In this document: piece by piece, positions 1 to 64,000 of the stretch | Layout of the letters: each line of letters starts with the position of its first letter | How positions within the stretch are numbered: position 1 is the stretch's first letter | From: a virus | Taxonomy: Duplodnaviria > Caudoviricetes | Direction: 5' to 3' (one strand) | Virus record (IMG/VR): IMGVR_UViG_3300031836_000002 | Location: 32,001 to 96,000 of that record | Length of the DNA stretch: 64,000 nt | The notes under the pieces: model-generated | Told to the model about the DNA's origin: nothing | The model's database searches: none | The model's input: the letters and a program-made list of their open reading frames with translations, nothing else | Translations under genes and position numbers: made by a program

Positions 1-90
1 GACCTGCGAGCGAGCCACCTTGCTTTGTACCTGAGAGATCCGTGTTTGGATCGCTCGAAGCTTGTCATCTAGTTCCATTGAAAAATCCTC

Positions 91-942
91 CTATATTAGA
101 GTGATACGCCGACTCCCTGACGATTTGACAGGGGTGAATCGAGAACATGCGTGTTTGACCTCGCAGTACGTGCATTCTGAGGTGTCGGCGCGGGGCGTCC
201 GATCCTCTGTCCATACGTCGTTGGCCATCCCAGCCACTCTCTGCATGAGCTGGCTCCGGAACTCTCCGCTTGTGGGGATGCGCTTCACCATGGGGGTGGC
301 CAGCGGCTGGAGGAGACCTGACATCACGGTAGGCTTCCCGAACATGATTTCCACAGCGAGGTCGTAAACTCCGATCTGCCCTGCCGTCTTCTTGTAGTAC
401 TCATTGTTTCTGGTGTGCTTCACGTCCCAGACCCAGTAACGGTCCAGATCGTCCTGCACGATGATGTCCATGTAGCCATTGATAACCACCAGCTCGGTGC
501 CACCAGCGGGGTGCGAGACCTTGATGGGTGCCTTGAATCGGAAGTCTGCTTGGTACCGGAAAGGCACGACGTATTTCAGGAGAGCAGGCTCAATTTTGGA
601 AACAGCTTCTCGGCATTCTTTCTCCACCTGATCGCGGTCGCTCTTGTCCTTCCAGAGCATGGTGTCGCCCTTTTCGAGGATGGCATCCCGCTCGCGCTCG
701 ATGATCGAGGACACCATGTCAGGCATCCCACCCACGTTCTCGGCTGGTTCATTGCGGAGCCAGTCTCGAACTACTCGGTCGGTCACTGTGCCGGGAAAGA
801 AGATTCTCGTATTGGCCATCGGTGCGGACTTCTTCTCGCGCTTCAGGTAGCCCTTCTGCTTGCACTCTTCGTGTGTTCGCAAGGCAGACCAGCTTATGTA
901 TAAAGTCACTCGACCACATTCCTTGCATTTTTGGGAAGCCAT
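91..942 (-). CDS. Cas4/RecB-like PD-(D/E)xK exonuclease
   Basis: GYMDII..WVWDVKH motif, Q-x-x-x-Y, C-terminal CTYCEVKHAC Fe-S-type cysteines. Confidence 0.8.
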   Translation of the reverse strand: MASQKCKECGRVTLYISWSALRTHEECKQKGYLKREKKSAPMANTRIFFPGTVTDRVVRDWLRNEPAENVGGMPDMVSSIIERERDAILEKGDTMLWKDKSDRDQVEKECREAVSKIEPALLKYVVPFRYQADFRFKAPIKVSHPAGGTELVVINGYMDIIVQDDLDRYWVWDVKHTRNNEYYKKTAGQIGVYDLAVEIMFGKPTVMSGLLQPLATPMVKRIPTSGEFRSQLMQRVAGMANDVWTEDRTPRADTSECTYCEVKHACSRFTPVKSSGSRRITLI

Positions 943-971
943 CAGGTTACGGTAGTTCCCGTTTCAGTATG

Positions 972-1337
972 TCAGCGAGGTGTGGCAGAGAGGATGTTCG
1001 GGAACAGCGACAGAAAACCGTTGCGCCAGCCCACGACATCGAAGTTGTATGTGTCACCAATCTCGATCTGGCTATATGTGTCGGAGGCGTTGAAAGCCCC
1101 CAAGAGCCACTCGTCACCAACCTTGAAGGTGCCGCAGTCTTCCGTGTAGACCCGGTGGTCGGAAACACCTTCGGCGGTCGTGGTGCGGTCTTTGTCAGTC
1201 ACGGTGCACGTGACACTAGTCTGGGTGGTGAAGTAGAGAACCGCAGTTCCCACGATTCCCAGAACGACAACACTTCCGAGAAGCCATCCTCCTAGGATGC
1301 CCCAGTAAGGTTCGCTCCTGTTTTGATTTCTTATCAT
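972..1337 (-). CDS. membrane-anchored phage protein
   Basis: N-terminal hydrophobic helix followed by CTVTDKDR beta-rich domain. Confidence 0.6.
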   Translation of the reverse strand: MIRNQNRSEPYWGILGGWLLGSVVVLGIVGTAVLYFTTQTSVTCTVTDKDRTTTAEGVSDHRVYTEDCGTFKVGDEWLLGAFNASDTYSQIEIGDTYNFDVVGWRNGFLSLFPNILSATPR

Positions 1338-1576
1338 CAGCTGTCTCCGTGTTTCAGTGACCAAGATTCGGCGGCGTCCACCACGGTTGGGTGGATCGTT
1401 TCTAGTTGTTGACTTTCCTCCGGGGAGTACACGTGATCCATGTCGTGAAGATCAGCGAGCACATCGAGAGGGCCTCCGTTGGTATCCACAGCTCGGATCC
1501 GGGACTCGATCTCTTGGACCTTGGTGATGCGCGAGAGGCGGAAAGTGCGTCCTCGGTAGTTGAACCATGTAGCCAC
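1337..1576 (-). CDS. hypothetical protein
   Basis: ORF tiled in operon, GGAGG RBS. Confidence 0.6.
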   Translation of the reverse strand: MATWFNYRGRTFRLSRITKVQEIESRIRAVDTNGGPLDVLADLHDMDHVYSPEESQQLETIHPTVVDAAESWSLKHGDS

Positions 1577-1585
1577 TAGGGCCTC

Positions 1586-1774
1586 CTATTTCATTGACTT
1601 CTTGAAAGACTCTCCGATTTTGTAGCTGAGGGACTCAAGCTGAAGCTTGGGTCTCCAGTATCCTTCATCTGAGTCATCTTCGAAAACGCTGTACGCGGAC
1701 GCAGCCTGATTCAGAGTTTTCAAAATCAGCCTGACCTCATCCGGATTGAGTCGAAGGACAACCTTCTTGGTCAT
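1586..1774 (-). CDS. hypothetical protein
   Basis: ATGA overlap with upstream gene. Confidence 0.6.
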   Translation of the reverse strand: MTKKVVLRLNPDEVRLILKTLNQAASAYSVFEDDSDEGYWRPKLQLESLSYKIGESFKKSMK

Positions 1775-2178
1775 TTGATGTTCGATTCAGCGGTCTCCAC
1801 GAGGGACTGAACTACGTCAGCCTTGATTCCCTTGAAGTTTCTCTCGGCACGGTCGCGGCGAAGCTTCTGGACGTATTGCCAGCCTGCATCCGTGAACTCC
1901 ACGAAGGCGTTGCTGCTGAAGTGGAGCAAGCCGAAGTGTTCTGCGTCCCGCAAGCAGTCGTAGTCCGTGTGGCCCTTCAAGTGCTCTCCGTTGGCCAAGT
2001 ACGACGGATATGCGTTGCCGTCCCTACGCATGTGGGCAGGCTCCAAAACACCGCCATAATCGACCACACGGGTCTCGGCGTAGGTGAGGGTGGAGATGTG
2101 ATCCCTGCCCCAAAATTCCATGGGCACGAAGCCCGTGGAATTTCGACGGTCGGTGGGTGCTGTAGCTGTTTGCGTCAT
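1771..2178 (-). CDS. hypothetical protein
   Basis: start MTQTA after GGAGACAC RBS and promoter module. Confidence 0.7.
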   Translation of the reverse strand: MTQTATAPTDRRNSTGFVPMEFWGRDHISTLTYAETRVVDYGGVLEPAHMRRDGNAYPSYLANGEHLKGHTDYDCLRDAEHFGLLHFSSNAFVEFTDAGWQYVQKLRRDRAERNFKGIKADVVQSLVETAESNIK

Positions 2179-2243
2179 AGTGTCTCCTTGATTGAGGTGT
2201 TGACCTACCCTCACAATAGATTATTTAGAGTTCAAGTGCAATC
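2179..2243 (-). promoter_or_regulatory. repeated promoter-RBS module (divergent copy)
   Basis: TTGCAC-17-TATTGT, TAGGTCAA box, GGAGACAC-ATG. Confidence 0.7.
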
Positions 2244-2581
2244 TAGACAGCCTTCTGGACTCGGTGGTCGTTGGCGATAGTCACTGGACCCCGCTCGGTG
2301 CCGACATGGAGATGTCCGGAGACAAGATCAATGGACTCGACCTTGCCGGGGACCCACGCGCCAGCCCGCAGGACCTCAACGAAGTCTTCCACGGCATAGT
2401 CCTTGAGTTGGTGGTGGAGTGGGCTAGCCTCCACGGGAGACTCTTCTACTTTGGCAGGAGCCAGATCGAGAGCACGCTGGAGGTATGGAAGGACGAAATC
2501 CTGCATGCGTTCTTCGCCCGCTTCATGATCTTCCAGAGCCTCTGCCATCTCTTCAGCCAGTTCATTCAGTTGTTCAGACAT
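2243..2581 (-). CDS. hypothetical protein
   Basis: start MSEQL, tiled in operon. Confidence 0.55.
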   Translation of the reverse strand: MSEQLNELAEEMAEALEDHEAGEERMQDFVLPYLQRALDLAPAKVEESPVEASPLHHQLKDYAVEDFVEVLRAGAWVPGKVESIDLVSGHLHVGTERGPVTIANDHRVQKAV

Positions 2582-2831
2582 TCGTCTCGCTCGATTCTGT
2601 TTCTGCCTTCTCTCGAAGGTCTGCCATGTAGTTGATGATGCGGATGATTTCTTCGATCTGCGCGGTGTCGGAGGTGCGCTCATAGTCTCCGGCAATCAGC
2701 ACCTCAATGCGGCCTATGTAGCCCTGCAAACGCTCAGGATTCGCGTGAGCTGTGACGATCTCCCGCAAAGGGATCTCGCGCTCCTTAGCGAGCATTCGAG
2801 CTTGCTGGTAATTTCCAAAAACGACAATCAT
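2574..2831 (-). CDS. hypothetical protein
   Basis: start MIVVF overlapping upstream stop. Confidence 0.55.
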   Translation of the reverse strand: MIVVFGNYQQARMLAKEREIPLREIVTAHANPERLQGYIGRIEVLIAGDYERTSDTAQIEEIIRIINYMADLREKAETESSETNV

Positions 2832-3094
2832 GTGACTGCTCCGGTGTCTAAGGGGTTCCAGTCGGTGTGCATAGCTCGACGCTCTGCCCGCTGGGGTTCC
2901 CAGCCCAAGCTTATGTCGTAGCATTCGTCCACGTTCAGCCGGGAGGGGAACTTGGTTACCGGATCCTCTCCCGGCATGACCCATATCGACTCGTTGTCGA
3001 AGTCCACTCCGTTATGAGCCACAATCATGTGACTGGCTCCGGCCTCCTCGGCTTCCTTGAAAGCTGCTTCGATTTGATCAACTCTCCACGACAT
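2828..3094 (-). CDS. hypothetical protein
   Basis: AGGAG RBS, tiled. Confidence 0.6.
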   Translation of the reverse strand: MSWRVDQIEAAFKEAEEAGASHMIVAHNGVDFDNESIWVMPGEDPVTKFPSRLNVDECYDISLGWEPQRAERRAMHTDWNPLDTGAVT

Positions 3095-3096
3095 GG

Positions 3097-3789
3097 TTAC
3101 TCCTTGGTGTAAGCCGTCTGGCCCGTGAGGGGAGCAAGCGCTCCGATGGTTCCGGACATCGAGCGCTCAGGGTCGAGAAGGTGCTGCTTGGCTAGTCCCA
3201 AGGCCATGGCGTGCTGATTGCCGGTGGTTCCCTGCTCGTCGGCTAGCTCGGTGATCTCGGTAGTTTCCAACGGTCGGATGTCAGTCAGGGTCTTGTCGAG
3301 GATCTGCTCCCCAATCTTGGCGTACATGACGGCAAGCTCGGAGATGACGAGTTCGTAGCCCCAGCCCTCAACTTCAAATTCTTCTTTGTCTTGTTCTCGG
3401 AAGTATTCCAAACGCTCGCGGATCCACGTAGGGAGTTTGGCCTCGCGGGCCTGCCAGTTGGGGCGATTGCTTTCCAAGGCATCGAGACGCCTCTTCTTCG
3501 AGTTATCTAAGAACAGCTCGAAGTCCTCTCGGATCGCATTGTCAGAGCGGCGTGCATACCAAACTCCGTCGATGTGCCATCCGGAGATCTCGTTGAAGCC
3601 TTTCGTCTCCAGTCCAAAGTAGCTACCCACCTTGAGGAGAGCTGCCACCTCATCGGGAGCAATCATTGTCCAGCCGTCACTTCCTGTGATGGCCTTCCCA
3701 TCCTGAGAGATGTGGGTGACAGTCTGGAAGGTGAGCTTCCTTTCTGTGTGGCCTTCAGTGCTGGAATCTGTAACGGTGTCTTTGGTCAT
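3097..3789 (-). CDS. hypothetical protein
   Basis: long ORF, GGAG RBS before MTKDT. Confidence 0.7.
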   Translation of the reverse strand: MTKDTVTDSSTEGHTERKLTFQTVTHISQDGKAITGSDGWTMIAPDEVAALLKVGSYFGLETKGFNEISGWHIDGVWYARRSDNAIREDFELFLDNSKKRRLDALESNRPNWQAREAKLPTWIRERLEYFREQDKEEFEVEGWGYELVISELAVMYAKIGEQILDKTLTDIRPLETTEITELADEQGTTGNQHAMALGLAKQHLLDPERSMSGTIGALAPLTGQTAYTKE

Positions 3790-4063
3790 GTCATTCTCCG
3801 GTTTTCTTGTCGATGGGGTACTAAGGTCGCTGCGGATCAAGCGGCCACTCCCAGAGGCTGTTCCGCCTTGATATAGCACAAGGTGCACCAAAAATGCCCA
3901 TTCTCTGGGTTGTAGGTGCCTTCCTCATTCTGGACAGCGGCCAGAGCGTTGGGGTGGCCCTCGTAGAGAGCAAGTTCTGTGTACTCAGAGAGTTCGTAGG
4001 GTGCCTTGAGACATCCGTTGCATCGAGTTTCCATAGTGGTCCTTTCGAGATTGGTGGCCATGG

Positions 4064-4312
4064 TTAGCCCAGAGCCAGTTCGTCTTTTTCGAAGTCAGGG
4101 TCCGCGGCCAGAACGGCTGCACGAACTACTGTGCCGTGGTCTCGAACAATCTGCCACTGAGTGAAGGTGAGTCCTTCAGTTTCTGCAATGTCTTGGACTC
4201 CAGCATTGGTGGCTTCTGCTGTCAGCTCATCGAAGAGTCGATCTGCGGAGCCTCCATTGTGGAACAGGCGTGACATGTTTGTCATCTGCTGAGTTGTGTA
4301 TCGAATAGCCAT
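4064..4312 (-). CDS. hypothetical protein
   Basis: directly downstream of promoter module. Confidence 0.7.
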   Translation of the reverse strand: MAIRYTTQQMTNMSRLFHNGGSADRLFDELTAEATNAGVQDIAETEGLTFTQWQIVRDHGTVVRAAVLAADPDFEKDELALG

Positions 4313-4371
4313 GGTGTTCTCCTCTAGTTGACCTTACGGTTTGAGCGTAGCACAAGATTGCATACGCAATC
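4313..4371 (-). promoter_or_regulatory. repeated promoter-RBS module
   Basis: TTGCG-TA-TGCAA, TG-n-TACGCT, TAAGGTCAA, GAGGAG. Confidence 0.8.
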
Positions 4372-4642
4372 TATGCGGCTTGACGGCTCCGGACACAAGC
4401 ATTGTGGAGAAGGGCAGCTCGATGAATCTTCGCTTCCCGGAGTTGCTGTTCGAGCTTCGAGATCTGACGATCAGCCTCTGCAAGCGAGCGGCGTCGATGG
4501 TCTTCAGGGGTTGTGAGGGTTCTTCCAAGTTTCATGGGGTCTCCTAAATCTGGACCATATCGGGATGGTGCATCATGAAATGTTCGATCCGCTCGATGTG
4601 GTAGAAGCAGATCTCCACTAAATTCTTGAACCAGTTCTTCAT

Positions 4643-4703
4643 GATGTCTCCCTTGCTAACTGACCTTACTCTTTGAGTATAGCACATAGATTGCATTTGC
4701 AAT
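4643..4703 (-). promoter_or_regulatory. repeated promoter-RBS module
   Basis: TTGCAAATGCAA, TG-n-TATACT, TAAGGTCAG, GGAGACATC-ATG. Confidence 0.8.
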
Positions 4704-4726
4704 ACTGACTAGAAGGAATAAATAGA

Positions 4727-4784
4727 GATTGCTTTTGACATCTATATGTGACATGCTGGAGGTACATTGACTTTGGAGGTCACC
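4727..4784 (+). promoter_or_regulatory. plus-strand promoter and RBS
   Basis: TTGCTT-17-CATGCT with TTGCTTTTGACATC box, GGAGGT RBS. Confidence 0.55.
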
Positions 4785-4943
4785 ATGGAAAATTCACCCA
4801 CGTACAACAGCTTCGGAAGTGCTGTTCGCGCTCTCTACCAAGCTCACACGGTCAATCGAGCACGGTTTCACGCCATGCGTCGAGTCATCGGCTACCGTGG
4901 CGCTGTCGCTTCAGTGTGGACTAATCCGTACTGGGGCAGCTAA
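4785..4943 (+). CDS. 52-aa protein MENSPTYNSF...NPYWGS (not in ORF track)
   Basis: GGAGGT RBS 4 nt before ATG; translated by hand. Confidence 0.65.
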   Translation: MENSPTYNSFGSAVRALYQAHTVNRARFHAMRRVIGYRGAVASVWTNPYWGS

Positions 4944-5113
4944 TGGGAGCATCCCGATGGGTCCGGGTGATCTCCGGGGTGGGTCCAGAAGATCAGCACC
5001 GATGCGTTCAGTATCAGGCAGACTCTGAGGGAGCTGCTGAGGCTCAGTTCCTTGAGGAGTTCCCCGGCTTTGAGATTTCTCGCCGGGAGCACTACATCTC
5101 AAAAGGACGCTAG
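4943..5113 (+). CDS. 56-aa protein MGASRWVRV...ISKGR (not in ORF track)
   Basis: TAATG coupling to previous ORF; stop overlaps convergent gene stop. Confidence 0.6.
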   Translation: MGASRWVRVISGVGPEDQHRCVQYQADSEGAAEAQFLEEFPGFEISRREHYISKGR

Positions 5114-5628
5114 TAGCCTTCGATTCGTCCCCGCAGAAACCCCACGGCTTTATCCTCTGGGTAGAGCCGTATTGCTGTCTTCGTGACCGCTCGCGTGAGG
5201 GTGGCCTGAAGGTGTCGAGGCATCGGAAGAGGGTCCCGGCGTTCTGCTTGTACAGCTACACGGATCCCAGTTCCATAGCTGTGCATGAGTCCCCAGCCCT
5301 CTGGAAGCTCCCCCGGCTTCACGATGGTCTTATCACTGACCACCAGCCACCAGAAGTCGCAGTACTGAGCGAACTCTTCAGCTTTCGTGGGGTCCTTCAG
5401 CTCGGTGAGCCAGTCTGATCGGGAGACCTTGACCTCGTGCCCATGAAGCTTGGGTCCTGAGTGGATTCCATAGCCTCCCCAGAGATCCATGGCCATATAG
5501 TCACATACTCGACTTGAACTGAAGCCCGTCATGTTCTTGACGTGCTCGGCTCTCGTGTAGCGGATTCCGTTTCCGTTGTACTTCCCGTACTTAACATTCA
5601 GTCGGTCGAGCATCTCGCGCTCGTTCAT
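5110..5628 (-). CDS. MmcB-like PD-(D/E)xK nuclease-fold protein
   Basis: HEVKVSRSDWLTEL...YCDFWWLV motif. Confidence 0.65.
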   Translation of the reverse strand: MNEREMLDRLNVKYGKYNGNGIRYTRAEHVKNMTGFSSSRVCDYMAMDLWGGYGIHSGPKLHGHEVKVSRSDWLTELKDPTKAEEFAQYCDFWWLVVSDKTIVKPGELPEGWGLMHSYGTGIRVAVQAERRDPLPMPRHLQATLTRAVTKTAIRLYPEDKAVGFLRGRIEGY

Positions 5629-5910
5629 TGCAGATCCTGAGGATCTTCGATAAATCCAGACCACTCAAAGTCGGTGACAGCTTTGTCTTTAGCTCCATGG
5701 TGCACTCGTGTGTACATTCCCTTTCGAGTGGCTTGTTTTCCCCTGTGATCGCCCACAGTGTTGACAAGGATGGTTGGGGATCCTCCGTGGACAGAGACCC
5801 TATTGCCGTGCATTGGTCCTCCATGGAGCTGTGCGGTCTCTGCGGTCATAGGGGTCTTTACTTTCGAGCACTAGAACGCAAGAACTCAGCATCCGTTGTG
5901 AGCTGTAGGC

Positions 5911-6930
5911 TCATTTTTCTACCTCTTCCAGAATGGTGATGGCGGTCTTCTTCACGCGCTCGGTAACGTCCATGGTCTTGATGTGCTCGATGACCGCACC
6001 GGTGCTGCTGATGTCGAGCGTGCTGCTGCCAACGTCATTGAGGAACCGATCCAAGCTGAGCTTCTCTGATTTTGAGATCTGAGCTGCTTCGAGCTTGAAG
6101 ACTTCGGAAGCGGGCTTGTGGGGAACGGCCACCTCACGGAATCCCAGCTCGGTGCCATCCTCACCGTCTGCCCAGACAGCTACCTTGATCGAGCGCTCCA
6201 CGTTGTACTCGTGCAGGGATCCGCGGCTGAGCGCTCCCATGTTGGCGTAGGTGACTCCATCGTCTTCCCAGATGCCGTGATCTTCGTGAATGTGTCCGTA
6301 GTAGAGGAACCCCATGTGTCCCATGGCCTCTCCTAGGCCGTGGGGGCCTGTTGTGGGCACGAGTTCGAACAACTGCTTGGCAGCGTCCACCGGTGGGTAG
6401 ATCGGAGCGTGAGTGACCGTCAGGGCGTGCGTGAGGTCAACTTGGGCGTAGTCTCCACCTTCGTCCACGCCACCTGCGGAACGCCAGCGGTCGAAAGCCT
6501 CCATAGGAGTGTCCTCGTGAAGCCAGCGCTGCTGCCACGGAACTCCGAAGATTGGAAGCGTCTCATGCCAGCCATTCAGCTCGCGTGCGCCAGAGGCTAG
6601 GAGCACACCAAGTGGCTGCTTCTCCGTCACGCTCTCTAGAACGTCGTTGCTGATGTCGTGGTTGCCTACGACGATGAGAAGCTCGATTCCCAGACGCTTG
6701 GCATCTTGAACCACCTCGATCATGCGAAGCACGAGAGCGTGGGACGTTCGTCCGGGCTGCTTGTGATTGAAGATGTCTCCGGCCCATACAATGGCGGGGA
6801 TATCTCTGTCCGCGGCGTAGGTGTTGATCCAGAGAAGCATCTCGATCAGATCATCCATGTAGCTGTCATGGACAGAGGCAGGGGGTCGATCCATAGCGTG
6901 GATGTCACCAACGAGAAGTACTTCAGACAT
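5911..6930 (-). CDS. Mre11/SbcD-like metallophosphoesterase nuclease
   Basis: GDIH, GDIF, GNHD, TH, GHIH motifs. Confidence 0.85.
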   Translation of the reverse strand: MSEVLLVGDIHAMDRPPASVHDSYMDDLIEMLLWINTYAADRDIPAIVWAGDIFNHKQPGRTSHALVLRMIEVVQDAKRLGIELLIVVGNHDISNDVLESVTEKQPLGVLLASGARELNGWHETLPIFGVPWQQRWLHEDTPMEAFDRWRSAGGVDEGGDYAQVDLTHALTVTHAPIYPPVDAAKQLFELVPTTGPHGLGEAMGHMGFLYYGHIHEDHGIWEDDGVTYANMGALSRGSLHEYNVERSIKVAVWADGEDGTELGFREVAVPHKPASEVFKLEAAQISKSEKLSLDRFLNDVGSSTLDISSTGAVIEHIKTMDVTERVKKTAITILEEVEK

Positions 6931-8366
6931 GGGGGCCTTTTCTATGTTCAGGGTCTACTAAGTATTACGGGGATCCGGCAGGTATCAACAGGGTCAGTCT
7001 CGTTCTACCCATGCCTCTTCGATCCCAGAAGGGCACTCCACGCAGTTGAGGCATGGAGGAGACAGATGGCAGAAACACGTGTGCGAGGGAGACTCCCAGA
7101 TGCAGTTATCGTGGTCCCACAACAGGTAGCCAAATTCTTCTCTGAGTTCCATTACGCACTCCGAAGTTGGAGAGTTACGAGATCGTTCCGGGTGAAGGAG
7201 CTGAGTACTACCCACATTGTGGTCTCAATGATGTAGGCACTGTCTCGCTTGAAGAGGATAACCTGCCCCGGCTCTAGCTCAGGAAAAGTATTCAAGCCAG
7301 CCACCGAGACGTAGGCACGTGTTCCATCGCGGCGCGCAGCATACGTGCCTACGTCTGGAATAGTGAGGATGTCGGTCATGAGATCAGCCCTGATCATTAG
7401 TCTCCTCAGGGAGTTGGGTCAGTGTGTAGATCACGGGGGATTCCATGGAATACTCTTTCCTGAGCCTGATGTCGAGAGACACTGCTTGGAGCGTCTCTCG
7501 CTCCATAAAGTAGAGAGACTCATTTCCATGGAACACTGGTTCGCGGTACTCGTAGTTCAGGATCACCTTCGACATGGGATCGAAGCCACCCTTCATCTCT
7601 AGCTGAGTGCGTACACCTTCTGAGTTTTTGAAAACGATGGTGAATTTGTCAATTTCCGTTCTGATCTCAGTCATTCGTTCTCTCCTTCTCTGTTCCAGTG
7701 TCCTGCCTCATCGAGAGCTGCCGACAAGTATCCGAGGTACTCAGGCTGAAGAATCTTCTTCATGTCCTTGAGAAGGTCGCGAGAGGAGACCTCGATGTTT
7801 TCTGATAGCTCCGTGAACATCTCCATCAAGGAATCTCGAATAGCTAGAGATTTCTCATCTTTCTTCATGTCTTGTCCTCTTCGGTGAAGGTGGATCGGGC
7901 CAGATGGCCAAGGATCGACATGGCTTCCACAATTGCCGGGAAGCGCATGTCAACGTAAATGGAGCCTTCGTCTATCTCACTCTGGATGGTGCGGGCAATG
8001 ATCTCCCACGTGAACGGGGTCCCAGCCTCCAGCCCTCCTGTGTAGCTCCGCAAGGCATCTGCGAGGATCTCGTTCACCTCGGCGCGGTGTTTCGTTTGGG
8101 TGGTCACAGGAGTTCCCCATCCAGTCGTCTGGTCAATTTTTCTATCTTGTCGCGAGCGTCCCGGAATGACTTGTTCTCGTCGTACTCGGAAGACCGTGGC
8201 CTACCTCCGGGCCAGATTCGAGTGAACTCTTCTTTCAGGTGAGCCAGATAGGCAACACGAGCTGTGTTGAGATCAACTGGATCAGGGTGGTGAGTTCCGG
8301 ATCCATCGGGACCTTCGGAAGGCTCTGCCGGTATGGTCTTCATTGGGTCTCCTAAATGACCGTGGA

Positions 8367-8936
8367 TTACTTGAGTGCTTGGTAGAGAAACTGGTACTGG
8401 GCGAACTCTGACTCAGAGAGATCTACTTCAAGATCTGCCCAGTGGTGGTTGGGAATGGATCCGTGTTCAAACTTCAGTCGCTCCCGGACCAGATCTAGTA
8501 CCACCTTGGGGGTGGCCTCCAAACTGTTCACTGGGCTGCTGGTAGCCGCCACAACACGCTCGTGGGTCTTCCACCCTTCCATGAACACGTAACGAGCATT
8601 CAGAGTCTGCCCTTTCACGAACTGGCCGAGCCAGCCATTGAAGGGGTCAGAGAATCCAATGGGGTGTTTCGTGGAAGCGCGAGGCAGAACAAGATTTTGT
8701 TCTCGCACGCTCTGAGCCTCAGCCCACGCGACCAAGCGTTGTCGTGTGGCCTTGATGGCGTCCGACTCCGCCCGCATAATGAACGTGATCAAATCCCACT
8801 TCGTGTACGTCATGTAGACGCGTCGAAGCTCACTGGGAGACTGGGCACGGGTTTCCATGCCAAGCTTCTTCCACTCTTCTTTGATGGCTTCCCTGCGCTC
8901 TGTGTAGCGGGGTACGTCCTCTTCGTCATAACTCAT
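8367..8936 (-). CDS. hypothetical protein
   Basis: GGAGACACCCC RBS before MSYDE. Confidence 0.65.
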   Translation of the reverse strand: MSYDEEDVPRYTERREAIKEEWKKLGMETRAQSPSELRRVYMTYTKWDLITFIMRAESDAIKATRQRLVAWAEAQSVREQNLVLPRASTKHPIGFSDPFNGWLGQFVKGQTLNARYVFMEGWKTHERVVAATSSPVNSLEATPKVVLDLVRERLKFEHGSIPNHHWADLEVDLSESEFAQYQFLYQALK

Positions 8937-9314
8937 GGGGTGTCTCCTCTTTGGGGTAGCTAGAGGCCTTGGGAGGAGTCTCTGGTGGGCATTCAAGATG
9001 GACGTACTTGTTCAGGGCACTGAAGACATCCCCGTGCGGGTACTTCACCTCGAAGCGGGCTACCTGAACAGTTAGCTGTCCTTGACGGAAAGATTTCTTG
9101 CATCTGAGGCAGATCATAACTACTCGCTCGTGCCGTCTTCGAGACCGAAGTAGAAGCGGGCGAAGTCTAATCTCATGGCCAAGCCGCGCTCGATCTTCTC
9201 GATCTGGCGTTCGCCTTTTCCAGATACGTCGATTCGATCAATCTCTTCGCTCGTTGTGAGATCTCGAATAACGAAAGCTTGCGAGGGTACTGGTGTGGTG
9301 CTTGTCTCCTTCAT

Positions 9315-9374
9315 GGGACCTCCTGTTTATTGACCTTACTCTTTGAGCATAGCACATAGATTGCATCTGCAACC
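9315..9374 (-). promoter_or_regulatory. repeated promoter-RBS module
   Basis: TTGCAGATGCAA, TG-n-TATGCT, TAAGGTCAA, GGAGGT. Confidence 0.8.
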
Positions 9375-9580
9375 TAGATGGTGGTGAACACCATGAACAG
9401 CGTAGCTACCCAGCCCATGTACAGGAGCAGAGACAGAACACCAGCTATAAGAGCTGGGACGAACCCCAGATGCTCCTTGATAGGTTCTGATATACGCTCG
9501 ACAATGTAGTCACCAACGATGCCTCCTACGACAGCAAAGCCAAGGAAGGCGATAACGAGAAAGAAAACTTCAGCTGACAT
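9374..9580 (-). CDS. small two-helix membrane protein
   Basis: two hydrophobic segments; own promoter module. Confidence 0.65.
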   Translation of the reverse strand: MSAEVFFLVIAFLGFAVVGGIVGDYIVERISEPIKEHLGFVPALIAGVLSLLLYMGWVATLFMVFTTI

Positions 9581-9649
9581 AGTGCCTCCGATGTTTAGCT
9601 GGTTGGCCTTACGTTTTGAGCTTACGTCATTGAGAAGTCAAATGCAGCC
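9581..9649 (-). promoter_or_regulatory. repeated promoter-RBS module
   Basis: 38 bp identical to the copy at 14797-14857. Confidence 0.75.
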
Positions 9650-9890
9650 TACACTGAAGCTCAGTGATTATCCGCAAAATCTCCCCAGTAGCCTCCGCCT
9701 GCTCTCCGCGTAGATGCTCGCGCTGATCCTCGCTAAAGGCGTGATACCCCATGTGAGGGTGATCTGCTTTCGGGTTATTCGAGCGGCACCTGTAGTAAGC
9801 CAAAGTGTCAGCAATCCGAAAGGCTAGTTCCCGTTCTCGCTCGGTCGGTACGGTGGCGTGGATATCTGGGCATTCGTGAGCGTCACTCAT
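9627..9890 (-). CDS. mosaic small protein (AHECP..TVPTE module)
   Basis: shares DNA module with about 12286-12330. Confidence 0.55.
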   Translation of the reverse strand: MSDAHECPDIHATVPTERERELAFRIADTLAYYRCRSNNPKADHPHMGYHAFSEDQREHLRGEQAEATGEILRIITELQCRLHLTSQ

Positions 9891-10045
9891 TTGTTTCTCA
9901 TTTCGGGACACTCGAAGTCGTGGCGGCTGCTCGTGTAGATCAGTCGGCAGCGGTGGCACCTTTTCGCCCACGCCGGACGCGTCTCTGGCTCCGGCCATAG
10001 CCCTGCAATTACCTCATCCGAGACGGTTTCGTCTGTAGTGCTCAT
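9887..10045 (-). CDS. mosaic small protein (MSTTDE module)
   Basis: AGGAG RBS; translated by hand. Confidence 0.55.
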   Translation of the reverse strand: MSTTDETVSDEVIAGLWPEPETRPAWAKRCHRCRLIYTSSRHDFECPEMRNK

Positions 10046-10196
10046 GACTTGCTCCTAATGCTCAGGAGCCACGGCCCCAGATAGATATAGATGTTGCGCT
10101 CATGGTCGCCCCACTTCTGCCAAGACGCTCCCAGCAGAAACCCGCTCATGTACTTGCGTCCACTAGGTCGGTAGCCCATGTTCCAGCCGAAGCCCG

Positions 10197-10682
10197 TCAC
10201 TGCTCACCACCACCCATAGCAGCTTCGAGGGCCGCCCTCATTACGTTGTAGGCGTTGTCCAAGCCACGCTTCATCGGGAACTCGCGAGATATCTCCAACC
10301 CTCGCTCAACCATCGCGTTCGTCACCTCTACCTGTACCGACTCAGCAGTGTCGAGAAGTGCCAACACCATCGAAGATGTCTCCACTGTCTTACCGCGGCG
10401 CGCGTAGTCGATTGCCCAGTTTGCCAGATGCTTCAAACCGTGCTTACGGTCATGCTCGGCGGTGTAGCCCTTATCAGGATGACGGGCGCGCTCAGCCGCC
10501 ACTTCCGCTGACCACTCCTCGACCGTAGGCTCAACCTTGCGGGATGCCTGCCACCTAACCGCACCATCCCACATCCAGTCAGCAAACGTACCGCCATACT
10601 CTGGGTCGCACCGAACTATATGCCACTCAGCTATCAGTTGGTCACGTGCATTTTCCTCGGAGCGTGCTTCGTTTTCACTCAC
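10197..10682 (-). CDS. mosaic protein (WQASRKVE, VQVEVT, GGGE modules)
   Basis: modules shared with neighbours. Confidence 0.65.
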   Translation of the reverse strand: MSENEARSEENARDQLIAEWHIVRCDPEYGGTFADWMWDGAVRWQASRKVEPTVEEWSAEVAAERARHPDKGYTAEHDRKHGLKHLANWAIDYARRGKTVETSSMVLALLDTAESVQVEVTNAMVERGLEISREFPMKRGLDNAYNVMRAALEAAMGGGEQ

Positions 10683-11124
10683 TATTATTTCCTTCCGTGA
10701 TCTCATCATGAGGTACCGGCTGCGTCACTTGAACATCACCAGTTCGATAAATCCCCGCGCGGCGCTTCAACATTGAAGCCCCTAGAACCCATGCTGCTCT
10801 GCTCTTTTTTGCGCCATAAGAGCCGTACTTTGCGCTCAGGTTGTCGAATTCGTTCTGCCAGTGTTCTGCCTCCGCTTCCAGTACTGCTGCGGCAAACTCC
10901 CCCCAGTTGGATTCGTCTATTCCTTCACCCATCCGCGCCGCCTGCTCCACCGTCTCGTCGGTGATCTCGACCTTGCGGGATGCCTGCCACTCAGATTCGA
11001 GACGCCAACCGCTCGCCATGAACACCTTGACATCTTCGGGGTGTACATTGAAGCGCTTCACCTCTTCATAGATCATGGCGACTCTCTCGGCTTCGTCGCG
11101 TGCTTCTTCGTCTGTAGTGCTCAT
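10675..11124 (-). CDS. mosaic protein (MSTTDE, WQASRKVEITDE)
   Basis: shared modules, GGAGAG RBS. Confidence 0.7.
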   Translation of the reverse strand: MSTTDEEARDEAERVAMIYEEVKRFNVHPEDVKVFMASGWRLESEWQASRKVEITDETVEQAARMGEGIDESNWGEFAAAVLEAEAEHWQNEFDNLSAKYGSYGAKKSRAAWVLGASMLKRRAGIYRTGDVQVTQPVPHDEITEGNNSE

Positions 11125-11202
11125 CGCGTCTCTCCTTTGGTAATTGGGTTGCCCAGCGCTATCGCCGCATTGTGCAAGTCTTCGATGCGTTCGCTTAGAG
11201 TC

Positions 11203-12543
11203 TCAACTCGCCTCTGATCTTGCCGTGATCTCTTTAGGCTTTCCTCCGCAGGTAGGGCAGTTGCTGTGGCACTCGGCTCCGTGGTCATGCCACCTGAAAC
11301 CACAAGCCCTGCTATGTGGCTCGCTCTCGAATTGAGCCGGTGGTTCAGGCTCTACCGGCTGCCACTCGCCTGCGCTGACCCGCTTGACGAACTGAATCAA
11401 AGGGTCCCCACGACGCCACTGCCTCTCAATGTGTTCGCGGTCGGTGCTGACTAGGTGCGCTCGATCATCGCGCCCGTATTCGCCAAACTCGGCATCCGGG
11501 TTGACCAGTCCGTACTCCCACCCTGCTTCGCCCTCTACCGAGGTGTCAACCGGATGTGTAACAGGGGGCCACTCACCGGCAGGGACGGCCTTGGTGCGGC
11601 GTTCGATATACCAGCCCAAGTCGATGATTGGGGAATCCTCCCATGCGGCTACGGGAGTACCGTCACTCCGAACACGGCGTGTTTCCCATTCAGGCTCAGC
11701 AACCACCTCTGGGTACGGGTTGGTTTCGCTCTTACGCCACGGACCCCCGTTGTGTTTATCGTTCCACCCGAACCTGTAGCCAGCACGCCACGCATTATGC
11801 GGCGAATCGGTAGTGCTCGCGCTATGCAGCGGATCAGTCGTTGGCAATTCCTCTACCGGGACAGCCGCAGGAGAGTTGGGGTCGCATATGTCTAGGTTCA
11901 CCCCTTTTGTGGGGTGATCGGTCATGCCAACATCCCAACCTTGACTGCCCAGATTGGCGAAAACTTCATCGAGAACAGCCTCGCGAATCTCTTGCTCCCG
12001 CTCTACCGGGACAGGGAGACGGAGACCCGCTTTCACTGCTGCCACAAGTCGCGGGATAAGGTCAAGCATTTGGGTTCGATCCTCGCCGTCGAAGCTCTCC
12101 GCCTCAGAAATTAGACACATCAGGTCTTCGTCATCGACGGACTCTGACCACATATCAACCTCAGCCGCAAGTGATCGCAACCGCTTCAGTTCATCAATAG
12201 CCGACGCGATGCTATCCGCAGGGAAATGGAACTCTTGCTGTCGCAATAACAACATCGCAGACACTAGACCTTGATATCGTTCGTTCTCGGTCGGTACGGT
12301 GACAGCCTCTGGGCATTCGTGAGCAGTCACCTTCTCTCCCTTGTCTATGGGGATTTGCTTTGGCTCAGGGGTTTTTCGGCTCTTAGGGACGAACTCCAAG
12401 CAGTCATCGAAGGTATTGGTGCCAGTGTCATCGAACAGGCAGGCACCATCAACAAGCCCATCGTCGTACCATGTGGTGCCGGAGACGTTGTGCTGGTTTC
12501 GTGGGTGGCCACATCCGGGCTGGTCACACATTGGCTGTGTCAT
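11203..12543 (-). CDS. long mosaic multi-module protein
   Basis: internal AHECP start module; repeated AGEW.PV and PVE motifs. Confidence 0.65.
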   Translation of the reverse strand: MTQPMCDQPGCGHPRNQHNVSGTTWYDDGLVDGACLFDDTGTNTFDDCLEFVPKSRKTPEPKQIPIDKGEKVTAHECPEAVTVPTENERYQGLVSAMLLLRQQEFHFPADSIASAIDELKRLRSLAAEVDMWSESVDDEDLMCLISEAESFDGEDRTQMLDLIPRLVAAVKAGLRLPVPVEREQEIREAVLDEVFANLGSQGWDVGMTDHPTKGVNLDICDPNSPAAVPVEELPTTDPLHSASTTDSPHNAWRAGYRFGWNDKHNGGPWRKSETNPYPEVVAEPEWETRRVRSDGTPVAAWEDSPIIDLGWYIERRTKAVPAGEWPPVTHPVDTSVEGEAGWEYGLVNPDAEFGEYGRDDRAHLVSTDREHIERQWRRGDPLIQFVKRVSAGEWQPVEPEPPAQFESEPHSRACGFRWHDHGAECHSNCPTCGGKPKEITARSEAS

Positions 12544-12544
12544 T

Positions 12545-13129
12545 TCAAGCTCCTGCCTGTACATCGTTGGTCGTGAGCCACTCAAGGACTGTGTGTTGGC
12601 TAACAAGGTGACCAGCCCACGCGTCTACTCCCACGTGGAGCATGCTGCTGTGGCCTGTTTCCTTGCCGTGCGTGTGGCCATGAAGAAGAGGCATTCCATG
12701 GTCAGGCAAGCGGTACTGGTTGTACCGTGATCCCGGTCGAGCGGGACCATCTCCCCACGCCTCATACGGGAAGTGGGAGAGAAGGAACTCGATTCCATCC
12801 AACGAGTGAAGTGCAAAGGGCTGAATGGTGTCAAAGACTTCCAGCCAGTCCGTCATGTGTACCACCGCGGTGTTGTGCATTGGGTGAACCGGGTCATGGT
12901 TTCCAGAGATCAAATGCTTCGTCCCCGTGCGCTGAGCTACCCATTCCAAGACGGATGGACCCTTCTTAGCTGAGACATCTCCGAGAAGGAACACTACGTC
13001 GTCCTCTCCCACAACGGAGTCCCACTGGTGAGCTAGGTGATCATCGTGCTCTTCAACGCTTCCGAACCCTCGGCGCTTGGCCACGTTCGACTGCTTGATG
13101 TGTTGATCTGATGTGTAGAAAATAGTCAT
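12545..13129 (-). CDS. calcineurin-like metallophosphoesterase
   Basis: SDQH, LGD, GNHD, SHFP, HGHTH motifs. Confidence 0.85.
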   Translation of the reverse strand: MTIFYTSDQHIKQSNVAKRRGFGSVEEHDDHLAHQWDSVVGEDDVVFLLGDVSAKKGPSVLEWVAQRTGTKHLISGNHDPVHPMHNTAVVHMTDWLEVFDTIQPFALHSLDGIEFLLSHFPYEAWGDGPARPGSRYNQYRLPDHGMPLLHGHTHGKETGHSSMLHVGVDAWAGHLVSQHTVLEWLTTNDVQAGA

Positions 13130-13939
13130 CTCAGGATCCTGCCTGTAGGTCCTTGGTAGCTGCTTCATGCAGCACCTTATTGCGCACGAGGGCGTCTTCG
13201 TTGGTCATGGGGTTTCCCACCAGCCACTCATCGAACAAAAGATCAGAGTCCGAGAAGCAGATCCAGAAGTCGTAGAGCTGGTCGATACCATTAGCCTCAC
13301 GATACTTCCGTTCTGTCTCTTCCTTTGCGAGTCGTCTCTCCTGATCCTGTAGGCGATCCAAGTGGATCTCGGCCTGCTTCTCAGTCAAGTGAGATGTCTG
13401 CACCCACGCCTCGAATGCCTTCTCCTTGAAGTGGATTTCCCAGAGCCTACGAAGGGATGTGTCAGACATCTCGGACTTCCTTTTCAGGGGATAGGCACGT
13501 GGCATTGAGGTATTCCCAAATGCACTGTGGTTCTGGATGAGGGTAGCCATATCCTGAATACTCCGAAGAGAACCAGTCGTCTCGGCGCGCTCCGTACCAG
13601 TTGTCGTAGTACTCGGTGTAGGTAGCCCACTCCGGGGACTCCCCACAGTAAATGCACTGTCGAGTATTGATCTCCAGCTGGTGGAAGGGGAGGTCCGCGT
13701 ACTCGGCCCCACGCAGTTCGCTTTCAATGGGGGCGTCGAATATGTGGCGGGTGTTGAGTGTCTGTGTCATGGTGTCTCCTCTATGGCAGGCGGGTCAGCT
13801 GTTCAGCTACCCAGATCTGAAATTCGGGCCTCATGGCCGCGTTGTAGGCGTCACGTTGAGCGATTGCCTCTTCTTCCGTGGGGTGGAAGTTGATGGAGGG
13901 GAAGTCTGCTGGCATCGTGCTTCGAACAATGAATCCCAT

Positions 13940-14004
13940 GAGAACTCCTTCGCTTGGTTGACCTTACATTTAGACTCTACACACCATAGGTTGCAATTGC
14001 AACC
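13940..14004 (-). promoter_or_regulatory. repeated promoter-RBS module
   Basis: TTGCAATTGCAA, TG-n-TAGAGT, TAAGGTCAA, AGGAG. Confidence 0.8.
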
Positions 14005-14796
14005 TCTACGCCTTTACTGATCTCTCCGCATGGCTGCTTTGATCTCGTCGTAGTACCACACGTCACGAGTGCACCTTCACTGGATTTCGTATGTCAGGAG
14101 AAGCTCCTAGCGGGGACTCCAAGGCGCTTGCGAAGCTTATCGAGGTGATTCATCACATCTCGGTACGAAATAGGAGTTCCGTAGAGCTGATCTCCAAAGT
14201 GGTCCTCCATCTTCGCGATCTCGTCCGAAATCTTCTTTTCCATGTCCTTGAGGTGCTTCGCGTAGACAGCATCTCCAATGAGCTGGGCGTCTTCCCAGTA
14301 GATATTTCCGTGGAGGTTCCCGCGCTTCAACCAGATGGTGTCATGGACGGAGTAGCGGATTTGGTCGTCAGTCTGAGTTGTCATAGTAGCTCCTTTTCAG
14401 AAACGAAGGTTAGGGTCGTTGGAGAACCCATCTTTGAATTGGGTGTTGATGTAGCCGAGGCGGTCATTGACCACGAGGACTCGATCATCCTCGTGATTGT
14501 CGGTGGACTCGCGGGCGAAGATGAAAGCATCATCAGGATTGGCGAAGCGAGCTACGACGGATCCATCCTTGAGGTCTGTGACCGTGATCCGGAGCCTTGC
14601 TGCCCTAGCCACGAGTGATCATCGAATTCTGGATCGTCTGAGCTGCGTCGATGGCCGCGGCCTCAGTAGTGGCGGGCTTTGCGTCGATGGGATTCTTGCC
14701 GATCAGGAAAATCGTTCCTGCGGTGTCAGTAACGTGCCAGAAACCTCCAGCATCGAAAGCGGTCCAGTTCTGGGTGGGGGCTGTTGCAGTTGCCAT

Positions 14797-14857
14797 GTTG
14801 TCTCCTCTGGTTGACCTTACGTTTTGAGCTTACGTCATTGAGAAGTCAAATGCAACC
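14797..14857 (-). promoter_or_regulatory. repeated promoter-RBS module
   Basis: TTGCAT-17-TAAGCT, TAAGGTCAA, GAGGAGAC. Confidence 0.8.
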
Positions 14858-15313
14858 TAAGCCGAAAACACTCGGTACAGGACGTAGACGATGGCGGGTG
14901 TGCACAAGAGAAGGATCAAGTGTGGGAGGTACCACACGCTGCTTCGTGGGGAATGCCAGAAGGTCATGTGATCGAGTCCTTCCCACTTCAATAGGGCTTT
15001 CAGCTTGTCGTGTTCTTTCGCAGGAGAGCCAAAACGCTCCGGCATGGTGATGATCACGAACTTGGCACACGTGCAGCGCATGGTTCCCACGGCTCGATTG
15101 ATGTTCGGATTGTAGCCGTACTCGTAGCTGACGCTATGTGTGCCTGTGAGGGACCTCCACCAGCGAACCAAAAGCTTCTTTGCAACCTTCACTGGTTCTT
15201 CTCCCAGACTTCGTAAGCCTTAGCGAACATCGTCGTGTCCTCTTCGCCATGGTCGATCATGTCATCAAGGTACTCGTTCAGCTCAGCTTGTGACATCAGC
15301 TCTGGGTCCTTCT

Positions 15314-15778
15314 TCACTGAGCACACCGCCCGCGGCCTTCACACTCTCGGTCGTATTCGTGCATTTCCTCCAAGGCTGTGTTCAAGTCACCCTGAGCGGC
15401 CCTGACGGCTCGCTCCAGTCCTCTGCGGGTCCAGTCGTCACCTTCCTCCACAATGGCTCCGGCAACAACGATTCTGTACGTTCTTGCCTTCTGGTCGAGA
15501 ACAAGAATTTGGTTGTCGTCGTTGAGGGTAGCTTTGATCCCCAGAAGGAATCCCCACGCCAGTGCTACACCTTCTGCGAACGATTCAGCGGAGGAGATCT
15601 TATTGTCTGTTTTGAGGTCGACAACATGGACAAAAACTCGGTCGGCGTCGATGGCACGCAACTCTTGAGTGAGTGGGTAGACGATCTCCTTGACCTCCGC
15701 GGCGGCATACCTCTTTCCGATGGGTTCGTTGAGTATGCGTTCCAGTGCGGTATCAATTAGCTTCGACCGGTCGGTCAT
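15314..15778 (-). CDS. hypothetical protein
   Basis: GGAGACACC RBS. Confidence 0.65.
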   Translation of the reverse strand: MTDRSKLIDTALERILNEPIGKRYAAAEVKEIVYPLTQELRAIDADRVFVHVVDLKTDNKISSAESFAEGVALAWGFLLGIKATLNDDNQILVLDQKARTYRIVVAGAIVEEGDDWTRRGLERAVRAAQGDLNTALEEMHEYDRECEGRGRCAQ

Positions 15779-16323
15779 GGTGTCTCCTTGATAATGGCTT
15801 GTGCTAGCTCTACAGCCTGTGCGAATGCGGCAGGCTCATCGTGCGATCCTTCAGCGTCTCCGAGAGCACTCTTCAGGATGGCTATCTGTGCTTCGATGGT
15901 GCGGTGCAGTGCGACAATCAGCTTGCCGTCCTCGGCTGACCACAGCCCTCCGAATTTGGGGGTGGCTCCAACTACCTCGGAGCCGGGAACCTCTCCGTAG
16001 ATGGCGTGTGTGACGTGCTGGCCATAGGTGAGACGCCACGGTCCCGGAGTCGTAACACTCTTCATGGCCACAAGCGTCGCGAGCGCTCTGACCAGAACGC
16101 GGGTGTCTTCTTCGTTCTTAATCATGGCCTCGGCGTTCTCCTTGTTGACGAATTGGTGGAAGCTACGCATGAATGCTCGGTGGGAGATCCACAGGTAGGG
16201 GTTGGCAGGGGAGAAGCACGAGGATGCGGCGCGTGTGGCGGGAACCTCACGAGACCCTAATAGTGCCCACGTGTTTCCCAGCTCGATTCCATCTCGGATC
16301 CTGCGTGCGGTGTCTGTCTTCAC
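15775..16323 (-). CDS. hypothetical protein (TPGPW motif)
   Basis: tiled ORF. Confidence 0.6.
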   Translation of the reverse strand: MKTDTARRIRDGIELGNTWALLGSREVPATRAASSCFSPANPYLWISHRAFMRSFHQFVNKENAEAMIKNEEDTRVLVRALATLVAMKSVTTPGPWRLTYGQHVTHAIYGEVPGSEVVGATPKFGGLWSAEDGKLIVALHRTIEAQIAILKSALGDAEGSHDEPAAFAQAVELAQAIIKETP

Positions 16324-16501
16324 GACAATCCCCTCAGCCGGGTTTCTACGGCTTCCCAGAACGTGTCTGAGCCGATCTCGTCAACACGCATGCTGACTTC
16401 GAATTCGTTGGTCTCGGCGGCGATAGCGAGGTTCGTAAATAGCCATCCGTGCAACTCCTTGATTTTCAGAGCCTTGGGAGACTCGGCCAGCTCCAGTTCG
16501 C

Positions 16502-17314
16502 TCACAGTTCCACCAGATCCAGTAGATGGCGCGGAACATGAATAGGCTCAGGCCAGACAATCGTGGCGTTGCGAGCAAGGTCGAGAGGCTGGTACTTGGT
16601 AACGGAGACGCGGCGGAATTTTGCACCCTTGCGATACGTGATACGTGCCATGCCGAGGCCATTGTCTGCGGAGATTGCTGTCTCTTCTCGCATCTCCAGA
16701 ACCTGACCGACAACGTTCTTCGGCGTCTTCCTCTTCTTCGGTGTCTTCCGCTTCGTCGGCGCACTGTCTGACTCTGGGTTCTTCTCTGGGGTCAGACCCT
16801 TTGAGTCGATCTTCAGGAAACCGCCATACACGCTAGTGGCGTGGGTAGCGATACTGAGCGGATGGTACATACCGTTGCCCAGAGAATGGAAGCGCGCTCC
16901 TGCGTTGTAGCTGATGACTGCATAGGAGTAGTCGTCATCCGGGGAGGTCGGAATCTCGAACCGCTGATCGTGGGTCAGTATGAACACGCGGCCTACCGGA
17001 TCGGGCAGTAGAAGAGTCTTCGGGATTATGATCGTGCGCTCGTACATCTCCGTAGCCTTTTCAGCGAGGTCGAGTGCCTTGTAGCCTTTCGAGTTACCTC
17101 GGCGCTCGAACCGTGCTCCACCGGGGTACACGATGAGCGTGCCATCATTCGAGGGGAGATTGAATGCGGTCCTATTGATCAGGACGTAGGTACCGGGCCT
17201 CAAAGGAGCTGTAAGGAGTTCCTGTAGCTTGGCTTCGTCCTCCATCTGGTTCATGAGGTCGCGGTGCTCTCGGCGGTCTTGTGCAAGAGAGTTCGCGGGT
17301 GCTGAGGGCGTCAT
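16502..17314 (-). CDS. protein with three internal GA(R/K)F repeats
   Basis: GGAGACACC RBS; threefold repeat visible in protein. Confidence 0.7.
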   Translation of the reverse strand: MTPSAPANSLAQDRREHRDLMNQMEDEAKLQELLTAPLRPGTYVLINRTAFNLPSNDGTLIVYPGGARFERRGNSKGYKALDLAEKATEMYERTIIIPKTLLLPDPVGRVFILTHDQRFEIPTSPDDDYSYAVISYNAGARFHSLGNGMYHPLSIATHATSVYGGFLKIDSKGLTPEKNPESDSAPTKRKTPKKRKTPKNVVGQVLEMREETAISADNGLGMARITYRKGAKFRRVSVTKYQPLDLARNATIVWPEPIHVPRHLLDLVEL

Positions 17315-17408
17315 GGTGTCTCCTTTTTTGTTGAGCCTTCCATAGGTTGTACGCCGGTAACGTCGAGTTGACCATCGTCGGTCAGGATGTCCGACTCGTT
17401 GAAGGTCT

Positions 17409-17924
17409 TCATGATTCCCTCCGCATAGGCTCTGCACGGAAAGACTTGATGGCGGTGTGTACGCAAGCATCTGGGCCTGCGCCCACCAACCAACTCTCGA
17501 ATTCTTGTTCGTGGTCGAACTTCTCTGTGGAGTTCGCGAAGGTGTGGTCGTTCCACAGGAAGCGCATTTGGTCGATGAACTTCTGTGGTGGTAGAGGGTC
17601 CGGCGTGAACAGGGCCAGCTTGGTGAGCGCCATGTGCTTCTCGTTGTTCAGCCGTGCGGTAACTAACTGCACCCCGCCATACCGGGGTCCAATCAACACC
17701 CGCGTGCCCATGAATGTCTCTAGGTGGCGCATGTTCGGGGACCCTGCCACATACCGAATGGTGGTCTCGTCATCCTCCACGGTGTACCCAGACTGGTACA
17801 TCTTGCCTGCGAACTTAAACTCGATCACAGGCTTCTGGATGTCTCCCTTGGCAGCCTTCAAGGCCTCCACGAGGATCGGAACAGCTGCAATGATGGCGTC
17901 TTGGCCAACAAATTCTTGTTTCAT
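17409..17924 (-). CDS. hypothetical protein, paralog of 19012-19299
   Basis: FVG.D.II...IEF...GTRVL shared. Confidence 0.7.
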   Translation of the reverse strand: MKQEFVGQDAIIAAVPILVEALKAAKGDIQKPVIEFKFAGKMYQSGYTVEDDETTIRYVAGSPNMRHLETFMGTRVLIGPRYGGVQLVTARLNNEKHMALTKLALFTPDPLPPQKFIDQMRFLWNDHTFANSTEKFDHEQEFESWLVGAGPDACVHTAIKSFRAEPMRRES

Positions 17925-18200
17925 GGTGTCTCCTAGTCGCGAGCTTCTCGTTGGCGCTGAGCTTCTTTGTACTCGTGCTCTCCGGGGGGTGTGGGGAAGG
18001 GAACAGGGGGAGTGTACTTGTAGTCCGTGGAGTGGTCCCGAACGAATTCCACCAGCATCTCGTCATAGGTGCCGAATAGCTCCTTGAGAGCTTCGTACTC
18101 TGCGGCAGTCACCCCACAAATTCGGAGGGTGTGGAAGGTACGCCACGGCACAGGGCCATAGGCTTCTGTTTCGAATAGTCGAGTCATGGCTTCACCATAG

Positions 18201-18842
18201 TCATCGAATGAGATTCGGCTGTAGCAGGTATTCGAGTGAGTTCTCGCCCTCACTACGAGTGAACATGAGTGGACTGTTCTTTCTCCCGTTATCCGAATTT
18301 TTGGTAGTCAATTCCCATGCCTGCACTTTGGCTTTAGCTGGGGTTTCTCCCGGCAGTCGAAGTAGGGCTAACGTTGCCAGTCTCCCAGCATCCAGTAGTA
18401 CGCCACTGTAGATGTCATCGTAACGATCTCCTTCCAGTAGACGTTCCACCGGGGGGTAGCTGCCAACTACGGAGTCAGCTAGCACCTTAGTTCCCGTGTG
18501 TGTCAATTCGATACTGATAGGTTCATATGTATCAGCTGTCTGGTGGATCTTGATTACTGGGGCGTCATCCATGCCCTTACCCATCATCTTGAGCGCTTGC
18601 TCTAGCACTGCTGGTCTTAGGATTAGAGGATCCCCTGCGATCTGGTACCCATCACTTGTATCAGCGGGGATTGTGAGACGCACGACACGAAATCTGTCTG
18701 TGGCCACCACCACGATGTTCTTGTGATCGAGTCGGATAGATAGCGCGTCGATCCCGTTGATCTTGGATGTGCCTGTGGATAGGACTTTAGCCGTACTCAG
18801 TATTGATGCTGCTTGACGGGGCGTTACGAGAATGGTTGTCAT
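18201..18842 (-). CDS. DNA polymerase III beta-clamp-like partial protein
   Basis: VATDRFR and YPPVERLL resemble DnaN middle-domain motifs. Confidence 0.55.
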   Translation of the reverse strand: MTTILVTPRQAASILSTAKVLSTGTSKINGIDALSIRLDHKNIVVVATDRFRVVRLTIPADTSDGYQIAGDPLILRPAVLEQALKMMGKGMDDAPVIKIHQTADTYEPISIELTHTGTKVLADSVVGSYPPVERLLEGDRYDDIYSGVLLDAGRLATLALLRLPGETPAKAKVQAWELTTKNSDNGRKNSPLMFTRSEGENSLEYLLQPNLIR

Positions 18843-19011
18843 GATGTCTCCTCAGACTTGGCTTGGATTGCCCTGACAGGCTCTCCGGGGTACTGATCGC
18901 TGAAGTCCCGGTCTGTGATTTCTTGGTCGTCGTCCTCTGCCATCTGGCGGAGTTCTTGGCGGCGGAAGAATGCGGCGTCTGCTTCGATGAGTTGAGTATT
19001 CATGGTGTCTC

Positions 19012-19299
19012 CTAGTCCTGTGTGATCAAGGTGATTGAGGTCAGGGTGGCAGGCGTCAGGTTGTTGTACTGATCTCCGACCAATACGCGGGTGCCTATAC
19101 GATCCACCAGTGGTTGAACCGAACCATTCAGGTACAGGGCCAGTGTCTGGCCTTCATCAACGACACGGTAGGTCGAGACATAGATGTCACCATTGATGAC
19201 GAACTCGATACGGGGGCGTCGGCCTTCTGTTTCGTTCGCGGCAGCGAGAGTGGGTAGCGCTCCAATGATCTGGTCGCGTCCGACGAATGTCTGTTCCAT
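19012..19299 (-). CDS. hypothetical protein, paralog of 17409-17924
   Basis: downstream of promoter module. Confidence 0.7.
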   Translation of the reverse strand: MEQTFVGRDQIIGALPTLAAANETEGRRPRIEFVINGDIYVSTYRVVDEGQTLALYLNGSVQPLVDRIGTRVLVGDQYNNLTPATLTSITLITQD

Positions 19300-19358
19300 A
19301 GTGTCTCCTTCAGTTGACCTTACATCCTGAGCATAACACACTAGATTGCAATTGCAAT
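19300..19358 (-). promoter_or_regulatory. repeated promoter-RBS module
   Basis: TTGCAATTGCAA, TG-n-TATGCT, TAAGGTCAA, GGAGACAC. Confidence 0.8.
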
Positions 19359-19360
19359 AC

Positions 19361-19762
19361 CTAGAGCCAGAACTGCCCTCTCCCGCTCTCCTCCTCTATT
19401 TCTCCAGTCGCACTACAGCGTGAGCAGAGCAGAATGCGATCCGCTTCTACCGATGTCCCTTGACCAGCACAGTCGGGACAGTCCACTCTCTCTGGGCCAC
19501 ATTCTTTGCAGTTAGCTTCATGGTCAGCCCACCCTTCGGGGTCGGTATACCAGCGGGTTGAGTCGTGCTCATTCCACAGGTGGCGCGGATTGATTTCAGA
19601 CTTTGCGTAGTTGTCGCAGCAGCCCTCCGCTCCTATAGGTGCGCTCCTGCCGAAAGGATTCATGCCTGTGCCATGCTCGGGGCAAGGAATGCGTGTCCAA
19701 CACTTCGAAGTACACGTCATTGGTTTGCCCTCGCGAATAGGGTCGTCATGCACTCCCCACAC
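19361..19762 (-). CDS. Cys/His-rich protein, paralog of 34885-35133, with C-terminal Zn finger
   Basis: RHLW..HDSTR.YTDPEGW shared; start uncertain. Confidence 0.65.
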   Translation of the reverse strand: MWGVHDDPIREGKPMTCTSKCWTRIPCPEHGTGMNPFGRSAPIGAEGCCDNYAKSEINPRHLWNEHDSTRWYTDPEGWADHEANCKECGPERVDCPDCAGQGTSVEADRILLCSRCSATGEIEEESGRGQFWL

Positions 19763-19871
19763 AACTCACCATCATCGCCACTGTACCAACCCGGAGCCTG
19801 CCCTGTGAGTAGCTGAATCGGGTTGTAGTCAGGCTCGTCAGATTTACGCTCGCGGCCACACTCGTCACAGC

Positions 19872-20165
19872 TCATGGCGTCTCTCCTTCGTTCGGTTGTG
19901 CGCGGACAGCGGCGGCAGCCCAGTTGCCATACTGATACCACTCGGCCTCCAGCGGTGTCGATGTTCCGATGGGCTTGATGCCCTCTGACAAGTCGCTCTC
20001 GCGTTGCGCCTTGGCGGTTTCGGTGGCGACTACAAGGATCCACTGCGCATCCTTCTCGATCTGATCAGCACGTATCTCGGCATCATGGGTGATAAGCCAA
20101 CGGTCAAACATGCGAAGCAGGTCGCCCGAAAGCCAGTTGCGGATGTCGTCTCGCTCGTCACTCAT
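19872..20165 (-). CDS. mosaic protein (FDRWL..HDAE.RAD)
   Basis: module shared with 21908-22426. Confidence 0.65.
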   Translation of the reverse strand: MSDERDDIRNWLSGDLLRMFDRWLITHDAEIRADQIEKDAQWILVVATETAKAQRESDLSEGIKPIGTSTPLEAEWYQYGNWAAAAVRAQPNEGETP

Positions 20166-20556
20166 GGTCACCACCCAGAGCAACAGCCACTATATGCTCG
20201 GCGTGCTTCCTGTCAGTCCAACCCATCGGACACCATCCGCAACTGCATCTCCGGTTAGTCCAAGCATCTCCGACAATGACACGGTGCTTCAAAAGAGCCT
20301 CCACCATCTCGTCGGTGACCTCAACCCGTACCGGCTGAGGGGTTATGCGGAGGGCGTCGAGCACATTGTCGTACTCGGTAATCGTTTTCTCGTGGTAGTC
20401 GGCATCACCCGTGACTTCACCCCGCTTATCATCAGGGTGAGCGCGGAGCCAGTCACGCCATTCCACGTGCGTCTGGCGTGAGAACTCGATTGTCGCGATT
20501 GCCGACTTCGCCCTGTCGGAGGATTCGGTACGTGCGTCTTCGTCTGTGGTGCTCAC
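20158..20556 (-). CDS. mosaic protein (STTDE, TPQPV.VEVTDEM)
   Basis: shared modules. Confidence 0.65.
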   Translation of the reverse strand: MSTTDEDARTESSDRAKSAIATIEFSRQTHVEWRDWLRAHPDDKRGEVTGDADYHEKTITEYDNVLDALRITPQPVRVEVTDEMVEALLKHRVIVGDAWTNRRCSCGWCPMGWTDRKHAEHIVAVALGGDHE

Positions 20557-20716
20557 GGGGTTACTCCTGTCGTTGAATCGTGCGGTGCAAACGACGGGCA
20601 CGTGATAACCAACCTTGAATCTTGGGTAGTTATTTTGATGCTCTCGTCAGATGCTGGTTTCTGGCAGCAGAGAGATATATTCGACCCCTCCAAAAATAGG
20701 TGAACAACATTTTCGC

Positions 20717-21256
20717 TCATAGCTTCTCTCCTTCGGTCTTGGCGGGGTGCGGGTTCACGGGTGAGTACTTCTCTCCGCTCGGCCAGAGCGCCTGAGCGCG
20801 TGCGAAGCCTTCGCGCCACGCATCATGCTTTACGGCTTCGAGAGCGTCAGTGGGAGACTGGTCGAGGACTGCCCTGATGTCGCGCCCAAGGTATGAGCAG
20901 TGCGACTCTCGCTCTATAGCGTCCGCTAGCTCACGCCCCTCCGCAATAACCGCCTGTGCTGCCGCCAACTGCTCGGTGAGGGCATCACGCTCGATAGTGA
21001 TATTCGCGAGTTCCATCATCCGGCTCGCCCACTCGTTACGCTGCATCGTGCGCTCGGACAACTCCCGCCCTAGCTGTGCCACATCCGCAGCAAGATTGTT
21101 TGCCTGATCCTCCGCCTGTTGCGCATCACGCTCTGAGGCTTCGAGAGCATCCGCCAAGTCCTCAAGCAGCGGACAAATACCTGCCTGAGTCAATAGCGGA
21201 CTAGCTGCCCACAGTCGAGCCTTCGCAATCAGGTCGGCGATAGATACATCAGACAT
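20717..21256 (-). CDS. mosaic protein (EQLAAAQAVIAE, QSPTDAL, KTEGEKL)
   Basis: shared modules. Confidence 0.7.
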   Translation of the reverse strand: MSDVSIADLIAKARLWAASPLLTQAGICPLLEDLADALEASERDAQQAEDQANNLAADVAQLGRELSERTMQRNEWASRMMELANITIERDALTEQLAAAQAVIAEGRELADAIERESHCSYLGRDIRAVLDQSPTDALEAVKHDAWREGFARAQALWPSGEKYSPVNPHPAKTEGEKL

Positions 21257-21907
21257 CGAGTTCTCCTGTCTCTGAGCCGTGCGGGTTCGAATCAACTACC
21301 ATCTCGGTAACGAGAACCTTGACCAACGTCACGTTGCGGACGAATCCGATTTCAGAGTCAGACCACTCTTTGAGTTTGTTGTACTGAGAATGCGGGTTCG
21401 AATCGAGTTTCGTTATCCGTTCCCATTCGTCATCAGGGATCTGCGAATTCGGCACCGTCTGCGTGGTGTTCTTGTAAAAACTTGGGTCAGCATTGCTGTA
21501 TTTCCACAGTGACCCGAGCTGCACAATCTCCCAAGAGAGGCGATACATTTCCGTTGCTGGGTCGGTGATAGATACATCAGGCATCAGCGGTGCATCTTCC
21601 GCGCTTTTTTCTGCGCTTTCCGCTTAGCTCGGTGCTGATCTCGCACCGCAGCGGAGATTCGCTGTACCGCGTCTGGTGTGCCGATTATCTCAACCGGGTC
21701 TTTCACCCCTGCATAGAGCGCGTGCTCAAGTGATTGGTAAATTCTTCCACTATTTGGATCCATCATTCTCTCCTTCTATTGCCTCAGAAATGTCATAGTA
21801 GTCGAGAATTCCCTCGCTGTTAGAGGCGGCGAGGATCGTGCACAGAATCTTGTCCCTCGCGGCCATTGGGAGATTTTCGAGCAGTGTCTTGATCAGTTCC
21901 TTCTTAG

Positions 21908-22426
21908 TCATAGCTTCTCTCCTTCGGTCTTGCGGTACGGGTTCAGAGCCTTGTAGTCGGCCAGCGGCCACCCCTGATCACGGTAAACGAGGCGTATACC
22001 CTCATCTACCGCCGCCTCTTTCACAGCATCGAGAGCATCCGTAGGAGACTGGGCGAGGACCGCCATGAACTCCTGCCCGACAGCGGTAGTTGGCGCGTAC
22101 TCACCCTTCGGTGAATCCAGCCACTCCTGAGCGTTCGCCCGCGCCTCCGCGATGACTGCCTGCGCTGCCGCCAACTGTTCGGCCAAGTCATCTGCGTAGG
22201 CATTCGTCGCCTTGATAGCCTCCGAATACGTTTGCGCATGGTCAGCACGTACCTCGGCATCGTGGTCGGTCAGCCAGCGGTCAAATTCCTCTACCCGATA
22301 GTCCTCCGACCAACGCTCACGAACGCCCTCGGTCGTCGGCGTGTACTCGGCAGCTTTCTGCCGGGAGATGTTCTCCTGAGTTCTAGCACGCATGGCGCTG
22401 AATATCTTGGTCTTGTCGTCACTCAT
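21908..22426 (-). CDS. mosaic protein (FDRWL, EQLAAAQAVIAE, KTEGEKL)
   Basis: shared modules. Confidence 0.7.
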   Translation of the reverse strand: MSDDKTKIFSAMRARTQENISRQKAAEYTPTTEGVRERWSEDYRVEEFDRWLTDHDAEVRADHAQTYSEAIKATNAYADDLAEQLAAAQAVIAEARANAQEWLDSPKGEYAPTTAVGQEFMAVLAQSPTDALDAVKEAAVDEGIRLVYRDQGWPLADYKALNPYRKTEGEKL

Positions 22427-22881
22427 GGTCACCACCTTCTTTTCGTCGTCGGTTGTCCCAAAGAACGCCCCCATGAACCGAGCCGAGATTGTGCTGCAAA
22501 GACTGCATAGCTTCCCAGTACCCGAGCAGGAACGGGTTATCGGTGTCTGGCTTCTGGAACGGGTTATCGGGAACGACTACCCCATTGCGTTTTAGACGGT
22601 TGCGGAAAGCCAGCCTCGCCTGAACCTCGACCGCTTCGAGAGCCTTGACCTGAGCGCACCCAATCTCATCCATGTCATCCGGAATATGGAAGCCCATCAC
22701 TCACCACCACCTAGAGCAGCGTCATCGTGCCAGAAGAACCCGTTTGCGGTTGTGTGCGGGAGTCCCGCTTCGGTGTGCCCAGCGAGGTAGCGGCACGGTG
22801 CGCCGCCGTCGATGTTCGGATGGGTCGCGGAGCACTGCACTGCCTCGTCGGTGACCTCTACCTTGCGGGATGCCTTCATGG

Positions 22882-23490
22882 TCATTCCTTCCTGAGTTCC
22901 TTGAGTCGGGTGTAGCTGATGGATTCGATCCTTTTGAGCTGGTCGGGTCCGGCGACTTGCCGCCGCTCCTCAGCGTGCTCGTAAACGCGAATACTTCTGG
23001 TCTCCTTGTGGTCAATCGCGAACTCCCGAAGCATGTCAATTGCGGTGGGGTTGCCCTCTACGATGATCTGCTTGTGGGCGAACGTTTCGATCAGGATTGA
23101 ACGTGAAATGTCCAGCGTGTAGCTCGGCTCAAGTGGCTTAGTCATCTCGTCGGTGGCCTCGACCTGTACCGGCTGAGGGGTGCGAGAGAGCGTTTCGATA
23201 ACGCGACTCAACTCTTTCGCCACCAGATCCCCAGCCTGAACGGGCGTGCGGGAACTCGCGTACCGGCGCTCCTGCCAGATAGCGCGGATGTTGCGCAGTT
23301 CTGTTAGTAGGTCGGTGTCGGATGGTGCAGCCTCGACCCTTCGGGATGCTTGCCACTCAGCACCCGCGATGAATGTCTCACGGCGATCATCATAAATGGG
23401 TGGCCGACCCCATGCCTCATCCGAGGTGGAGTGCCACTCCAAGGGCCAGCGCCCTACGGCCTCGGCGCGGGCTTTGTCTGTAGTACTCAT
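22882..23490 (-). CDS. mosaic protein (MSTTD, AEWQASR.VE, TPQPVQVE)
   Basis: first gene after promoter module. Confidence 0.7.
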   Translation of the reverse strand: MSTTDKARAEAVGRWPLEWHSTSDEAWGRPPIYDDRRETFIAGAEWQASRRVEAAPSDTDLLTELRNIRAIWQERRYASSRTPVQAGDLVAKELSRVIETLSRTPQPVQVEATDEMTKPLEPSYTLDISRSILIETFAHKQIIVEGNPTAIDMLREFAIDHKETRSIRVYEHAEERRQVAGPDQLKRIESISYTRLKELRKE

Positions 23491-23548
23491 GGTGTCTCCT
23501 TCAGTTGACCTTATGATCTGAGCATAGCACAAGGATTGCATTTGCAAC
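23491..23548 (-). promoter_or_regulatory. repeated promoter-RBS module
   Basis: TTGCAAATGCAA, TG-n-TATGCT, TAAGGTCAA, GGAGACACC. Confidence 0.8.
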
Positions 23549-23717
23549 ACTTATAGCCAGAACTGCCACCAACGCTTCGGAGCTACAGGTCCATATTTTG
23601 CATACTCGCAGTTGTAGCAGATGGCACTGAGGTCGAATCCTGATTGATCCCCCCGCCAATAGATGCACTCGGAGTCTTCTGGGTTGTGTCCTGCCTTGGT
23701 CATGAATTTCTTCTTTC

Positions 23718-24911
23718 CTAGTTGGATGTTGGTATTCTTTCAATACGCTGGACAATCAACGGCAGATACTCCTCCTCGCGCTCGGAGGCAATCACGCGGA
23801 ACCCTTCCAGCAGTGCCGCCTCCACGGTGGCTCCTGACCCCGCGAAAGGCTCCAAGATCATCCCTCCGGGAGGAGTGACGAGCTTGACCAAATAGCGCAT
23901 CAGCGCCAGTGGCTTGACCGTGGGATGACCTTTGCCGTCCACCGTAGGGCGTTCTGACTTGGGTGACTTGGCGCAGTAGAAGAATCTGGAAGCTCCCTCC
24001 GATTGTGAGTCGAGAACTCCTGCCTGAGACTCGTCCAAGATCACATTGGCTGGATAACGCCCAACAGCCGGGTTATACACAGGCGCTCCGGCACTGTCTC
24101 CATACACGCTAGCGTCCCCGTGTCCGAACCCTCCAACCGTGGAAGGGTTCTTGGCGTGGATGTCATCGTTCTCCGAGACACTGATGCGACTGTCGTCGAT
24201 GTTTAGCGCCCCCGTGCCATGCTTCAGCACATTCTTAAATAGTGCACCTTTGAAAGGCTTGCGGGCCATAATTATCGGCTCGAACGCAGGCTTGAGAGCG
24301 CTGTTCCAACCTGTCCACTGTTTGCCCTCCTCGGTGGCTGGTGCAGTGATCTGTGCTTCTTTCTCCGAGTCATTGAAGTCTCCGTAGGCAACTCTGACTT
24401 CATCGGCATTCACTGCCAACGAGTATCCCGGCTGTCCAATCTTCGATCCAACAACCTCACGGGTAGCACCTGCTGCCTTGTCAATGACCTTGCCGATGTC
24501 CTGCCCCTTGGGGAAACCGGAACCATACATCCACGCGATGCTGTCTCGAATGTCGAACCCCGCAAGTCGAATGCTCATCTCCATAAGACCCATGGTTCGA
24601 GTCCCCGCGAAACAGAGCAAGTGCCCTCCCGGCTTGAGCACGCGCAGCGCCTCGTCCCATACAGCGGGAGGAGGCACGAAGTTGTCCCAGCTCTTGCCCA
24701 TGAATCCACCAGAGGTGGCGGGAACGAACTCTCTGTCCCCTCCGATCCACGCGGTCATTGCCTCGACAACGTGCTTGGGCGTCGTGTTGCTCAGCCCATA
24801 CGGAGGGTCTGTGATTACGCTGTCGATGGAGTTGTCCGGGAGCTTCCGGAGCATCTCTAGGCACTCAGCGTGGATGACCTTGACTCCTCGACTGTGATGA
24901 AACAACTTCAT
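23718..24911 (-). CDS. N6-adenine/N4-cytosine DNA methyltransferase (beta class)
   Basis: TDPPY catalytic motif before HPTVKP and EPFAGSG SAM-binding motif. Confidence 0.92.
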   Translation of the reverse strand: MKLFHHSRGVKVIHAECLEMLRKLPDNSIDSVITDPPYGLSNTTPKHVVEAMTAWIGGDREFVPATSGGFMGKSWDNFVPPPAVWDEALRVLKPGGHLLCFAGTRTMGLMEMSIRLAGFDIRDSIAWMYGSGFPKGQDIGKVIDKAAGATREVVGSKIGQPGYSLAVNADEVRVAYGDFNDSEKEAQITAPATEEGKQWTGWNSALKPAFEPIIMARKPFKGALFKNVLKHGTGALNIDDSRISVSENDDIHAKNPSTVGGFGHGDASVYGDSAGAPVYNPAVGRYPANVILDESQAGVLDSQSEGASRFFYCAKSPKSERPTVDGKGHPTVKPLALMRYLVKLVTPPGGMILEPFAGSGATVEAALLEGFRVIASEREEEYLPLIVQRIERIPTSN

Positions 24912-25229
24912 GAATTTCTTCTTTCTAACTGAGTAAATCGTCGATGTTGGAATCTAGATATGGAGAATTGCCATGGTTACAGTCTTGTCATTGGTCGGCG
25001 GATAGCGGCGCGTGACGCTTTGCGGGCGTGCTCTCGGCGCTTGGCTGCAAGTCGAGCGTCTGTTCGTTCCCATGACGCTCGGAGCAGCTCATCAACTCGT
25101 GTGTAGCGTGGTAGCTCTCGCGAGTTGATGAGCTGGTCAATGGTCCGTCGTGGGTAGTTGATCGTGCCTATCATCGTGTCTCCTCTGTTGGGTGCTTCGA
25201 GTAGTAGTGCTCGGTGTCCTCTGTGACGC

Positions 25230-25940
25230 TCATTTGAGGTCATCCAGCTCTGGGAAGTCCAACGTCACCAGATGGGTCTGTGGGTCGATCTCCACGGTGA
25301 ACCCTACGGATCTCAGGCGGGCGCGTAGGGAGGCGAAGGATCTTCTGGAGATACGGAGGCGTCCATAGGAGGCAAAAAACACATCCCCTAGGTACTGAAT
25401 GTTCTCACGTGCGGTGCCTGCCAGTAGCTCATTGACGAAACTCTGCTGGCCTGATCCGTATGCGCACGCGGTAGCTAGGCGGCGCACTACCTTGGACAAT
25501 AGATCGGTGGGAGTCATGGGAAGCTTAGGTGGGCTGCCCTGCGCTGTGTAGCGCTTACACGGGCAGAAGATGAGGCGTCCGCGGTCCTCCTCTGGGGGGC
25601 TGCCGAAACACGTTGTGGTGTTTTTCTTGCCCCCGTGGTTGGACTTCTTGTGGCCACACGTGCACCTCTTGGCCTTGGCTTTCTTGATCTTGGTGTTCTC
25701 CGCGGTGCCTAGGCGTCCGTTGATGATGCCACTCACAATGGTTTGGGCGTGCTCGATGTTCCCTGCGTGCGAGATCTCTTTGCCTGCCACGGTAATGACA
25801 TATTTCACCTTGTGGATCTTGGTGTTCTCTGGAGTGCCTATGCCTCCAAGGATGATGGTGTTGGCGGCGATCTTCGCTTGCCACAGGGCGTCGGTGTGGT
25901 CGATCTCTTCGCCCTTTACCGTGATGATGAATTTCGTCAT
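25230..25940 (-). CDS. hypothetical protein with N-terminal tandem ~42-aa repeat
   Basis: K(F/Y)(I/V)ITV.G.EI.H...G.(I/L)GT.ENTKI twice. Confidence 0.7.
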   Translation of the reverse strand: MTKFIITVKGEEIDHTDALWQAKIAANTIILGGIGTPENTKIHKVKYVITVAGKEISHAGNIEHAQTIVSGIINGRLGTAENTKIKKAKAKRCTCGHKKSNHGGKKNTTTCFGSPPEEDRGRLIFCPCKRYTAQGSPPKLPMTPTDLLSKVVRRLATACAYGSGQQSFVNELLAGTARENIQYLGDVFFASYGRLRISRRSFASLRARLRSVGFTVEIDPQTHLVTLDFPELDDLK

Positions 25941-26792
25941 GATGTCCTCTGTGGTAGTCGGTATGGGTTACTGGGGAGCTTGGTGATTCCGGACGCTGCT
26001 GCCACGTCTGCCATGGTGAGCACTCCGCGGGTCCATGCTGCCTGCTGTACGCCTCTGAGAGCGCTCTGGAGGCGTATATCGGCCTTCTCGTAGGATCGGT
26101 CTGCTAACTCGATTTCAAGGTCTGTGTCTCCCACGAGAGCCTCTGCTCGGCGTGACGTGGTGGTGATCATGTAATTGAGAGCCTTCTGGAATTCGTCCTC
26201 TAGCTGCGTCTCGGCGTCCTTCATGAGGGCGCTCTGTCGTAGCTGGATCTCGGTCTCTGTGCGATCCCGTACTTGTCGAGCTTGCTGGAGCGAGTGCGTG
26301 GCGTCGCTGCCATAGGACCTGCCCGTATCGGACAGGGAACCCATGGCTTCTTTGACCTGCTGGGTGTCTCGGTCAATGCCGTCTTGGTAGCTCATTTCCG
26401 TACCCCTTCTGGCCATGCAAGGCCGCGTTCTTCGCGGATGGTGTCGAGCACCTTCAGGGTGTCTCGCAAACTGGCTGCGTACTCCTGCATCGAGGCGTAC
26501 AGGACTGCACTCTCGTGAATCTCTGTAGTGAATGTGATCTTGTTGATGAGCTGCCAGTCGGTCAGCTCGCGCTGTCCTGCAATGAACTCGGTGGCTTCGT
26601 CTGGTGTCTTCGTCATGGTGTCTCCTTACGTCAGTTCTTCTGGGAACACACTGAATGTGTGTCCATCTTCTGCTTGCACGAGAATTCGGGTTCCCTCGGG
26701 GCGTGCCTCAATGATCTCGACCTGCTGCCCGCTGTACTTGTTCAGGCGGTGATTCCCGCCCTCTCCAAGGGTGAATGTGGTCACGATGTCTC

Positions 26793-27191
26793 CTAGATGT
26801 TGTGGAGGGCTACGCGGATCCGAGCCTGCGAGCGCATCTGCTGTACAAATTCTTCTATGGTCAGTGATTGGCTCTCACCATTAGGCAGTCCTTCTTCGTT
26901 CAGGACCCATGCCTCGATGGTGCCTTCTTCTTCGATCTGCGATACCTCTCGGACCCATTCGGTCAGCTGGTCTTCGCTCTGCTCGATGATCCACACGTTG
27001 TGTGCGTTCTGAGCTTCTTCGCTCTTCCGGAGAGATGCACTCTTTCGGCCTGCTGCGGCTGCTCGGCGGCGGTTCAGCGCTGCTGTGGTGTATGTGTTCG
27101 TTCCGGTACCGTTGCATCCCCAGCACGTGCCCCATCCGAAGTTGCCACTGCCATTGCATTTCCAGCAACTCACTGTCGTCATGTCTGCCAT
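26793..27191 (-). CDS. DnaJ-type Zn-finger-containing small protein
   Basis: CWKCNGSG, CWGCNGTG. Confidence 0.65.
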   Translation of the reverse strand: MADMTTVSCWKCNGSGNFGWGTCWGCNGTGTNTYTTAALNRRRAAAAGRKSASLRKSEEAQNAHNVWIIEQSEDQLTEWVREVSQIEEEGTIEAWVLNEEGLPNGESQSLTIEEFVQQMRSQARIRVALHNI

Positions 27192-27249
27192 GGGATCTCC
27201 TTCAGTTGACTTTACTCTTTGAGCATAGCACATAGATTGCAATTGCAAT
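27192..27249 (-). promoter_or_regulatory. repeated promoter-RBS module
   Basis: TTGCAATTGCAA, TG-n-TATGCT, TAAAGTCAA, GGAGAT. Confidence 0.8.
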
Positions 27250-27867
27250 ACCAACTAGAAAGAAACTCGGTCAGTTGGCGAGAGTTCCTCCTGTGGGGCA
27301 TGGAAGATCTCGCGTGTGGCCACAGACTCGATGATGCACTCCCCATCTGGAAGATCGTGGGAGTACAGGAAGTAGTTACCCTGCGTATCGGCCACAATCT
27401 GTCCTCTGCGGAATGTCATGAGGCTTTCCGGGCACAAGGGGCCACGGCGTACCAATCGTCTTCGTAGCCGTCATCCTCGGTTGGTATGAATTTTCTGGCC
27501 CGTACCTCGGTGTGAGCGCGGCGTCCGTGAGAGCATCCCACTGCATGGATCGTGGTGGGCTTATCTGGGGCCTGATGGATCTCGATGGCTTCGACCTTGA
27601 TGGGATGTGTCAGGTGGCTCATATCGACTCCTAACCGAATCGCTTCATCTGGCGGTGGAAGTTCTTTCCCTTGTCGGTGAACATCAGGCGTCCTGCGCGG
27701 CTGCTCCAGCGGACGTATCCCGATGAGGTGGCTGCCCGTACTGCACCGGACAGTTCCAGTCCTGCGGGCTGCTTAGCGGCTACTGCGCGGAATAGGGCCT
27801 TGATCTGTGCGACCTGTGGGGCCAGCTCTCCATTGACCTGAGCTTCTAATTCTTGAATCGTTGCCAT

Positions 27868-27928
27868 GGTGTCTCCTTCAGTTGACCTTACTCTTTGAGT
27901 CTAGCTGGTTAGGATGTCAATTGCAACC
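27868..27928 (-). promoter_or_regulatory. repeated promoter-RBS module
   Basis: TTGCAA-17-TAGACT, TAAGGTCAA, GGAGACACC. Confidence 0.8.
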
Positions 27929-28389
27929 TATGCGGCTACGGTCTCGCTAACCAGTGTCAGCTCTGGAAACTTGCCACGTCGGCCTGCCGGGAAATTGACG
28001 ACGAATCGTGCGCCCATGAATATCAAGATTGTGCCCTCTTCGATGAGGTAGGCGATCTCGTCGGGCTGTGCATGCGCGGTGAGCATCGTGCCCTGTTCGA
28101 ACATATAAGCATGCGGGCCTTCGACTAGAGGGCCTCGGTACTCGGTACGGTGGAAGCTCCCTGCATCCCATCCGCCAAAGCTGTAGAAGTCGTGCAGCGT
28201 GTGGCCGTGGTACATGTTGGGGTTAGCGGCCAACTTGATACGAGAGAAGCTGTTGAGGGCTACCGTGTCATTGTTGCCACCCTCTGGTGTGCCTTCGAGT
28301 ACATGCACGGAGTTGTCGGTAGTCAGTTGACTCTCGAAAAGAATGTCGAGGTTGATCTCTGGGCCTATGTCCATAACGTGTGTCTTCAT
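27928..28389 (-). CDS. hypothetical protein
   Basis: single-gene cassette between two promoter modules. Confidence 0.7.
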   Translation of the reverse strand: MKTHVMDIGPEINLDILFESQLTTDNSVHVLEGTPEGGNNDTVALNSFSRIKLAANPNMYHGHTLHDFYSFGGWDAGSFHRTEYRGPLVEGPHAYMFEQGTMLTAHAQPDEIAYLIEEGTILIFMGARFVVNFPAGRRGKFPELTLVSETVAA

Positions 28390-28447
28390 GGTGTCTCCTT
28401 CAGTAGTTGACCTTACTCTTTGAGCATAGCACAAGATTGCTTTTGAC
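28390..28447 (-). promoter_or_regulatory. repeated promoter-RBS module
   Basis: TG-n-TATGCT, TAAGGTCAA, GGAGACACC. Confidence 0.75.
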
Positions 28448-28660
28448 TCACTACTCTCCACGGGCCTCTCGGCCTGCCTTACGGGCTGCTGTGCATACCT
28501 CTGTGAGATGGGCGATTGTCTCGGTGGTCATGGTCATCACAGGTTTTCCTCCGCTGAGCGCTGTCCACTCGTTACCCTGCTCGTCTAGGTAGGTCTCGAT
28601 CTCGGCCTGTCCTGATCCCATGGTTGAGCGGGTCGTGCGTATGAGCTTGAGTGGTGCCAT

Positions 28661-28713
28661 GGTGTCTCCTAGTGTCTGGTGGGCTGTGAGCTTAGCACAA
28701 GATTGCATTTGAC
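28661..28713 (-). promoter_or_regulatory. promoter module variant lacking TAAGGTCA box
   Basis: GTCAAATGCAATCTTGTGCTAAGCT, GGAGACACC. Confidence 0.65.
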
Positions 28714-28721
28714 TCACTCAA

Positions 28722-29186
28722 CTAGCCCACCTGTTTCGTAATATGGAACTTGCCACACGTGCAGCGGTAGACACGCATCCCGTGCCCGGTGCCTCCTGAT
28801 GACTTCAGTGCCCATCGGCTGGCGTAGAACTCGCTGGGGAATGCACGCTTCTTAGGCGTTGGACACTTCGGCTTCCCTTTCTTCGTGTACTCCACTGGCG
28901 GTTGCTCCACTGGTTGCTCCGCTCGGCTGCTCGGTGTGCGGTGCCGCTGGCAGTACCTCGGTGCCTCCGCGGTGGGTTCGTGCCATGGCGGGGTGAAGCT
29001 CCACTCGGCGTCACAGAAAGTGCACACGTGCTTCTGAGGATCGGGTTCCCGTGAGATAGTCCGGGCGAGGATACCGAGCTGGAACTCTAAATCTTCTTTC
29101 CTCAGTGGCTCCTCGTAGTCGGCGTGGGCCTTTCGGGTTCTCCCGTTGGTGTCGGTAATGGTGATGCTCAAGCTGCGTGCTTTCAT
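28722..29186 (-). CDS. Zn-binding hypothetical protein
   Basis: CTFC; CPTPKK...YRCTCGKFHIT. Confidence 0.65.
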   Translation of the reverse strand: MKARSLSITITDTNGRTRKAHADYEEPLRKEDLEFQLGILARTISREPDPQKHVCTFCDAEWSFTPPWHEPTAEAPRYCQRHRTPSSRAEQPVEQPPVEYTKKGKPKCPTPKKRAFPSEFYASRWALKSSGGTGHGMRVYRCTCGKFHITKQVG

Positions 29187-29262
29187 ATCGGTCTCCTCGA
29201 TGTCGGTATGGACTCTTTGAGATTAGCACAAGATTGCATTTGACATAGGTTGCAATTGCAAC
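29187..29262 (-). promoter_or_regulatory. promoter module with two TGCAA boxes
   Basis: TTGCAATTGCAA plus GTCAAATGCAA, TG-n-TAATCT. Confidence 0.65.
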
Positions 29263-29822
29263 TATACTGAGAGTAGGCCTAGGTCCTCATTGGTGAGGGC
29301 GAACTCTCCGTGGTGTAGCTTCACGGCCTCGTCATAGGCTCGCGCGGCGTCTGCCACCTCTCGGTGCATGCTGCTGTAGACCTGCCTGCCGTTGAGCTTC
29401 ACACGGGCCTGCCAGCGTGCCTTGTCCTTTCTCCACCGGACACCCTTGAATCCTGAGGTCGCATTGATGCTGTATCGGTTGCGGGACTGCTCCCCTGCGG
29501 TTGCGGAGCGTAGGTTCTCCCGGCGATTGTCGAGCGTGTTCCGGTTGACGTGATCCACTGAGGTGCCCGAAACAAGAATCAGGCTTGCCAGCGCGTACGT
29601 GCTCCCAACCCGTAGGCCTCGACTGAGTGCGTACGTCGTGGGTAGGTGCGTGACTACCGCGATGTAATCGCCCTGCCTCACAACCCTGAGGGTGAATTGG
29701 GATGCGAATTCTAGGTCCTCTGGGGACACCAGAACCTCGTGCAGCTCGCCAGTGCTGCGATCCAGCGCCTCCAAGCGAGTGGTTCCGAGTATTGGTGCAT
29801 TACGAGGTCGGCCACGAGTCAT
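29262..29822 (-). CDS. HNH-AP2 homing endonuclease
   Basis: VDHVNRNTLDNRRENLR, then TSGFKGVRW...AARAYDEA (AP2). Confidence 0.9.
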   Translation of the reverse strand: MTRGRPRNAPILGTTRLEALDRSTGELHEVLVSPEDLEFASQFTLRVVRQGDYIAVVTHLPTTYALSRGLRVGSTYALASLILVSGTSVDHVNRNTLDNRRENLRSATAGEQSRNRYSINATSGFKGVRWRKDKARWQARVKLNGRQVYSSMHREVADAARAYDEAVKLHHGEFALTNEDLGLLSV

Positions 29823-29862
29823 GGAAAAAAGGTTACACCAATATGCGCAAAAAGCTAGACAT

Positions 29863-30087
29863 GGTTGCAATTGACATCTATAATAAGAATATAGGGTAAA
29901 CCGAGACGGCAGAGGCCGAGGGAGGGGTGAGAGTAGAAGGCTGCCATAAAATAGTGGCGATATGAGCGCGCGGGTGGTACAACCCCTATCGGTTCATTCG
30001 CCGTGATTCCCGGCCCTGTCCTTCTGTCTCCTCTCGCTGGCTGACCTTACGTCTTTAGTCTAACAACTTTAGATGTCAATTGCAACC
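29863..30087. repeat. non-coding element bounded by 18-bp perfect inverted repeats
   Basis: GGTTGCAATTGACATCTA at 29863-29880, reverse complement at 30070-30087. Confidence 0.8.
30025..30087 (-). promoter_or_regulatory. promoter module with no ATG after the RBS
   Basis: TTGCAA-17-TAGACT, TAAGGTCAG, GAGGAGACAG-AAG. Confidence 0.7.
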
Positions 30088-30092
30088 TCTAG

Positions 30093-30137
30093 AGACAAGA
30101 AAAGACGCATATCCAGATAATACAGATATGCGTCTTT
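30093..30137 (-). terminator. hairpin/likely intrinsic terminator
   Basis: 13-bp stem AAAGACGCATATC/GATATGCGTCTTT, T-rich tail on minus strand. Confidence 0.6.
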
Positions 30138-30190
30138 GTGTCTTTGACTACACGATGGACATCGTACAGTCATCGACTACAGCCTGTCAA

Positions 30191-31519
30191 TTAGTGATCG
30201 TAGGGTGTGCCTGACTGAGCTGCGCGGATCTCGGCATCGGCTGCCAGTCGTGCCTTGTACTCGATCCTGTTGACTACCTGCCTGACTAGTACCTCCAGAT
30301 TCTTCAGGTTGCTGCTGTTGAAGATCACGTAGTCGGCATCGTCTTGACTGATGCTGTTCTCACTGCTGTGGTCGGTGACATCTTTCCCGTCATTGTCTCG
30401 CTGCACGTAGATGAGCACACCGCCCGCGGCCTTCACGGGTTCCCAGTCCTCGTGGTACCGCACACCTGCAACTATGCCTGAGTGCCCCTCGGCGGCGATC
30501 TGAGTGAGTTTCTCTGCTACGGGGATGTTCCATATGCCCATCCCGAATGTGCCTCGTGCTGCGTCGGTTCCCGAGGTGCGTAGTAGTCGCCTCACATCGG
30601 GAATATCCTTGGCGTCTTCATATCCGATTGCCTCAATGACATCCGCATATCTCATGTACTGAGCTGTGCCCTCTGGGACCATTCCCGCAGGCACCTGCAC
30701 GTAAGAGTTCTGTTGAATCAAGAATTTGTTCAGGGCATCCGAGACATTGAATTTCACATAAGGGCCTCGGCGTTCGATCATGTTGGCCACGGTGTCTTTT
30801 CCTGCTCGGGTACCTGAGCCTGCGATGGCAATTGGCACGGTGATGCGTTGTTTCTTTGTCGGTGTGCTGCCCAATATGCGCTGTGCTGCCGCCTGTGCGG
30901 CTATGTGGACCCTTTCACTGCTCTTGTGGGTTCGGCTAGGGGTAACTAGCTCTACGGCCTTCTGAGGGGCACTGAGCGATTCCCGTAGTGCTTGCTTGGC
31001 TTCCCCTACGGCCTCATGAGCTGTGGCGATCTGGATCGTGTCCGCGTGACCCATGATGCGGTCCAACTCATTCTCGGCGTCGATGAGTTTCTGGAGTGCC
31101 TTTGCTCGTATCGAGATCGTCCATGAGGGCGTCGCCATATCTGCTGGGAATATCGCCGGGTGATCGAGGTAGATCCTCTCGATACGGGCTGTGACCTTCT
31201 GAGCGTCCGCGGTCGTTTGATTAGCTGCCCGGTAGTCCTCGTCCTGCATCTGGGCGTAATAGTCCTCGTTCAGTTCCAATACCTCCGCTTGAAGCTTGCG
31301 CTCGGTGTCGAGGATCTCTTGAATGAGGTCACGGGTAAGTCTGACAGCTGTGTTGTTCTCATTCCACACTTCGGGTGCCACGTTGATACCTGTCGCGGGC
31401 TGCACTAGGTCACCGATATGCGTGAATTTGTTCTGCAAGTCCTCAGCGCGCTGTTCCCGTAGGCCTTGGCGCACGGCATCAGTGATGAAGGCTTTGAGCT
31501 TCTTGTCTGGGATGGGCAT
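30191..31519 (-). CDS. deoxynucleoside monophosphate kinase with long helical N-terminal extension
   Basis: IAGSGTRAGKDT P-loop, RRLLR..G, HSSE. Confidence 0.75.
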   Translation of the reverse strand: MPIPDKKLKAFITDAVRQGLREQRAEDLQNKFTHIGDLVQPATGINVAPEVWNENNTAVRLTRDLIQEILDTERKLQAEVLELNEDYYAQMQDEDYRAANQTTADAQKVTARIERIYLDHPAIFPADMATPSWTISIRAKALQKLIDAENELDRIMGHADTIQIATAHEAVGEAKQALRESLSAPQKAVELVTPSRTHKSSERVHIAAQAAAQRILGSTPTKKQRITVPIAIAGSGTRAGKDTVANMIERRGPYVKFNVSDALNKFLIQQNSYVQVPAGMVPEGTAQYMRYADVIEAIGYEDAKDIPDVRRLLRTSGTDAARGTFGMGIWNIPVAEKLTQIAAEGHSGIVAGVRYHEDWEPVKAAGGVLIYVQRDNDGKDVTDHSSENSISQDDADYVIFNSSNLKNLEVLVRQVVNRIEYKARLAADAEIRAAQSGTPYDH

Positions 31520-31916
31520 GGTCTACTCGTTTCCAAATTCTTGTTTGCGATCTGCTGCGGTGTCATGGTGTCTTATACGCCTTTGGCTCCATCTGGGCAG
31601 TGGTTCGCCTGACCGTCTCTGCGCGTAGCTCGGCTAGTTTGCGCTGGGCATAGTTGCCTTTGGGTTCCGCCCCGGTTGCGATCCTGTCCAGTTCCCTGAG
31701 CATGTCCACTCGTGCGAGGGCCTCTGAGGTGCCTTGGCTTTCGAGAAACTCGATGAGGGTCTTGTCATTCAATGAGCTGTGCCTCCAGCTGGGCAATCTT
31801 CTCGTCATACTTCTCGGCTAGCCTCCACAGTTCCCGGCGCACGGCCTGCGTCCTCTTGGACTGGATCGTGGCTATCGTCTGGGTTAGCTGTTGCTGCGAT
31901 AGCTGCACCTTCCCTC

Positions 31917-32882
31917 TCACGCTGCGTGCCCGTGCTCTAGCTCGGTAGTGCCTTGGCCACACGTAGGGCAGTTGCCTGCCTCGATGAGTAGCTCGGTGTA
32001 CTGATCTTGTAGCTCTGCCTGCTCTGCGGAGAGTTCAGTGACCTGCACTGATGCGTCCTTTGCTGCATTGCTCTGGGTACGGATGCGAGCGATCACTGCT
32101 TTGTACGCTGCCAGTGCGTCGGCTGCTGCGGTGATCGGGGCTGCATCCGGTACGGGTATTTTCAAATTCTTCTCTAGGTTGGCCACCACAGTGTCCGCCA
32201 TGTCTACCGTCTCGATGTACCGGCTGAGCTGGTCGATGTCCTTCTTGGCACTGCGGGCTTCGATGAGAGACTCTTCTGCCCGTCCCACTGCTGCGAGCTG
32301 GGCCTTCAGTGGTGCGTAGCTCTTAGCTTTCTCCCTGATGGTTGCGAGGTCCTCCGCCCGTGTCTTGAGCTGGCCTGAGTAGTTCAGCTTGCGTCGGTTG
32401 GATTCCCGTGCACCTTCGAATAGAACGTTGACGTTGGTGAGTGCTCCCAATACGCGGGCCACCTCTCCACCTGAATCGTTCAGTAGGTATGGTGCATCGA
32501 ACTGGCCTGCGTAGTTGATCGGATCCTTTGGCTCGATACCAATGAACGCCGATACCTCCTCTGGCACGGATCCACCGAGTTTCGTGAAAGTCCTTTGGTC
32601 CACGTTGGGATCGTCTGGGATGATCACGTACTCGTTGTCTTCAGTGCCCTTGCCACGCTTGAGAGTTACGCTGCCTCGGTCTACCTGCGCCTGTACGGTC
32701 ATGAGCTTCTCACCATGGGTGATGAACGCTGATCCTCTGGTGTTGCCTGTGAGGGTCTTCAGCGCTCGTGTGAGTGCACTCTTGCCGCTGCTGCTCGGTC
32801 CCACGATCACGGTGAGTCCCAATAGCTCTAGGTCTACCTTCTTCAGTGATTGGTAGTTCCTGATACTGACGTGACTAAGCAA
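31917..32882 (-). CDS. SbcC/Rad50-like ATPase (N-terminal half with Zn hook)
   Basis: IRNYQS, GPSSSGKS Walker A, coiled coil, CPTC. Confidence 0.8.
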   Translation of the reverse strand: MLSHVSIRNYQSLKKVDLELLGLTVIVGPSSSGKSALTRALKTLTGNTRGSAFITHGEKLMTVQAQVDRGSVTLKRGKGTEDNEYVIIPDDPNVDQRTFTKLGGSVPEEVSAFIGIEPKDPINYAGQFDAPYLLNDSGGEVARVLGALTNVNVLFEGARESNRRKLNYSGQLKTRAEDLATIREKAKSYAPLKAQLAAVGRAEESLIEARSAKKDIDQLSRYIETVDMADTVVANLEKNLKIPVPDAAPITAAADALAAYKAVIARIRTQSNAAKDASVQVTELSAEQAELQDQYTELLIEAGNCPTCGQGTTELEHGHAA

Positions 32883-33864
32883 TGTGCTTTCCCTTTCGGT
32901 TGCCTCGGCCTCGGAGGATAGCGCGGTCTCTTACCTGCTCGTGCAATGGGTAGCTGCGGGTCTCTGTGCGGGGCTTGGCATGCCGTGGCCCTAGTCGTCC
33001 CATGGACATGATCTCGTTGATGTTGTCTACGACGGTGATCTGGGCTGCACTGACTGCTGACGTCCCATAGTCCACTCCGTAGTGATCGTCACTGGGGGTC
33101 TCCTTGCTGCGTGAGTCAATGTGTTTCTGCATACGGGTTGCGGCCTCCTCTAAATCCTCTGCGGTGTCATGCCCTAGTGCTTTGCGTAGCATCTCGGTGC
33201 CTGCCCCGTAGTGGAGTGCGACGCCATGTTTCCGTAGGCCTTGGCGATCCTCTGGGGTGAGGTGTCCATCCTCTTCGATGACGGTTGGCTCGGCTCCTTC
33301 GAACTGTCCGGTGCTTCCATTGATAATAGCGATCACCTCTGGGTCTACATCAGTGAGTGGGATGCTCACCTTGCGGATGCGTCCCTCGGTCTGGTCCATC
33401 AAGAATTTCTCTGATGGCTCCTCGATGGTGGTGCGCTCCGGCTGCTGTTTCAAGAACAGTGCATGTGCCTTGTCGAGTAGTGCTGCATGGTTCTCTGCAT
33501 CCCCCGGTGTGCGTGTGACGGTGTACCCCAAGCGAGTGAACGTCTCAGTCCTCGGCCCGCGTGCCTCTCGTGCCTTCTGGTCCTCAGCGACGCGCTTGCG
33601 GAATGACTCAGTGGCGATCCTCTTGACTGTCTCTGGGTCTACGAGATACTCCTCCGGCTTTAGGTCTGGGTGGGATGCTTTGAGGTTCTGGAGTGCCTTG
33701 TTTGCTTGCTCCTTGGCCGTGGCCATTTGCTCTGGGGTGTAGTGCACCGTCCGGGGGTACTTTGGCTTGAGCTTGATGGCTCCTGAGTAGATGAGTGTGG
33801 TGAGCACACCAACGATGAATCCAGCTGCGGTGGCCGCACTGGCGGTAAAGAGTATTGGGTCCAT
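32875..33864 (-). CDS. membrane-anchored hypothetical protein
   Basis: N-terminal hydrophobic helix. Confidence 0.65.
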   Translation of the reverse strand: MDPILFTASAATAAGFIVGVLTTLIYSGAIKLKPKYPRTVHYTPEQMATAKEQANKALQNLKASHPDLKPEEYLVDPETVKRIATESFRKRVAEDQKAREARGPRTETFTRLGYTVTRTPGDAENHAALLDKAHALFLKQQPERTTIEEPSEKFLMDQTEGRIRKVSIPLTDVDPEVIAIINGSTGQFEGAEPTVIEEDGHLTPEDRQGLRKHGVALHYGAGTEMLRKALGHDTAEDLEEAATRMQKHIDSRSKETPSDDHYGVDYGTSAVSAAQITVVDNINEIMSMGRLGPRHAKPRTETRSYPLHEQVRDRAILRGRGNRKGKHIA

Positions 33865-33870
33865 GGTGTC

Positions 33871-34089
33871 TTATACGCTCCTGCGTGGGTTATTGGCAAT
33901 GGTGTACAGGCGATCTCTTGAGAGTCTCGTGATCCGCACTAGGGCTTTGTAGCTGACCTTGGCCTGTAGGGCATCTCGGATGAGGTTGTCCCGTATGGCT
34001 CTCTCCCGCTCTACTGCCTGCTCTGCTGCATTGAGAGCGCCTACCTGCTCCTTGAGGCTCTCTAGAGCCATTGTGACGCTGATTAGCAT
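33871..34089 (-). CDS. small HTH DNA-binding protein
   Basis: VSYKALVRITRLSRDRLYTI HTH-like segment. Confidence 0.55.
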   Translation of the reverse strand: MLISVTMALESLKEQVGALNAAEQAVERERAIRDNLIRDALQAKVSYKALVRITRLSRDRLYTIANNPRRSV

Positions 34090-34509
34090 GTGTTCCCGTT
34101 CGTCCGGTGGTGCTGAATGTAATCACCACACTACACGTATTTGTATCCTGCTCACCTATGGCTATTTCGTGATATGAGATAGTGCTCGGTGGCCTATTTC
34201 GTAAAACAACGGCCATCACGATATGTGATGGCCTGAGGTCTGGAGCTGTTCGGACTACGAGAATCCGTGGTAATCGGTGACGTAGTTGACTGCTTGAGTT
34301 TCAGTGGCGAAGTTGTTGTAGGTCAAGAAGGTGACCAAGTTCCAACCGCTGTGAGCTTCCAAGCCTTGAGTCAACAATGCTGTTGCCTCTGCCCGGTTCT
34401 GCCCCTTAGCGACTGCCCGATTGACTAACCGAACTGTGCGGGTCTGTTGAGTCTCCGCTGCTACTGCTGCGAACGTGTCCCGTAATGTTTCCCGTGCTGT
34501 CTGTGCCAT

Positions 34510-34576
34510 GGTGTCTCCTCTGTTGCTAGCTGACCTTACGTTCTCAGTCTAGCTGGTTAGGATGTCAATTGCAACC
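34510..34576 (-). promoter_or_regulatory. repeated promoter-RBS module
   Basis: TTGCAA-17-TAGACT, TAAGGTCAG, GAGGAGACACC. Confidence 0.8.
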
Positions 34577-34874
34577 GCTCCTTGAGCTGAGCCATGGTGA
34601 GCTTAGGGGCCTCGTGCACGCTGGGCTTAGTTGCTGGTGCTGTGCCTACCTCGTGCGTGGGACTGTCACTCTTGACGTGCTCGGGATGCTTCTTCTCAAG
34701 ACTGAGGAGATTGGACCACCACAGGTCATAGGTGGCGTCGTCAACGACACTTTTATCATCGTCGTTGTAGTAGCTGTCCTTCCACATCCACACGTGCCAG
34801 ATGATCCAGTCCATGAACGCGAGGTCGTATTCCAAACTGGGATAGCTGGCCACGTCTTGTGCGTAGCTCGGCAT
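34557..34874 (-). CDS. stand-alone NAD-dependent DNA ligase domain Ia homolog
   Basis: YY..D...VDDATYD...L..LE..HPE...DSPT.EVG. Confidence 0.75.
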   Translation of the reverse strand: MPSYAQDVASYPSLEYDLAFMDWIIWHVWMWKDSYYNDDDKSVVDDATYDLWWSNLLSLEKKHPEHVKSDSPTHEVGTAPATKPSVHEAPKLTMAQLKERLQLTS

Positions 34875-34884
34875 CGGTCCACGG

Positions 34885-35133
34885 TCAGTCATCGTCTCCG
34901 CTGCACTGTCTGCACTCTCGCTCGTGCTTGTTCCATCCCTCGGGATCTGTGTAATAGCGAGTGCTGTCGTGGATGCTCCACAGATGTCTCGAATTCTTGT
35001 TTGGGTCCCGCTCGTTGTCACAACACGGGTGGTGCTCCGCTGCGTCCCTACCGACCGGCTTCATCGAGTGGCCGGGATGATCCGGGCAGTCTTGTGGTGT
35101 CCAGCACTCTGGGGTGCATCCGCGTCCGATCAT
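34885..35133 (-). CDS. Cys/His-rich protein, paralog of 19361-19762
   Basis: shared motifs. Confidence 0.65.
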   Translation of the reverse strand: MIGRGCTPECWTPQDCPDHPGHSMKPVGRDAAEHHPCCDNERDPNKNSRHLWSIHDSTRYYTDPEGWNKHERECRQCSGDDD

Positions 35134-35726
35134 TAGTCCTCTTCACATGTGACGCATGAGGTGTCGGTGGCTCGGCACGCGGTGCACATGAGATATCCGC
35201 AGTGTTCACAAGAATCCGTGAAAGGGTTGCACGTCGGCGTCTCTAGGTTGCCTCTCACGCCTCCGCCCCCTCCGTACCCTGCCGGGTCCTCACAGTCTCC
35301 TGCAACCACACCACAGTGCTCGTAGTCTGCGATCTCGACTGTGCCCAAGATGGTGGCCGTGGCTGATGGGGTCCCGTTCATGCCCTCGACCCATTTCTCA
35401 ATAGATGAATAGACGGAGGCGTCGGGGTCTGGCGTGGCTATGGGAAGCCCCAAGCGCCCACTGATGCGCTCCATCTGGGTGCTACGGCCTGACTTGGCCA
35501 GTGTGGCAATAGCTCCGCCACATGCACGGGTCTTAGCTGCCACTGCTGCCTCTTCTCCCGAGTAGTCCACAGTCTTGTGGCAGAAGAAGTCCACTCCGTT
35601 CAAGAGATCTTCAGCGATCTCGATCACGCGCTCTGGGCGTAGCTCGAACTTCTTGTCGTTGCGGAATGGGCAATTGCTGCACGGGCCGCTGAGAGTGTAT
35701 CGGCTCTTGGCCTTCTTCTTAGTCAT
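35133..35726 (-). CDS. Cys-rich protein (DUF6283-like pattern)
   Basis: PCSNCPFR, FFCHKT, CGGA. Confidence 0.55.
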   Translation of the reverse strand: MTKKKAKSRYTLSGPCSNCPFRNDKKFELRPERVIEIAEDLLNGVDFFCHKTVDYSGEEAAVAAKTRACGGAIATLAKSGRSTQMERISGRLGLPIATPDPDASVYSSIEKWVEGMNGTPSATATILGTVEIADYEHCGVVAGDCEDPAGYGGGGGVRGNLETPTCNPFTDSCEHCGYLMCTACRATDTSCVTCEED

Positions 35727-36137
35727 TGGCTTTCCTCTCAGCTCGTTGTCCTGCACGGTAGTCCTGCCCCCGCATTTTTTCTTCTCGTGTCGCGTGTTGA
35801 CGGCACACGATTGGCACTATCGCTGTCGTCTCGATCACTGATGTCAGTATGTGAGTCAAAATCGGGTTCCAATCTCCCGCGGGGTAGGGGGCCTCGTAGT
35901 CTTCGGCCTGACTCCTCAGGTAGCTTTCAACGGCTTCCATCGAATTGAACGTTTTCGACTTCTGGGCGATGTTCGGCGGGAACCACACTAGTTTCCAAGA
36001 TTCAGTGGTGCTCATCATGGTGTCTCCTCTGGTGACCTATATGGTGAATCCTCCGAGAGAATGAGAGCTTCAATCTCGGAGGACCCTTTTCATCCCGGAA
36101 ATCTTCGAGTCCGGTATCTCGATCCTTCTTGGTACAT

Positions 36138-36171
36138 TTTCAGTATAACTGGTATGGATTGCAATTGCAAT
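36138..36171 (-). promoter_or_regulatory. promoter module with long leader
   Basis: TTGCAATTGCAA, 17-bp spacer, TATACT. Confidence 0.7.
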
Positions 36172-36173
36172 AC

Positions 36174-36695
36174 CTATTCGGCAGATCGTGCCTGCATCTC
36201 TGAGATAGCTCCAACCAACTCGTTGGTGTCTGTCATCTCGTAGAAGCTCTGGTGAAACCCCTCGGTGTTCTGGCGCATCACGTGCAGCTCGATGGGAGTG
36301 GGGAAACTACCTCGGCGTCCGTCCTCTACGGGGAATCCCCATGAGGCAATCAGCTCTTCGATCTCTGCTTGGCGTGCGGGGCTGGTGGTGCGTCCCGTGA
36401 ACACGTAGTCGCTGCCGTAGTGAATTCGGCTGCCATCCGACTCCGTGAGGAAATTGGATGAGGCCATGTCGGTCATGCCATCGAAGCTCTTGCCTTCGAA
36501 CTGGCGGGTGATCTCGCGTACTGCGGCATCACTGGGGCCGTCTGTCCAGCTCACCTGAGTGCTGGCTCCGCCTGAGTACTTGCTGCCTCGGACCGAGAAC
36601 CTGACACTGGGGAATGCGTTCTTCAGCGTCAAACGGATCAACTGGTTGGTCTCGTTCAGTGTGACGTACCGGGTGGGGCTTGATGTCTGTGTCAT
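36174..36695 (-). CDS. LPD29-like domain protein
   Basis: LK.AFP.VRFSVR...YSGGAS..VSWTDGP...FDGMTD. Confidence 0.7.
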   Translation of the reverse strand: MTQTSSPTRYVTLNETNQLIRLTLKNAFPSVRFSVRGSKYSGGASTQVSWTDGPSDAAVREITRQFEGKSFDGMTDMASSNFLTESDGSRIHYGSDYVFTGRTTSPARQAEIEELIASWGFPVEDGRRGSFPTPIELHVMRQNTEGFHQSFYEMTDTNELVGAISEMQARSAE

Positions 36696-36759
36696 GGTGT
36701 CTCCTTCAGTAGCTGACCTTACATTTTGAGTCTACGTCACAGAGAGGTCAATTGCAACC
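36696..36759 (-). promoter_or_regulatory. repeated promoter-RBS module
   Basis: TTGCAA-17-TAGACT, TAAGGTCAG, GGAGACACC. Confidence 0.8.
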
Positions 36760-37550
36760 TAAAGAGCGTTCAGGATCTCAGTCAGCTCTTCCGTGATGAC
36801 CCTCAACTCTATGTGGACCTCCGAATAGGCCCTTCTTGACATCTCAGGGAGAGAGTTTCGGACCATGAGCAGAGTATCGCGGCGTTGACCGAGCCTATGT
36901 ATTTCTCGAAACTGCTCGTCTCGGATCTCATCAGTGGATTGCACCACGGGAGCATTCTCGGCATCGTGCTGAGCGATAGCCTCGTCAAATTCTTGTTGTC
37001 GCACCTCTGGGTGCCGAAGCTGTCCGTCCACTAAGTGAGCGTAGTTGACATAGAAGCCTCTCAGCTGGGGTACGGATGTCTCAGACATTGGGTGTCTCCT
37101 TGGTGGTGAATTGGGTTATGTCGAGGATCTCCCCATTGAGAATGTGGAGGGTGGCGGGGTCTTTGGCGTTCTCTGTGGACACCAGAGAGAATCCGATGGT
37201 ACTGTCCGCTCTGGTGTTGAAGACACGGCCATCGACCAGTGAGACGATCCAGCGGGGATTTCCGTCACGGGTATTCAGTCGGCGTTTGATCTGGGAGATC
37301 TCTCCCTGAGTTGTTGTGGTCATGCCTGCACCGTGGGAACGGTGAAAGCAATCAGTGTCGCAATGACTTGCTCCTGAGTTCCGGTCTCGCCGTGCATGAT
37401 GTCGTTGGTTCCATCCGCTGCGTCCCAGTAGGCTACCTCGCCAAAGAATTGGCCATTCTCTGGTGTGCGTCCCAGCTCGAACCGGTAGTATCCGGGAGCT
37501 GTCTGCTCTACCTGCAATGTGTAACCGGTGGGGATGTTCAGTGCGTCCAT

Positions 37551-37611
37551 GGTGTCTCCTCTAGTTGACCTTACGTTTTGAGTCTAGCAACTTTAGATTG
37601 CAATTGCAACC
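37551..37611 (-). promoter_or_regulatory. repeated promoter-RBS module
   Basis: TTGCAATTGCAATCTAAAGTTGCTAGACT, TAAGGTCAA. Confidence 0.85.
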
Positions 37612-38014
37612 TAGATGTGCTGTCCAGCTGCCTCATCTGCCCGCCACTGGGCCATGCCTGCGCTCCGTGCCCCGTTGTAAGCGTTCTGAGCGTCTGTGTA
37701 TTGCTGCCACAGTCCAGTCGAAGCCTCTCCCGGCTCCGCGGCCATTGCGGCCTCCCACGCATCAGTTGTTACTTGGGCCAAACTCTCCAATGTCTGTTCC
37801 ATCGCTCTCACGACCAATCTGTCAAATTTCTTGTTTGTGGCTAGGTTGCCACCTGAACTACGGGCTGTCCGCCCAACTCGCACAAGGTCACGTGGACCTG
37901 TGGATGCTTCTTCCGGCCTGTGTACAGAGCGCGGGCTGCCTGCTGGGCTGCATATGTAGTGTCTGCGTAGACCTCGTGGCGAACTCCTTCAACAAAAGCA
38001 ACGTATCCGTTCAT

Positions 38015-38082
38015 GGTGACTCCTTCACTAGCTAACTGACCTTACATATTGAGTCTAGCAACTTTAGATTGCAATTGCAACC
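38015..38082 (-). promoter_or_regulatory. repeated promoter-RBS module
   Basis: same core as 37551-37611. Confidence 0.85.
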
Positions 38083-38092
38083 TCTGAGCGGG

Positions 38093-38350
38093 CTAGTCGC
38101 GCTCTCCTTCAGGGAGGTTGGATCCCACTAGGGACTCCATCAGCTCGGTGCACGTCGAACACACTGTGCGGCCTTGAGGATCCACCTGTTGTGGGACTAC
38201 CTTGCCACATAGCGCGGTCATTGGCCTGCCGTCGAAGATGTTGGCCTCGATGTCCTTCTTGAGGAAATAGTGCTGGAAGCGATCATGGTCGCCATCGTCG
38301 GTGTGCTTCAAGACCCTCTCGGTCTCGATGATCTCCATTGTGTCTGCCAC
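38093..38350 (-). CDS. DUF3039-like protein
   Basis: DHDRF.HY..K..I...G.P..ALCGK...C..C. Confidence 0.75.
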   Translation of the reverse strand: MADTMEIIETERVLKHTDDGDHDRFQHYFLKKDIEANIFDGRPMTALCGKVVPQQVDPQGRTVCSTCTELMESLVGSNLPEGERD

Positions 38351-39075
38351 GGCTAGCCTTTCTTTGCTGCGTCGAGGTGCTTAGGACTTAGAGAGAACCC
38401 AACCTTGATGTCGTATGAGAGAAGCCCATAGGATGGGACCCCCGTGCTGACGATACCCACGCTGGTGTGGTTCGACAACTCGTTCAAAATCTTCTTTAGC
38501 TCACCCACGTTGGTGACGTACCCAAGGTTGCCACGATTTCGTCCTGCCACTACCTGCTCCTGCATGTAGCGAAGAGCTGTTGAGCCTTCGGCTGCCTTGG
38601 GCCTTTCGGTCTTGGCGTTCTCGGCTTTCTTGTGGATGTTGAATGCGGCCTTGGCACGCGCTCGACTGGGTGCGTGCTTTCCGTCGCTAATGACTCCGTT
38701 TTTACCACATGAGCACCTCCAAGAGACACTGCTGGGAAAGCTGGTGCCTGAGTAGTAGTGCTCTGTGTATGTAGCTGCGTGTGCTGCCATGGTGTCTCCC
38801 TAGTCTATGTTCTGGGCTGCGAGGTGGTAGGACTCTTCTTGTCCACTGGCCACGATCAGGTCAAAGCGGTGACCCTGCTGGATCCGATGCTCCACGCCTT
38901 CGAGAGCGCCAATCATGTCATGAGTGGCATTCCACGCATCTGCAATGACTCCGAACTCTGGTGACGTGTTGTCCATGTCGGTGAAGTTCTCCGCAAAGAA
39001 GACTTGAATAGCACGAGCTGCTGCGAGCTGTGCTTGTGCTGTGGCGATCTGTTCGTTCATCTGTTTCTTGTTCAT

Positions 39076-39136
39076 GGTGTCTCCTCTGGTTGACCTTACG
39101 TCTTGAGTCTACATCACGTGGACTGCATTTGCAATC
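39076..39136 (-). promoter_or_regulatory. repeated promoter-RBS module
   Basis: TTGCAA-17-TAGACT, TAAGGTCAA, GAGGAGACACC. Confidence 0.8.
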
Positions 39137-39146
39137 CACAGAAGGC

Positions 39147-39172
39147 AAAGAAAAACCCCTCTTTCGAGGGGC
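39147..39172 (-). terminator. intrinsic terminator
   Basis: CCCCTC-GAAA-GAGGGG followed by TTTTT. Confidence 0.85.
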
Positions 39173-39177
39173 TAGTC

Positions 39178-39534
39178 CTAGTTGTTGGCGTACAGGTAGC
39201 CGAACCGGCGTGTGCGGTAAGCATCAACGGCCTCAGCGAACCCTGCGGGATCCGAGATGTTGAACCGAACGGCCAAACCACTGGGGTGGGTTTTGCTCTT
39301 CTGGGGAGCCTTCCATGAGGCTGCCTTGACCAGATCACCCGTGGCACGGACTACGAAGGCGTGAACCGAGAAGGAGAACTCTGACTCGCCCTGTTCCATG
39401 ATCTTGTCGTAGACGTTTCCGGCCTGAACGATGAACTTGGGGGCCTTGATGTACTTCTCGTTGGCGTATCGAGCGTCATCGACTGACTGCAAGCTAGCGG
39501 CGAATCGAGCTGAAGCTTCTGTGGGGTTTGGCAT
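39178..39534 (-). CDS. conserved phage protein
   Basis: SVHAFV...GDL.KAASWKAP motif; own promoter and terminator. Confidence 0.7.
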   Translation of the reverse strand: MPNPTEASARFAASLQSVDDARYANEKYIKAPKFIVQAGNVYDKIMEQGESEFSFSVHAFVVRATGDLVKAASWKAPQKSKTHPSGLAVRFNISDPAGFAEAVDAYRTRRFGYLYANN

Positions 39535-39601
39535 GGTGTCTCCTCTGTGACTGGTTGACCTTACACTTTGAGTCTAGCAACTTTAGATTGCAATTGCAAC
39601 C
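39535..39601 (-). promoter_or_regulatory. repeated promoter-RBS module
   Basis: same core as 37551-37611. Confidence 0.85.
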
Positions 39602-40213
39602 TCTGAGCTACTAGCTTTCTCTGTTGTTGTGGAGGAATAGCTGGATCTCATCCGTGCCTGCCACATCGAAATCGTAGGGACCATCTGGGAGTTCCACAGT
39701 GTCCGGATACGTTTCTCGATCTGAGAATGTCACAAGGATCGACTCGCCCCCGTCTCCATGCCGGGGTAGGTACTTCCGCGTGGCTTCTATCTTGGGCTTC
39801 ATGGCTCTAACTGGTAGCTGCCCACCAGTTGGTCGAAGTCCCCGGCTCGCACGAGGATCAGGTCAGCGGTCTCCACGAGGGCCTTGACGTTAGCAATGGT
39901 GTACTCGAACCCGATGACACTGGACAAGGCAGAGCTACCGGGCTTGTAGCTCTCCATCAGCCTAAGGGTGATGGGCTTGGCGCGACTCTTGGGATTGTGC
40001 TTCACCTCCCACCAGCGGCTGTGTCCGGCTTTGGGGAGACTTTTCTTCAGCTGCTCACGCAGGTGGGAGGTGATCGGCTCTTTGGTGGTCATGATCTGTT
40101 GTACGCCTATCTCCGGGCGTAGAAAAGGGCTGGCCTTCCGAGAATACGGTTTGACCAGCCCAGCGACCCAAAGCGCCCCCACCGGGCCGCGTGGTCAGTC
40201 TATACGACTACTG

Positions 40214-40287
40214 TCCCTCAGGGTGGACTCGAACCACCGCGTCACCTTGTTATGAGCAAGGGGCCTTACCAGCTTGGCTACCGAGGG
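40214..40287 (-). tRNA. tRNA-Met or Ile2 (CAT)
   Basis: cloverleaf, CCTTG-CTCATAA-CAAGG, paired 1:72. Confidence 0.85.
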
Positions 40288-40407
40288 AAGTGAGGGAGGC
40301 TCGCACCCGTCGATGCGAGCGTCACCCTCGTGCTCGTTTCACTGCCTCGATGAGCTTCGAGTGAGGGACCTTCTCCCTCAGGCAGTCGTGCCCGCAATTC
40401 TTCTTTG

Positions 40408-40481
40408 TGGATCCACAGGGACTCGAACCCTGAACCATGTGCTTGCAAAGCACGCGCTCTACCAGTTGGAGCTATAGACCC
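40408..40481 (-). tRNA. tRNA-Ala(TGC)
   Basis: cloverleaf, loop TTTGCAA, G3:U70. Confidence 0.9.
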
Positions 40482-40492
40482 TCGATCATGCG

Positions 40493-40566
40493 TAGCCTCA
40501 ACAGGATTTGAACCTGTGACTTCCTCCTTATCAGGGAGACGCTCTACCAGACTGAGCTATGAAGCT
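40493..40566 (-). tRNA. tRNA-Ile(GAT)
   Basis: cloverleaf, loop CTGATAA. Confidence 0.9.
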
Positions 40567-40594
40567 TTGTCGCGGATCCGCCGCGCCGGTATTG

Positions 40595-40666
40595 TCCCCT
40601 CGACTGGATTCGAACCAGTGGCCAAGAGATTAGAAGGCTCCTGCTCTTCCTCTGAGCTACGAAGGG
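40595..40666 (-). tRNA. tRNA-Arg(TCT)
   Basis: cloverleaf, loop CTTCTAA. Confidence 0.85.
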
Positions 40667-40669
40667 AAG

Positions 40670-40743
40670 TGGAGACGGAACCCGGAATCTAACCGGGGTA
40701 AGAAGCTTTGCAGGCCCCTGCCTAGACTCTCGGCCATTCCGCC
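40670..40743 (-). tRNA. tRNA-Cys(GCA)
   Basis: loop CTGCAAA, U73, encoded CCA, T-loop TTAGATT. Confidence 0.85.
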
Positions 40744-40753
40744 AAATTCTTGT

Positions 40754-41047
40754 TTAGGTCTCATCCTCTGGACGTTCCTCGAATGTGATAGCCACATCCT
40801 TTCCCAGCATAGAGTCGAACCAAGCGGCTGCTTCAGGGTTCCCTACGGTGAGTTTGACCTCTCCCGATGGGGTGGCGGATGACCACGCCTCGTTCTGAGG
40901 CCCTTTAGCTCCTGATACAGGAGACATGACTACTTCGATGCGGGGGGCTGGATTCGCCCAACCACTAGCGTGAGCCTGAGAGACCGATGCAGCGAAACGC
41001 TTGACTTCACGGACGTAGAAACGGGCGGTGACTTTGGATATGGACAT
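40754..41047 (-). CDS. hypothetical protein within tRNA array
   Basis: GAGGAGG RBS before MSISK. Confidence 0.75.
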   Translation of the reverse strand: MSISKVTARFYVREVKRFAASVSQAHASGWANPAPRIEVVMSPVSGAKGPQNEAWSSATPSGEVKLTVGNPEAAAWFDSMLGKDVAITFEERPEDET

Positions 41048-41149
41048 AGTTGCCTCCTCGGCAATAGTTGAATTGAACTTGAGGAGGTCTGCGAACCAGA
41101 TTTGAGCCTGCGTCCGAACCTGTGCCCAGTGTAGCTCATTTCTTCTTTG

Positions 41150-41221
41150 TAGGCCTTGAGGATTCTGCCACCTCGACCCTCCGCTTAAAAGGCGGATGCT
41201 CTGCTTCTGAGCTAAAGGCCC
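41150..41221 (-). tRNA. tRNA-Lys(TTT), atypical T-loop
   Basis: TCCGC-CTTTTAA-GCGGA; T-loop GGCAGAA. Confidence 0.8.
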
Positions 41222-41226
41222 TAGCG

Positions 41227-41298
41227 CTCCGGGGGCTGGGGTCGAACCAACGCCACCTGATTCCAAAGATCAGCGTGCTGCCATTACACCACCCCGGA
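41227..41298 (-). tRNA. tRNA-Gln(TTG)
   Basis: CTGAT-CTTTGGA-ATCAG. Confidence 0.9.
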
Positions 41299-41372
41299 TT
41301 GAAGAGTCCACTACCTGTTAGGCCGGTCTTGGATAGGGCTAGCCAGCCGTGTGCGCTGCCCGTGGACTCTAG

Positions 41373-41443
41373 CTCCCCACCAAGGATTCGAACCTCGACA
41401 AACTGGCTCAGAACCAGTTGTGCTGCCGTTACACCAGCGGGGA
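41373..41443 (-). tRNA. tRNA-Gln(CTG)
   Basis: ACTGG-TTCTGAG-CCAGT. Confidence 0.9.
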
Positions 41444-41516
41444 ATATAGCAAGACGTGAGTATTAGTACCGACCGTCTTCGCAGGGATGATTGATGTTTG
41501 TCCCCACGTCTTACCG

Positions 41517-41588
41517 TGCCCTTCGAGGGATTCGAACCCCCAACATACGGTTCCGAAGACCGGCGCTCTTCCGTTGAGCTAGAAAGGC
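41517..41588 (-). tRNA. tRNA-Arg(TCG)
   Basis: loop CTTCGGA. Confidence 0.9.
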
Positions 41589-41642
41589 AGACCCGGCGCT
41601 GATCCAACAGCACTCCTGAATCGAACAGTCCGTTCCGGGGTT

Positions 41643-41705
41643 GTTAGCGCTCTGCCATTGAGCTACCGATCAAATCGGCTGGGACTCGAACCCAGATACT
41701 CTAAC
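41643..41705 (-). ncRNA. circularly permuted tRNA-like RNA (T arm, closed acceptor stem, D arm)
   Basis: GTTAG-AGTAT-CTGGG TTCGAGT CCCAG-CCGAT TTG ATCGG-TA-GCTC AATGGCA GAGC-G-CTAAC. Confidence 0.8.
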
Positions 41706-41707
41706 CG

Positions 41708-41779
41708 TGCCCTTCGAGGGATTCGAACCCCCGGCCCTCTCATCCGTAGTGAGATGCTCTTCCGCTGAGCTAGAAAGGC
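41708..41779 (-). tRNA. tRNA-Arg(ACG)
   Basis: TCTCA-CTACGGA-TGAGA. Confidence 0.9.
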
Positions 41780-41861
41780 ATGTGATGTGCCCGCCAATTA
41801 CCTCAGGCACATCGTCGTCAATTTTTCCTCCACTCCGAGTAAAATTGAAAAACCCTCGTCG

Positions 41862-41929
41862 TAACGTTGGCTGGATTCGAACCAGCGACCACCTCATGAG
41901 GAAGCTCTGCCTACCTGAGCTACAACGTC
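41862..41929 (-). ncRNA. tRNA-like RNA lacking an anticodon loop
   Basis: intact acceptor, D and T arms; anticodon arm reduced to CCTC-AT-GAGG. Confidence 0.75.
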
Positions 41930-42028
41930 TATCCCGTGGGGCAATTACTCCCACTCGTCCAGCTTCTGAAGCCTTTGGATCCCCACGTCATGGCCATGCC
42001 GCGGTTCCTCTCCAGCTCCGTCTACTCG

Positions 42029-42100
42029 CTCCCCATCTTGGATTCGAACCAAGGACCAATCGGTTAACAGCCGAACGCTCTGCCTCTGAGCTAACAGGGA
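42029..42100 (-). tRNA. tRNA-Asn(GTT)
   Basis: loop CTGTTAA. Confidence 0.9.
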
Positions 42101-42339
42101 TTACGTGAGATGGAAGCTGTCCTGCGTACTCAGGACCTTAGTGCTTCGTCGTTTCACCTATGGGGAGTACGACATTCCCCACCGGTAGGACACCCACTTG
42201 CCCTTTGTCTTCTCCAGAGCTTCGAGACACTGAAGAGGTGATCCGGAGATTTACGCACTCCGACAGTGACCTCATTACAGAGGATCGCGTGCCAGCTTTT
42301 CATTTTTGAAAGGTCTTGAGGCTGGATCCGTTGACCTTG

Positions 42340-42411
42340 TGCTTCTCAGAGGACTCGAACCTCTGACCGGTGCCGTGTAAAGACATTGCTCTGCCGCTGA
42401 GCTAGAGAAGC
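42340..42411 (-). tRNA. tRNA-Val(TAC)
   Basis: loop TTTACAC. Confidence 0.9.
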
Positions 42412-42412
42412 A

Positions 42413-43348
42413 TTAGGCAGGAGAGAGTTTCTCCGCCGCCGCACGGTACCGATCTAGAATGTCTGTCTTCTGGATGTGGTCCCGTTGCGGGTAGAACGTG
42501 TAATGACTGACCAGCGCGTTCCCGGCGATGGCAGTAGGCCGGTTCAGTCGCGTTGGCATCTCGATGGAGTGCCACGCCTCATCGTCAGTGTGTTCGATGT
42601 AGCCGGGAGGAGTGCAGTGGTTGTGATACTCCTCGGAGAGGCTGGCGAAACAGCTCACGCTAAACTGCTGCCCTAGTGGGAGCTGCACGTCGTGATAAAG
42701 AAACAGCTTGCTGACTGTTCCGGCTTCCACATGGTCTAGGAGAAGGTTGTGCATCTTTTCCGCGAATGGTCCGTCTGCCCAGCCAATTGGGTCCATGCAG
42801 TACGGCTGCACTTCTCCCCACTCGCGGGGCACACAACCTTGCATCTGGAGGTACCACGTGGATATAGCGTTGTTCCAGATGATGGGGAAGGTCACGAAGG
42901 CTGAGCTGGAGAGCTTCGACTTCACCAAAGTAGCAAGGGCGTCCTCGTGGATGTAAACGATGTCGTCATCAAATCGGACGTAAACCGTGTTCGGCTCCAC
43001 ACAGTTCTCGAAGAAAACTCTTGTGTTGTACTGCTTCTTGTGGTTGAGATTCCGGGTGGCTGGCGCGTACTTCTGTGTGATCCAGTCATGCTCAGCTGCC
43101 AGCTTGTCGGCGTAGGAGACATCCGAGACCTGATCCGGGTCGGTGTTCATCCAAAGCTGCCACTCATCCAAGACTCCTCTTTCGTGGTCCCTTTGGAGGT
43201 AAGAGAAAAGGATGGATGCAGTCGCCACCCTGCCGTATGGTGTGCAAGCAACTACCCGGCTTTCCAGAACTGTCATGGGACCAACAGTAGCAAACTCTGG
43301 AATCTCATACCCGTGGTTTTGGAGGCCCTTTGCGCTGTCGGAGGGCAA
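42413..43348 (-). CDS. putative GT-A glycosyltransferase-like protein (start uncertain, possibly 43276)
   Basis: TPYGR N-terminus and YVRFDDDIV DxD motif. Confidence 0.6.
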   Translation of the reverse strand: MPSDSAKGLQNHGYEIPEFATVGPMTVLESRVVACTPYGRVATASILFSYLQRDHERGVLDEWQLWMNTDPDQVSDVSYADKLAAEHDWITQKYAPATRNLNHKKQYNTRVFFENCVEPNTVYVRFDDDIVYIHEDALATLVKSKLSSSAFVTFPIIWNNAISTWYLQMQGCVPREWGEVQPYCMDPIGWADGPFAEKMHNLLLDHVEAGTVSKLFLYHDVQLPLGQQFSVSCFASLSEEYHNHCTPPGYIEHTDDEAWHSIEMPTRLNRPTAIAGNALVSHYTFYPQRDHIQKTDILDRYRAAAEKLSPA

Positions 43349-43406
43349 GTCCGTCTCATTCCTGAGAGATCTCTCTTTTCCTGTTGGACTGTTCGAGATA
43401 ACATCG

Positions 43407-43481
43407 GGCCTCTGGAGGGATTCGAACCCCCGACCGTCGCTTTACAAGAGCGTTGCTCTGGCCAAACTGAGCTACAAAGGC
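43407..43481 (-). tRNA. tRNA-Thr(TGT)
   Basis: loop CTTGTAA. Confidence 0.9.
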
Positions 43482-43753
43482 ATGTGCTGAGGAGATCGTG
43501 AGATATCGTGCGCTCAGCTCGCTCTGGCCTTTCGGTATCCAGACCCATGCCACAGCGGGCGAAGGAAAGTCCACCCCCTGCAACTCCGACAAGTTGTTCG
43601 GTCAGGGGGCTTCACATCTGCGCTGCCTACGAGAGGCTGCGAGAAAAAGTGCACCGGATGCCCTTGCAAAGGCGCTCCTTCCGAGGGAGCCAGACGGACT
43701 CAAGTTGTTCGTGATGTCTGAGCCGAACGCTGGTGACTAACTGCGTCCTTCCG

Positions 43754-43824
43754 AGGAGTACGCGGGGATCGAACCCGCGATGTCTGTTTGGAAGACAGAC
43801 GTGTTACCGCTACACCAGTACTCC
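43754..43824 (-). tRNA. tRNA-Gly(TCC)
   Basis: TCTGT-CTTCCAA-ACAGA, U73. Confidence 0.9.
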
Positions 43825-43910
43825 GTGAGCGCATTTAGCGGGTGCGCCTGACCATCCCGAAGAGAGGATACAGCCTCTCAATCCCAGCTCCCTGTATGAG
43901 GCTGGATCTG

Positions 43911-43982
43911 TGGGCCTGCGTGGAGTCGAACCACGTTCTCTTGATTAAGAGTCGAGAGCATCACCACTAATGCTTCAAGCCC
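43911..43982 (-). tRNA. tRNA-Lys(CTT)
   Basis: loop CTCTTAA. Confidence 0.85.
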
Positions 43983-44317
43983 CGATATTTTGCTATGTTC
44001 TCCGGTAACTGCATCCTCTCGAATGTTCTAATTCGATGACAGGTACCACAAACTACGTCACATTTTGCAATCTCAGCCATGATCCGGTTTATGGACTTAC
44101 CCATGAGAGCTGCCACTGTAGTAGCGGGATCGCTATCACGGTTCACCCTGTGGTCAAACTCTAATCCGGCGTGATGGGCTGAGTACCTGCAATCCGCACA
44201 CCCCTGAGACACCTTGTACTCCCGAACCACCATGACGTTCTTTTGATACCGGCCTCGCATGTACGCTGCCATGTAATCTCGGTACTCTTGGGAGCTTTTA
44301 TCTCTGGGTCTACTCAT
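43967..44317 (-). CDS. HNH endonuclease
   Basis: CADC..LEFDH..EIAKCDVVCGTCHRIRT. Confidence 0.85.
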   Translation of the reverse strand: MSRPRDKSSQEYRDYMAAYMRGRYQKNVMVVREYKVSQGCADCRYSAHHAGLEFDHRVNRDSDPATTVAALMGKSINRIMAEIAKCDVVCGTCHRIRTFERMQLPENIAKYRGLKH

Positions 44318-44341
44318 GCAGTAAGAATACCTTATCTAACT

Positions 44342-44429
44342 TGGCGGAGAACTGAGGGCATGATCCCCTCACCTTGCGGTGCCAACCGATTAGCAATCGG
44401 TGCCGGTGCGCCTGCCCGGTAAGCTCTCC
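44342..44429 (-). tRNA. tRNA-Ser(GCT)
   Basis: ACCGA-TTGCTAA-TCGGT, long variable arm, G73-CCA. Confidence 0.85.
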
Positions 44430-44430
44430 A

Positions 44431-44523
44431 TGGCGGATGAAGTAGGTCTCGAACCCACACGGGTATTACCCCCAACTGTTTTCAAGACAGCGCCCGATAG
44501 GCCGAAGCTCGGGTTATTCATCC
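44431..44523 (-). tRNA. tRNA-Ser(TGA)
   Basis: loop CTTGAAA, long variable arm, G73-CCA. Confidence 0.85.
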
Positions 44524-44547
44524 TTGTGTTTTTCTCTGTGGAATTAG

Positions 44548-44576
44548 AAAAGCCCCAGACTGTTAGGTCTAGGGCC
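44548..44576 (-). terminator. attenuator terminator of tRNA operon 2
   Basis: GCCCTAGAC-CTAACA-GTCTGGGGC-TTTT. Confidence 0.8.
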
Positions 44577-44605
44577 GCATTAGCGAGATTCGAAAATCTG
44601 CTGAG

Positions 44606-44680
44606 TTAGGACAGCCCTGAAGTACTGCGATTGGCCACAATGGCCGATCCCATTACTTGCTTGGACTGGTTTTTTCTCAT
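44606..44680 (-). CDS. leader peptide MRKNQSKQVMGSAIVANRSTSGLS
   Basis: ATG 6 nt after -10 (leaderless); codons match downstream tRNAs. Confidence 0.8.
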   Translation of the reverse strand: MRKNQSKQVMGSAIVANRSTSGLS

Positions 44681-44686
44681 GCGTTG

Positions 44687-44716
44687 ACCCTACTACTACT
44701 TTCAATCGAGACGCAA
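44687..44716 (-). promoter_or_regulatory. sigma70-type promoter of tRNA operon 2
   Basis: TTGCGT-18-TAGGGT. Confidence 0.7.
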
Positions 44717-44741
44717 GTGCATCCCGAAATTCTTCTTTGAT

Positions 44742-44877
44742 TGGACGATGCAGACGATTCGAACGCCACTTCCAACACTCTAGGCTGGCGAGCTGCCGCT
44801 GATGCTCTCCGGGATACGAACGCGCGCTCGACATCCTCCGGTGCTGTCTTTGGTCTACCTGATTACTCCATACATCG
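44742..44877 (-). ncRNA. tRNA-like RNA with large insertion in place of anticodon loop
   Basis: CGATGTA/TGCATCG acceptor, T-CCA end, GGCG-TTCGAAT-CGTC T arm. Confidence 0.65.
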
Positions 44878-44879
44878 AG

Positions 44880-44964
44880 TGCTCATCCCCGGACTTGAAC
44901 CGGGACGAGGGTTACCCCTCACAGCCACCTCAAGGCTGCGTGTCTGCCATTTCACCAGACGAGC
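44880..44964 (-). tRNA. tRNA-Leu(GAG)
   Basis: CAGCC-TTGAGGT-GGCTG, long variable arm. Confidence 0.9.
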
Positions 44965-45034
44965 TTATGCTGGGGTAGGTGGTCCATTCCTACCCCTGAG
45001 GTGGCATGCCCTTGGAGGAGCACTGCCACCTTTG

Positions 45035-45108
45035 TGTCTCTCCTCGGATTCGAACCGAGAACCTTTGGATCCTAAATCCAACGCCTCTACCAGTTGGGCT
45101 AGAAAGAC
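45035..45108 (-). tRNA. tRNA-Leu(TAG), short variable loop
   Basis: TTGGA-TTTAGGA-TCCAA. Confidence 0.85.
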
Positions 45109-45112
45109 ATGT

Positions 45113-45256
45113 GGATTGATCGAGCTTCAGAAGGCCGGGAGGATTCGAACCTACACACCAGCGCGTTTCCCCTCGGGCTACCAAGGGTACTAAACGCCGC
45201 CTCTGCCACTTCAGCTTTTTAATAGTGCGAACCAACCTACGTCCGCTCGATCAATC
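45113..45256 (-). ncRNA. tRNA-like structured RNA in a 13-bp closing stem
   Basis: GGATTGATCGAGC/GCTCGATCAATCC, AGG-TTCGAAT-CCT. Confidence 0.6.
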
Positions 45257-45280
45257 CCGATGAGTAGCTATCTCATCTTG

Positions 45281-45353
45281 TGCCCACCGAGAGGATCGAA
45301 CTCTCAGCCTTCCCGGCTTCAACGGGACGCTCTTCCACATGAGCTTGGAGGGC
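45281..45353 (-). tRNA. tRNA-Phe(GAA)
   Basis: TCCCG-TTGAAGC-CGGGA. Confidence 0.9.
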
Positions 45354-45428
45354 ATATAGCACACCGACATGGAACGCCTCCTCTGACTCAGCGTATATAC
45401 CGGTGTGCTAGAACGTCAAAGACGTTCG

Positions 45429-45511
45429 TGACAGGAGAGGGATTTGAACCCCCACAGTCGAAGACCACTGGGTTACAACCAGCTACCCTGCGCCAATAGG
45501 TGAGTCCTGCC
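45429..45511 (-). tRNA. tRNA-Tyr(GTA)
   Basis: loop TTGTAAC, variable arm. Confidence 0.85.
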
Positions 45512-45563
45512 TTGGTGCGGACACTTACGCGGCCCGCTTACGACCATATTTGGATGGCTTCCG

Positions 45564-45635
45564 TAGCGCGCACGGGATTCGAACCCGCACCGTAGAACCT
45601 GAAAAGCTCCAGAACTGCCGTTATTCTAACGCGCC
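45564..45635 (-). tRNA. tRNA-Glu(TTC)
   Basis: loop TTTTCAG. Confidence 0.85.
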
Positions 45636-45703
45636 ATAGGTAGAGACCGCCAATAACGCGGCTGGAAGGCCTGACACCCTTCTCACTCACCCTCTACCTG
45701 CCG

Positions 45704-45777
45704 TGACCTGCACGGGACTTGAACCCGTAACCTCCAGCTTGAGAAGCTGATGCAACTGCCAATTGTGCTAGCAGGCC
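45704..45777 (-). tRNA. tRNA-Glu(CTC)
   Basis: loop TTCTCAA. Confidence 0.9.
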
Positions 45778-45916
45778 ATATTGGAAGTTTCTGTGGTGCA
45801 TCCTCGATGGGACCCTTGTGGGGGCTACCCCCTTCGCTGGTTTAGCGGCCAGCTACTCGGCACGTCCACTCCCTCAACTATTTTCTCCCATGCACTGGGA
45901 CTGGATAGCTCCATAG

Positions 45917-45989
45917 CGGCCCTAGTCGGATTTGAACCGGCAACCTTCGCGCAGACAACGCACTGCTCTACCAATTGAGCTATAGGGTC
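45917..45989 (-). tRNA. tRNA-Asp(GTC)
   Basis: loop TTGTCTG, G73. Confidence 0.8.
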
Positions 45990-46066
45990 AAAGCCAGTTT
46001 CTTCTTGCCATGGAGTCTGGCATCCACGCCGTCCTTTTCTGATTGTGCCTCAGCGGTATCGGAAGT

Positions 46067-46143
46067 TGGGGTGAACAACGGGGATCGAACCCGCGACATC
46101 CGGCTCCACAAGCCAGCGCTCTGCCTACTGAGCTATGCCCACC
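46067..46143 (-). tRNA. tRNA-His(GTG)
   Basis: loop TTGTGGA, G-1:C73, CCA. Confidence 0.9.
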
Positions 46144-46192
46144 ATGTGACAGGACCACAAGGATCCTGTCTGTTCTCATTTCTGAAAACTTG

Positions 46193-46266
46193 TACGGATA
46201 GCAGGATTCGAACCTGCGATCTCTTGGTCCCAAACCAAGCGCCTTACCAAGCTGGGCTATACCCGT
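46193..46266 (-). tRNA. tRNA-Pro(TGG)
   Basis: CTTGG-TTTGGGA-CCAAG. Confidence 0.9.
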
Positions 46267-46305
46267 ATGTTGTTGCATTCACTGTGTAATTATCAAGGTG
46301 CAATG

Positions 46306-46336
46306 AAAAAACCTCCTTGCCCGGTGGCTAGGAGGT
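46306..46336 (-). terminator. attenuator terminator of tRNA operon 1
   Basis: ACCTCCT-A-GCC-ACCG-GGC-A-AGGAGGT-TTTTT. Confidence 0.85.
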
Positions 46337-46362
46337 CTGCTGCGTTTGAGCGCGTGCTACCT

Positions 46363-46407
46363 CTAGCCGAAGTAATCTTCCGGCAGGAGGTGTGAGAACG
46401 TGTTCAT
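46363..46407 (-). CDS. leader peptide MNTFSHLLPEDYFG
   Basis: ATG 7 nt after -10 (leaderless); stop inside antiterminator strand. Confidence 0.8.
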   Translation of the reverse strand: MNTFSHLLPEDYFG

Positions 46408-46414
46408 GTAACAG

Positions 46415-46444
46415 ACCTTAGTTGCGTGAGCTGACGGTTGTCAA
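46415..46444 (-). promoter_or_regulatory. sigma70-type promoter of tRNA operon 1
   Basis: TTGACA-18-TAAGGT. Confidence 0.8.
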
Positions 46445-46462
46445 CTCCATTTTCAGGTTTCG

Positions 46463-46536
46463 TTGCGGAGGTGGGATTTGAACCCACGACCTCTAGGATA
46501 TGAGCCTAGCGAGCTGCCTAACTGCTCTACTCCGCG
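46463..46536 (-). tRNA. tRNA-fMet(CAT)
   Basis: C1:A72 mismatch, CGCGGAG start, loop CTCATAT. Confidence 0.85.
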
Positions 46537-46564
46537 TCGTACTATAAGGATTGCATGTGCAATC
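46537..46564 (-). promoter_or_regulatory. promoter/operator for tRNA-fMet
   Basis: TTGCACATGCAA palindrome next to TATAGT. Confidence 0.6.
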
Positions 46565-46571
46565 TAATTTG

Positions 46572-47042
46572 TCAAGAGTTGATGAGTTCGAGGTAGTCGA
46601 ACTTGGTTCCTAGGCAATCGTGGATCGTGACACCTAGGCCCTGAAGCTCGACTACGTTTCCGTTGTAGACGAATGCGTATTCCGGGATGGCTCCGACACC
46701 AAGGACGAAGCGGTTTCCCTCCTCAGTGAGCTTCCAGAAGCCTGCACGGCCTCCGTCTGGTCTCACGCTGTAGTTCTCTTCTTCGATCAGTCCCCACCAG
46801 CTGGCTTGGGAGATCTCGTGAGTGTCTCCGGGAAGCGAGGGGGTGTGCTGATAGTCCTCAGACCCTCCTGCGTGATGCAGCTGGATCAAGGCCTTGGCAA
46901 TGGTGGCATGTAGCTTGCGCCGGTACACCTTGGCGTTCTGTCCACAGCAAGGGCACTTGGCTCCTTCTGACACGTTAGTGAGGAGCCACTCCTTCGCCAT
47001 CAAGAGGGTGGTATGTGCCCCCGTAACCATTCTTTTCAGCAT
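46572..47042 (-). CDS. hypothetical protein (CPCC motif)
   Basis: AAGGA RBS, full ORF. Confidence 0.7.
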   Translation of the reverse strand: MLKRMVTGAHTTLLMAKEWLLTNVSEGAKCPCCGQNAKVYRRKLHATIAKALIQLHHAGGSEDYQHTPSLPGDTHEISQASWWGLIEEENYSVRPDGGRAGFWKLTEEGNRFVLGVGAIPEYAFVYNGNVVELQGLGVTIHDCLGTKFDYLELINS

Positions 47043-47073
47043 GCTGTTCCTTTTCGTTGACCTAACAAAATCG

Positions 47074-47193
47074 TACTGAAGACGGGATTCGAACCCGCAT
47101 GCTACGTGTCGCGTTCACGTGCTTGCCTCTACACCTTGACCTCCGCCTCTAAAAGGCGTAGCCACACACTGCCAGCTTTTAAGTCACTCCAGT
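47074..47193 (-). ncRNA. tRNA-like RNA with expanded D region
   Basis: ACTGGAG/CTTCAGT acceptor, ACGTG-7nt-CACGT arm, GCGGG-TTCGAAT-CCCGT. Confidence 0.6.
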
Positions 47194-47282
47194 GGGGTGT
47201 TCTTCAGTTCCGGCCCATGTTTCAGCTTGCGCCCTTCCAGATCAACGGGGGACAGCTTCGGCAATGAGCTAATGCCTATGCG

Positions 47283-47356
47283 CGGGATGTGGTGGATTCG
47301 AACCACCGGCTTCGGTTTTGGAGACCAACGTGTTAGGCCACTAACACTAACTTCCC
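47283..47356 (-). tRNA. tRNA-Trp(CCA)
   Basis: loop CTCCAAA. Confidence 0.9.
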
Positions 47357-47535
47357 TTGGCGGCAGGACTCTCATTGAAGAGCTTCTCCTCTAGACTTCT
47401 TGCTCCATTTCCTAGGTTGGGAGCTGCCCATTTTCGAGGTTGGGGCTTCCGGGTGGATCCACATCTGGTCTAAGTTCTCGGTTCCGCGGAGGTCCGAAAT
47501 TCTTCTACTGATCGTGGCCCGGTCAACACCTGCCG

Positions 47536-47610
47536 TAGCCCTCCTCGGATTCGAACCGAGACGTTACTGGTTTTTGAGACCAGCTCCTCTACCGATTGGG
47601 ATAGAGAGCC
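47536..47610 (-). tRNA. tRNA-Leu(CAA), short variable loop
   Basis: CTGGT-CTCAAAA-ACCAG. Confidence 0.85.
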
Positions 47611-48266
47611 AAGCGGAACCTGCCACTTCTGGGGGGAGAGCTTTAGGTTCCTAGCTGCTTCTCCGAGACTGAGGAGACTGTACGAGAAGCAGTTATCTAT
47701 ATTACGATGATGAACCATCGTTTGAAAAGGGTGTGGCAGAAACTTCTTCAAGTCCCGCCTCTTTGATGAACAGATCCAAAGTGCCCATGACTCCAGAGGT
47801 GGCCTGAGCATCCTTACCTGCCTGCCTTAGGCGCTTCGCAATGATGGGTAGGGCAAACGTCACGGCCTCTTCAGCCTGAGCTGCCCACACCTCCCTGAGG
47901 AGTTCAAGGTCGATATGAAATTCTATCTTTGAGGCATTATCCTCTGAGAACCTCACAGCAATTTCTTGCGCTAATGTCATTGGTTCCTTCTCTCGATCAC
48001 GGCAGACCAGATCCAGAAACCAGAACCAGCTGCCATGAGGATAAACACGATGGGATACGCTGCGGACTCGATGAAGCAGGAAGCTAGCAAGTACAGAGCG
48101 CCTGCCCAAATCAGCAACCGGTGCTCCCGCCTCACTGTACTTCCTCCACATCCGCGAACAACGAGTGGACCTGAACAGTCAGTGCGGTTCCGTTTGCCGT
48201 GTGTCCTACTACTCGGGTTACGGTAGGCAAGCTGTTTACAAACCGATTGAAATCTCTGTTGTCCAT

Positions 48267-48322
48267 GGGGACCTCCTCTGTTGACCTATCTTCAGTCTAA
48301 GGCATGTGGATTGCAATTGCAA
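48267..48322 (-). promoter_or_regulatory. repeated promoter-RBS module
   Basis: TTGCAATTGCAA, TAGACT, TAGGTCAA, GAGGAGGT. Confidence 0.75.
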
Positions 48323-49011
48323 GCTTATGGTGACGAAGGTAAGACATACGCAATCCGCGCCCAACCATCCAGCGCGCTCTCCTTCGTTCTTACGTCGATG
48401 TCCACACCACAGGCTCAAGATTCGAGGCACATCTTCAGGATCTGCTCGTTCTCCTCGTGATTGTGGTCACAGGAGTTGTGGTGGAAGACCTTGCCGCAGA
48501 CGAAACACTTGCCGTCTGGATCCCACTTTCCTCCGGCCTTTCGGACTCGGCTGACGATCTGGTCCATGTGGGAGCGTGAAATCTTCTTTCGCATAGCCTC
48601 TACCATCGACTCAAGCCTCCAGCTCGTCAGTTCCGACCGTCTCCGATTCCACTGCATCGAAGGTTTCTACTTCCGTCTCGGTCTCGTAGATGGGGACCAT
48701 GTTATCCTCGGCCAGCTTGATGTTGGCTTCGATGATGGCCTGATTGAAGATGTCTGGGTCGATGGTGATTCCCACCTTGACCATCACTCGGCCTGTCTTG
48801 CCTACCGCTGAGGTGGGTCCACTCTTGGTCATCTTTTCAATGCTGAAGTCGTGCGCCTTCTTGGTATCGCTGCCCCGTGGCTTGCGGATGTCGGTGGGCA
48901 GTAAGTGCAACCACACGTGGTGTGTCTTGGGCGTTTGTGCCATGAAATTCCTTTCCACTGTGTTGTACGCCCCCAGTGGCCAAAGAACAACTCGCTGGGG
49001 GCGTACATCTT

Positions 49012-49752
49012 CTAGTGGGTCTTGTTTTTCGAATTCTTCTTGTTGTGTCGGCTGGCGTGACGCTCATCCTTGCGGGCTTGCCGCATGTATGGCTTGATCA
49101 GCTCGTACTCCCAGTCCTTGAGGTAGTCCCTCCACTCGGATGTGGGGATGTTGTCCAGCTCCATCTCATTCAAGATAGAGAGGGCTTGGGAGGTGCTGCT
49201 CGGCTCGTATGAACCAATGCCATCTTCGAATGAGTCATCATCGAACAGGTCAGCATCTCGGCTTCCGAAGCTAGCTCCCAAGGGACCTGCACTCCAGTGG
49301 TTCGAGTACCCATTGGGATTCGACTTGCTGAATTTTCCGTAGGATCCTCCGGGGGATCCAATCCGACAGACGCTGCCCCAGATAGAGTTGAGCACGTTGT
49401 GGTACAGCGAGGTGTCATCCTTGGTGCCATACATCAGTTGTCCGTCGTCTCCGAGACGCTCGGCCTCAGGCTTGAACTTCTTGTAGTCGATGTCCAAGAT
49501 AACGCCACGGATGCCATCAGCATATGCCTCACGAGTGGTGTAGAAGCGAGCGTTGTAGTCCATCGAAGGAGTCAGCTCGATCTCGTCATGAAATGATCCC
49601 GGCTCCATGTAGTTGTCCATGAAGTATTGAAGATGGGACGCCGCACGGCCTCGAACCTGAAGGTCATATTTACCTTCGGTGAGTTTCTCGTCTGCTTTGT
49701 CCATGGGTACTGCTGCGGGCATTAGTAGCCCGAATGGTGTGAAATCCCACAT
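49012..49752 (-). CDS. hypothetical protein
   Basis: AGGAGG RBS, own promoter module. Confidence 0.75.
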   Translation of the reverse strand: MWDFTPFGLLMPAAVPMDKADEKLTEGKYDLQVRGRAASHLQYFMDNYMEPGSFHDEIELTPSMDYNARFYTTREAYADGIRGVILDIDYKKFKPEAERLGDDGQLMYGTKDDTSLYHNVLNSIWGSVCRIGSPGGSYGKFSKSNPNGYSNHWSAGPLGASFGSRDADLFDDDSFEDGIGSYEPSSTSQALSILNEMELDNIPTSEWRDYLKDWEYELIKPYMRQARKDERHASRHNKKNSKNKTH

Positions 49753-49820
49753 AGTTGCCTCCTGTGTTAGTGCTATTTGACCTGTCTACATCCTAACACA
49801 GGAGGATTGCAATTGCAATC
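49753..49820 (-). promoter_or_regulatory. promoter module with RBS-sequestering inverted repeat
   Basis: TTGCAATTGCAA; CCTCCTGTGTTAG/CTAACACAGGAGG. Confidence 0.7.
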
Positions 49821-49965
49821 TATGCCTAGTACCGTAGCTTCTTCGATAGTTCTTCTGATGATACGAAGGTCAGCTCAATCCGGTCCTGCGTACCTGACCA
49901 TGTGATGAGCTGCCCGCGGAATACTTTCCATGCCAGCCACAGCCGTGTCGAGAAGGTGAGTCGCA

Positions 49966-50589
49966 TTAGATCACCTTCCGGAACCACTCGCGGTAACGCT
50001 GAGCTTCATCAAGGTGAGCCTTCACGTCGTCCATGGCGCGGTGAACCTTCACGCCATCCTCGTAGCTGGCCTTGACTGGTCGGATGATCTCGTGGCCACC
50101 GGTGAAGATCTTCGACATGCGGCGCTCGATGCCGATGTCAAACGGATAGTACGCGAGCCACTTGGACATCTCAGGCATCTTGGCCTTGATGAGTGGGTGG
50201 TCGAATGCGGCCACACCGGATCCCGCGATCATGAACTCTCCGGGAGAGAAGCTGGTGGTCTCTTGAAAAAGCTTCACGATCTCGGCCTCGGCCATAGCGA
50301 GCGTGTTCTCCACAGGAGCCGAAATAGAGGCCTTGAGGAGTCCGTTGACTGTGTGCATCTTCTTCACGTAGTCGTTGGCCCTGATGGCGTCTGCGCCTGC
50401 TGAGGTGAGCTTGATGACTTCCTCGTACCCACTGATGGGCTGAAGGTCGAAGTCAGTGACAATGACCGCGATCTCCAGCACGTGCAAGTCGCTGAAGTCG
50501 ATCACCTCGCGGTCGGAATCCTCGTCTGGGAGTCCAGTGGTCTCGATGTCCGTCCACACAAGGAGCTGGGGGTACTTCTGTCCTGCCAT
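49966..50589 (-). CDS. orn: oligoribonuclease (DEDDh)
   Basis: LVWTDIETTGL, MHTVNGL, FD, HRAMDD. Confidence 0.85.
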   Translation of the reverse strand: MAGQKYPQLLVWTDIETTGLPDEDSDREVIDFSDLHVLEIAVIVTDFDLQPISGYEEVIKLTSAGADAIRANDYVKKMHTVNGLLKASISAPVENTLAMAEAEIVKLFQETTSFSPGEFMIAGSGVAAFDHPLIKAKMPEMSKWLAYYPFDIGIERRMSKIFTGGHEIIRPVKASYEDGVKVHRAMDDVKAHLDEAQRYREWFRKVI

Positions 50590-50647
50590 GATGACCTAAA
50601 TTCTTGTTTGGGTCCCTCCCGCAGAAGATCCACGGGAGGGATAGGAG

Positions 50648-51805
50648 CTAGATGGAAACGATCTCATATGGGTTCTGAGATGCGGGCTGTGCTGAGTTGC
50701 CTTCGCGCCACACCTTGGCCTTGAGGGTGTCGAATACTGCCGATGGGATGTCTCCACCGATACGCATGAGCTTATCTGCTCGGCGTGGGTCCATGCCTTC
50801 GAGGTTGGCGGACCGGGTGATGGCCTGCATGATCGTGTACATGGTGAGAGTGTCTGCATCCATCATCTCGGCGCGGATTGTCTCGCGCTGAGATACTGGT
50901 ACCTCGTACTGGGAATAGATGTCCTTGAGAACGTCAGCGGTATTGCCTCTGACATCGAGAGCGGTCAGTGCCTGCACCTGATCGAAACGGTGCTCCAGAC
51001 CGCCTAGGACGGACTCTACGGAGTCTCGTGCCCAAGCGTAGACATCTTCCTCCTGACCGTCCACACGACGGCTCCAGACGCCAGCCTCATCCATCGTGGT
51101 AGTGCAGCCGTTAGTGCACCACCAGCGGAACAGGTAAGCCTCAACTGCTGTCTGCTTCTTCCCAATGAGGCTGTTGGTGAGGTGGATCCCTGCTGACCAG
51201 AGATCTGTAGCGTTTTCGGGAACGTCTGACATTCCGGAGTTGGCAATGATGCGATCCTGCTCCGGAACGATGAGGCGGATGTCCGTCTGCTGGAGCGTGT
51301 TCATGAACTTGTAGTCAGCAAGAATTTCAGCGTTGGCTCCGTAGCGGGCGCAGATGCCTTCCACTGCATTGTCCAAGAGCTGGAGGTTCGAGAACGGCAC
51401 GACGTTGGGTCGAGTGAAGGCGGCAATGTTTTCTCCAACCGAGAGGACCTTGTACTCGTCACCGTCTAGACCTGCACCATAGTGATAGTTCAGGTGGTTC
51501 TCGATGAGTGCGCCGGGGGTCTTCTTGACGTATGCCGCGGACATCCCCACTTGAGTGGCTGCCTGAATGGCTGCGTCCTTTGTCATCCGGTGATCGGTGC
51601 CGTCGATACGCATGACAGCTCCAACCGCCTCGGTGCCCTCCGTAGTGTCCAGAGAAGTCTCCCATCCCGGATCAAGCTTGAAGGTGATCTTGCGGTCTCC
51701 GTTGACCATATCCGTTGACAGAGGCTCAGTGGCCTGAAGTCGCTGGTGGACCTGATCGAGTGTGAGAAGGGAGTCCCTCATTTGAGCTACTACGGGTGCA
51801 CTCAT
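50648..51805 (-). CDS. DUF932-like phage protein
   Basis: LTNS...R..CTNG pattern. Confidence 0.55.
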   Translation of the reverse strand: MSAPVVAQMRDSLLTLDQVHQRLQATEPLSTDMVNGDRKITFKLDPGWETSLDTTEGTEAVGAVMRIDGTDHRMTKDAAIQAATQVGMSAAYVKKTPGALIENHLNYHYGAGLDGDEYKVLSVGENIAAFTRPNVVPFSNLQLLDNAVEGICARYGANAEILADYKFMNTLQQTDIRLIVPEQDRIIANSGMSDVPENATDLWSAGIHLTNSLIGKKQTAVEAYLFRWWCTNGCTTTMDEAGVWSRRVDGQEEDVYAWARDSVESVLGGLEHRFDQVQALTALDVRGNTADVLKDIYSQYEVPVSQRETIRAEMMDADTLTMYTIMQAITRSANLEGMDPRRADKLMRIGGDIPSAVFDTLKAKVWREGNSAQPASQNPYEIVSI

Positions 51806-51875
51806 TGCATCCTCTTTCTGTCGTTGACTGGGTTCTGTATCTTATACGCCGCTGAGTTTCAAAAAACAAGCGTGC

Positions 51876-53126
51876 CTAGATCTTGACCCGGCCTCCGGCA
51901 GTCTTGGCTCCTACCTGCTCGATGTCGTCATCCTCTTCATCTTCGTCCTCTTCATCGACAGGCTCACCCTGAGGGGCCACCTTCGACAGGATCTCGATGT
52001 TTTCGAAAACGACCTTCTTAGCCAGCTCGATGATCTTCTCTCGCCACACAGGGTCGGCGTCGGCTGCCTTGAATAGGCGCTTCTCGCCATTGACTGCCGG
52101 AGGCTTCGTGCCCTCCTTGAGGTGAGGCATCCACGAAGGAATCAGGTCGAACTCGACAAGATTGTGGAACTTGAAGTAGGGGGATGCGTAGATGATCTTC
52201 TTGTTGGCGATCAGTACCTGCAAGGCGGTCCAGAAGTTGTCGAAACCCTTGCCGTACCGGACTCGGACCACTGCCTGTCGGAATGGGGGTGCCACCTTGT
52301 TCTTGATGACCTTGACCATGACGTTGGTGGACACGTTGCGTTCCACCAGTTCGTTGGACAGAGGATCAATCACAGTGCCTTTCTGGCTCTGCATTTGGTT
52401 GTACTGTACCCGAACACTGGCGAAGTACTTCATGGCGATTCCACCGGGAGTGGTGGTCGGCTTAGGCATGCCGGGGCGTGGGCTGCCTCCCATGTCGAAC
52501 TTGTCAATGAGGTGGTTCAGGAAGATGGCTGAGGCGTTGTTGTTGGCCAGCACGCCATTGAGGGTTACTCCAAACTCCTTCATGAGCTTGGCCTGTACCG
52601 CGGGCAGAGACTTTCCGATGTCAGCTTCCTGCTTGACGCTGGGGTTCATTCCCGCCACCGCGTCGAAGATTACCAATCGGCAACGGCCCGTCTTCAGTAG
52701 GTCGAGGGTGAAGTTGGCTCCATCCTCCAGAGTGTCCGGCTGGGCAAACAAGAAACTGGGGTGATTGACATCGAGACCGAGAGCCTTGGCGTAATCCTTG
52801 TCCATGGCGTGCTCGTAGTCGAGGTAGAGGATCACATCCTTGGCGCTCACACCAAGCTTCTTGTCACCACCGGCAATGATGACCTTCTGAAGATTCACGG
52901 CTGTCTGGATGGCTGTTGTGGTCTTGCCACAGGATGGGGGTCCAAAAAGCTCTACCGAGCGGCCATAGGGGACCCCTCCGCCCATGGCGTAGTCGATGGC
53001 GATGTTCCCTGTCGTCATGAACTGAATGCCCTCTACGACATTGTTCATGGATCCCACCGTGAGGTCATACTTTTTGGCGGCGGATGCGAGAAGGGCTTGG
53101 ACTGGATCTACGGCTGCGCGAGCCAT
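51876..53126 (-). CDS. recA: RecA-like recombinase
   Basis: GPPSCGKTT, DYEHA, TPGG.AMKYFASVR, KNKVAPPFR. Confidence 0.95.
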   Translation of the reverse strand: MARAAVDPVQALLASAAKKYDLTVGSMNNVVEGIQFMTTGNIAIDYAMGGGVPYGRSVELFGPPSCGKTTTAIQTAVNLQKVIIAGGDKKLGVSAKDVILYLDYEHAMDKDYAKALGLDVNHPSFLFAQPDTLEDGANFTLDLLKTGRCRLVIFDAVAGMNPSVKQEADIGKSLPAVQAKLMKEFGVTLNGVLANNNASAIFLNHLIDKFDMGGSPRPGMPKPTTTPGGIAMKYFASVRVQYNQMQSQKGTVIDPLSNELVERNVSTNVMVKVIKNKVAPPFRQAVVRVRYGKGFDNFWTALQVLIANKKIIYASPYFKFHNLVEFDLIPSWMPHLKEGTKPPAVNGEKRLFKAADADPVWREKIIELAKKVVFENIEILSKVAPQGEPVDEEDEDEEDDDIEQVGAKTAGGRVKI

Positions 53127-53134
53127 GGTGTCTC

Positions 53135-53731
53135 CTAGATATGTGCAGGCTGGACGCCTGAAGGCAAAGCTCGAAATTCTTCTTCTGTCATGCTGGTCAC
53201 GAAGTGGTTCATGAGGAACGCACTCACGTAGTCCGTCTTTGACTTCTCAAGAGGATTCGTGTGCTTTTTCAAAATACGGGTGCCCTCCGGCTGAGAGTCA
53301 ATGAACTCTTGAACCAGATCCGGTGGGGTGTAGCCAAAGGATAGTGCGTACTCCGCGGCCTTAGCGATCCGAAACTTGTCGCCCGCTGTCTTGGTATAGC
53401 CCTTAGGCGCACGCTGTACGCCGGGGTAAGGCCGCATCCACGTCGAGGGGTCCAACATCAGGACCTTATCGAGAACGGGGTGGAGAACGGCCAGCAAGAC
53501 TCCTTGGAACTTGAAGACTGGCTTGACCATCACCTGTGTGTATCGAGGGTTGAAAGGAACTTCTTCAATGACCACCAGCTCGACATCGGGATCTCTCGCG
53601 ATTCTTCCCACCTTGGCGGCGAACGCGAAGTGACTCATCCCTCTGGAGTCGAACTGAAGGTGGACCTTACCTGCTCGGTCCCGCAGGATCGCTGCTGAGA
53701 ACTTGGCGGCAAGATCCACCGTCAGAATCAT
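53135..53731 (-). CDS. RuvC-like Holliday junction resolvase
   Basis: LTVDL, VVIEE, PSTW RNase H-fold pattern; context. Confidence 0.55.
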   Translation of the reverse strand: MILTVDLAAKFSAAILRDRAGKVHLQFDSRGMSHFAFAAKVGRIARDPDVELVVIEEVPFNPRYTQVMVKPVFKFQGVLLAVLHPVLDKVLMLDPSTWMRPYPGVQRAPKGYTKTAGDKFRIAKAAEYALSFGYTPPDLVQEFIDSQPEGTRILKKHTNPLEKSKTDYVSAFLMNHFVTSMTEEEFRALPSGVQPAHI

Positions 53732-53734
53732 TTG

Positions 53735-54865
53735 TTAGTCCAGACCGTTCAGGAGGTCATCGAAGCTTCCGTCTGAATCGTCTGAGGCCTCTTCTTTGGC
53801 CGGAGCTTCCTTGGCCGGAGCCTTCTTAGCGGGAGCCTTCTTGGCCGGTGCCTTGGCTGCCTCTGGAACGTCGATGTCTTCTGATTCCTCATCAGTGTCG
53901 CCATCTTCTCCGAGAAGGTCTGCGAGAGGATCTGAATCTTCAGTGTCGCTTGAGCCAGCCTTCGGAGCCGACTTGGACCATCCATCTTCGTCAGTGTTGC
54001 TGTCGCCACCTAGAAGATCTGAGAGGTCGCCGGAGGTCTTCTCGGAGGTCTTGGCTTCTGAGCTTCCATTGAGGATGTCGTCAATGCCTTCATCCAAGGT
54101 TCCTACCGTGCTGTCTCCAGCCTTCTCAGACTCGTTGATGATGTCCCATGCTTCGTTGATCTTGGACAGGTCATCTTCGATCCAGCGGAGTTCCTTCTTG
54201 GCTCCACAGGCAATGGATAGGTCCTCGATCTGGTTCTCCTTGAAGGTCTGAGCCGTGAGGAGCTGGCGGGCCTTGTCAACTGTCCACTCGGCCTTGGCTG
54301 AGATTGAGATCTCGAACTTCTGGAACGTATCGTTGGTGCAGGGACCCAGCGTGAGGTCGTGCTTCTTGAGGTCGCCCCACTCTTCCTTGAAGTCGATGAG
54401 CTTCGAGAAGATGGTGTCGGTGAAGGACCACACGACGGTCTCTACTGAGAATGGTGTGACCAGCTGGTGTCCACCGGGCTTGGTGCGGTAGCGGATGACG
54501 TGCATGGCGAAACGACGCTGAGGGGCCTGAGCCTTATCAGGGTTGTTCTTGGCCATGGCACACATCGGGCAGTTCTTGGTGTCAATGGCTTTGTCTTCGA
54601 GGATCGACTCGTCACCGATGCAGAGAGGACGCGACAAGAAGTCTGTGCGGTAATCCTCGTACTGGGTCTTGTCCTTGCGCTCGGCCATGAACGTGACGGG
54701 CTTGCCGTCCTTGATCTGAGGAGCCTTGAGAGTGTGGACGTATTCCATGTGGGGATCTTCGAGGAGAACGATACGGGCGTGCTCACCGTTGGTCAGTCGC
54801 AACTTCGGGTAGTTGAAGTTGGAGGAGACCTTTTTGTTCTCTACGGAGAAGGATACTCTTGCCAT
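53735..54865 (-). CDS. single-stranded DNA-binding protein (gp32-like)
   Basis: H..C..CPMC Zn motif, long acidic tail, context. Confidence 0.65.
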   Translation of the reverse strand: MARVSFSVENKKVSSNFNYPKLRLTNGEHARIVLLEDPHMEYVHTLKAPQIKDGKPVTFMAERKDKTQYEDYRTDFLSRPLCIGDESILEDKAIDTKNCPMCAMAKNNPDKAQAPQRRFAMHVIRYRTKPGGHQLVTPFSVETVVWSFTDTIFSKLIDFKEEWGDLKKHDLTLGPCTNDTFQKFEISISAKAEWTVDKARQLLTAQTFKENQIEDLSIACGAKKELRWIEDDLSKINEAWDIINESEKAGDSTVGTLDEGIDDILNGSSEAKTSEKTSGDLSDLLGGDSNTDEDGWSKSAPKAGSSDTEDSDPLADLLGEDGDTDEESEDIDVPEAAKAPAKKAPAKKAPAKEAPAKEEASDDSDGSFDDLLNGLD

Positions 54866-54977
54866 GATTTTGTGCTTCTTTCGTTTCTTATTACAGGCTT
54901 CACTGGGAGGCGGGACTCGACTCGCAATTGGTTACGCGGAGTAGCATACGACATCTCCGCGCTTTTGTCTCCTTGAA

Positions 54978-55514
54978 TTATCTCTCCAAGGAACTCTCAA
55001 ATTGGATGTTGTGAATGGCTGCCCGGAGATCCTTTCGGATACTCTCTAGCTGCCAATGGATCTGATTGATTACCTCGTAGGCTTCGGTCGCAATGGAGAC
55101 CGTCCTCTCGGCATGATGAGCTACTCTCTTCTGTTCCAGAGAGTCCAGAGCGGCATCAGCGTGGCGCTCGCGAGCTGTTGAGAACTCCACCCTCCTGTTC
55201 GCCGCGTTGGTCTTTGTGGCGGTGTCGTAGGCCACTGAGGCCTCGAACTCCGCGGCCTGTTGAGCGCGTCGCGTGCGCGCCTTGGCTTGGGTGACGTTGG
55301 CCAGCAACATGTCCACTCGGTCTGAGCGGGAACGTACCCGCACCAGAAGGGCGCTGATGGCGTTTCCTCCTCTGGAGTAGTCGATGTTACCCAGAGGTCC
55401 TTCGGGATCCTCTCCAGCCCCATGACGCAGTTCCAGTGCCTCTCGGACCCAGTTCTGGATTGCTGCCTCGATCCCCGTGAACTCGATGTCGTATTGACCT
55501 AGCTCAGCGATCAT
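54978..55514 (-). CDS. helical protein (possible recombination mediator)
   Basis: coiled-coil ORF between polymerase and SSB. Confidence 0.55.
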   Translation of the reverse strand: MIAELGQYDIEFTGIEAAIQNWVREALELRHGAGEDPEGPLGNIDYSRGGNAISALLVRVRSRSDRVDMLLANVTQAKARTRRAQQAAEFEASVAYDTATKTNAANRRVEFSTARERHADAALDSLEQKRVAHHAERTVSIATEAYEVINQIHWQLESIRKDLRAAIHNIQFESSLER

Positions 55515-58072
55515 AGTGAGATCCCCACAGTCAGTTCGTCGGCATTCACGTTCTCAGGAGCCACCGTCAGAGAAGCTCCTCCAAGGATGAGACTGATCTG
55601 GGGCTGGTGGTCAGCGGAGAGCGCATGCTTTGTATCTAGCTCTAGGTCTCCTTCAGGGGTGGCCACCGTCACGGAGTCGTGGCCGGGGTTCTTCTTAAGG
55701 AATGCTTCGAACTTGGTCCACTGGTGCTCGTCAGGCATTTCCGACATCGTGATGACGATCCGCTGAGTCTCCATGGCCATGGCCAGATACTCCGGGTTGT
55801 GCGCCCACACGGGTTCGTCGTCATCCTCGATCTCCTGCTCTGGTTCCAAATTCTTCTTTGGGGCGTCATCGAGCTTGGGTTCGGGCATGGCTGGAATGGA
55901 GGCAGGGAAGCTGGGTAGCTCCTCGCCTTTGGAGTCAGCCATGTGCTTGTAAGCATCCACGATGTCATCGAAGATCTCGTCAACATCTTCGATGGAGTAG
56001 TTCAGGATCTGCTTGGTTTCCTTGTCTAGGTTCAGCTCAACTACGGATCCCCACTTCATGCCCTCGTGCCAGTCGGCCCGGATGTATGGCAGTCCCTTGA
56101 CCGCGAAAGTAACGGCAGGGTTCACGATGTCGATGACCGTCTGCGTGGCCACAGACTCATGCACGTAGAACTCCAGTGCGTCGTGCACGGACATGACCAA
56201 GCGAATCCCTCCTACAGGGATCGTTCCATCTGCCTCGGCGCGTTTGATGGCCTTGTTGGTGCGGATCATGCCGATCTTGAGGTAGTCCGCTGCCCCACCC
56301 TGAACAGGCGCGTTGACACACATACGGTCACCCTTGGCGCGGATCCAGTCACGAGAGTCTCGGTATTCCCAGAGCGTGAACTTGCGCTTGAATAGTGTCT
56401 CCACGTAGCCCTGCTGTCGGCCTTCAGATACGCGCTCATCCATCCAGCGCTTGAGTCCGGGGAAGGCTGCGAAGTACTTCTCCAAAAGCTCCTGAGCATC
56501 TTCTGTGGTGACAGGGTTCTCTGGGCTGGTCAGCATCTCGGCAATGTTCTTTGCGCCAGATCCGTAGACCACCGCGAAGTTGAGAGTTTTTCCATTGCTT
56601 CGTTGCGCCTTGGTGACCTCATCGAGAGGGATGTTCATCATGGATGAAGCTGTCGCCTTGTGGATGTCCACGTCGTCGGCAAACGCCCTGAGTAGAGCTG
56701 CTTCCTGAGCCACCCCAGCCAGAACTCGTAGCTCCACTTGGGAGAAGTCGAAGCCCACGATTCGGTAGCCCTCAGGGGCACACAGAAGGTCTCGGAAGTT
56801 CAGGTCATACGTGCGGCCACTCGCCAGTTCGTAGTGGTATGGCTTCGGCCATTGCTGGTAGGGTACGTGATCCACAGACATGCGGCCCGTGAGCGCGCCT
56901 GCTTGGTTGTGGTTCGGGTAGGCTCGCCCATTCCCGGCGTAGTTGAGAGAGGTGTGGTACTTCTTCAGGTAGGAGCCATGGAGCTTGGAGATCTCCTTCC
57001 ACTCCAAAATCTTCTTGATGACTGGATCCTTCTTGGCCAGTCCTCGGAGAGCCTCTTCGTCCGTGCTCGGCTGGTTAGTCTCCGTGCGCTTGGAGATGGG
57101 CAGTCCCAGCCCTTCCTGAGGGTCGTAGAGAACCTTTTGGAGCTGTGCCGGTGAGGCTAGGTTGGTCGTGACGATTCGATCTAACCGAACACTTAGCTCG
57201 GACAGGATCTCTTCGTTGGCGAAGTCCCGGAACTCCAGTACCTCGGTGGCCTTCTTCTCGATGGTCGCCCAGTCGAGGTACAGCCCCTCAATCTCCATGT
57301 CAATGAGCACGGGAAGTAGCTCCATCTCAACGTTGAAGATGAACTGGTCCTTCATTTCCGGGTAGTGCTTCTCGTCCAGTGCGAGACACCAGACGGCATC
57401 CTCACAGGCATAGTTGATGACTCGTGGATCTGTGGAGTCGAGTAGATGGAAGCGCTTGTCCTTCGGCGGCTTCTTTCCCATCTCGGCGTACAGAGTCGCG
57501 AATAGCTCAGAGAATGTCATCATGGTGTGATCAAAGGCCAGCTTCGTCACGCCCTTGAGGTCCTTGGTCGAGAGACCGGCACGGACAGGCTCGTACTCCG
57601 CGGCCAGCCATACTTCCAACATCGAGTCGGCGCGGCCTTGGAAGAGTCCGTGAGCTGCACGCACTTCCTCCCCCAGCTCAAAGTCGTCCCAGAGAATGTC
57701 GATGAAGAAACGGCGGCATCCCTTTACCTCGAAGGAGAGATTGTGTGCCACGATCAAGGGCTTGCCTTCGGCATCCCTTGCCGTCAGTAGCCTCCAGAGA
57801 GATCTAGCGGTCGCAGTCACGTCGTCAACATTGTTGCCCTCAGCGTGGGCAATGGGGACGTAGCGTGCCCAGTCAGTCGAGTTGGTGAAGCTGAATCCTG
57901 TGAGGAACCAGTCCGGGTGGAACTGCTGAAGTGCACCCTTTTCGATGAAGTGCGGGGAGCTATAGCTCGACTCGATGTCGAAGCCTACAGGCCTTCCCTG
58001 CTTAATCATCCGGGCGACGAACTTGTCAAAGTTTTCGGCGGAGCGGACTGCCCCGTAGTTGCGCGTGCTCAA
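55511..58072 (-). CDS. family A DNA polymerase with 3'-5' exonuclease
   Basis: FDIES, YACED, TGRMS, DFSQVELR, KTLNFAVVYG, VHDAL. Confidence 0.95.
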   Translation of the reverse strand: MSTRNYGAVRSAENFDKFVARMIKQGRPVGFDIESSYSSPHFIEKGALQQFHPDWFLTGFSFTNSTDWARYVPIAHAEGNNVDDVTATARSLWRLLTARDAEGKPLIVAHNLSFEVKGCRRFFIDILWDDFELGEEVRAAHGLFQGRADSMLEVWLAAEYEPVRAGLSTKDLKGVTKLAFDHTMMTFSELFATLYAEMGKKPPKDKRFHLLDSTDPRVINYACEDAVWCLALDEKHYPEMKDQFIFNVEMELLPVLIDMEIEGLYLDWATIEKKATEVLEFRDFANEEILSELSVRLDRIVTTNLASPAQLQKVLYDPQEGLGLPISKRTETNQPSTDEEALRGLAKKDPVIKKILEWKEISKLHGSYLKKYHTSLNYAGNGRAYPNHNQAGALTGRMSVDHVPYQQWPKPYHYELASGRTYDLNFRDLLCAPEGYRIVGFDFSQVELRVLAGVAQEAALLRAFADDVDIHKATASSMMNIPLDEVTKAQRSNGKTLNFAVVYGSGAKNIAEMLTSPENPVTTEDAQELLEKYFAAFPGLKRWMDERVSEGRQQGYVETLFKRKFTLWEYRDSRDWIRAKGDRMCVNAPVQGGAADYLKIGMIRTNKAIKRAEADGTIPVGGIRLVMSVHDALEFYVHESVATQTVIDIVNPAVTFAVKGLPYIRADWHEGMKWGSVVELNLDKETKQILNYSIEDVDEIFDDIVDAYKHMADSKGEELPSFPASIPAMPEPKLDDAPKKNLEPEQEIEDDDEPVWAHNPEYLAMAMETQRIVITMSEMPDEHQWTKFEAFLKKNPGHDSVTVATPEGDLELDTKHALSADHQPQISLILGGASLTVAPENVNADELTVGISL

Positions 58073-58674
58073 GCTGAATCCTTTAGAAATATGGCTTTGT
58101 GGACCGGGTGAACTTTGGTGACCCGCTGGAGTGATTTTTTGGAAACGAGAGTGTAGAACCTTGTGGCTTTGGTGACGGCCCCACTTGCCCGTCTGCGGAG
58201 GAACTCCCTGCTAAGGGAGACTATGCACTGGCTGCGATCCAGAACGAACCTCCCCAGCGAGATCTCTTCGATGGTGGTCACCGTCAGGACAGGGATGTCC
58301 CTCGTCCACGAGAGGTCTGAAGACTCATTCTCGATCACAACAAGGTTTTCCAAGGAGGGGTCTGAGACCAGCATTTCGTCAGCGAGTTGATGGACCAAAT
58401 CCTTCATGACCTCGCGGGCTGCGGGTTCATCACCCTCCTCGAACACTAGAACCTGCCGGGACTCGTCCAACATCTCCTTGGCTACATCCCCCGGAGCCTT
58501 CAACGGTTTTCCAGCAAGATCCGCTTCAACGGAGTTAGTGCTGCCCTCACGAGTAGGAGAACAGAAGCGCACACAGGGATGGTCAAAATAACTATCGCTA
58601 TGAGTGCCTGAGCTATGAGGGTGAAGAAGACTATCCAGTCCATGATTACCTTTCGTCTTTCTCTTATACGCCGA

Positions 58675-59670
58675 TCACCAGAAAACGACAATCGCTTCCA
58701 TGACTCCAACCGAAGCTCCTCCTCGGATGGTCTCGTCGGCGGTAGAAAGGACGGTACGGATCTGGAGTCTACGCTTAGGGTCGTAGTGCTTGGCCACAGG
58801 AAGAAGCTCCTTGACCAAGAAATTCTTGTTTCCGGCAGCTCGTGCAATCTCACTCGGTGTCTTGTACTCAGTCTGCATATCGTGGACAAGTCCGGCTAGA
58901 TCCAAGCGAGCATCCAGCAATCCAATCATGCGTCCGTACTCGGACACAGGAAGCTTCTCCAGTGCCAGTAGAGCGGTCGGCTTGTCGAGTGCTAGCAAAG
59001 CGTCAGAGAAGCTATCACGGGGCTGCTCAGCTAGCATCCCGTTGATGGTGGTCAGAGTAATCTCCGCGGGGAAGAGGGCCAGCTTGACGCAGAGGTCGCG
59101 AACCATTCGGAGATCCCCGTTGGCTCTTTCCAGAAGATGGCCAGCTATCCCTTCCCGCATCTTCACCTTGGACTGGACCCATGCAACCGCGTGATGTGCC
59201 GTCGATGACGTATAGGGCCTGCATTCAATGATGTGGCCCTTTCCTGTGATGGTGGCAATGTGGGGCTGGGTGGCTCCCTTGAGATTCTTCCGGCGCTCGT
59301 CCTCGGTCGGTGGGATCCGTGGGACCTTCTCCTCGTTGGAGACGAAGATGACATGCGTCTTGGGGTTCTCAGACCGGGCTTTGACCCACGATATGAGGTG
59401 ACTCCAGTCCTTGAGGTTCTCAGCATTCCGAATGACCGCCAAGCGGTTCCCGCCACCGACAGGGTGCTGGTTCAGCTCGGTCCAGATCAGGCGCTCGGAG
59501 TCGGATCCTGCGGCCAGAGAGATGTAGCTCCATGGGTCTAGGTCGAGAGCTGCTCGGACTTCCGAGATGACCTCCTCCATGAGCACCCTCTCGGTGCCAC
59601 ACAGCCAAGTGATCTGTCGAACTCCTCGACCCTTTGCGAGTGCTGCACGCCACATGCTGAATGTGCTCAT
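58675..59670 (-). CDS. DNA polymerase III delta (HolA)-like clamp-loader subunit
   Basis: LCGTE, RLAVIRNAE, GDLR...KL patterns; next to delta'-like gene. Confidence 0.6.
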   Translation of the reverse strand: MSTFSMWRAALAKGRGVRQITWLCGTERVLMEEVISEVRAALDLDPWSYISLAAGSDSERLIWTELNQHPVGGGNRLAVIRNAENLKDWSHLISWVKARSENPKTHVIFVSNEEKVPRIPPTEDERRKNLKGATQPHIATITGKGHIIECRPYTSSTAHHAVAWVQSKVKMREGIAGHLLERANGDLRMVRDLCVKLALFPAEITLTTINGMLAEQPRDSFSDALLALDKPTALLALEKLPVSEYGRMIGLLDARLDLAGLVHDMQTEYKTPSEIARAAGNKNFLVKELLPVAKHYDPKRRLQIRTVLSTADETIRGGASVGVMEAIVVFW

Positions 59671-59971
59671 GCGTGAGGCAAAGACTTGACGCAAGCGGAG
59701 CATGCCACCCCGGATACTGGAAGCATAGGGTTGTCGGCGCGCTGAACCCCAGAGACTGTGGTTCCCCGGCGAACCACGTGCTCGTAGTCGATGGTGCAGT
59801 GTCCGGAGTACTGAGCATCGAACTTTCGGCCCACCAGCTCGTAGTCGTGTTCGGTGTCGCCAAATTCTTCTTCGTCGCCCAGCTTGTCACCTAGGCAGTG
59901 GGAACAGAAGGCCATGGGCAGGCCGGAGATTTCACAGTCCTCATCGGCGGGAAGTAGTGGGACCTTGGACA

Positions 59972-60772
59972 TTATGCTCCTCGAAGAACGCTCATCAGGT
60001 TGGATCGAACTACCAACCTTGGTCGGATGTTGGGACGCAGGGCCGCCAGAATCTTCAAGGGCAGTGCCTTTCCCGGCAGGTCTGTCTCTGACTCAGAGAA
60101 TATACTCCAACGCTGGGTGATGGACTCCCTACACCATGTGGCCAGTAACTCGGTGTGCTGATCAGTCCAGAGATCTGCCAGTCGGTCGAGAGAGGCAGCG
60201 TTGCGTTCACGGAAAGCCTTCAGGAGGGACAGGACCAAAGGCTTGATGTCGTTGCCTTCGAAGGCCTCCAATGCGCGCTGCACGGACCCCTGAGACAGCT
60301 CAGAGAACACCTTGGCCTCGGTCGAGTTGAACTTCTTGTCGAGAAGAACTGACTCCACCTCAGACGTGGACAATGTAGAGAACTCGAACTGAGAAGCCCG
60401 TGAAGATATTGTGGTCAGCGGATCCGACTCAGACACCAGAATGATCCGGGCGTACATGAGACGGGACTCCAGAACCTTCAGGAGAGTGTTTAGAGCCTCC
60501 GGTCGCGCTTTGTCAATCTGGACGATGACCAGCTTTAGCTCGCTCTTTTGAGGAGCCAGCTGAGCGAACCAGACTAGGTTGGTCGCACTCTCTGCCGTGA
60601 GTGTTCGGATCCGAAGAACGTCCGCACTGGACACTCTCCAGAATGTTCGAAGGTGCTCGGCGGTGGCCCACTTCCCTACTGAGGGAGGACCACTGAACAG
60701 CAAGACGCTGGGGACCTCGGACCCCTCGCGCTTCAGCTCATCCAAAATCTTCTTGTGTCCGTAGATGGGCAT
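59972..60772 (-). CDS. DNA polymerase III delta' (HolB)-like clamp-loader subunit
   Basis: IYGH, LLFSGPPSVGK, ALNTLLKVLE, TISSR. Confidence 0.8.
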   Translation of the reverse strand: MPIYGHKKILDELKREGSEVPSVLLFSGPPSVGKWATAEHLRTFWRVSSADVLRIRTLTAESATNLVWFAQLAPQKSELKLVIVQIDKARPEALNTLLKVLESRLMYARIILVSESDPLTTISSRASQFEFSTLSTSEVESVLLDKKFNSTEAKVFSELSQGSVQRALEAFEGNDIKPLVLSLLKAFRERNAASLDRLADLWTDQHTELLATWCRESITQRWSIFSESETDLPGKALPLKILAALRPNIRPRLVVRSNLMSVLRGA

Positions 60773-61431
60773 TACTGATTCCCTACGGCTATGGCCACCT
60801 CGCGCCGGAGGCGAACAAGCCAGTTCTGGATGGTGGTCTTGGACACCTCGAACTTCTCGGACAGCTCGGCCACGTTCACCTTGTCGATGTCCTCGGTCTG
60901 GATGAGGATGGCTTCGAAGAGCACATCCAGCTTGCAGAGGTCTTGAGAGTTCAGAGGAGGAACGGAGTGCAGGTGGACCCGGATCTGCTGAAGGAAATCC
61001 TGAGCTTCCAGTTCGTAGTGGTCCACCACTCGTGATGTCTCTGCTACCTCGATCCACGTGGTCTCGGAGTTCGATTCGCCCCCAAGGCTGACAGGGGTTT
61101 CCGTCGAGAAACCCTCGCGGTGAATCAGCTTGCCTTGGCGATCCCGGTAGTGGCGGACGTAGATGGCCACGAACCCTGAAAGGAGCGTCCGGAACTTGGC
61201 GTGCTTCTGAGCTTCTTTGCGAACAGAAATGTGATCCGGTGAGTACTGAGAGAGGACATCCTTCTCGAAAAAGGTGGTGAGGATGCTCATGGCCACGTCC
61301 TCGGCATTCTTGGGGTAGATGCCTTGAGTGACTACGAAGCGGACCACGTAGTCGTAGTAGTGGCGAAAGAGATCTTCGTAGGACGTGGGGACGTAATCTT
61401 CTTTGAGTCGTGCGGGGGCTGTTGTCCTCAT
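60772..61431 (-). CDS. phage RNA polymerase sigma factor (ECF-like)
   Basis: YEDLF..YY...AEDV region 2; C-terminal HTH VSKTTIQNWL.RLR. Confidence 0.7.
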   Translation of the reverse strand: MRTTAPARLKEDYVPTSYEDLFRHYYDYVVRFVVTQGIYPKNAEDVAMSILTTFFEKDVLSQYSPDHISVRKEAQKHAKFRTLLSGFVAIYVRHYRDRQGKLIHREGFSTETPVSLGGESNSETTWIEVAETSRVVDHYELEAQDFLQQIRVHLHSVPPLNSQDLCKLDVLFEAILIQTEDIDKVNVAELSEKFEVSKTTIQNWLVRLRREVAIAVGNQ

Positions 61432-61591
61432 GGGGATCTCCTCAGTACTGTGTGACCTAGTTGTTTTGAAAAACAAGAAGCGGTGAACGTTTCCATTCAC
61501 CGCTTCTTACTGTAGGTCAACACAGCTAGTTCAGGAGACATCCAGAACTGGTGTCAACTGTAGCATGCAGCCCACAGAAGCGGAGCCTGTT

Positions 61592-62092
61592 TTACGTTTT
61601 TGCTGCTGTGACCATGGCCGACTTCTTGATGTACCACGTGCAGTGCACCGCAGACTCAGACCCTAGCTGTTTCTGGACCTCGCGCACAACCTCAGGATCA
61701 TCGTCCCAGAGAATCATCTCGCTGTAGGTGACTCCTTGAAGTGCTCGCTTGGCCTTAAGTTCCAGCATGTAGTTCGCCTTGAACGTGGCCAGCGGAAGCT
61801 TGGTTCCCATGGGCTTCATATGAATCCTCAGAGTGGGAAATTCGTGGTACCAAAGCCATGCCCGCGTGGTGCCTCGGAGATCCTCACGACGGCCTGTGAG
61901 AAGTTCCACGTCGTAGCCCTCGGCAAGTTTCTGAGTGATAAGGTCCCAGCCTTGTGGGAGGACCTTATCTGCCATCATATTCTGCTCGCTGAAGTACTGA
62001 ATCCAGTTCTTGTCGAGCGCGTAGTGGATCCGGATTGAATCGTCAGCTAGAACGCCGTCGATGTCTATGAGTGCTAATTTACGGGATTCCAT
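61592..62092 (-). CDS. HAD-family phosphatase (PNK phosphatase-like)
   Basis: DIDG, TGR, K, WDDD motifs. Confidence 0.85.
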   Translation of the reverse strand: MESRKLALIDIDGVLADDSIRIHYALDKNWIQYFSEQNMMADKVLPQGWDLITQKLAEGYDVELLTGRREDLRGTTRAWLWYHEFPTLRIHMKPMGTKLPLATFKANYMLELKAKRALQGVTYSEMILWDDDPEVVREVQKQLGSESAVHCTWYIKKSAMVTAAKT

Positions 62093-62175
62093 GGTGTCTC
62101 CTCGTTTGTTGCATTGACCTTGAATTGAGTGCCCCGTTGCGATTGAACGCCACGGCAGACCGTGGGGCTGGTGGT

Positions 62176-62493
62176 TTAGAACCAGTGAGCTACGGGAGCA
62201 TCCTCGATTTCTGGCTGCTCCTCACCGTCCTCCTCCGCCTCGGCCATGGCTACTGCCCCGTTCATGGCCTGAATCAGGGGAACCTGAGAGAGGTGAGGAA
62301 CTGAGTGACGTGCCATGGGGAGTCCCGTCGAAGGGCGGAAGACAGCCAAGTGAAGCTGTCCCATGGTGGGGACCACGAGAGAGTGTCCGGGCTGGATACT
62401 CTCCGCGGTTCCAATGACGATGGCAGCTCGCTGCAATCCCCGCTCATTGACGAAGGTAACTGCCTGTCCAAGAGTGCGTGTGTTTTCTGACAT
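62176..62493 (-). CDS. hypothetical protein
   Basis: after promoter module. Confidence 0.7.
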   Translation of the reverse strand: MSENTRTLGQAVTFVNERGLQRAAIVIGTAESIQPGHSLVVPTMGQLHLAVFRPSTGLPMARHSVPHLSQVPLIQAMNGAVAMAEAEEDGEEQPEIEDAPVAHWF

Positions 62494-62563
62494 AGTGTGT
62501 CTCCTTGTTTTGTGAAATGACCTTATGTCTTCAAGATACACACCTTGGACGGCAATTGCAACC
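62494..62563 (-). promoter_or_regulatory. repeated promoter-RBS module (divergent copy)
   Basis: GGTTGCAATTGCC, TG-n-TATCTT, TAAGGTCA, GGAGACAC. Confidence 0.65.
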
Positions 62564-62835
62564 TAGTCCACGTTTTCTTCTTTTTTGATCTGAGCTTTCT
62601 CCTTGCGATCCTTGAGGATCTCGTCTAGCTCGGAGGTAGCTACCACGTAGGTAGCCTGATTTCCGACACGGTGGAGAGTCTTGTAGCCACCAACTTGGCC
62701 AAACCGGCTGGCCTTCTTGTAGCTATGTTGGCGGGTGATCCCTATGATCTCGGCAGCCTCTGTGAGATTTACCCATCCCTCCAGAACTGGAAGCTCTGGA
62801 TTCTCGGACAGCTTTACCTTGGGGCTATTCGCCAC
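62563..62835 (-). CDS. HTH DNA-binding protein
   Basis: NLTEAAEIIGITRQ. Confidence 0.7.
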   Translation of the reverse strand: MANSPKVKLSENPELPVLEGWVNLTEAAEIIGITRQHSYKKASRFGQVGGYKTLHRVGNQATYVVATSELDEILKDRKEKAQIKKEENVD

Positions 62836-63496
62836 GGTGTTCTCCTAACGTCTTGCTCATTATCTGTTTGGTGATTGCAAGCCACTTGGTGGCCTCCCCT
62901 TCATCCCGTACTCGTGGCAGAAGCTCCAAGCACAGGCGAAACTTTGTGGCTATCGGAGGATCAAATTGAACGTCCTCCCAGTCTGGGTCCATGCGTCCAC
63001 ACGCTACCTTCAGAGCCTCTGAAAGTGCGTCCTTGTCCACAGTGACAGTGATGGTTGTTGCGGCGGTCCAGCGGCTCTCTAGGTCCGGTGGGACGTATCC
63101 TGTGTGGTCGAGGATGACATCCGCGGCTTCCTCTTCCGAGATCCCACGGTCGAGTGAGAGAAGTCGAACAGGGTTGAACCAACCACATCCGGCGAAGCAG
63201 AAGGCTGTCTCGGTCTCTGTGTACACACGGAGCGACTTCGATGTTCCGCCATCTGCATGGTAGAGATGTCCAAATGGGCAGTACTGCTTCGAGTTTCCAT
63301 ACTCAGAAACGTCAGATCCAATCATCTGGAAAACCGCGGCCATGGAGGATCGGCTGTTTGCCAGCGCAATGGGGCTTAGTTCGTCCACAGGCGTCTCCGG
63401 AACCGTATCGCGAGCGTCAGTAGGGTTCCCCAAATAATGGCCTCTAGAACGACGAACAGGATGAGCATGGGTAGCCAGAAGTTGGCCACGAACCAT
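62825..63496 (-). CDS. primase CHC2 Zn-finger-containing protein (start uncertain)
   Basis: CPFG..H.D...S.RVY...CFAGC. Confidence 0.65.
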   Translation of the reverse strand: MVRGQLLATHAHPVRRSRGHYLGNPTDARDTVPETPVDELSPIALANSRSSMAAVFQMIGSDVSEYGNSKQYCPFGHLYHADGGTSKSLRVYTETETAFCFAGCGWFNPVRLLSLDRGISEEEAADVILDHTGYVPPDLESRWTAATTITVTVDKDALSEALKVACGRMDPDWEDVQFDPPIATKFRLCLELLPRVRDEGEATKWLAITKQIMSKTLGEHRGE

Positions 63497-63505
63497 GGCA
63501 GGAAC

Positions 63506-63940
63506 TCACTCATGGCGATCCTTGATCTTGAAGAGCCAGCCGTAGGTGGACTTGGTGCTGTCCTCTGGACGCTTGGGGGTCTCGCCAGCTCGGACGAAGT
63601 TGCCTCCGCGCCGAATACTCCAGACGAAGAATCCAAGCTCGATCTGCTTGCCAAGGAACAGTCCTAGCATCAGTGCTCGCCAACGCCAGTTGGGGATGGG
63701 CACGTTGAGGTACAGGTGAGCGTGGCCTGTGCTCGTGGACTCGACATGAGCGTGATCGAAGTCAAGATCGAGGATGGGCATCTGCCTACCGTCGTCTGTG
63801 ATAGAGCTAACAAGATTTCCGTGCTCCGGCACACTCGAAGGCCACCGATCTTCACTGCGCTTGTACTTGATCAGGGAGACGATGAGAGGCTCGTCTTCGA
63901 TCCCCAGCTTGGGTGCAAACCAGATTGTGCGCTTAGACAT
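63506..63940 (-). CDS. hypothetical protein
   Basis: GGAGAC RBS before MSKRT. Confidence 0.6.
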   Translation of the reverse strand: MSKRTIWFAPKLGIEDEPLIVSLIKYKRSEDRWPSSVPEHGNLVSSITDDGRQMPILDLDFDHAHVESTSTGHAHLYLNVPIPNWRWRALMLGLFLGKQIELGFFVWSIRRGGNFVRAGETPKRPEDSTKSTYGWLFKIKDRHE

Positions 63941-64000
63941 GGCGGTCTCCTGAGGTAACTTTTCGGTAGAGGATGATGGGGAGCTTGATAACAATGAACC

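Follow-up and report, generated by a model that had tools for sequence, protein, structure and literature searches.

Two phage tRNA blocks preceded by candidate leader-peptide attenuators written in the amino acids of their own tRNAs

Two blocks of tRNA genes in the phage DNA analysed here (64,000 nucleotides, hereafter the window) are each preceded by a short open reading frame written largely in the amino acids of the tRNAs that follow, and by an intrinsic terminator whose arm can pair alternatively with the end of that reading frame. Since each leader is spelled in its block's amino acids and its terminator appears switchable, each tRNA block is probably made only when the codons of its leader are decoded slowly. 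We consider it likely that these elements work by trp-type, ribosome-mediated attenuation with many sensor codons, which would place the phage tRNA supply under feedback control. The layout, its conservation, the alternative pairings, the match between leaders and tRNAs and their covariation are features of the sequence itself. A preliminary description had proposed codon-matched leader-peptide attenuators at this locus, and the proposal agrees with conservation across nine genomes, with the alternative pairings and with a leader composition that tracks the tRNA block.

Layout and conservation of the tRNA units

ARAGORN identified 28 tRNAs on the minus strand between positions 40213 and 47610 of the window, and Rfam together with a relaxed ARAGORN search added Ser(tga) at 44431-44523 and Lys(ttt) at 41149-41222. 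Two minus-strand units were resolved, each running from a promoter-like site through a short ORF at the predicted transcript 5' end and an intrinsic terminator to a tRNA block (Table 1). The preliminary description had drawn the same succession of promoter, leaderless-type uORF, terminator/antiterminator and tRNAs, and this layout was confirmed at those positions. A Pfam search of the three ORFs lying among the block 2 tRNAs returned zero matches. Units without a leader also exist: in the window's clade this is Leu(caa)-Trp, and in the other it is Ile-Ala.

Table 1. Positions of the features of the two tRNA units in the window.
Feature	Position	Strand	Details	Source
Leader-1 promoter-like site	46405..46444	-	-35 TTGACA 46444-46439; 18-nt spacer; -10 TAAGGT 46420-46415; 7 nt; ATG 46407-46405	
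Leader ORF 1	46363..46407	-	14 codons + TAG (46365-46363); middle codons Phe, His, Leu (x2), Pro, Glu, Asp, Tyr	
Leader 1 segment 2	46351..46369	-	Upstream antiterminator arm; spans stop codon; a ribosome at the stop would mask it	
Leader 1 segment 3 and terminator	46304..46345	-	Segment 3 (46345-46326) overlaps terminator hairpin (46337-46310); then U run	
tRNA block 1	44879..46266	-	Pro(tgg), His(gtg), Asp(gtc), Glu(ctc), Glu(ttc), Tyr(gta), Phe(gaa), Leu(tag), Leu(gag)	ARAGORN, Rfam
Leader-2 promoter-like site	44678..44716	-	-35 TTGCGT 44716-44711; 18-nt spacer; -10 TAGGGT 44692-44687; 6 nt; ATG 44680	
Leader ORF 2	44606..44680	-	24 codons + TAA; Arg, Lys, Asn, Gln, Ser, Val, Met, Gly, Ala, Ile, Thr sampled	
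Leader 2 segment 2	44610..44621	-	Upstream antiterminator arm; motif GGGCUGUC; Gly-Leu-Ser codons before stop	
Leader 2 segment 3 and terminator	44545..44579	-	Segment 3 (44579-44567) overlaps terminator hairpin (44576-44551); then U run	
tRNA block 2 (position of whole block), tRNAs 1-8	40213..44523	-	Ser(tga), Ser(gct), Lys(ctt), Gly, Thr, Val, Asn, tRNA with anticodon tca	ARAGORN, Rfam
tRNA block 2 (position of whole block), tRNAs 9-18	40213..44523	-	Arg(acg), Arg(tcg), Gln(ctg), Gln(ttg), Lys(ttt), Cys, Arg(tct), Ile, Ala, Met	
ORFs among block 2 tRNAs	43967-44317, 42413-43348, 40754-41050		Three ORFs	
Terminator-like hairpin + U run	40120..40161	-	3' of last tRNA; likely operon 2 end	

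The geometry of the leader-1 promoter-like site predicts a leaderless transcript. Promoter geometry was the same in 9/9 genomes (17-18 nt spacer, 6-7 nt to the ATG), and the TANNNT -10 element lay 6-7 nt from the start codon in all 18 leaders, the transcription start itself being a prediction. We note that the leader -10 elements are AGG-rich and could act as ribosome-binding sites on read-through transcripts. Between the leader-2 terminator and the tRNA that comes next there are only ~30 nt, too few for a sigma-70-type promoter, and the block 2 tRNAs must therefore come from read-through. The stretch from terminator to first tRNA contains a conserved motif, ACAG[AT]G with flanks, which was also seen after one promoter without a leader.

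The genome set comprised the window, three uncultured relatives and the cultured Microbacterium phages Magritte, Pumpernickel, A3Wally, Cece and Zooman (n=9). The tRNA arrays were scanned with a strict pattern (TTGNNN, 16-19 nt, TANNNT, 5-8 nt, start codon, short ORF), which returned exactly the two leaders in the window, Magritte and the three uncultured relatives. For Pumpernickel, A3Wally and Cece it again gave both leaders, and for Zooman it gave leader 1, plus a few other matches; leader 2 of Zooman has a variant -35 and was spotted by eye. Throughout the 18 leaders, which span two divergent clades with leader DNA ~70-80% identical, the start, frame and length of the ORF and the position of its stop relative to segment 2 are kept. 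When the leader-1 promoter-plus-start pattern was searched in 2.9 million viral contigs, it had 10 other matches, nine of them opening ORFs of at least 47 codons and one a 5-codon ORF, and a tRNA lay downstream of 0/10.

Alternative pairings and the proposed switch

Each of the 18 leaders has a terminator hairpin (-15 to -44 kcal/mol), and most carry a U-rich tail, leader 1 of genome G004 being without the U run. The competing duplex between segments 2 and 3 takes up 9-23 nt of the terminator arm and is about as strong as the terminator in all leaders except that same G004 leader 1 (-23 vs -44). For leader 1 of the window, the 2:3 duplex has a dG of -20.1 vs -17.5 for the terminator, with a z of -3.1 against shuffles; z values for 2:3 pairing were negative in 18/18 leaders, with means of -2.3 and -2.7. 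Segment 2 spans the stop codon in 15/18 leaders and lies just inside the ORF end in 3/18. The arm sequences of leader 1 vary among genomes and the pairing is nonetheless kept, G003 having a weak antiterminator that adjoins the stop. A 1:2 hairpin of varying strength, a possible pause or anti-antiterminator element for untranslated leaders, is predicted in the minimum-energy folds of most leaders.

If these leaders act as attenuators, then host RNA polymerase would use the A of the leader start codon as its first nucleotide, and the 5' end of the transcript would be where a ribosome loads. Fast decoding of all sensor codons would bring the ribosome to the last codons or the stop, where it would cover segment 2, so that segments 3 and 4 would pair and transcription would end ahead of the first tRNA. 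Scarcity of any one of the listed charged tRNAs would instead hold the ribosome at a middle codon, leaving segment 2 free to pair with segment 3, which would block the terminator and allow the entire tRNA block to be transcribed. Leader translation, the transcription start, termination and its relief by stalling are all steps that we infer; a search of RNA runs for the sequence returned none. In stall simulations the antiterminator formed with upstream stalls and was lost once the ribosome reached the last codons. At thermodynamic equilibrium the terminator still prevailed under nearly all of the simulated stalls, and the model thus needs kinetic, co-transcriptional trapping, like trp.

The dominance of the terminator at equilibrium also favours a reading in which the hairpins act as constitutive terminators, as insulators or as elements of pre-tRNA processing or stability, the ORFs are silent, and the tRNAs are expressed by leaky read-through or from unseen promoters. 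The ACAG[AT]G motif 3' of the terminator, found also after a leader-less promoter, points in the same direction. If the ORFs were silent, however, there would be no reason for the composition match and the zone pattern described below. ORF start, frame, length and stop position are kept in 18 leaders at this level of DNA identity, and a sigma-70-type promoter does not fit behind the leader-2 terminator. We regard this explanation as distinctly unlikely.

Leader composition and tRNA content

Leader 1 contains the run HLLPEDYF and 7/7 of the block 1 amino acids. In leader 2, 22/23 post-start residues come from the block 2 set and 11/12 amino acids are covered (Cys is absent), with zero P, H, D, E, Y, F or W; the single out-of-set residue, a Leu, is there because its codon lies in the segment 2 pairing arm. 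Both compositions are as the preliminary description had reported them. The window has 669 ORFs of 10-30 codons that begin with ATG, and among them leader 1 alone has all seven set-1 amino acids within 17 residues; of 331 ORFs only 2, one of them leader 2, combine at least 90% set-2 residues with a coverage of at least 10. Against random peptides of equal length, leader 1 had a P of ~0.001 and leader 2 one of 5e-5.

The match extends to the related genomes. All seven block-1 amino acids are covered in 9/9 copies of leader 1, within 12-16 residues (P ~0.001-0.005 each), and the pooled leader-by-set table [[86,38],[16,179]] gave a Fisher p of 4e-31, in which the leaders are homologous and so not independent. 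In-set residues made up 0/18 at codons 2-3 of leader 1, 74/79 in the middle and 12/27 at the last three codons over the nine genomes; the corresponding fractions for leader 2 were 12/18, 147/150 and 20/27, several of its copies beginning with Phe or Leu codons. This concentration of in-set residues in the middle codons is the zone pattern that the attenuation mechanism would predict. Composition is kept across genomes in leader 1 and residue order differs, with a mean aligned identity of 0.47 and a mean multiset overlap of 0.71. A role as functional micropeptides (e.g. anti-defence or regulatory), with the position before the tRNAs incidental, would account for ORFs conserved in nine genomes, but not for the conservation of composition without order in leader 1; moreover, the peptides have 12-23 residues and no conserved motif, and their stop codons are tied to the RNA switch. 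We give this idea hardly any credence.

Codon choice fits sensing at the level of isoacceptors, leader ORF 2 often holding one codon for each. In the window, its codons CAA+CAG, AAA+AAG and AGA+CGC match Gln ttg/ctg, Lys ttt/ctt and Arg tct/acg, and in G003 the tRNA-Ser genes cga, gga and gct are met by the leader codons TCG, TCC and AGC. The two Leu codons of leader 1 sample both Leu isoacceptors in 4/5 genomes, and of the five genomes compared G002 alone has Leu(caa) in block 1 and likewise alone uses TTG.

The preliminary description had suggested asking in related phages whether leader content co-varies with tRNA content, and this proved positive for Trp and Ala, each of which is one single contrast between two clades. 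Four phages of ~190 kb have tRNA-Trp inside block 2 and one TGG in each of their leader 2 copies; in the other five phages, tRNA-Trp lies upstream of leader 1 and leader 2 contains 0 Trp. Where tRNA-Ala is in block 2 (five phages), each leader 2 has two Ala codons, and where it sits in a separate promoter unit (the four ~190-kb phages), the Ala counts are 0, 0, 0 and 1. The covariation has exceptions. In Magritte and G004 the His codon is kept though a canonical tRNA-His was undetected, and a divergent His-like sequence occupies the syntenic place. The leader 1 tail includes a Trp codon in both A3Wally and Zooman.

Part of the composition of leader 2 is set by RNA pairing (segments 1 and 2 and the internal hairpin), so not every codon was chosen for sensing. 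This constraint, the common ancestry of the leaders, which deprives their shared composition of independent weight, and the folding of several ribosome-free leaders into 1:2 with termination would all suit a general translation gauge, in which ribosome availability and coupling to RNA polymerase are read out and codon content follows from RNA structure and ancestry. Under such a gauge, however, one would not expect leader 1 to retain all seven block-1 amino acids while its order and RNA arms change among genomes, in-set residues to peak at 94-98% precisely in the middle codons with lower fractions at either end, Trp and Ala content to track the tRNA block, or codon choice to fit the isoacceptors. 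We therefore judge a gauge of this kind unlikely.

With attenuation by codon-specific stalling, the products would be the tRNAs that read the sensor codons, so that the loop would close and supply would follow decoding demand. Shortage might arise from codon-usage mismatch, from loss of host tRNA in infection or from cleavage by host tRNA nucleases; host anticodon nucleases are one possible trigger only, as the design would sense slow decoding whatever the cause. A classical amino-acid starvation sensor, in which host physiology and not the level of tRNAs sets the timing of tRNA expression, would have this same architecture, that of amino-acid attenuators, and a stalled ribosome cannot distinguish a missing from an uncharged tRNA. 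Such a sensor is a variant of the attenuation reading, not an exclusive rival. Yet its output would be mismatched to its signal, since extra tRNA does not relieve amino-acid starvation, and the codons sample individual isoacceptors, which matter for tRNA supply and not for amino-acid supply; we hold it to be decidedly improbable. A broader proposal, towards which we lean slightly, is a closed-loop controller of decoding capacity, in which block-wise, isoacceptor-level sensing would switch on exactly the tRNAs that restore decoding, as an old and widespread design shared by two divergent actinophage clades. If this is true, the controller would enable the phage to withstand depletion or cleavage of host tRNAs.

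Comparison with known attenuation systems

A literature search for leader-peptide attenuation controlling tRNA genes found no description of it. Enterobacterial attenuators include multivalent ones, the ilvGMEDA leader with Leu/Val/Ile codons and the thr leader with Thr/Ile, as well as trp, his, leu and pheA. They share with the phage elements a short leader ORF with codons cognate to the operon's supply, four RNA segments with exclusive antiterminator and terminator folds, the masking of segment 2 by a ribosome at the stop and, in the multivalent cases, a single leader that senses more than one amino acid. They regulate biosynthetic enzymes, whereas the phage leaders precede tRNAs; they use runs of one to three amino acids, whereas the phage leaders sample 7 and ~11, mostly with one or two codons each. 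The phage element is in addition phage-encoded and predicted to be leaderless, and its output would directly relieve the stall, closing a decoding feedback loop. The pheST attenuator of E. coli, which places the phenylalanyl-tRNA synthetase genes under leader-peptide attenuation, likewise controls a translation-apparatus gene by sensing the charged tRNA that its product helps make, but it senses one amino acid and belongs to a protein-coding operon of a cellular genome. T-box riboswitches of Gram-positive bacteria also sense tRNA status and switch terminator and antiterminator before translation-related genes. Their ligand is uncharged tRNA, bound directly, and they work without a ribosome or an ORF; the phage leaders instead carry an ORF and match no T-box model, remaining unmatched in an Rfam cmscan of 39000-49000 at E up to 1, which gave only tRNA-type and weak chance matches.

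An actinobacterial parallel, according to a bioRxiv abstract (10.1101/834739), is formed by mycobacterial polycysteine leaderless short ORFs, which sense ribosome pausing and control downstream operon genes; 5'-AUG short ORFs are described there as translated and used for attenuation in Actinobacteria. According to the same abstract, these polycysteine ORFs respond to one amino acid, and their effect is on translation, through exposure of a sequestered ribosome-binding site. The phage target is an untranslated tRNA, so control must act on transcription through the terminator. Why phages carry tRNAs has been attributed to counter-defence or codon compensation in two papers (eLife 2023, PMC10264068; Nat Commun 2024, PMC11555353), which likewise deal with large tRNA sets and host tRNA-cleaving nucleases as a plausible pressure; a search of PMC10264068 for attenuators, leaders, promoters and terminators gave no mention of any.

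Leaders ahead of two tRNA blocks

The source record is a 124-kb uncultured virus with terminal repeats, recovered from brine metagenomes, and in the window every gene is carried by the minus strand. ARAGORN located 28 tRNA genes at 40213-47610, and two genes missed under default settings, tRNA-Ser(tga) and tRNA-Lys(ttt), were added by Rfam and relaxed ARAGORN. Both bear on how well the codons of leader 2 match, through TCA/TCG and AAA. The preliminary description had reported two short leader ORFs here, and both were found at the positions claimed for them. Each has a promoter-like site on its 5' side and a hairpin, a U run and then a tRNA block on its 3' side. Six neighbouring ORFs had no match in Pfam. 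Over 44300-46700, four DNA contig runs carried essentially one and the same strain, with differences limited to single-base gaps at homopolymer runs in one of the four, probably assembly or read errors. None of the RNA runs searched for this stretch contains the sequence.

Features of the two tRNA blocks and their leaders (window positions)
Feature	Position	Strand	Description
Leader 1 promoter-like site		-	TTGACA, 18 nt, TAAGGT, 7 nt, ATG
Leader 1	46407-46363	-	14 codons
Leader 1 terminator hairpin and U run	46337-46310	-	
ACAG[AT]G motif	~46280-46295, ~44530-44545	-	syntenic in all relatives
tRNA block 1			Pro, His, Asp, Glu, Glu, Tyr, Phe, Leu, Leu; after leader 1 hairpin
Leader 2 promoter-like site		-	TTGCGT, 18 nt, TAGGGT, 6 nt, ATG
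Leader 2	44680-44606	-	24 codons
Leader 2 terminator hairpin and U run	44576-44551	-	
tRNA block 2			first two Ser tRNAs, last Met at 40213; after leader 2 hairpin
tRNA-Ser(tga)	44431-44523	-	
tRNA, anticodon TCA	41861-41929	-	69 nt
YrlA match	41649-41696	-	below gathering score
tRNA-Lys(ttt)	41149-41222	-	
Terminator-like hairpin past block 2	40127-40161	-	

Among named phages the nearest is Microbacterium phage Magritte, with 46.5% identity in the DNA polymerase; its tRNA array is syntenic with that of the window, and it has both leaders. A scan with the RecA-like neighbour returned eight viral contigs, three of which (the uncultured relatives G002, G003 and G004) share the array order. A strict pattern scan, defined by promoter geometry plus a short ORF, picked out the two leaders, and nothing else, in all five of these genomes, referred to here as the window's clade. 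As a negative control, the leader-1 promoter-plus-start pattern was run over 2.9 million viral contigs and matched ten further sites, none of them near tRNAs; nine were ORFs of at least 47 codons and one had 5 codons. Both leaders recur with the same geometry in a second clade, the ~190-kb cultured Microbacterium phages Pumpernickel, A3Wally, Cece and Zooman, and blast matches suggest that Big4 and one further record carry them too. The feature tables of Magritte, Pumpernickel, A3Wally and Zooman hold no leader annotation at either position. In Magritte an annotated 32-codon ORF, gene 99 (locus L002, 13092-13190), lies over leader 2 on the opposite strand and is probably spurious. Leader DNA patterns recovered from viral_contigs only a genome already in the comparison set, a second RecA-like scan of viral_contigs gave three closer relatives, all without any tRNAs, and a RecA-like scan of metagenome_contigs gave only distant matches (at most 37% identity).

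In more distant relatives, whose arrays are ordered differently (G001, G006, G007 and G008), the strict scan gave no leaders. A looser scan of the distant relatives gave one candidate, an 11-codon ORF with a Shine-Dalgarno sequence in G007 (start L017:16604, reverse strand), 60 nt ahead of a block of Leu x3, Glu x2, Phe, Thr, Pro x2, Gln x2 and His. Its codons cover 7/7 amino acids of that block and include CTT and TTA, which fit Leu(aag) and Leu(taa). Because many ORFs were screened (single-test P 1.9e-4) and no clear terminator follows, we treat this putative leader as a lead only. The ~190-kb phages also share a third leaderless short ORF of 21-23 codons with an Arg-Cys or Arg-Met end (L191:16298, L192:15818, L193:17549, L194:14814), followed by a ~700-nt CDS and then by tRNAs for Met/Ile(tat) and Cys. 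This ORF, whose composition shows no clear match, may belong to a third attenuator.

Several other elements lie in or beside these arrays. The window's tRNA with anticodon TCA, labelled SeC by ARAGORN and scoring 44 bits as an Rfam tRNA, could read UGA, and in G001 and G007 the codon read by tRNAs with anticodon CTA would be UAG; all of these may be suppressor tRNAs. The window's YrlA (Y RNA-like) match lies beside the array, another below the gathering score overlaps the annotated tRNA-Arg(tct) of Magritte (L002 18037-18163), and a Ro-like RNA-binding protein is encoded directly after the array in Magritte and Zooman (listed at L194 21165-22501). The G002 contig has a GOLLD RNA (Rfam RF02032, 229.7 bits; L015 4125-4557, minus strand) inside its tRNA array, between tRNA-Asp and tRNA-Glu, and the ARAGORN SeC(tca) call of this genome falls within that RNA. 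Most deposited tRNA names in this stretch of the A3Wally record (L192, MZ150783.1) are wrong because the anticodon was treated as the codon, the first tRNA, Pro(tgg), being named Trp(tgg). In G003 a LAGLIDADG-type homing-endonuclease-like ORF (L013, 3226-3785 of the reversed locus) lies beside a degenerate tRNA-Tyr, and HNH and endonuclease VII genes are scattered in the arrays of all these phages.

Leader composition and tRNA content

Leader 1 had been described as containing all seven amino acids carried by block 1, and leader 2 as drawing 22 of 23 residues from the block 2 set, with Cys alone missing; both counts were correct. The window has 669 ORFs of 10-30 codons that begin with ATG, and leader 1 was the only one to fit all seven amino acids of block 1 into 17 residues. 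Leader 2 was one of two ORFs, out of 331 in the window, that combined at least 90% block-2 residues with a coverage of at least 10. Against random peptides composed according to the amino-acid usage of the phage itself, P was ~0.001 for leader 1 and ~5e-5 for leader 2. Leader 1 retains 7/7 block-1 amino acids in all nine genomes, within 12-16 residues, at a mean pairwise aligned identity of 0.47 and a mean composition overlap of 0.71, and several pairs inside the window's clade reach identities as low as 0.31-0.38. The pooled table of leader by amino-acid set (86, 38; 16, 179) gave p = 4e-31, a value that overstates independence since the leaders are homologous.

More telling than the pooled table is the effect of position. 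In leader 1, residues belonging to the block's set made up 0/18 at codons 2-3, 74/79 in the middle and 12/27 at the last three codons; for leader 2 the corresponding values were 12/18, 147/150 and 20/27. An attenuator predicts exactly such zones. With the RNA arms numbered as segments 1 to 4, a ribosome stalled at the very start would not free segment 2 from segment 1, one stalled at the end would itself cover segment 2, and signalling would be possible from the middle codons only. The sole out-of-set Leu in the window's leader 2 lies inside the motif GGGCUGUC, which is segment 2 itself.

Covariation of leader content with tRNA content, the test proposed in the preliminary description, was found for Trp and Ala, each of which provides one phylogenetic contrast. 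The four ~190-kb phages have tRNA-Trp within block 2 and a single TGG in every leader 2; the five genomes of the window's clade have this tRNA gene upstream of leader 1, and Trp is absent from all their leader 2 copies. The tRNA-Ala gene lies within block 2 throughout the window's clade, with two Ala codons per leader 2, and behind its own promoter in the four large phages, whose leader 2 Ala counts are 0, 0, 0 and 1. On reading the peptides, as opposed to a residue tally, these were the sole systematic differences of leader 2 composition seen between the clades.

The match extends to codons. The two Leu codons of leader 1 match both Leu isoacceptors in 4/5 genomes, and G002, the only one of the five with Leu(caa) in block 1, is also the only one to use TTG. 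G003 has three Ser isoacceptors and one leader codon for each, and in the window's leader 2 CAA/CAG, AAA/AAG and AGA/CGC pair with matching Gln, Lys and Arg tRNAs. There are exceptions: leader 2 opens with Phe or Leu in several copies, Trp occurs in the leader 1 tail of A3Wally and Zooman, and a His codon is kept in Magritte and G004 though a canonical tRNA-His was not found. The latter two carry a divergent, conserved His-like sequence with a GTG anticodon loop and an aberrant T arm (L002 11591-11691; the syntenic Pro-Asp gap of L014), which ARAGORN and Rfam missed and which may be a non-canonical tRNA-His.

Predicted pairing of the proposed attenuator arms

A terminator hairpin (segments 3:4) is found in 18/18 leaders, and in each of them a stretch at or beside the stop codon is able to pair with the terminator 5' arm. 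This antiterminator pairing (2:3) was predicted at -14 to -25 kcal/mol and the terminators at -15 to -29, the exception being leader 1 of G004 (-23 vs -44). It scored better than shuffled controls in 18/18 leaders (mean z -2.3 and -2.7), and its upstream arm spans the stop codon in 15 of them. When a ribosome was simulated codon by codon, the antiterminator formed with upstream stalls and was lost at the last codons. In minimum-energy folds most leaders are predicted to form a 1:2 hairpin, of varying strength, when naked, which would complete the classical four-segment plan. The paired arms of leader 1 differ in sequence between genomes, so that structure is what is kept. For the leader-2 antiterminator, RNAalifold on five sequences gave conserved pairing in four, the fifth being misaligned, and no double compensatory change. 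The leaders matched no Rfam family.

When leaders carrying a stalled ribosome were folded to equilibrium, the terminator was not displaced. An equilibrium switch was therefore rejected, and the switch would have to work kinetically, like that of trp. The gap of ~30 nt between the leader-2 terminator and the first tRNA leaves no space for a further promoter of the usual type, and the tRNAs must thus arise by read-through.

A conserved motif, with the core ACAG[AT]G preceded by AAYTCMAC, is placed between each proposed attenuator and its first tRNA, 10-15 nt ahead of the latter. The motif recurs just 3' of the leader-less promoter of the Ile-Ala unit in the large phages (L191 ~19035, L193 ~21775), and the pattern TYMACAGWG was not enriched over the whole window. 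It could be a processing or pause site.

Proposed regulation and known attenuators

We consider it quite probable, from sequence, that each leader belongs to a trp-type attenuator with many sensor codons, which would switch on its block when any one of the charged tRNAs in its list runs short, and switch it off again after the products have restored decoding. Transcription start, leader translation and termination are all steps that we infer. The trigger may be codon-usage mismatch, host tRNA loss, nuclease attack or starvation, which sequence cannot separate. The codon-matched attenuator put forward in the preliminary description was supported by every test that sequence allows. The gene context of the large clade fits a phage under tRNA-supply pressure, given its peptidyl-tRNA hydrolase gene and the RtcB-type and other RNA ligases inside the array. 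Because the hydrolase gene lies ~50 nt past the last block-1 tRNA (L191 3051-3521, L193 3588-4025, L194 3714-4124), it may be co-transcribed under leader 1.

Full-text literature searches brought up no tRNA genes described as being under an attenuator, and a paper on phage tRNAs (PMC10264068) mentions neither leaders nor terminators. If the proposal is true, these would be, as far as the literature showed, the first tRNA genes under leader-peptide attenuation, and the most multiplexed attenuator known, with single leaders reading 7 and ~11 amino acids. It would explain in concrete terms how phages regulate large sets of tRNAs, tying these to decoding stress, and it bears on the old question of whether phages carry tRNAs for codon compensation or for counter-defence against tRNA-cleaving host systems. 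The compact element could also be a natural means of sensing the supply of many charged tRNAs together. Since the leaders occur in phages that are in culture and easy to handle, with Microbacterium foliorum and relatives as hosts, the idea is directly testable. The logic is the same as that of the multivalent leader-peptide attenuators of ilvGMEDA and thr and of the pheST attenuator. A precedent for a leaderless sensor ORF is provided by the mycobacterial polycysteine short ORFs, which are reported to act on translation (10.1101/834739).

Follow-up and report, generated by a model that had tools for sequence, protein, structure and literature searches.

The window analyzed here is a 64,000-nt stretch (bases 32001 to 96000) of an IMG/VR phage genome that is complete at 124,209 bp and bounded by direct terminal repeats; the phage has a GC content of 55%, carries nearly all of its genes on the minus strand, and is present in brine metagenomes of several studies. 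A tRNA array of about 7.4 kb, likewise on the minus strand, runs from 47610 to 40213 and represents all 20 amino acids. ARAGORN called 28 of its tRNA genes by default, and Rfam together with relaxed ARAGORN settings added the two that the default run had missed, Ser(tga) (44523..44435) and Lys(ttt) (41221..41150), giving a cluster of about 30 to 31 genes. The longest non-coding spacer of the array, the 355 nt between tRNA-Leu(gag) and tRNA-Ser(tga) (44878..44524), contains the unit referred to below as Attenuator 2. Its features and those of the block behind it are as follows.

44711..44716, minus strand: TTGCGT, a -35-like hexamer 18 nt upstream of TAGGGT, within a degenerate copy of the promoter palindrome that folds as a hairpin
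44683..44693, minus strand: GTAGGGTCAAC, which differs at one position from the cassette motif GTAAGGTCAAC and contains TAGGGT (44692..44687), with 6 nt between this hexamer and the ATG
44606..44680, minus strand: leader ORF 2, MRKNQSKQVMGSAIVANRSTSGLS followed by TAA, 24 codons with an ATG start
44663..44668, minus strand: region 1, CAGUCC (codons 5 and 6), which can pair with GGGCUG of region 2
44611..44618, minus strand: region 2, AGGGCUGU, in the final codons of the leader ORF, with regions 1 and 3 as alternative partners
44586..44599, minus strand: AGAUU-UUCG-AAUCU tetraloop hairpin, nested in the loop of the candidate antiterminator
44571..44578, minus strand: region 3, GCGGCCCU, overlapping the 5' arm of T2
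44545..44576, minus strand: terminator T2, GGCCCUAGAC-CUAACA-GUCUGGGGCU and then UUUCU (hairpin 44576..44551; 10 bp, -17.0 kcal/mol)
44435..44523, minus strand: tRNA-Ser(UGA), the first gene behind T2, starting 27 nt past the T2 stem, with no space for a promoter
40213..44429, minus strand: remainder of the block behind T2, with tRNAs Ser-gct, Lys-ctt, Gly, Thr, Val, Asn, an odd tRNA(tca), Arg (three), Gln (two), Lys-ttt, Cys, Ile, Ala, and Met
40127..40161, minus strand: end terminator of the array (-20.8 kcal/mol), 52 nt past the last tRNA

The block behind T2 thus holds tRNA-Ser(UGA) and 18 further tRNA genes, 19 in all, for 12 amino acids, with an HNH gene and two other ORFs lying between them (40213..44429). 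The HNH endonuclease gene (43967-44317, minus strand; PHROG 3106) shares 16 nt with the 5' end of tRNA-Lys(ctt), and its relatives lie within the tRNA arrays of unrelated phages (contigs L002 to L005), as expected of a homing element that targets tRNA clusters. The odd tRNA (41861-41929, minus strand) is 69 nt long, with a 3-bp D stem and the anticodon TCA, which would read UGA; TGA is nonetheless the commonest stop among the long ORFs of the phage (51 of 116). Directly after tRNA-Leu(gag) lies a tRNA-like remnant (44741-44877, minus strand) with a 7-bp acceptor stem (CGATGTA/TGCATCG), the T-arm-like sequence GGCGTTCGAATCGTC, and a 3' TCCA, about 60 extra bases, and no cloverleaf. Fragments resembling it occur in the spacers at 47073-47146, 45130-45212, and 41589-41706. 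Considered as a tRNA with an intron or a long arm, the 137-nt remnant was not called by ARAGORN (introns allowed, relaxed thresholds) and folded no better than shuffles.

A terminator that transcription into the distal tRNA genes probably has to pass

Just four sites in the whole array combine a hairpin with a U tract: T2, the terminator T1 described below, a weak site at 43680..43647, and the end terminator. Within the array, strong terminator-like hairpins are limited to T1 and T2, and a third closes it. T2 itself is the third strongest of about six terminator-like sites on this strand of the genome and the best in its region, and it lies 30 nt from leader ORF 2 and 27 nt from tRNA-Ser(UGA). 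The original prediction, which described a leader-peptide attenuator at this position, had named a constitutive terminator together with the use of another promoter by the Ser-to-Met tRNAs as an observation that would speak against it. A sigma-70 scan of this strand downstream from T2, including the 27-nt gap, gave no promoter-like site between T2 and these tRNAs, and the promoter palindrome of the phage has a weak match downstream at 43669..43656. Since there is no promoter-like site past T2, the Ser-to-Met block must be reached through T2, a situation that fits an attenuator or a leaky terminator and not an independent operon.

The second of these possibilities is the main rival to an attenuator: T2 might act constitutively, as a terminator or insulator with some leakage, and so hold the distal tRNAs at a fixed, lower dose, with the ORF before it untranslated and its match to these tRNAs due to chance. 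We consider this rather unlikely, for reasons that lie chiefly in the composition of the ORF, in a second unit upstream, and in the layout that the two share; the weak points of the attenuator reading, which speak for the leaky terminator, are given alongside.

The leader ORF is written almost entirely in the amino acids of the tRNAs behind T2

The ORF stands in the genome exactly as originally quoted, and each of the ten codons then named as exact complements of downstream anticodons does have such an anticodon, a match that holds only after Ser(tga) and Lys(ttt) have been added to the array. The broader claim that the codons mirror the downstream anticodons at the level of isoacceptors was borne out for amino acids and not for exact anticodons. 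Over the whole of leader ORF 2, 11 of the 24 codons are exact complements of downstream anticodons (P of about 0.10), a result in keeping with a leaky terminator. Among the first 11 codons, the count is 10 of 11 (P of about 0.001, with a cutoff set post hoc); the exact matches cluster in codons 1 to 11, which is the window where a stall would permit pairing of region 2 with region 3. Six codons (TCC twice, GCC twice, ACT, and CTG) are unreadable by the tRNAs of the block under standard wobble rules.

The agreement in amino acids is closer and tells against a chance match upstream of a leaky terminator. Of 23 leader residues, 22 fall within the 12 amino acids of the downstream block (P = 0.0045), Leu being the sole residue outside this set, and when the test also counts how many of the 12 amino acids are represented (11), P falls to 0.0005. 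The null for these tests was every ATG-started open stretch of the genome; a family-wise test, set against the best-scoring ORF from each dinucleotide shuffle of the spacer as a whole, gave P = 0.009. Each amino acid appears one to five times, without the tandem runs of classical leaders. A contig from one sequencing run (X11) is without one A of the A6 run at 44670, a deletion that would shorten the leader ORF to 8 codons; because the same contig has a similar homopolymer deletion in the C5 run within tRNA-Ser, we read it as a probable homopolymer error.

A longer ORF of 84 codons (44834..44580) overlaps the leader and is open, ends 4 nt before the T2 stem, and has GGAGG directly before its ATG, so that it could in principle be the real gene, with T2 merely as its terminator. 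This seems extremely improbable: its codon usage score is -0.15 per codon in frame, versus +0.12 to +0.29 for the neighboring genes; it has no Pfam or PHROG match and no homolog among 5.8 billion proteins; its GGAGG abuts the ATG without spacing; and it starts inside the tRNA-like remnant.

A twin unit upstream has a complementary leader

A second unit with the same layout, absent from the original prediction, lies 1.7 kb upstream of Attenuator 2.

46305..46444, minus strand: twin unit, Attenuator 1, with TTGACA-18 nt-TAAGGT-7 nt-ATG, the ORF MNTFSHLLPEDYFG (46407..46363), and terminator T1 (46337..46310) followed by U6

T1 has a folding energy of -17.5 kcal/mol and follows the ORF of 14 codons; between T1 and T2 lie the tRNAs for Pro, His, Asp, Glu (two), Tyr, Phe, and Leu (two). 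Leader 1 covers all seven amino acids of its own block in 9 of 13 residues (P = 0.0004 with coverage; family-wise P = 0.001), and the two leaders are almost complementary in composition, each fitting the block behind it. The alternative pairings of this unit are well defined. Region 1 (ACCUCCUGCCGG, within the ORF) is nearly identical to region 3 (ACCUCCUAGCC, the 5' arm of T1), and region 2 (GGCUAGAGGU, which runs from the last codon through the stop to the fourth base beyond it) can pair with the one or the other. With a ribosome stalled at codons 3 to 9, the 2:3 helix stabilizes the 5' arm by 8.5 to 13.9 kcal/mol in the folding model, a value matched by 0 of 400 shuffles, whereas with the ribosome at the stop codon this stabilization vanishes. 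That a twin exists, with a complementary set of amino acids and a highly significant switch, counts against T2 as a simple leaky terminator, and we regard the twin as a working attenuator with greater confidence than we do Attenuator 2.

Sequence comparison revealed no real homology between the two units. The only notable similarity is AAC-N-CAGCAGA, found between the leader stop and the terminator in both (44595-44606 and 46340-46352, minus strand), which may be a pause or binding site.

Start signals differ from those of ordinary phage genes

The ordinary genes of the phage sit in a repeated cassette of the palindrome TTGCAATTGCAATC, TAnGCT, GTAAGGTCAAC, GAAGGAGACACC, and ATG, of which there are about 19 copies (for example, at 19313-19357, 27205-27248, and 39554-39599, minus strand); the motif GTAAGGTCAAC occurs 20 times, versus 0.68 expected, and the real genes carry AAGGAG. 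In a relative from another metagenome (contig L017, 840-915), TTGACA-17 nt-GATACT is followed by GTAGGTCAAT, and on this ground the cassette motif probably marks transcript 5' ends in this phage lineage. A near-perfect promoter palindrome, TTGCACATGCAATC, also stands at 46549-46562 (minus strand), only 12 nt before tRNA-Met(cat); no -10 box follows it at the customary distance of 7 nt, and it might be a promoter or an operator.

Leader 2 starts 2 nt after its one-mismatch copy of GTAAGGTCAAC and is without an AAGGAG box. Upstream from leader 1 we find TTGACA, 18 nt, TAAGGT, 7 nt, and ATG; upstream from leader 2, the order is TTGCGT, 18 nt, TAGGGT, 6 nt, and ATG. The common pattern, TTGNNN-N17-18-TA[AG]GGT-N5-8-ATG, has two sites on both strands of the 124-kb genome, and both are the leader ORFs; a geometry that the two units share and that occurs nowhere else in the genome is a further point against an untranslated ORF before a leaky T2. 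The TAGGGT of leader 2 could be either a weak Shine-Dalgarno sequence or the -10 box of a leaderless transcript that begins at the ATG. As a Shine-Dalgarno sequence it would indeed be weak, as the leaky-terminator reading would have it: the duplex with the anti-Shine-Dalgarno sequence is worth -3.8 kcal/mol, which is matched by one third of all AUGs in the genome.

These degenerate signals could also mean that the spacer is functionless, decayed DNA, in which a leftover terminator stands beside what remains of a tRNA, of a promoter cassette, and of a gene start. The tRNA-like sequence at 44877..44741, with its acceptor stem, T-arm-like GGCGTTCGAATCGTC, and CCA but no cloverleaf, would suit such an origin, as would the degenerate palindrome and -10 box of the cassette and the missing AAGGAG box. 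We nevertheless find it highly doubtful, as the part from leader to terminator is well structured and of nonrandom composition, and the sequence is identical across several brine metagenomes from different studies, though these copies are near-clonal.

The purine motif AAAGAAGAATTT seen after tRNA ends is a strand-biased word found genome-wide, often within coding sequence. In the form AAAGAAGAA(TTT) (for example, at 44730-44738, 41140-41148, and 40398-40406, minus strand), it has 70 versus 15 copies by strand with at most one mismatch, and it is found after several tRNA 3' ends and some stop codons and before some ATGs.

Alternative RNA structures around T2

Region 2 can pair in two ways. With region 1, it closes an imperfect hairpin of 57 nt spanning codons 5 to 23 (-25.8 kcal/mol), the base of which is CAGUCC:GGGCUG (the latter in codons 22 and 23). 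With region 3, 8 bp are possible between AGGGCTGT (44618..44611) and GCGGCCCT (44578..44571), two of them G-U, and the 2:3 helix with its nested hairpin has an energy of -11.8 kcal/mol. The pairing originally proposed as an antiterminator therefore exists and overlaps the 5' arm of T2, but it is no stronger than expected in many random leaders: the stabilization of the T2 5' arm by the 2:3 helix (-7.8 kcal/mol) is equaled by 14% of dinucleotide-shuffled leaders, a point in favor of a constitutive T2. The joint logic of the stalled, ribosome-free, and stop-codon states is attained by 4% of shuffles.

Cotranscriptional folding, which had been suggested as a check, gave a similarly divided picture. 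When the transcript stops short of region 4 (the 3' arm of T2) and its 5' half is masked by a stalled ribosome, the 2:3 helix forms with a probability of 0.96 to 0.98, but when only the footprint of the ribosome is masked, the T2 5' arm also pairs with the upstream UAGGGUC, and the modeled discrimination between a stall and a ribosome at the stop is small. Whether the T2 5' arm is paired at all in truncated transcripts proved of no use as a test because some partner is always available to the arm. In the full transcript at equilibrium, T2 wins in every state (P > 0.9). Such dominance is what a constitutive terminator would show, and any antitermination effect here must be kinetic; in classical attenuators, the terminator likewise wins at equilibrium once the full transcript is present. 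The switch of Attenuator 2, taken by itself, is plausible in the folding models, although folding statistics do not prove it.

The 191 nt around the ORF, which comprise the long hairpin, the UUCG hairpin, and the terminator, fold better than shuffles (z = -3.5; whole spacer, -2.8). Structure of this strength, together with a possible promoter about 150 nt before the terminator, could indicate a structured noncoding RNA, an element for the processing or stability of tRNA precursors (RNase targets or 3'-end protection), or a small RNA of about 150 nt running from the weak promoter to T2, and the tRNA cluster of phage T4 is known to contain stable small RNAs. As a full account of the locus this appears quite unlikely, since it leaves the amino acid composition of the ORF and the twin unexplained, and Rfam covariance models, including the T-box, had no match in 44524..44878 at E values up to 1. 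An attenuator would also release a short RNA of this kind, so that the two readings are not exclusive.

Relatives and comparable units in other phages

Relatives with this spacer were sought by several routes. An exact-pattern scan of viral contigs found none, blastn against GenBank phages returned matches to tRNAs only, and the HNH gene led to the tRNA arrays of other phages, none with a similar spacer. Among the other ORFs of the array, a search with ORF156 gave one distant match in viral contigs, with no syntenic array, and four matches in metagenomes, among which the best, L017, carries one tRNA gene, for Pro, and no attenuator; ORF311 had no match, and a Pfam search of the array ORFs gave none. 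The nearest relatives, one of them complete (about 54% amino acid identity in a neighboring 385-aa protein), have no tRNA array. Brine metagenome contigs from four runs are near-identical and therefore yield no covariation.

Units of the same kind were found in two other phages. In the Caulobacter phage CcrColossus, MMTYRNNVRQIRVRQFN... and a terminator are followed by tRNAs Val, Ile, Ile, Gln, Gln, Asn, and Arg; the leader DNA reads TTGACA... ATG ATG ACC TAT CGC AAC AAC GTG CGC CAA ATT CGA GTT CGC CAG TTT AAC..., and the terminator is strong and annotated. Gp097 of the same phage was rejected as a leader, being an ordinary small protein. The IMG/VR contig L004 (106 kb) has two such units, at 1099-1240 and 4770-4900, each a leader ORF plus a terminator with a peptide that matches the tRNA block behind it. 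One has AGGAG-7 nt-ATG, the leader MKMQLSSSRYLSSLDCLSAS... / MKMQLSSSRYLSSLDCLSASRRVLDQT, and a terminator, with tRNAs Leu, Cys, Leu, Leu, Leu, Ser, Ser, Tyr, and Asp directly behind it; the other (..IRRAEKRV..) precedes tRNAs Lys, Lys, Arg, Glu, Glu, Arg, Arg, and Val.

These units resemble Attenuator 2 in layout: the short ORF draws on the amino acids of the tRNA block that follows, and a terminator separates it from the tRNAs, which begin a few dozen bases on. They share no sequence similarity with it, and we therefore take CcrColossus, L004, and the present phage as independent instances. The start signals also differ, with TA(A/G)GGT here versus a strong AGGAG in L004, and the RNA switch of Attenuator 2 is the weaker one. 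The occurrence of such analogs in two other phages is the last of the observations that weigh against a merely leaky T2, and recurrence in unrelated phages suggests a widespread, overlooked rule.

Discussion

We think it fairly likely that Attenuator 2 is a working, ribosome-mediated leader-peptide attenuator that gates the distal 19 tRNA genes. The reading as an attenuator remains the best explanation of the locus, by virtue of the 1:2 hairpin, the twin, the shared start geometry, and the two other phages, even though the exact codon mirror and the antiterminator proved weaker than first claimed. That the composition of the leader mirrors the tRNAs behind it and that a terminator comes directly after it make a switch in the style of the trp operon probable; the case is one of composition, twin, and layout, mainly, rather than of folding statistics. 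Together with the upstream unit, we infer that it is the second of two leader-peptide attenuators that split the tRNA operon into blocks.

A possible course of events can be outlined from the sequence features. Transcription would arrive from the weak promoter TTGCGT-18 nt-TAGGGT or by read-through of the preceding block, and a ribosome would translate the leader of 24 codons, written almost wholly in the amino acids of the tRNAs behind the terminator. When charged tRNAs are ample, the ribosome would reach the UAA and cover AGGGCUGU, so that T2 would form and transcription would stop 27 nt before tRNA-Ser. When any charged tRNA is scarce, the ribosome would be expected to stall in codons 2 to about 11, where the codons match the phage anticodons exactly; the stall would open the 1:2 hairpin, and the freed AGGGCUGU could pair with GCGGCCCU and hold the 5' arm of T2, allowing the RNA polymerase to continue into the 19 tRNA genes. 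With no translation at all, the 1:2 hairpin and then the terminator would be predicted to form.

On this basis, it can be proposed, at roughly even chances, that self-correcting blocks are a common way for phages to run large tRNA arrays, each block with a "roster" leader peptide that samples its amino acids and a switchable terminator, so that scarce tRNAs are topped up, here twice with complementary rosters and possibly from leaderless transcripts. If this is true, a phage could top up exactly those tRNAs that are scarce, e.g., after a mismatch in codon usage or after attack by host defenses that cleave tRNAs. Such an element, if real, would provide the first case in which decoding speed feeds back directly on the transcription of tRNA genes, would help to explain how phages dose large tRNA sets, and would constitute a compact natural sensor for the supply of many tRNAs simultaneously. 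Two complementary leaders in one array provide a clean experimental system.

Leader-peptide attenuation is textbook knowledge, but to our knowledge it is described for amino acid biosynthesis and for a synthetase operon, not for tRNA genes. Full-text literature searches likewise found no paper describing leader-peptide attenuation of tRNA genes, including units of the CcrColossus and L004 type. The closest known systems are the multivalent leader-peptide attenuators of enterobacterial amino acid operons (ilvGMEDA and thr, and also trpL, hisL, leuL, and pheL), which likewise have a short ORF directly before an intrinsic terminator. As in these, region 2 by the stop codon can pair either with region 1 in the ORF or with the 5' arm of the terminator, and the leader is enriched in those residues whose supply the operon governs; the helix energies of Attenuator 2 are within the range reported for trp. 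It differs from this type in that the controlled genes are tRNAs and not enzymes, so that the element would sense and correct decoding capacity directly. Moreover, its leader lists about 11 amino acids one to five times each, where the enterobacterial leaders repeat one to three of them in runs; its setting is the tRNA array of a phage, and the element occurs there twice, with complementary amino acid sets.

The pheM leader of E. coli pheST, which contains Phe codons only and controls an aminoacyl-tRNA synthetase operon, is also a case of leader-peptide attenuation acting on the translation apparatus rather than on amino acid biosynthesis; in Attenuator 2, by contrast, the leader names many amino acids, and the genes behind it encode the tRNAs themselves. 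T-box riboswitches, too, couple the status of tRNA to read-through of a terminator upstream of translation-related genes, but they bind uncharged tRNA directly, with neither a ribosome nor an ORF, and have no match here. Attenuator 2 is most likely a known mechanism, leader-peptide attenuation, in a new application, the control of tRNA genes.

Follow-up and report, generated by a model that had tools for sequence, protein, structure and literature searches.

A 140-base element ahead of nine tRNA genes of an actinophage-like virus encodes a 14-codon leader peptide spelled in the amino acids that those tRNAs carry. It is predicted to fold either into a transcription terminator or into a read-through structure, and the phage therefore probably makes these tRNAs only when the corresponding codons are decoded slowly. 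Ten other phages, two of which are cultured, carry the same device, and we found no published account of it. The most likely mechanism is ribosome-mediated transcription attenuation of the leaderless actinobacterial type applied to tRNA genes, although this is inferred from sequence and comparative evidence without transcript, 3'-end or ribosome data.

The window analyzed here is a stretch of 64,000 nucleotides (positions 32,001 to 96,000 of IMG/VR record IMGVR_UViG_3300031836_000002), which is part of a single 124-kb contig found in brine metagenomes and encodes proteins that are most like those of phages of Actinobacteria. All genes around the element lie on the minus strand. ARAGORN identifies 28 tRNA genes in the surrounding array and Rfam adds one more, at a place where relatives have tRNA-Lys(ttt). 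The element lies in the 195-nt spacer between tRNA-Met and tRNA-Pro, and the positions of its parts and of neighboring features are summarized below.

Coordinates of the leader elements and associated features, as positions in the window
Feature	Position	Strand	Remarks
tRNA array (ARAGORN)	47610-40213	-	28 tRNA genes
Repeated promoter cassette, copy before tRNA-Met	46537-46565	-	palindrome plus TATAGT
tRNA-Met	46536-46462	-	
Local hairpin	46447-46428	-	5' arm and loop contain the -35 hexamer
Element 1, whole	46444-46306	-	
-35 hexamer	46439-46444	-	TTGACA; 18-nt spacer to the -10
-10 hexamer	46415-46420	-	TAAGGT (TANNNT type); 7 nt before the ATG
Leader 1 ORF	46363-46407	-	14 codons plus TAG, MNTFSHLLPEDYFG; ATG at 46407, TAG at 46365-46363; probably translated from a leaderless mRNA
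Segment 1	46377-46391	-	His-Leu-Leu-Pro-Glu codons; pairs with segment 2
Part of segment 1 reading ACCTCCT	46385-46391	-	identical to the anti-Shine-Dalgarno end of 16S rRNA
Segment 2	46359-46372	-	contains the stop codon; pairs with segment 1 or segment 3
Segment 3	46326-46336	-	pairs with segment 2 (antiterminator) or segment 4 (terminator 5' arm)
Segment 4 and T-run	46306-46317	-	segment 4 (AGGAGGT) 46317-46311, T-run 46311-46306; predicted end of a terminated RNA of about 102 nt
tRNA-Pro	46266-46192	-	first gene of block 1
Block 1	44879-46266	-	Pro(tgg), His(gtg), Asp(gtc), Glu(ctc), Glu(ttc), Tyr(gta), Phe(gaa), Leu(tag), Leu(gag)
Second attenuator-like element	44545-44716	-	TTGCGT-N18-TAGGGT-N6-ATG
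Leader 2 ORF	44680-44606	-	24 codons
Leader 2 hairpin	44576-44551	-	TTTTCT tail
Block 2	44429-40213	-	Ser, Lys, Gly, Thr, Val, Asn, Arg, Gln, Lys-like, Cys, Ile, Ala, Met
tRNA called SeC by ARAGORN	41861-41929	-	69 nt, anticodon TCA (Rfam tRNA, 44 bits)
tRNA found by Rfam only	41150-41221	-	48.6 bits; anticodon loop reads UUU (Lys), unusual T-arm
tRNA-like remnants	47130-47050, 45200-45120, 44860-44700, 41700-41590	-	GGTTCGAATCC-type T-arms
Weak YrlA (Y RNA-like) match	41649-41696	-	34 bits against a gathering score of 69
30-codon ORF	47464-47372		no -10 hexamer, no terminator

The first-pass annotation, which had described a complete 1:2 / 2:3 / 3:4 attenuator at this site, is confirmed for the layout, and its interpretation is supported. 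The stop codon lies inside segment 2, and segment 3 is shared by the antiterminator and the terminator. Folded from the ATG, the RNA forms the 1:2 hairpin plus the 3:4 terminator at -40.6 kcal/mol (z = -4.5, with 0 of 200 shuffles as stable), while the 162-nt spacer gives z = -5.2. The alternative 2:3 duplex reaches -20.0 kcal/mol against -10.5 +/- 2.9 for shuffled segment 2 (p = 0.004), and the terminator hairpin, a stem of 7+3 bp followed by T6, has an energy of -19.6 kcal/mol. As the annotation had also claimed, the codons CAC, CTC, GAA, TAC and TTC are exact complements of downstream anticodons. CTG, CCG and GAT are readable by wobble, whereas TCA and GGC have no cognate phage tRNA. Two corrections are needed, since by geometry the Asp, Tyr, second Phe and Gly codons of this copy lie too close to segment 2 to act as sensors, and dependence on translation is inferred, not shown.

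The promoter-to-ATG pattern TTG[AC][AC]A-N17-19-TANNNT-N6-7-ATG occurs once in the 124-kb genome, where 0.1 is expected. A sigma-70 and terminator consensus scan flagged neither the promoter nor the terminator of this element, as TAAGGT matches TATAAT at only 3 of 6 positions and the terminator loop is longer than 8 nt, but TAnnnT is the published actinobacterial -10 consensus (PMC8079986). A promoter cassette is repeated at about 20 sites on the minus strand of the genome and consists of the palindrome TTGCAnnTGCAA, a -10 (TAGACT, TATGCT or TATAGT), the conserved GTAAGGTCAAC, GGAGACACC, and then ATG; TAAGGT is shared with the leader's -10. A copy of the palindrome plus TATAGT lies directly before tRNA-Met, so that this tRNA may start close to its own TSS. 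Nine of the 13 residues after Met1 of the leader belong to the amino acids of block 1 (Pro, His, Asp, Glu, Tyr, Phe, and Leu), and all seven are present. Of 549 ATG ORFs of 11-18 codons on both strands of the genome, this is the only one covering all seven, and only 6 reach its fraction.

Close relatives are absent from, or withheld in, the collections. Megablast and blastn of the region against GenBank phages gave only tRNA-Met hits or chance matches, an exact 16-mer from segment 1 gave 77 loci in IMG/VR that were all chance matches of 17-18 nt, and the adjacent 156-aa protein used as a probe in IMG/VR and JGI metagenomes gave only short or unrelated contigs, one of which had a lone tRNA-Pro and no leader. 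Contigs of four DNA sequencing runs aligned to 44400-46700 showed no informative variation in the leader, although one contig has a 1-nt shorter T-run at 46306. Distant relatives were, however, found through neighboring proteins of 40-68% identity. A Logan contig (L083; the other L numbers likewise denote loci of relatives) is syntenic over more than 10 kb with 40-55% protein identity, and the 385-aa protein at 50648-51805 led to IMG/VR, ENA, JGI and NCBI contigs of 75-137 kb and to the cultured Microbacterium phage Magritte. Nine of these relatives carry the array Leu(caa), Trp, (Met), spacer, Pro, (His), Asp, Glu, Glu, (Tyr), Phe, Leu, Leu. Relatives encode a Ro/TROVE protein just past the array, and in two of them a GOLLD RNA (Rfam RF02032, 233 and 250 bits) sits inside block 1 (L083 14266-14699; L095 18497-18942), enclosing tRNA-Arg(cct) in L083 and tRNA-Ser(aga) in L095, whereas there is no GOLLD match in the window.

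The comparative evidence is decisive for the element being functional. In each of the nine syntenic relatives the element lies just upstream of the first tRNA-Pro of the block, after tRNA-Met in seven of them and after a CDS in Magritte and L095. The spacer holds a TANNNT hexamer, with TTGACA or TTGCAA 17-19 nt upstream in eight of nine, an ATG 6-7 nt downstream of the hexamer, an ORF of 12-16 codons containing all seven block amino acids, and a hairpin followed by a U-rich tail. Pumpernickel, a 186-kb Microbacterium phage of another group with a similarly ordered array, has the same device. Nine of the ten other phages show a -35-like hexamer, and a TANNNT hexamer lies 6-7 nt before the ATG in all 17 leaders examined from 11 phages. 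In Magritte the -10 is TAACGT, which cannot act as a Shine-Dalgarno sequence and thus favors the promoter and leaderless reading. The order of residues differs between phages while the set is kept. In each relative the leader is the only short ORF in each roughly 14-25 kb locus, on either strand, that covers all seven amino acids at 60% or more block content (one other ORF, in L095, covers six), and three relatives with no tRNA array in the fetched DNA (L085, L087, and L090) have no such ORF. The element is present but unannotated in Magritte (OR553905.1, about 69,350-69,514) and Pumpernickel (NC_073468.1), which have culturable hosts.

The switch is conserved as a design. The RNAs of this phage and its nine syntenic relatives all fold as a 5' hairpin, which joins the coding region to the post-stop segment, plus a terminator (-14.6 to -22 kcal/mol) and a U-rich tail, although the U-tracts are poor in L086 and L095. 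In all ten, the region around the stop codon is more complementary to the region overlapping the 5' arm of the terminator than shuffled versions are (each p <= 0.05; combined 5e-13, which overstates independence as the sequences are related); Pumpernickel was not part of this test. Segment 2 ranges from 7 to 12 nt, and in the present copy segments 2, 3 and 4 have all changed together, with ACCTCCT/AGGAGGT in segments 3 and 4 against the GCCTC/GGGGC type elsewhere, while segment 2 still matches. Only in this copy are segments 1 and 3 ACCTCCT and is segment 4 a perfect Shine-Dalgarno sequence, followed 8 nt later by a TTG that opens a 19-codon ORF running into tRNA-Pro; this is not seen in relatives. 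RNAalifold on a plain MAFFT alignment recovered only the 2:3 core helix. Column-wise covariation on this alignment is not significant, as 82% and 87.5% of cells pair but 85 and 352 of 500 shuffles reach the covariation score because the helix cores are conserved, and we therefore rely on the per-sequence tests.

The position of the ribosome was modeled by masking a footprint from 16 nt before to 12 nt after the first A-site base and folding the RNA available before segment 4 is made. Segment 3 of this copy is paired at 0.88-0.90 for stalls at codons 2-10, after which the value falls to 0.53 at Asp, 0.39 at Tyr, 0.14 at the second Phe, then 0.23, and 0.12 at the stop codon, where segment 3 is free for the terminator. 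Magritte, L089, L092, L084, and L094 show the same mid-ORF window. In an equilibrium model of the full transcript, however, the terminators of L084 and L095 stay favored wherever the ribosome sits, and kinetic competition has to be assumed there, as it is for the classical attenuators.

A second leader heads block 2 and is followed by the only other strong hairpin with a U-run in the intergenic spacers of the array that the consensus scan found. Of its 23 residues, 22 are block-2 amino acids and one belongs to block 1, whereas leader 1 has 9 block-1 and 4 block-2 residues (Fisher p = 6.6e-5). Eleven of the twelve block-2 amino acids are present, which only 2 of 434 ORFs of that size achieve. 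Homologues are present in L084, L088, L092, L093, L094, and L096; five relatives and Pumpernickel have a homologous leader 2 with the same bias, and its last codons are complementary to the 5' arm of its terminator (combined p = 1.3e-6). Two leaders with nearly disjoint amino-acid sets, each matching its own block, are hard to explain except by codon sensing. A search for a third, Trp- or Met-rich leader before tRNA-Leu(caa) or tRNA-Trp found only the 30-codon ORF listed above.

Leader content also tracks array content. L083 has tRNA-Val(gac) inside block 1 and a GTC codon in leader 1, and Pumpernickel, where tRNA-Trp lies in block 2, is the only phage with Trp in leader 2. Some relatives appeared to have His or Tyr codons without matching tRNAs, but these gaps are filled by atypical genes that standard calls miss. 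At a relaxed threshold ARAGORN finds GTA-anticodon tRNAs in all five Glu-Phe gaps (L083, L084, L092, L095, and L096), and Infernal finds a sub-threshold tRNA (25.9 bits, below the Rfam threshold) with a GUG anticodon loop in the Pro-Asp gap of Magritte (L088 17272-17343), which is unannotated and conserved in L092 and L094. In the window, the 69-nt tRNA called SeC may be an opal-suppressor-like tRNA in block 2, and spacers contain tRNA-like remnants that are not called as tRNAs.

Taken together, the element is very probably a leader-peptide attenuator that gates tRNA block 1. In this model, host RNA polymerase starts at or next to the A of the ATG, so that the leader mRNA has no 5' UTR, and a ribosome translates the 14 codons while the polymerase transcribes the next 60 nt. 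If decoding is fast, the ribosome reaches the TAG and covers segment 2, segment 3 pairs with segment 4, and the polymerase terminates at the U-tract to give a 102-nt RNA. Without a ribosome 1:2 forms, with the same result. If a codon in positions 2-10 is decoded slowly because its charged tRNA is scarce, the ribosome sits on segment 1, segment 2 pairs with segment 3, and the polymerase reads into the tRNA genes. The tRNAs made are the ones that read the leader, so the loop is self-limiting. The sensitivity of such a switch is uncertain, since each amino acid is represented by only one or two codons, unlike the codon runs of hisL or pheL. In addition, four residues of this leader (Asn, Thr, Ser, and Gly) belong to block 2, and CCC in relatives is not read by anticodon UGG under standard wobble. 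Phage tRNA arrays are usually treated as constitutive codon-usage supplements or as spare parts against tRNA-cleaving defenses, and how their expression is controlled is essentially unknown; direct decoding-rate feedback on tRNA genes would also explain why the arrays are sorted into fixed amino-acid blocks. More tentatively, it is possible that phages deploy their tRNA genes on demand, with loss of particular host tRNAs during infection, through host shut-off, codon-usage mismatch or tRNA-cleaving anti-phage defenses, automatically switching on the replacement set and the new tRNAs switching it off again, in which case the grouping of phage tRNA genes by amino acid would be a consequence of this regulatory roster.

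Other explanations are less likely. The same switch could report overall ribosome or elongation activity, for example during host shut-off or a stringent response, rather than the supply of particular tRNAs, as each amino acid has only one or two codons and any slowdown within codons 2-10 gives the same outcome in the model. This is unlikely, because a general sensor would not need two leaders with nearly disjoint amino-acid sets that each match their own block, as seen in six phages, nor Val and Trp residues that track array content. Somewhat less likely still, the element could combine an ordinary promoter, a small conserved peptide gene with its own function, and a constitutive terminator or insulator between tRNA transcription units, without any switching. 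Relatives indeed share an E-L-D-x-P motif and an invariant CTGGAT, which may reflect an RNA constraint such as the 1:2 hairpin or a function of the peptide itself, and the strong terminators of L084 and L095 in the equilibrium model and the lack of significant covariation agree with this view. However, a constitutive terminator placed between a promoter and the tRNA genes it would serve makes little sense, the stop codon lies in or next to a segment complementary to the terminator 5' arm in 10 of 10 phages, residue order is shuffled while composition is kept, and the peptide of the present copy lacks the shared motif but keeps all seven amino acids. An RNA-only device that works without translation, such as a T-box-like riboswitch, a processing signal or a protein-binding site, is very unlikely despite the highly structured spacer and the hairpin overlapping the -35 hexamer, since an Rfam scan of 39500-48500 at E <= 1 gave only tRNA-class hits, a few weak sub-threshold matches to unrelated families (YrlA, SpF41, and plastid UTR elements) elsewhere in the scanned region and nothing in 46267-46461, and since the reading frame, the start position relative to the -10, the ORF length and the amino-acid set are all conserved while the nucleotides diverge.

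What is new here, as far as our literature searches show, is that the target is tRNA genes, that the leaders have a roster-like composition, and that the element sits in a phage. T-box riboswitches likewise read tRNA status and switch between a terminator and an antiterminator ahead of translation-related genes, but they bind one uncharged tRNA directly and need no translation. In the multivalent enterobacterial attenuators (the ilvGMEDA leader for Ile/Leu/Val and the thr leader for Thr/Ile) and the pheST leader, stalling at any of several kinds of codon in segment 1 would similarly favor 2:3 over 3:4, with the stop codon placed so that a finished ribosome blocks segment 2; these leaders typically have a Shine-Dalgarno-led start, runs of repeated regulatory codons, and enzyme or synthetase targets, whereas here the product feeds back directly on decoding of the leader. 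Closest are the leaderless leader-peptide attenuators of Actinobacteria, such as leuL, trpL, ilvL, alaL, and thrL of Streptomyces lividans and the trp, ilvB, and leuA leaders of Corynebacterium (PMC8079986), which have a TAnnnT -10 and an nTGACn-like -35, start transcription at the start codon, and encode a peptide of 12-29 codons followed by competing hairpins and a U-tract, and some of which control translation-apparatus genes (leuS, trpS, alaS, and thrS). The published ones control protein-coding genes and sense one amino acid, or up to three for ilvL, while the present element controls tRNA genes, is phage-encoded and lists seven amino acids, and its partner lists at least ten.
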